From assembly GCA_000165425.1 (NCBI GenBank), contig CT868119.1, positions 550,994-570,993 of the forward strand: DNA of 20,000 nucleotides, in the 5' to 3' direction. This DNA comes from Paramecium tetraurelia. Lineage: Eukaryota. The notes below the pieces were generated by a model. That model did not search any database, was not told where the DNA came from, and saw only the letters and a list, made by a program, of their open reading frames with translations. Positions 1 through 20,000 of the stretch are shown in pieces. The number at the start of each line of letters is the position of its first letter. The stretch's first letter is position 1. A program made the position numbers and the translations under genes.

Positions 1-1132
1 TTGCGACTCTACAAAAGATTAATGTTGATTAATTAATTGAAACATTAATTTTGAGGTCTAAGGAATTATCAAAACAATTACATAGTTGAAGACAAAGTTT
101 GGGAGGATATTTTAATTGAAGGAATGAGAAGTTGTCAGAAATAATAAATCACCTATCACAGTTATTGCAATATTGAATAAGTTAGAGTTAGGTGAGTATT
201 AATCAAATAGTTCTAGCCAATCAATTTTCTTATGGTACCCTTATAGACATAGGCGTGTATCTATTGTTCATTTGTTGATTAAATAAATCAGCACTTTGAA
301 TAGAAAAATCTTATTGAAGATTTTCCTAACAATTAAACCCCCTTTTTATTCATTTTCACAAACTTCTCTTTTGGTATAATGATAGAAAGAACTAAAATCT
401 CAATTGTCAGATATTTCTTATACAATAGTATCCATAAATAGATTGATGGGTGGAAGCTATATTAAGAGAACTCTTAAATCTATTCTGATTGTGTGACATT
501 GAATAATATAAGGTAGTACTAGAAAATATGGTTGTTGATTAATAAATTTTGAATGATGGAGTATAAGTTCTTGAGAATGAAAAATAAAGTATTTTGGAGA
601 AAATTAAGAGGTTTAATGAGACTTGAAAGTTGATGAGAGACTGATAACTTACAAAATAAGGTTACTGAGAGATCAAAGAAATGAGAAAACAGTTAGAAGA
701 GCAAAAAGTTTTATACAAATAATAATAACCAAGAAATTCAATTTTGGATTTATTTTATGGAAGAAATGTTGTAAAGAGTAGAACTCTGTTGATCAAATCG
801 CCCAATAATTTAGATTAGGAAATAATTTCAATGAATTTTAAAATTGAGTATAAATATTGGAGTTGAATCCGTATTATTAAAGGAGAATTAAAAACTAAAA
901 TGATATCGATTGAGAGATGAAATACACTCAATAACTAAAAGAAATGAAAAACTGTAGTTGGAAGAGAAATTGGTTTAAATGAGAAAATTAAAAAATGAAA
1001 TAATTAAGAAGTACGAAAAGTTTGATGGAGAAGTAAGGTAGCAAATTTCTTATTGAAGAAATGTGGAATGAAAATTACAAAATCAGTTTTGATGAATACT
1101 TCGTAGAGAATAATAGCAGTTTGAAAATATGA
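1..1132 (+). pseudogene. Probable decayed gene encoding a coiled-coil-like protein (5' end may lie outside the window)
   Basis: In code 6 the sequence gives E/K/Q-rich coding-like stretches (VLENEKQSILEKIKRFNET*KLMRD*QLTKQGY*EIKEMRKQLEEQKVLYKQQQ; LLKENQKLK*YRLRDEIHSITKRNEKLQLEEKLVQMRKLKNEIIKKYEK). These are broken by in-frame TGA at 624, 642, 666 and 901 and by frame changes that I could not explain with convincing small introns. Confidence 0.45.
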
Positions 1133-1160
1133 GTGAAATAAGATCATAATATATAAAAAG

Positions 1161-1472
1161 TCATTATAATCTTCTATTATAGGTCTGTTTTAAAATTGAC
1201 CTTTTATTTAATAAAGTCTAATTGTTTTCTGAGTCTAAACAAGGGTTTATCCATCCAATATTGGAGAGCCCTTTACATTTTAATACTTGTCTCTTAATGT
1301 ACGTCACTTCTGTATTTGGATCATAATTTAGTACAATAAGGAGTTCGTTAAATTTAATTTCTTTACTATTTCCCTCAAGAATGAAGGGCTCTTCTTCTTC
1401 TAGTGCTTATTTTTGGAGAAGATTCAAAGGTGTGGGCTTTAAAATGTTCCATGGTGGTGACTAGGAATTCAT
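1161..1472 (-). CDS. Hypothetical protein, 103 aa
   Basis: Uninterrupted code-6 ORF from ATG (1472) to TGA (1161): MNSQSPPWNILKPTPLNLLQKQALEEEEPFILEG...QTYNRRLQ*, with an AT-rich intergenic region upstream. No family recognised. Confidence 0.55.
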
Positions 1473-1631
1473 TAAAAATACAATTTATTATAATCACCAA
1501 ATAAGATATAGATTTGAATTTATATTATGAATTAAATTCATGATAATTTGTCAATTTTACAAATAATGATACTAATATTATAATAATGTTTCTATATTTA
1601 TAAATAAATAATTTTAATTTATAAATAACAA

Positions 1632-2123
1632 ATGAATTAACCAAATAAAGTCTAGGAATATGAAAAGGTTATTGACCTACTTGAACACTTCTTGAAAAAA
1701 TATTAAAATTTAGGCAGGAATGCTATAGAAACTTCAATTGTCAGTCTTCTAAAAAACAATGTAAGCGGATTATTTTTTGTAGGATTTTATGAAGTTATTG
1801 ATGGTATATTATTGGATTCTATATTAGGTAATTCTCTTGAAGTCGGTCCATATTAAAGTACCATATTGGCAACACCAAGAATTGAAAAAGGGAAGGGACA
1901 ATGTGGGTAATGTTGGGCTGAAGGAAAAGTTCAGATTTAAGAAGATGTGAAGGTTTGTTAGAATTACATAGCGTGCGATAATGAGACTTAAAGTGAGATA
2001 GTGATTCCAGTTATAAAGAATGGAGTGGTGCAAAGTGTTTTGGATATTGATTCAGAACACTTGTCACGATTTGACGAAGTCGATTCTAAGTATTTATAAA
2101 GAATAGTTGAGTATTTAATTTGA
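1632..2123 (+). CDS. Free methionine-R-sulfoxide reductase (fRMsr, MsrC/YebR-like GAF-domain protein)
   Basis: Code-6 translation contains FVGFYEV..LEVGPYQ..PRIEKGKGQCG...NYIACDNETQSEIVIPV..VLDIDSEHLSRFDEVD, matching the fRMsr family motifs (GFY, GPFQG, G.GVCG, HIACD..SEIVVP, VLDIDS..RFD). Probable in-frame 24-nt intron at 1804-1827 (GTATATT..TATTAG); 155 aa if spliced, 163 aa if retained. Confidence 0.9.
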
Positions 2124-2137
2124 TAAAATATTAATTA

Positions 2138-5100
2138 ATGACACTTTCTTTTGAGTTATTGAATTTGAGACCAACGCCTCTAAGATTTGATATCTGGCCT
2201 TTTGTCATTGGTTATATTGCTCTGTACTCTTGGTGGAGTACATTAGATGAAGAGGCCCCTGTCGAAACAAATAATATAATGGATAAAATAAATAAGGCAA
2301 CATTCTAAGGAGCTGAGAGTATTATAATGTTGAATATGTAGTTTATAATGATGAAGTATATTATGAGTCAATGGAAAATATTTACGCTAGATTAACTTTT
2401 ATCGGATTGGTGTTTTTTCATTCATTAACATACATGAGTTCATTTTGGTCTGTGTCGATGAAATCTAAAATTAGATATTTTTCAGGAGGGATCAAACTCA
2501 GCTAAGAGAATGTTAGAAATTACAAATATTGCAAAGTCTAATTCGCTAAACAACAGAAATCCTACAGCGAAATTGTAGCAATACAATCTGATTCATCTAA
2601 TAAATTCTGGATCTAATTTATGGAAAACAAATATTTTTATGACTAGACAAAAGAATCGTTTACCAGATAAAAACCAAATGTTAAATTTAACCTTCAGAAT
2701 TTGGAAAGTCTTGAGAAGTTAGAGGAATATGAAAAGAATTCCTTACTTATCCCAATGAAAAAATTCAACGAAGTATTAAAGGATTAATTAATGGAACCCT
2801 TCTCATTCTTTCAGATATTTAGTGTATCCCTATGGTTATTGGATGAAAGCAGGATATATGCTCTATTTACTCTATCAATGCTCTTTTTCACATCCTGTAC
2901 TGTGGTCATATAAAGAATGAAAACTATGTTGACTCTTAGATAAATGAAATTGAATCCACAATTGATTACAGTCTACCGCAAAAACTAATGGACTAAAATT
3001 TCCTCTGAATTACTTGTTCCTGGAGATGTAGTCATATTATAAACTGCAGAGTAAATCAAACCTGCTGCTAAGGACAATAATAATGATGATGAACAGTTTT
3101 TAAGATAGCAGATTCCCTTTTCAAAGCATTTGCCGCCTAAATTGTTTTAAGTAGAAACCATGAATGTTGATTCTTACAAGAATGTACCATGTGATATTCT
3201 ATTATTAAATGGTTAAGTAGTAGTTAATGAGTCCATGTTGACAGGAGAGAGTGTTCCATAAGTTAAGGAGGGAATCAATAAAAATTAAAATGAACACTTG
3301 GACATCAAAAATAAGCACAAATAAAATGTAATATTTTGTGGAACTGAAATCATACAATTATAAGGGAATGCACAATATCCATCTTATATCAATAATGCTT
3401 AAAATTAGTCTCATTGTTTGGGCTTGGTGTTAAGAACAGGCTTTGATACTGCAAAAGGGAAGTTGATTAAGACTGTCTTCTACAATAATGAAAATGCAAA
3501 TGCTAAATAAACAGATGGACTATTTATAGTGGTAGTCTTACTCATCTTTGCCTTATGTGCCAGCGCATATGTCTTGATGAATGGACTTTAAGAAGAATCC
3601 AGAAACAAAAATAAACTATTTATTAGATGTATATTGATTGTAACTACTGTTGTTCCACCTGAACTGCCAATGATTTTATCAATAGCTGTGAATTAATCTT
3701 TAATGATGTTGTAACTGAGAAAAATCTTTTGTACAGAACCTTTCAGAATTCCATTGGCTGGAAAGGTAGAGGTTTTGGCTTTTGATAAAACTGGTACCTT
3801 GACTAATGATACTTTGTTATTTACTGGAATTGTAGATAATTGTGTTAATAGAGGAACAAAGTCAAAAAGCGATTGTTCCTTGTATTGCTAACAAATCTTG
3901 GCTGGTTGTAATCAATTAATATATGCTGATAATAAATTGCAAGGTGATCCTATCGAACTCTTATTTTTTTAACAAAATAATCCATGGAGTATTTAAACCT
4001 AACAAAAGTATGCTTAAAATAAGGATTTAGGCATTTTCCTTTATTAAAAACAAGTATTCTCCTTCAAGAGTGATTTAAAGAGAATGAGCACTGTAGTCTA
4101 GGTTGATTAGAAAGGTCAAAGACATTATAGAATATTAGTTAAAGGTGCTCCTGAAGCATTATAATCGCTATTCTAAGAAGTCCCAGATGAGTATGAATAC
4201 TGTTATTAACACTATTCGAATTTAGGATACAGAGTACTGTGTTTGGCGGATAGAGAGATTGAGGAATATGAAAATCAAGAAAGAGAGGAATTAGAAAAGA
4301 ATTTAGTGTTCCGTGGATTCCTAATTTGCGAATCCCCTTTGAAGCCTGACACTCAATAATGGATTAAAAAATTCAAATCAAGTTATTTTCAACCCATCAT
4401 TATTACAGGAGATAATTTACTTACTGCAATAGCAGTTGGTAAATAATTATAATTACATGATAACAAAAAGACATATATCCTAGATTATCAGGATAATAAT
4501 TATGTATTAGTTGAACATGGCAATAAGAATATAAAAGTGTTGAGCAATGTAGAAAAGGAACTTACAAAAACAGAAGGAATGTTGTGTATTTCATCATCAA
4601 TTATGGTAAAATTAGAAGAATAGCATTTAATCAAACTGATAATACATTTCAGTATCTTTGCAAGAATGTCACCAAAATAAAAAGAAACTATCGTTATTTA
4701 GTTCAAAAAGCAAGGTAAAGGTGTGTTGATGTGCGGAGATGGCACAAATGATGTTGGAGCATTAAAAAAGGCTGACGTTGGAATTGCCTTAGTTACCAAT
4801 TAGGGAGAGTAATAGGAAGAGATAGATGAAGAAGAGGAGGAGAGAGTGGCTAATTTATCATTTACAGATCAATTATAGTAAGTTAAAAAATAGTAGATGG
4901 AGATATAAAAGTAAATGAATGAAGCCAAAGGAGATAAGGAGAAGATGAAGAATATTGCTAATTAACATCTGCAACAATAGGCCGCTGGGTTGTTTGATAT
5001 GGGACCAAGTTATAAGTTTGGTGATGCTTGTATTGCTGCTCCTTTTACATCAAAAATGTCTACGAGCATTAGATGTGTTCATACTATTGTCAAATAGGGA

Positions 5101-5809
5101 GTCTGTACTTTAGTGACTACAATTTAAACTTATAAGATTATGGCCTTATAAAGTGTATTAAACGCATATTCTTTAAGTGCCTTACATATGCAATCATTGA
5201 AAATGAGTGAAACTCAAATGACTCTAATGGGAATCTTAGGAGCTGCTTATTATTTCTGCTATTCTTCAGCTAAAGCTTAAAGGAATTTATCAAAAGTAAA
5301 ACCAAGCTTTTCCATTTTTGAATTTTCCTTTTTCATTTCATTGACACTCCAAATCGTATTGCACGTATGGTCTATGCACTTTGCTATACATCATATAGCT
5401 ATGCCAAATATGACTATTGAAGAAAAGGAAATTAAAAATGAACTTGAATTTAAGCCTACCTTTTTGAATACAACAGTGTTTCTACTGCAGTTATTACAAC
5501 AAAGTTGTATATTTTTATTCAATCATCCTGGAGAACCACATATGCAAAAGATTGATGTGCGTTCTAAATTTTTCAAAAGCTTGGTAACAGTCTTAATGAT
5601 ATTTTTAGTTTGTTCCTCTTATCTTGTGTATAATATCAGCATTTAACTACAGTGACATTTTGAATTCTTATCTTGAACTAACATTCCCTCAAAATCAAGA
5701 GGTAAGTTTACAATTGACTTTGCTTTGCATATTTGTCACAGCAGCAAATTGGGTAATTGAGAAAGGAACCAAGACCTTAAAATACAAAAAATGGTATGGA
5801 TTTATATGA
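2138..5809 (+). CDS. P5A-type P-ATPase (Spf1/ATP13A1-like ER transmembrane helix dislocase), 1207 aa
   Basis: Motifs [33 protein letters not shown] (P5A-type M4 motif), [13 protein letters not shown], phosphorylation site FDKTGTLT (3781-3804), [13 protein letters not shown], and a helical insertion before [12 protein letters not shown]. Introns 2319-2341 (23 nt) and 5584-5608 (25 nt) restore the frame. Many internal TAA/TAG codons read as Gln. Confidence 0.95.
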
Positions 5810-5911
5810 TAACGAGTTTGCATAAATATTTTAATTACAAGATATATATTAATATTTTGATTTGTTTTAATAGTAATTGAGATAGAAATATTAAAAATTA
5901 GTGTTTTATTA

Positions 5912-6847
5912 ATGAATAATCTAGCCCAGCTTGAAGAGGAAGATGGTTCCACTAAAAATACTACACGTGAAATTAAAGCGGTAAATACGACCATAAAAGC
6001 TGTATTGGGGAACCAATTGGTTCGCTCAAATTCAAGTCCAATAGTCTAACCTTTAAGTGGCAAGACCTTCAAAATTGGAGTAATCTATATAATAATTTTG
6101 CAGATTTGTGGTGGCCATTCTTCAGGAAAAGCCTTGCTAACTGAAAAATTGATGAATTAACTACAACAATTAGGATTTTAAGTGAGTGTGGTTAAATAAG
6201 ATAATTTTGATGTTGATAGCAACGATTTTGACAATTAGTAATTAATTAGTAATCATTTAAGCAAGTAGAACTCTGATGTTCTCAATAATGTTCCCTATGT
6301 TAATAATTAGGATTATTAAAAGTTTTTGGTATCAATTTATACTAAGTTTAGTCAACAGCCATCAAGACTCTCTTAACCACAAGGGATAAGAATGTAATTA
6401 TAATTGAAGGAACTTTAATTTTTTATGACAGACAACTTAGAGATTTGCTTGATTTAAAGATATTCTTGCATCATGATCAGGATGTGAGACTATCTAGAAA
6501 AAGTATTTATATAACGAATGTTTTTAGTTTATAAGGAAGTGTGTGCGAAAGGCAAAGATGTGGAAAAAGTCATTCACAATTATTTGAATAGATTGAAGCC
6601 GCTTTATGAATCAATTATTAAGCCCACTGAATAATATGCAGATATTATTGTACCGAAATTCGGAGGAGAGTTTACCTTGAAACCATAAGAAAATTAGGGT
6701 GAAACTTAATAAATGCATGCAGGCTTTAGCCAATTTAATCCAAATATCTTAAACTTACTTATAGAGATTACAAAGGAAAATATTCTAGGAAGTGATAAAT
6801 TAGATAAGCTAGAAAAACTTGACAAGATTTAAGCAAGTTCAAAATGA
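5912..6847 (+). CDS. Uridine/cytidine kinase-like P-loop protein, divergent, 287 aa
   Basis: Translation includes KIGICGGHSSGKA, VVKQDNF, NVIIIEGTLIFYDRQLRDLLDLKIF..DVRLSRK and KPLYESIIKPTEQYADIIVPKFGG, collinear with uridine kinase family motifs. Introns at 6080-6103, 6329-6351 and 6503-6527. Confidence 0.8.
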
Positions 6848-6897
6848 TTTCATTGATTGTTAATTGAAAAATTAATCTGGTATTCTAATATGTATTG

Positions 6898-7652
6898 ATG
6901 CAATTTTTATATGATAATCAATAATAATTTCTGAGAGTAATTATAAATAAATGATAAAAAATTATTATAAACAGTCAAAGCAATAATCATACATTTCAAC
7001 TTAAAAAAAAGGTTCTGAATTTCATCAGAATTAAAGATCAAAATCAAAATCTCCAGGTCCCAATAAGCATTAAGCTCAACCTAAATAATCTAATTCAAAT
7101 CTTACATCACATTATAAAATGGCAATCGGAGAGTTTAAATACTTTTAGGAATGCTTTCCAGAAGAATATACCATACTCTCAATAAACAATGAAATCTTCT
7201 TTGAAAAGGATATTATTAAATGCAAGTAAAAGGATTCACAACTTAATACAACTTTAGAAGGTTCATCAGATGAGGATTAAACTCTAATACAAGACTATAC
7301 TCTCCAGACTTCTTTCAATCCTATAAACTAAACTTAATATTAGCACAGCTCTCGCTTTGTTTATTCAAATAGAGAGAGAATATTCCAAGAAAGGAGAACA
7401 TCTTTAAGTAGTTCTTAAGCAAATACATAGGTCCTTTGTAGAGAAGCTTATATTGTAGACACAACAGTCAATTACAAAGTAGCAAAAGGAGAATATTTGA
7501 TTGAATATTATTGCGTTACTAATACTACTAACGAAATTGGAAAGAGTATCATAATTATTTATACTGTGTTTCAAATTATTTATTCCGAAATAATTTAAAT
7601 TTTTTATCATCTCTTTTTTATTCAGACTTTGGTAAATGATAATTTTTTGTGA
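6898..7652 (+). CDS. Hypothetical protein (gene model and 3' end uncertain)
   Basis: ATG at 6898, then a possible 38-nt intron at 6937-6974 (GTAATT..AACAG) leads into a protein-like frame: RSKSKSPGPNKH...NTTLEGSSDED...EAYIVDTTVNYKVAKGEYLIEYYCV, first TGA at 7650-7652. The unspliced frame is also open, to TGA at 7498-7500. Confidence 0.45.
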
Positions 7653-7893
7653 AGTTATATTATGTTTTCTTCCTTTCAATAAACTTGAATTGAAAGGATT
7701 ATTTTATTTGATAATTATTCTGTTCTTGTGATTCTTTGATTTTGAGAAATAAGCAGATAGTCTTGAGTGGTAAAGTATAATTATCAAATAGACTTTAACC
7801 AATTAAGAAAAAGAGATATTTGAAATCATTCGATTGCTTTAGAATATTTGATAGACAAAATTACCTTGATCCAAACTATAGTTGGAACTGCAT
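7549..7893 (-). CDS. Hypothetical protein, 114 aa
   Basis: Code-6 ORF from ATG (7893) to TGA (7549): MQFQLQFGSRQFCLSNILKQ...FETQYKQL*. No family recognised, and it could be a chance ORF. Confidence 0.3.
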
Positions 7894-7938
7894 TCTATTT
7901 AGGTTTGTTGAATATTTATATATATATATAATAATAAT

Positions 7939-8280
7939 TCATTTGGGATTTGTTTTTTTAACAAATTTTTTAGCGATTCTTTTTCTAATTTTCACAATTT
8001 GAGATTTTGATTCTGAATGACATTGGGATTAACTCTTTTATTCAAATTTCAGATTTAGTGGAACAGTTCGTTTATAAAGAACTTTAAACTTACATGTTTG
8101 TTTACGAGTAGATTTAATTTCAGTATCACTATAAGAAACTGGCTACAATGTTCTCAGATAGTTAGGCTTGAATTAATAATTTAAATTTTCAAAGTCATCC
8201 TCTAAAAAATTAGTTTTATTTAGACGTTGCTAGAGAGATTCAACTTCTAATCTATCTTAGTAATAATTATCCTAATCCAT
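7939..8280 (-). CDS. Hypothetical protein, 113 aa, basic C-terminus
   Basis: Code-6 ORF MDQDNYYQDRLEVESLQQRLNKTNFLEDDFEN...KIRKRIAKKFVKKTNPK*, flanked by AT-rich spacers. Confidence 0.55.
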
Positions 8281-8324
8281 TATAATTAATCAAAATTAAA
8301 TAAAAAAAATAATAAAAAATTACA

Positions 8325-9295
8325 TCATTGATGAAAATGATCACGATATCTTTTAACCATTTTTTTTATTTCATTTTTGCTTGCTTACTTTGTCATTACA
8401 GGCTTTAATTTCAATTTCATATTACATTCAGAATAGGTTGTTATCATAATTTTATTTTCTTCAATTTATTTGATTTGATTCCCACTCAATAATAACAGAG
8501 CCCTAGTGCATTATTTGGTAGACAATTCTCTACAATAATAAATATCATAACTTACTAAGGTTGAAAATGATCAACATTTACAGATTTCGAAATCTCTATG
8601 CAATCATCTCCCTTTCTATCAGTATATTTAATATATAAAAAGTCTCGTGGGTCCATGAACATAATCTTTTTATATCTTAAGTAATTAATCTATAAATTTA
8701 TGTCTTCATAATGCATCTCAAACGCATCAATACTATTATCCATTTATTTTTATAATTGCAAATCCCTCATGAATTCTATGTAGGAATCAATCGAAGTATT
8801 CAAAGTGTATGTATATTTCATTATACCAATCTAAAATTTTTCAGGAGTCTCGATGTATTTAATCCAAAAATTGAAGTCCTGTTCTTCTTCTAATAATTCA
8901 AATCCCTCCATTTTATCAATCACAGAAGTAAATGCCATCACTGCTCTTTCTCCTATTTCTTTAATAAATTCAGTTTAAGAAAATGAGATATGAGGAATAT
9001 CATCTATAAATTATCGTATTGTCTCCTCTTCATTTATTTATTCACAATCCTAAAAATTTGCCTTGTTTTCGAATTCCTCTATTTTTGTTTCAGGATTCTA
9101 AATGAATGAATCCTCATGAGCTCCTAAATACAGATTCTACTCATATTTACTTAATTCAGCATTCATATTACTTTCAATGTCTCTACTAACACTCTCCATC
9201 TAGTAACCCTTCTCTGCATTCTCTACCCTTGTGTACTTGAAGATATTTAAACATCTAATGAATAATTACCTAATACATTAACATATTCTTAACAT
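8325..9295 (-). CDS. START-domain lipid-binding/transfer protein, 314 aa
   Basis: Translation includes MDNSIDAFE..INYLRYKKIMFMDPRDFLYIKY..IEISKSV..P..CTRALLLLSGNQIKQIE..KIMITTYSECNMK, following the START-fold pattern (PRDF motif, SV..P, .RA...SG..I). One 26-nt intron at 8530-8555. Cys-rich N-terminus MLRICQCIRQLFIRCL. Confidence 0.8.
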
Positions 9296-9306
9296 AATAA
9301 AAATTA

Positions 9307-10469
9307 ATGAAATATAACCTTGTCCTATTATTTTTGAAACGTGAACATCTAATACTACTAACCAAGATAGCTCTCCTAAATGAACAAAATCCCACTTGTG
9401 AATATTAAATCAATTTGATTGATTAAGAAATTCAAAACGAAGAAAAATTACTTATCAAATCAAAATGGACTCAATCTTAATTAGAAGTAGTCAAGTAGCA
9501 AATTTTGTAAATAGCCAATCTCACCTTCTCTTATTACAAACTACATTTCCCTATCAATTCTTCTGTCTCTATCAAAGAGCATATTAAATTTATTCAAATA
9601 ATTAGAAATTTAAACTATAACTGGACTACCTTGGATGACATTTTTAAATAGTAAAAAGTATGTAATAATCCATGATATAGTATAGGTTACAGTTAGAAAG
9701 AATGAAATTAATAAGATCACAAAAATTGATAGAGGAGCCTATCCATCCTAAGATTGCCAATTATAAAATAGATTTTACTTATGTCCAATACTTATTTAAT
9801 AAATATTACAACTCCAAAAATATTGATTACAAATAACCATATCAATTGCTAAATTTATTTGTCAAAAAGAAGCTGTACAGAATCAACAATCGTGTTTGCA
9901 TGAGCATAACAAGTTTAGAAGATGTCCCCCAACTGCAATTAATTAATACTAATCTCATATAACCAATTTTAAATTACGATTAATTTAATAGTACATTCGA
10001 AAAAAGGATGAATAAATTAATGAACAGAAACTCATAGATTTAACAATCCATACGCTAATACAACTATCTCTATTATAATTAGAGAACTTCTATTCCAAAT
10101 TGCAAGACATCAGATGATCTTCCAACTTTGCAAAGATAAAAATTGAACCATAATTGCGAATCTGACATATTAATACTTCCTGATCATAGGACACAGAGAA
10201 CAAATTATAGATTTGCAAAATTAATTGAAAGACAAGAAAATAAAAATGTTAAACCGATTAACATCAAAGATCAAATGGAATTAGTATTAATGCAAAAAAT
10301 CAAACGTCATCACACATCCTCTGAAAGAGAAGACTCCAAATAGATTAGTAGATCTCAACTATTAAGAAGCGTGAAGTCAGAACATTTGTTGATTGAGTAA
10401 GAAATTTTCTTTAAAAAAATTTTATAGCCAATAAAAGAATAAAAATTTAAAATAAAACAAAACAAATGA
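9307..10469 (+). CDS. Hypothetical protein, 379 aa
   Basis: Long code-6 ORF from ATG 9307 with one 23-nt intron at 9658-9680 (GTATGT..ATAG), running to TGA 10467-10469. It includes the ORF-track fragment 10143-10343 in frame. Confidence 0.7.
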
Positions 10470-10898
10470 TTTTACTAGTGTTATATAATGAAATAAATTC
10501 ATTATAAATTAATAAAGTTTTAAATTTTATAGCTTAATATTTATAATTTGTTTTTTCTAGTTTTTAGATTAACTGGCACATTCAATTAATTATACATATG
10601 ATTTTCTTTTTTCAATACTTACTTTTCTTTTACAATGATTTCATAAGTTCAATTGATCAAAAGTTATAATTTTTGAGCTTAATAATCTTGCTCTTTATGT
10701 AAAGGAATAACTTTGAATCATTGAATTTTCCAAAATTTTATGAGATTTGATTTTAATTTTTCCATTATTAAACGAGTTACAAATCAACTGCTTTAGTTCT
10801 TTACCTCAAGGTTAAAATATTTTAATAGAAATCATAACACCTTGAAATAAAATCAGGTAGTTAAAGTTGCCATCAAATAATAAATATTTTAATTATAC

Positions 10899-11604
<706 letters not shown>

Positions 11605-11630
11605 TAATTTATTTAACAACTACATATACT

Positions 11631-12498
11631 ATGTCTTAGTAAATAAAATAAGTTGAAATAAAATAAGTTAGATCAACCTCATTCAATAATAATTATAAAC
11701 CTTACGATCGTCGATAGTCGTAACCTTTAAATTAGACATTTGAATAAAAGTAATTCGAGTACCATCAATCGAATTAATCCACTGGTTAAGACTTGGTTGA
11801 CAATGATAAACAAAACTAAATGTTACAAGTGTTGGAACAATAAATAAATATTAATTAGTATTTGGAGTAATAAGTTAACACATTGCAATAGTAACTGATA
11901 AAATAATAGAAAGTATTTAATGTTATTAAGTTTAATAAAGATTATTGAACAATAAAGTGATATATCTCATGTTTTAGAATAACTTAATGTATACAAAGAA
12001 ATAGTAGAATAATTGGAATTTAGACTTAAAGACATTTTGAAGGAAAATGACGAGTTAAATTAATTTAATTAAAAATAACAACAAAAAATATATTATCTGG
12101 AAGAGGAAATTCGAAAATATTAATAAATTATTGATGAAAAGATACATGAGTAAGTAAAAGGAGTGATGTCACCAGATGTTTAAAGAAAGATGAAGAGATT
12201 AATAGAAGAAAACGCCATTCTTAAACAAAGTAATAAATAAATGGAAGATGAAGTAAATGAATTAAGAAAGAGCTTAGAATAGTTCAAAGAGTCTATTTAA
12301 ACTCTTCATCTTCATAATAATACTTAGGATAATAATTATGTGGCAGAATTAGAAAATTAAATTCAATATTTTTAAGAGATGCAACAAATTGACTAACTAA
12401 AGATGCAAGCTTTGGAGGAAAAGTTAAATTTACTATAAAAAGAAAACTATTTATTACAAGACAATCTAAAATCAAAAAGGAAATAATATCAATCATGA
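11631..12498 (+). CDS. Hypothetical Gln/Glu/Lys-rich coiled-coil protein, 279 aa
   Basis: Code-6 ORF with a 28-nt intron at 11913-11940. Heptad-like segments (LEQQVNTLQQQL, LIEENAILKQSNKQMEDEVNELRKSLEQF); ends at TGA 12496-12498. Confidence 0.75.
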
Positions 12499-12852
12499 TT
12501 TTTATTTATCTAAAAATTTTTTATTAGAATTTCTAATAGTATATAACTCTCTGTTTCTATTTACAATAATAGATTTCTTGAGCTATATCAATTTCTTCAT
12601 TTTTGGATGCTATTCCAAAAGTTGCTTTAAAAGTCTAATATCACATTCTTGTTGATGTAAATATTTTAATTGAACTCATTTATCCTTGAGTCATTGCAAT
12701 ATCTTAAAAGATTATTATTGCAATAATTCTTGTCTATAAATCAAAATAGCATTAGAATGGATAGCGTTTCTATTATTAATTGATGATTTTCTTTTTTTAA
12801 GTTGATTTCTTACTTTTATAAATATTGAAATTAACTTTCAGACATTAAATTA

Positions 12853-13622
12853 ATGGAATATAATGAAATAAAGTAACAGGTAACCAAATGATAAATTCTA
12901 GATTGTTTCCAATATAAAGGAAAACAAATAAAAAATTAAGGACCTTTAAGTATTCTTGAAAACCTAGCACAATGAATATAGTGAGGCGTAAGAAAAGTTA
13001 GAGGAAGAAAAATAAAGAAGGAGAAAGGCAAAAAGTTCAAAAAACAAATTTTCTAGCTTTGAAAATGCAATCAATAGACCCCCATTTTTTAGTGCTACTC
13101 ATGTTTAGTAAACGTTTCATGAATAACCATTTATTGACAATGAAGTACCAGCATTGACAGCAACCTAAAAAGAAGAACTTATTATGCCATAAAGAAATAA
13201 AAGTCCAAGCTCAAGTATGAATAATAATAATTTTGCAGTTACTTATAAAATTGACCATCCATTATCAAAATTACAAAGCGATTTTCCTGCTTTGAAACCA
13301 AATTAAATGAGTGAAAAGGAAATGAAGAGATTGGAGTATTGGCAAACTATTACAAACTAAACAACAAAGTTGTAAATCGAAGAAGTACTGTTTTATTTGA
13401 CATTAGCAAAATAAATAATTGATTGGAAGTTTGAAGAAAAAAGAATTAGAATAAAAACATACATAAGTATTTTAATTAGCAAATACAAATTTACGACTTT
13501 TGGACCCTAAACCATCATTAATCTCAGAAAATCCATTAACACCAAGAAGACTATAAAAGCTAATAACTTTGCCAAGATTATATGAAAAAAAAGTGTGGAC
13601 TCCTAACAATAATTATTTTTGA
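12853..13622 (+). CDS. Hypothetical protein, 241 aa
   Basis: ATG 12853 with two 22-nt GTA..TAG introns (12880-12901 and 13385-13406) giving a continuous frame to TGA 13620-13622. Confidence 0.75.
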
Positions 13623-13950
13623 TTCATTTTCATTAAATAGATCTAATAAAATAATATTAAATATTGAATAATAACTTATTGCACATTGCAAACACTTAAA
13701 ATTACTCAGTTTTTATATTAATATCTCATCTTTTTTTTTTTTTAAAGTTTTATATTCATTTTCAATAGAAATTATTATAAAATTATATAAATTATCTAAT
13801 GGTTAGGTGAACCAATATATATATCCTTATCTAATTCATAAAATAAACTATTTTAAATAAGAATAGATTTTGTAATAATAATGAAGGAATTGTAATATAA
13901 AATATTTATATATATCCGAAAAAAATAAAATAAAAAATCATTCTTTTTAA

Positions 13951-14180
13951 GTAGATTGCCACCATCCTCAAAAGAGATTCTTTAAAATCTAGTTATATTT
14001 ATCTTTTGGGTCAAGTCTAGTTCGGCTTACACTCTAAAGGTATTAATTTGGCTAAAGTTCTCTTCATTGACAAAAGGTGGTCAAGTGAAGTTCTCTAGCA
14101 AATACCTCACAATAAATCAGTTCGGGTAACGTAAGCCGAACTAGAAATGGTTTATAGTCTCTACATGGAAATAGAGACCA
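13951..14180. ncRNA. Candidate structured non-coding RNA or fold-back element of unknown family
   Basis: Island visibly richer in G/C than its AT-rich intergenic flanks. A perfect 15-bp inverted repeat (14016-14030 / 14131-14145) encloses nested helices, with two further hairpins and a closing stem. Strand not determined. Confidence 0.55.
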
Positions 14181-14371
14181 ATTAATTTTCAAACAAAAAT
14201 AATATTAAAAATTTAACAGAAAATTTACATTTAAATAGTTAAATCAAATCGGTTTGTGAATAAAATGAAGATTAATTAATATTAGCAATTCTTAAAGAAC
14301 CATAAAAATTTATATTCTGTAATTTAAATATATATATAATAAGAATTAACACAGCATTATTCAAAGTAAAA

Positions 14372-14652
14372 TCACTTTCTATATTCATTTTTAAGTATTT
14401 TTATCTTGCATTGATCTTTGAGAATCTACTCAAAGTAATATTTTTTCTCTATTTTAAAATCTCTCTCTGACCTTTCCTCTGATGAGAGTGCAATTTCTTT
14501 ATTTTCATAGCCCTAAAATGTCTTCTGCACTCTATTTTACTATAATTTGTAAAGTCAAAATTACTTGGTCATACCTAGCCAGATTTGAAGCAAATGATTA
14601 AATTGAAAATGTCTTGTAATCTTAATTAGATTAAATAACATTGAAGAATCAT
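14372..14652 (-). CDS. Possible small hypothetical protein (weak model)
   Basis: Coding-like frame YKTFSIQSFASNLARYDQ|QNRVQKTFQGYENKEIALSSEERSERDFKIEKKYYFEQILKDQCKIKILKNEYRK* using a 25-nt GTA..TAG intron. Reaching an ATG requires a second, atypical 19-nt intron. Confidence 0.3.
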
Positions 14653-14750
14653 ATTATAAAATAATGAGACAGTATATTTCATATATATATATTTAAATAA
14701 TAAAAGAAATATCTGTATAATTAAATCTTGTTGCTTAAATGTAATATATT

Positions 14751-16840
14751 TCAAACAATGTTTAAAAATAACTTTAAGTCTTTTACTAACTACCAGTCAT
14801 CCAAAGTTAAGTCTTCTCTGTAATGTTCTTTTAATATATCAATAGCTCTTCTTGTAATCTAAGGAAATGAAATCATTAAATACCAAACTTGCTAGTTTTG
14901 TTTCTAAAGTGATTTGCTTTCCAGCCTATATAGCTTAATTTGTTCCAATTCTTAAGGCAACTGCTCCTGTGGTAGCTCTGGCTTCTTTCAAACTCTTATG
15001 ATTTAATTCAATAGTCTCCACAATTCCAATTTTATTTTTGTTACTATTTTAATCATAAATGCATAAAGGTGTTCCTGTTTTTAATATTCCTTATTCAACT
15101 TCAACACCTAAAATTAATGGCTCCTTTGTATTGATAATACGAACTATCTAATTTAGTATTAAAGATTTAATACCTTTAATAATGAGGGAAATACAACATC
15201 AGCAGCTTCCTTTTTCTTTCTTTCTTCTTTGACTTACTTAATAAACTCAGTAAACTTAGTAAATAAATGATAAATGATGTTTGCTTCAAAAATCTTGATT
15301 TAATTTTCCTCAGCAAACTTCTAAGCATCAGGCAATATTTTTACATCGAAAACCAACATACAAGCATATCTAGAAATTACATATATATATACTCTTTCTT
15401 TCTTCTATTTACATCTTCCAACAGCACATTTTTCAAGGCTTTCATTACATCATCTTTTGATACTGGCCCAACGCTAACATATGAAACAGGAATGTCTTAA
15501 CTATTCAAATATTGTAGAAGAGCTTCTAATGAACCCAAAGTAGATGCTGCAACTCCCACTCCTTAATTTTATAGTTTTATGTATTTTTTGACCTCCTCCA
15601 TCTCATTATTAATTATTTCGGTTGCTCTATCGATATCTTCTTAGGAATTAGCCAAATACATCTGAGATCCTGCCATAGCTTCCTCTAAACCTACTGCAGA
15701 TATTTTTAGACCCATAGATGCATATATAATATCATGATGAATATACTCGCCTTTAACTCTCATTTCTTTCATTGGATGAGGAGTTAAAAGAGCTCTCACC
15801 TTAGTTACTATGGGGCCTTGGAAACCTGCTAATATAATTTTGTCATCCTTTTTTATTTGACCATCAATCAATAGGCAATCTATTGTAGTACCATGTCCCT
15901 CTGTAACTTTCTTCTCTAACACAGTACAATTGAATTATTCCTTAACTTTAATTTTATTCTTCATATACACTGATGTGTATTTCACGATTACGGACAACAA
16001 ATCAGGAATACCTTCTCCAGTGAATCCAGATGTAGGGACGACTGAAATGTAAGTTTTAGGATCTTCATTCTCCCAAAAAAAGGCAACATTGAATCCTTTC
16101 TCTGCTAGTTAAGTAATCACCTATTGTCTTTTTGTATCATAATCCATTTTACAGTTTTTAGTTTGATTTTATAATTGATAATATGAGGAGGCATTTTTCT
16201 TATTTTTCCATTCAACACATCTATCTATTTTGTTCAATGCAATAATAAATGGAGTTTTTCTCAACTTTAATAGTTCTAAGGATTCCAATGTTTAATTTTC
16301 TAATCCATGCATTAAATCAATAACTAAAATAGCTAAATCACACAAAGATGATCCTCTAGTTCTTAGGTTGGAAAATGATTCATGCCCAGGTGTATCAATA
16401 ATTAATAATCCAGGGATATTGCAATCAACTGGATAGAACTATTAAGTTTTTATTAGCTCCTCTTTCAATTTCTTGGCTGGAAAGAAGGTAGCACCAATTT
16501 ATTATGTAATACCTCCTGCTTCACCCTCTTAAACATTAGTATTTCTAATCTTGTCTAAAAGAGTTGTCTTACCTGTATCAACATGTCCTAAAATACAACA
16601 AATAGGAGATCTTAATTCACCTACAGGTTTGTATAAATCTAAAATTTCTTTCTTTATTGTTGAAGAATAAGATTATTGTAATATTTATTATTCTTATTAT
16701 CTTTTTTAATCTTCTACTTGTTGTTTTTCTTATTTATCTTTCTCCTGTTATAGTTATTCCGCTTCTCCTTCCTCAACAAATTGTTCCCAACTTTCGATAT
16801 CCTCAACTTCATTTTATTTTATGGTCACTTCCTCTTTTAC

Positions 16841-16884
<44 letters not shown>

Positions 16885-17725
16885 TCTAAGGTTATTATTT
16901 TATTTCTGCTGCTTATTATTATTTTTCAGGCTGCTTTTATTCTACTTTTTATTCAGGTTGTACAGTTTCTTCTGGTTTTTATACTGTTGCTTCTACTTAT
17001 TGATTCTGCTGGCCTGGTTGTTTTTTTTTCTTTTTCACAATGTTCGATTTATTACCAGCATCATCTACTTTAATTCCTAATTATTCTCTCATGAATTTAA
17101 GCTTCTCCTCCTCTTCAAGTTGTTTTTTTGTTTTATATTCCCCCTTCTTCAATAACTCATCTTTTTTCTTTTACTTGTCTTACCTTCTCTTTTCCTCTTC
17201 TTACTTTCTGCGTTCCTCTTCCTCCTATTCAATTCTTATTCTTTCTTCTTCTAATTTCCTTAATCTTTCTTCTTCTTCCCTTATTTTTCTTTATTCTTCT
17301 TCCTTTATTTTTTGCATCTCAAGTGCTTTCTAAGCTGCAGCATTTAGCTTTTTTCCTGGTTTCTCTGGTTTTTTTTCGGGGACCTATGCTTATTATTATT
17401 ATGGCTATTGTTCTGGCACATTTTTCTTCTTTTCTGCCTATTTTGCTTTTTTTTCCTTCTTTTTTTCAGCTTTCTTTTTTGCTTCTTCATCCAATTCTTA
17501 TTCTTAGGGTGCCTTAGATGCTAGTATTTTATCTAATTCATCATCTGAATCATTCTTTTTATTTTTATTTTTTTTTGTTTCTTTTTTTGTATTTTTAGGT
17601 CCCTCATCCTTTAGAGCCACTTATTCTTCTGCTTCATTTTCTTCTTCTACTTACAAGAACTTAGAGCCTTCATTTTAAGGTTCTTGATCTGATCCTTCTG
17701 ATTCTTCTTGTAAAAATTTCGACAT
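14751..17725 (-). CDS. EIF5B: Eukaryotic translation initiation factor 5B (IF2-family GTPase), 966 aa
   Basis: Translation includes [89 protein letters not shown] and C-terminal [21 protein letters not shown]. Long K/E/Q-rich N-terminal extension. Introns at 14859-14883, 15148-15173 and 15370-15392. Confidence 0.97.
16844..16882 (-). repeat. (TAA)13 trinucleotide repeat encoding poly-Gln inside eIF5B
   Basis: Thirteen perfect TTA units on the + strand, in frame as TAA codons on the - strand: PQK-Q13-KVKEEV. Confidence 0.9.
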
Positions 17726-17799
17726 TATTTAATTAATGTTTTAGAATCACATATTTAAAAGTTTTTAATTCTTTAATAATAGTTTAAAATTTTTAAAAC

Positions 17800-18810
17800 T
17801 ACAGGAAAAATTCATAAACTCTCTCACCTAATTTTAGAGTCTCAATTATTTGGTTGTTCTGAATGCACATCCATTTCCTCATTCTTGATCTTTCAAATAT
17901 ATGTCTATTAAATCAAAAAAATCTATTAAAGCATCATCCTCAAACTCTTACTTAACTTCTAATACTCTCAAACAATAATTGACTCACAATTACTTGAGAT
18001 GTGATTTTCATTAATATTTTCTTATTGCAATTAATTATTTCTAATATCCATCTTCCAAAACTTGTAACAATGATAAAATTGATGCAATTCAATTTATGAT
18101 GATAAGTAAATTTGCATCAACTTAGATGTTAATTAATAATCTCTCCCAAATGAATTTTTTCAATTAGCCATACCTATATATAATAAACTATCTGATATTT
18201 TATTCGAACCCTAATTTATTAATTACTCATCTTATTTGATAGCAAATCACATCATTCCTTTCAATTCCAATATAATCTTAAGCGAGATTGCTATTGAAAA
18301 TTTCATAATCCTGCGCTTCATTTTTATTGCTTTTCTCTTAGTTATTTCCCTTTCAAAAAGTGCATACATTTAAAATCAAGTAAAAATCTTCTCCTTTTAT
18401 GTTTAAGTTGGGAACTTTCACTTTGAAGTTATCCAAATTGATAATCATTTTTATTACTTAAATAATATTCGAAAATTATAATTTTTTATTGCTATTCCTA
18501 ATAGAAGTAGTTCAGAAAGCAGCACTTTGTAAAAATTACTTTCAAGTGGCGATAACTGTAGAGAAGCAGAGAAGGGGTCATTGATTCCATATCTCCTTAA
18601 TTATAAAATTATCAATATTTATTTAAATATATGTTGATTTAGTTATTTTTATTACTTGATTTTGGTTTATTCCTTGATTATTGGAATTTCTCAACCACCG
18701 ATTTCGCATATCTCTTATTTGATCAGTTCTATCATTATAAAATTGTACTTTTATTTCCATCCGAAACATCCTTTTCTTTCCCCTCAAACAGAGATATAAA
18801 ATGATGTTCT
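17800..18810 (-). pseudogene. Possible degenerate gene remnant (boundaries approximate)
   Basis: Coding-like fragments (RYGINDPFSASLQLSPLESNFYKVLLSELLLLG; LRVLEVKQEFEDDALIDFFDLIDIYLKDQE*GNG) are interrupted by TGA codons, and I could not build a consistent spliced model. Confidence 0.3.
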
Positions 18811-19382
18811 AAGTTAAATTGTATTTAAATTAAACTCACTCAATACTCAATTTGATTAAAACAAGATAATTTAATATATTAAAGCAAACCAAGAATTATT
18901 ACAATGTCAATTTCAAAGTCTAATAATTATCCCATATTCTAAATATCAAGAATTCACTTTTCTGCAGTCAACACAATAAGCTCAAAGTTTTAACTAAGTT
19001 TGAGCTTCTTCTTAAATAGATAAATAGTATGCTATTTTGATTAGTGGTATAAGTCTTAAAATAGAAATTCACTACTTTTTTCTTAATATAAAATTATCCT
19101 CAACAAATTAGAATTTCAAAATTCATATAGATGTAGAGCTATTGGATAACGTAAAGAAAATAAAACTTAATTAAAGTTGGTTTGATAAGTCACTGAAAAA
19201 TCTAGCTAAGTGAAATTTAATTTGGAAGAATCAACAGACTCAATTAATTGATTATATATGATAAGATTTTAATGGAATAAATATAACAAATCCCCATTAT
19301 AGATTAATTTAGCTAATAATTATTAGTTTATTGTTGTGGTAATCAGTAAACTTATCTGATTGAAAAACAAAATTATGATTAT

Positions 19383-19637
19383 TTCATCAAATACGAAGGA
19401 AGATTTTAGATAAACGGGATCAAATCTGGAGAGTGGAACAATATTTATTAATTGAAATATATTCATCTCTTAATTTAGATCAGAATATCGGATTGTGGTT
19501 TAGATTGGATGAAAAACAGATTATGGATTGAATTTTAGAGTGTTTTGATAATACAAAAGAAAGCAATTAGAAAGGATGGCATCAAATATAAAAGTGAAAT
19601 AGGTAGAAACGAATTTTGGATTAAATATGATGATTGA
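19383..19637 (+). pseudogene. Fragment resembling MORN-like (G-x-Y/F..G-x-K-x-G-x-W) repeat proteins
   Basis: Frame FIKYEGRFQINGIKSGEWNNIYQ...MKNRLWIEF...GRNEFWIKYDD* shows eroded K-x-G-x-W repeat units. No clean start or upstream continuation found. Confidence 0.35.
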
Positions 19638-20000
19638 TAATTTTAATAAATTATAATTTACAATTAATTTTTTAATAGAGAATTTGCTCTTATTTATTTA
19701 TTAGAATCAAACTTAAAGATTACTAGTGTTTTATTAAAAAATATCCAAAAATTAAATATCCAATTGGTTTATTTGCTATCGATTTTTAATTTAACTATTA
19801 ATAAACTCATATAATGAATACATAAAAATATCATAAATACTCAATAAAATATCTTTCATCGCGATTGTATCTCAACTATCTCGTTGAAGCGCTTATTAAG
19901 CTTTGAAAAATGGAAGCACAATTCTATGTGAATAGTCTTTATAGCACAATAATTATTCCATTGCACATTAATTTATGAAACTTTCTATGGAAAATAGTCT

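Follow-up and report, generated by a model that had tools for sequence, protein, structure and literature searches.

A strongly folding intergenic RNA in Paramecium tetraurelia corresponds to the published cluster 22 siRNA locus

Close to the end of a Paramecium tetraurelia macronuclear scaffold, an intergenic island of about 230 nt (positions 13951-14180 of the window, the whole 20-kb stretch of DNA analysed here) is predicted to fold back on itself with unusual strength. This raises the question of whether the island is a novel non-coding RNA, as an earlier note made from the sequence alone had suggested, a remnant of a mobile element, or a locus that has already been described. The window takes up the final 20 kb of macronuclear scaffold_22 of P. 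tetraurelia, a scaffold of 570,993 bp (offset 550,993), and its last 300 bases show no telomeric repeats. Its GC content is ~27%, and long open reading frames appear only under a code in which TAA and TAG stand for glutamine. One of them, spanning 2371-5655 with 1,094 codons, encodes a P5-type ATPase that is 99% identical to a P. tetraurelia macronuclear protein.

The gap that contains the island extends over 1,128 bp (13623-14750), and the mean intergenic length in the genome is given as 352 bp (Lepère 2009, Table 3 footnote). To its left lies a plus-strand gene (ORF 12863-13585), for which homologues are annotated in P. octaurelia (91%) and P. sonneborni (64%), and to its right a minus-strand gene for an eIF5B-like translational GTPase. 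Within the latter, a (TTA)n/(TAT)n run at 16835-16900 codes, on the minus strand, for Q13 in the N-terminal low-complexity region. The longest ORF of the left gene has its stop at 13583-13585, with another TGA at 13620-13622, and the RNA contigs of this gene end at 13615 and 13671. Since the published intergenic region starts at 13623, directly behind the second TGA, the annotated model of the left gene ends in a different frame. The frame is probably changed through a small intron.

Identity with cluster 22

The intergenic sequence surrounding the island is in print. Supplementary Fig. S5 of Lepère 2009 gives it as scaffold_22:564616..565743, located between GSPATG00008920001 and GSPATG00008921001, and the printed sequence agrees with 13623-14750 of the window at both ends. 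In the accompanying table, nine siRNAs are placed at 564980-565161 on the plus strand. After subtraction of 550,993, all nine of these cloned ~23-nt siRNAs have exact matches on the plus strand of the window between 13987 and 14168, with seven distinct starts (13987, 14007, 14034, 14053, 14061, 14127 and 14151). The nine clones derive from one strand throughout, at least five carry untemplated A tails, and seven begin with U (Lepère 2009). Furthermore, the two 50-nt northern probes for cluster 22 siRNAs, which Marker 2010 (PMC2896523) places at 564980-565079 of scaffold 22, correspond to 13987-14086.

Later work has described the genetic requirements of these siRNAs. According to Marker 2010 (PMC2896523), the cluster 22 siRNAs need RDR3 and their top strand is dominant. 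Marker 2014 (PMC4066745) names the locus cluster22 and reports that its siRNAs are lost in rdr2-1.24, while dcr1 mutants have little or no effect; the text of that paper gives the function of the siRNAs as unknown and treats dsRNA production at the locus as speculative. In Table 2 of Carradec 2015 (PMC4330347), cluster 22 is an intergenic entry of 331 bp; its counts of poly(A) transcripts are 466 vs 2, and 70% of its siRNAs are antisense and ~30% sense. The same paper presents cluster 22 as the ncRNA among three Rdr2-dependent, secondary-like clusters and as Rdr1-independent. Cluster22 is also one of the three example loci with coverage tracks in Fig. 7 of a preprint (10.1101/2020.08.24.263970), according to its legend, "Endogenous sRNAs in Ptiwi IPs".

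The island and cluster 22 thus share the same DNA, siRNAs, probe coordinates and transcript strand, and the sizes lie close together (331 bp as published, 292-308 nt here). We see no difference between them, and the sole addition made here is an unusually strong fold. The island is the published cluster 22 siRNA locus with its ncRNA, and the proposal of the earlier note that it constitutes a novel ncRNA is thereby refuted. Searches of two further sources gave nothing for this scaffold: none of the 15 lncRNAs in Supplementary Table 1 of Bechara 2022 (PMC9297840) lies on scaffold 22, and one supplementary file of Karunanithi 2019 holds no scaffold_22 entry.

From 2009 on, cluster 22 has served as a standard northern-blot marker for Paramecium endogenous siRNAs, and a report of its poly(A) ncRNA followed in 2015. 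The locus itself is therefore nothing new and should not be counted as a new RNA family. What is gained is that the strand and the ends of the cluster 22 RNA are now fixed in window coordinates. In addition, one feature appears to have gone undiscussed, namely that nowhere in its 20-kb neighbourhood does a stretch fold more stably than the putative RdRP template. In a word search confined to the main texts of Lepère 2009, Marker 2010, Marker 2014 and Carradec 2015, the terms hairpin, stem-loop, secondary structure and inverted repeat did not occur for this locus. Should sibling species share the fold, it could bear on how RDR2 and RDR3 choose this transcript.

A discrete minus-strand transcript

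To describe the RNA, reads from four sequencing runs (X17, X18, X20 and X24) were placed on 13500-14600. Three of these runs, X17, X18 and X20, are not recorded as RNA and were judged RNA-like by their behaviour, as they contain exons and lack intergenic DNA. The fourth, X24, is a stranded oligo-dT run, of which raw reads were used. In each of the three RNA-like runs the island is covered by an isolated contig. More specifically, the contig spans 13896-14203 in X17 (island depth 5.75, with no contig for the neighbouring gene), 13898-14202 in X18 (depth 98.8, against 77.5 for the neighbour-gene contig) and 13896-14187 in X20 (depth 84.5, against 13.3). Depth is zero at 13685-13869 and next to none at 14203-14600. 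In X24, read pairs cover 13907-14202 with a depth of up to 23, and every first mate lies on the plus strand, whereas every first mate over the plus-strand neighbour gene lies on the minus strand. This opposite orientation indicates that the island RNA is made from the minus strand.

Together, these data delimit a cluster 22 ncRNA transcription unit of ~292-308 nt at 13896-14203 on the minus strand, corresponding to scaffold_22 ~564,889-565,196. They bear out the earlier suggestion of an independently transcribed structured RNA, both through the isolated contigs of 292-308 nt in three RNA-like runs and through the one-strand oligo-dT reads. As the cluster 22 transcript had already been published, the read placement amounts to an independent confirmation and not to a discovery.

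Around the ends of the RNA, a few sequence elements were noted. A TATA-like string, TATTTAAAT, occurs on the minus strand at 14229-14237, 26-34 nt upstream of the 5' ends of the contigs; it was found by eye and is a possible promoter element, although strings of this kind are common in the AT-rich DNA of this region. Toward the 3' end, a U-rich tract of the form U6-A-U4-A-U7 (13919-13937, minus strand) is situated ~20-40 nt before the end of the RNA. The contigs run on through the U6, U4 and U7 runs to 13896-13898 in all three runs. This read-through argues that the T runs do not act as terminators for RNA polymerase III here and that the RNA is unlike a Pol III product. Given its recovery by oligo-dT and the read-through of the T runs, the island RNA is probably polyadenylated and a product of RNA polymerase II.

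Among the reads listed, none carries an A tail at the 3' end of the RNA. As pure speculation, an A tail, if present, could fold back onto the U6-A-U4-A-U7 tract, tracts of this type being common in the genome; looping of the 3' end has been reported for the Tetrahymena RdRC, as mentioned in Carradec 2015 (PMC4330347). Separately, X20 contains an 81-nt contig with a depth of 2 in which 13919-13936 is linked to 14190-14215 through six other letters. Faulty assembly in AT-rich sequence probably created this chimeric contig, a rare rearranged or back-spliced molecule being the other conceivable source.

The coding capacity of the locus depends on the strand. Read by eye under the ciliate code, the longest complete ATG-to-TGA ORF on the minus strand comprises 19 codons, and nine TGA codons were counted by eye on the same strand. 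A small-ORF mRNA was ruled out on these grounds, there being nine TGA codons and no complete AUG-to-UGA ORF of more than 19 codons. On the plus strand, an ORF of 177 codons (13881-14414) is open under the ciliate code, and no RNA was seen from that strand. The earlier statement that the island has no convincing ORF holds for the transcribed minus strand.

The RNA was also compared with known families. A search of the whole window with Rfam 15 returned 0 families at gathering score, and ARAGORN found no tRNA or tmRNA. At a permissive threshold of E <=10, the region 13700-14450 yielded just two rows, both far below threshold. The first belongs to the model of the bacterial ES003 sRNA (13797-13843, minus strand, 23 bits against a threshold of 37, E 0.043) and lies outside the RNA; it sits in untranscribed AT-rich spacer, and we treat it as chance. 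The second is a plant miRNA model that tracks the long hairpin with 15 bits against a threshold of 95. Together with the reading by eye, these searches led us to reject the classical RNA classes.

Predicted fold of the island RNA

All seven helix arm pairs described earlier for the island were found in place by a sequence check, four of them perfect and three imperfect. The central element is a perfect helix of 15 bp (14016-14030/14131-14145), the arms of which lie 100 nt apart. It closes a long imperfect hairpin of ~130 nt (14016-14145, minus strand) with a predicted apical loop at ~14072-14079. Inside this hairpin follow a perfect arm pair (14038-14044/14101-14107), an imperfect pair (14051-14057/14093-14099) with one A-C on the plus strand that becomes G-U on the minus strand, and a further imperfect pair (14062-14071/14080-14090) with a single bulge. 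A second hairpin arm (13967-14010, minus strand) is formed by the imperfect pair 13967-13975/14002-14010, which has a single wobble on the plus strand, and the perfect pair 13961-13965/14147-14151 provides a closing stem. Near the 5' end of the minus-strand RNA, a separate hairpin (14155-14180, minus strand) has the perfect pair 14157-14163/14172-14178 as its core and comprises 10 pairs in the minus-strand fold.

The strength of this fold was assessed at several levels. The 15-bp helix is the sole perfect inverted repeat of at least 15 bp with a loop of at most 150 nt in the 20-kb window, and at least one such repeat appeared in just 9 of 300 block-shuffled windows (mean 0.04). Folding of 13951-14180 gave -61.4 kcal/mol for the plus strand (z -4.23) and -68.7 kcal/mol for the minus strand (z -6.31), and on each strand 0 of 200 shuffles reached an equal value, in keeping with the structured character claimed before. 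As a local control, stretches of 230 nt starting at 495 positions of the 20 kb were folded for both strands. Among these 990 windows, the island occupies ranks 1-4 by raw energy and is still first after regression on GC. The shuffle z-scores and the top ranks establish that the fold of the island sequence is genuine and well beyond chance. As a predicted structure, supported here by calculation, it may form and matter in the cell.

For the whole 308-nt minus-strand RNA, the predicted energy is -81.0 kcal/mol (z -7.16), compared with -65.3 kcal/mol for its plus-strand complement, and G-U pairs number 13 on the minus strand against 4 on the plus strand. The much better folding of the minus strand agrees with the transcribed strand. 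The strand, previously considered ambiguous, can now be assigned separately for the two kinds of RNA: the long RNA is minus, as given by X24 and in line with the G-U count, and the dominant siRNAs are plus.

Two further observations concern the 3' arm of the long hairpin. The motif AGTTCGG occurs twice on the plus strand, at 14019-14025 and 14120-14126, and its complement at 14135-14141. Owing to this repetition, the 3' arm could pair either in the long-range 15-bp helix or in a local 7-bp hairpin (14120-14126/14135-14141), the latter being a possible alternative fold of the island. In addition, the 3' arm has 23 nt at 14108-14130 that look inserted when it is compared with the 5' arm.

Origin of the siRNAs

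We consider it very probable that the island makes up the body of the cluster 22 ncRNA gene, and that its ~300-nt minus-strand RNA is a template or target of the RDR2/RDR3 siRNA pathway. The sequence of events would be as follows. An RNA of ~300 nt without a usable ORF is transcribed from the minus strand as a unit of its own. A pathway that depends on RDR2 and RDR3 would then use this ncRNA as a template or target, giving rise to ~23-nt siRNAs. These are mainly antisense to the ncRNA (window plus strand), often U-initial and, in conjugating cells, provided with untemplated A tails, and they are present in Ptiwi13/14 immunoprecipitates. The ncRNA may be the direct template of an RdRP. The ~30% of siRNAs in sense orientation are unexplained by simple copying of one template.

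As for the fold, our best guess is that it arose from an old inverted duplication and would stabilise the RNA or flag it for the RNAi machinery, without itself being a substrate of Dicer. A more far-reaching idea is that the hairpin acts as a built-in trigger. Sister transcripts would be recognised at the opposite arm, either by sense small RNAs derived from one arm or by the stem in its folded state, and RDR2/RDR3 would thereby be recruited, so that antisense "secondary" siRNAs would be produced without primaries made by Rdr1. If true, this would explain why the siRNAs are independent of Rdr1, depend weakly on Dcr1 and are sense in 30% of cases, and cluster 22 would be a natural model of RdRP template choice. 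We regard this extension as doubtful.

A different origin would trace the palindrome, as a relic, back to a fold-back or MITE-like element or else to an internal eliminated sequence, with the RNA and the siRNAs as by-products of genome defence and with both the RNA and its fold devoid of function. Inverted repeats are common triggers of RNAi, and the perfect 15-bp arms resemble terminal inverted repeats with a TA inside each arm end. As the TA belongs to the palindrome, it does not testify to a target-site duplication. The texts of PMC4066745 and PMC4330347 describe the siRNA function as unknown, which would be compatible with such a relic. On the other hand, no second copy of the island exists within the 20-kb window, and each of the nine siRNA sequences is listed at one macronuclear position only, in a table of Lepère 2009 that gives several for multi-copy sRNAs. 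The exact arm-gap-arm pattern gave 0 matches in metagenome contigs; a search of metagenomes for orthologues of the protein encoded to the left gave 517 pattern matches, of which none was confirmed. Moreover, the markedly better folding of the minus strand, with its 13 G-U pairs against 4, fits shaping at the RNA level. The mobile-element origin that the earlier note had entertained thus finds no support in the copy number within the window, in the macronuclear places of the siRNAs or in the metagenome search, and we judge it unlikely.

The hairpin could also be the precursor of miRNAs or hairpin siRNAs, in which case small RNAs would be cut from the stem of one folded transcript without an RdRP. 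An imperfect hairpin of ~130 nt with a perfect 15-bp closing helix has a suitable shape, the strand bias of the first nine cloned siRNAs is absolute, and the ~30% of siRNAs that are sense to the RNA could come from a stem. The position and polarity of the cloned siRNAs argue otherwise. The only long RNA seen is opposite in polarity to the dominant siRNAs, the siRNA at 14061-14084 spans the apical loop, and two more lie largely within predicted loops. Those that start at 14007 and 14127 in the two arms are offset in a manner unlike a duplex with 2-nt overhangs, a register judged from nine sequences only. Antisense polarity, loop coverage and arm offset together make the cloned siRNAs unlike dicing products of an intramolecular hairpin. 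In the genetic data of PMC2896523 and PMC4066745, the siRNAs depend on RDR2 and RDR3 for their accumulation and hardly respond to dcr1 mutations, and Karunanithi 2019 reports that no miRNAs were identifiable in Paramecium. A Dicer-cut hairpin is therefore very unlikely to be the source.

That the island is a housekeeping RNA missed by Rfam (snRNA, snoRNA, SRP RNA, RNase P/MRP RNA, telomerase RNA or vault/Y RNA) is next to inconceivable, because a discrete, abundant and structured RNA of ~300 nt would suit such a class, but this one reaches no Rfam family at gathering score, is null in ARAGORN, is recovered by oligo-dT, is transcribed through three T runs, is a source of RdRP-dependent siRNAs, and has no template, box C/D, H/ACA or P4 motif seen by eye.

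Taken by register, the seven siRNA starts are confined to 9 of the 23 available ones (post hoc p ~0.017, n=7), which is at most a weak hint of phasing.

Small RNA loci in other systems offer points of comparison. In plants, TAS loci produce a polyadenylated non-coding transcript that is converted into small RNAs via an RdRP. By analogy, cluster 22 would resemble them as a non-coding poly(A) transcript turned into small RNAs by the same type of enzyme; it differs in that it has no known miRNA trigger or trans target, and phasing is weakly suggested. Another parallel, already drawn by Lepère 2009, is provided by the 23-24-nt siRNA clusters of Tetrahymena thermophila (Lee and Collins 2006, 2007), which are likewise clustered, strand-biased, RdRP-linked and vegetative. 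In Tetrahymena, Dicer is coupled to the RdRC, whereas dcr1 alleles have little effect on cluster 22 (PMC4066745), and both the organism and the loci differ.

Within Paramecium, similar cases are the dsRNA-induced secondary siRNAs and clusters 17 and 51. According to PMC4330347, these share with cluster 22 a length of ~23 nt, a strong antisense bias relative to a polyadenylated transcript, dependence on Rdr2 and independence of Rdr1. In contrast to the 70% of cluster 22, the antisense share in clusters 17 and 51 is 97% and 98% in the table of that paper (>95% in its text). Clusters 17 and 51 are mRNA clusters, while the putative template of cluster 22 is non-coding, intergenic and, by prediction, highly structured, and its siRNAs also need RDR3.
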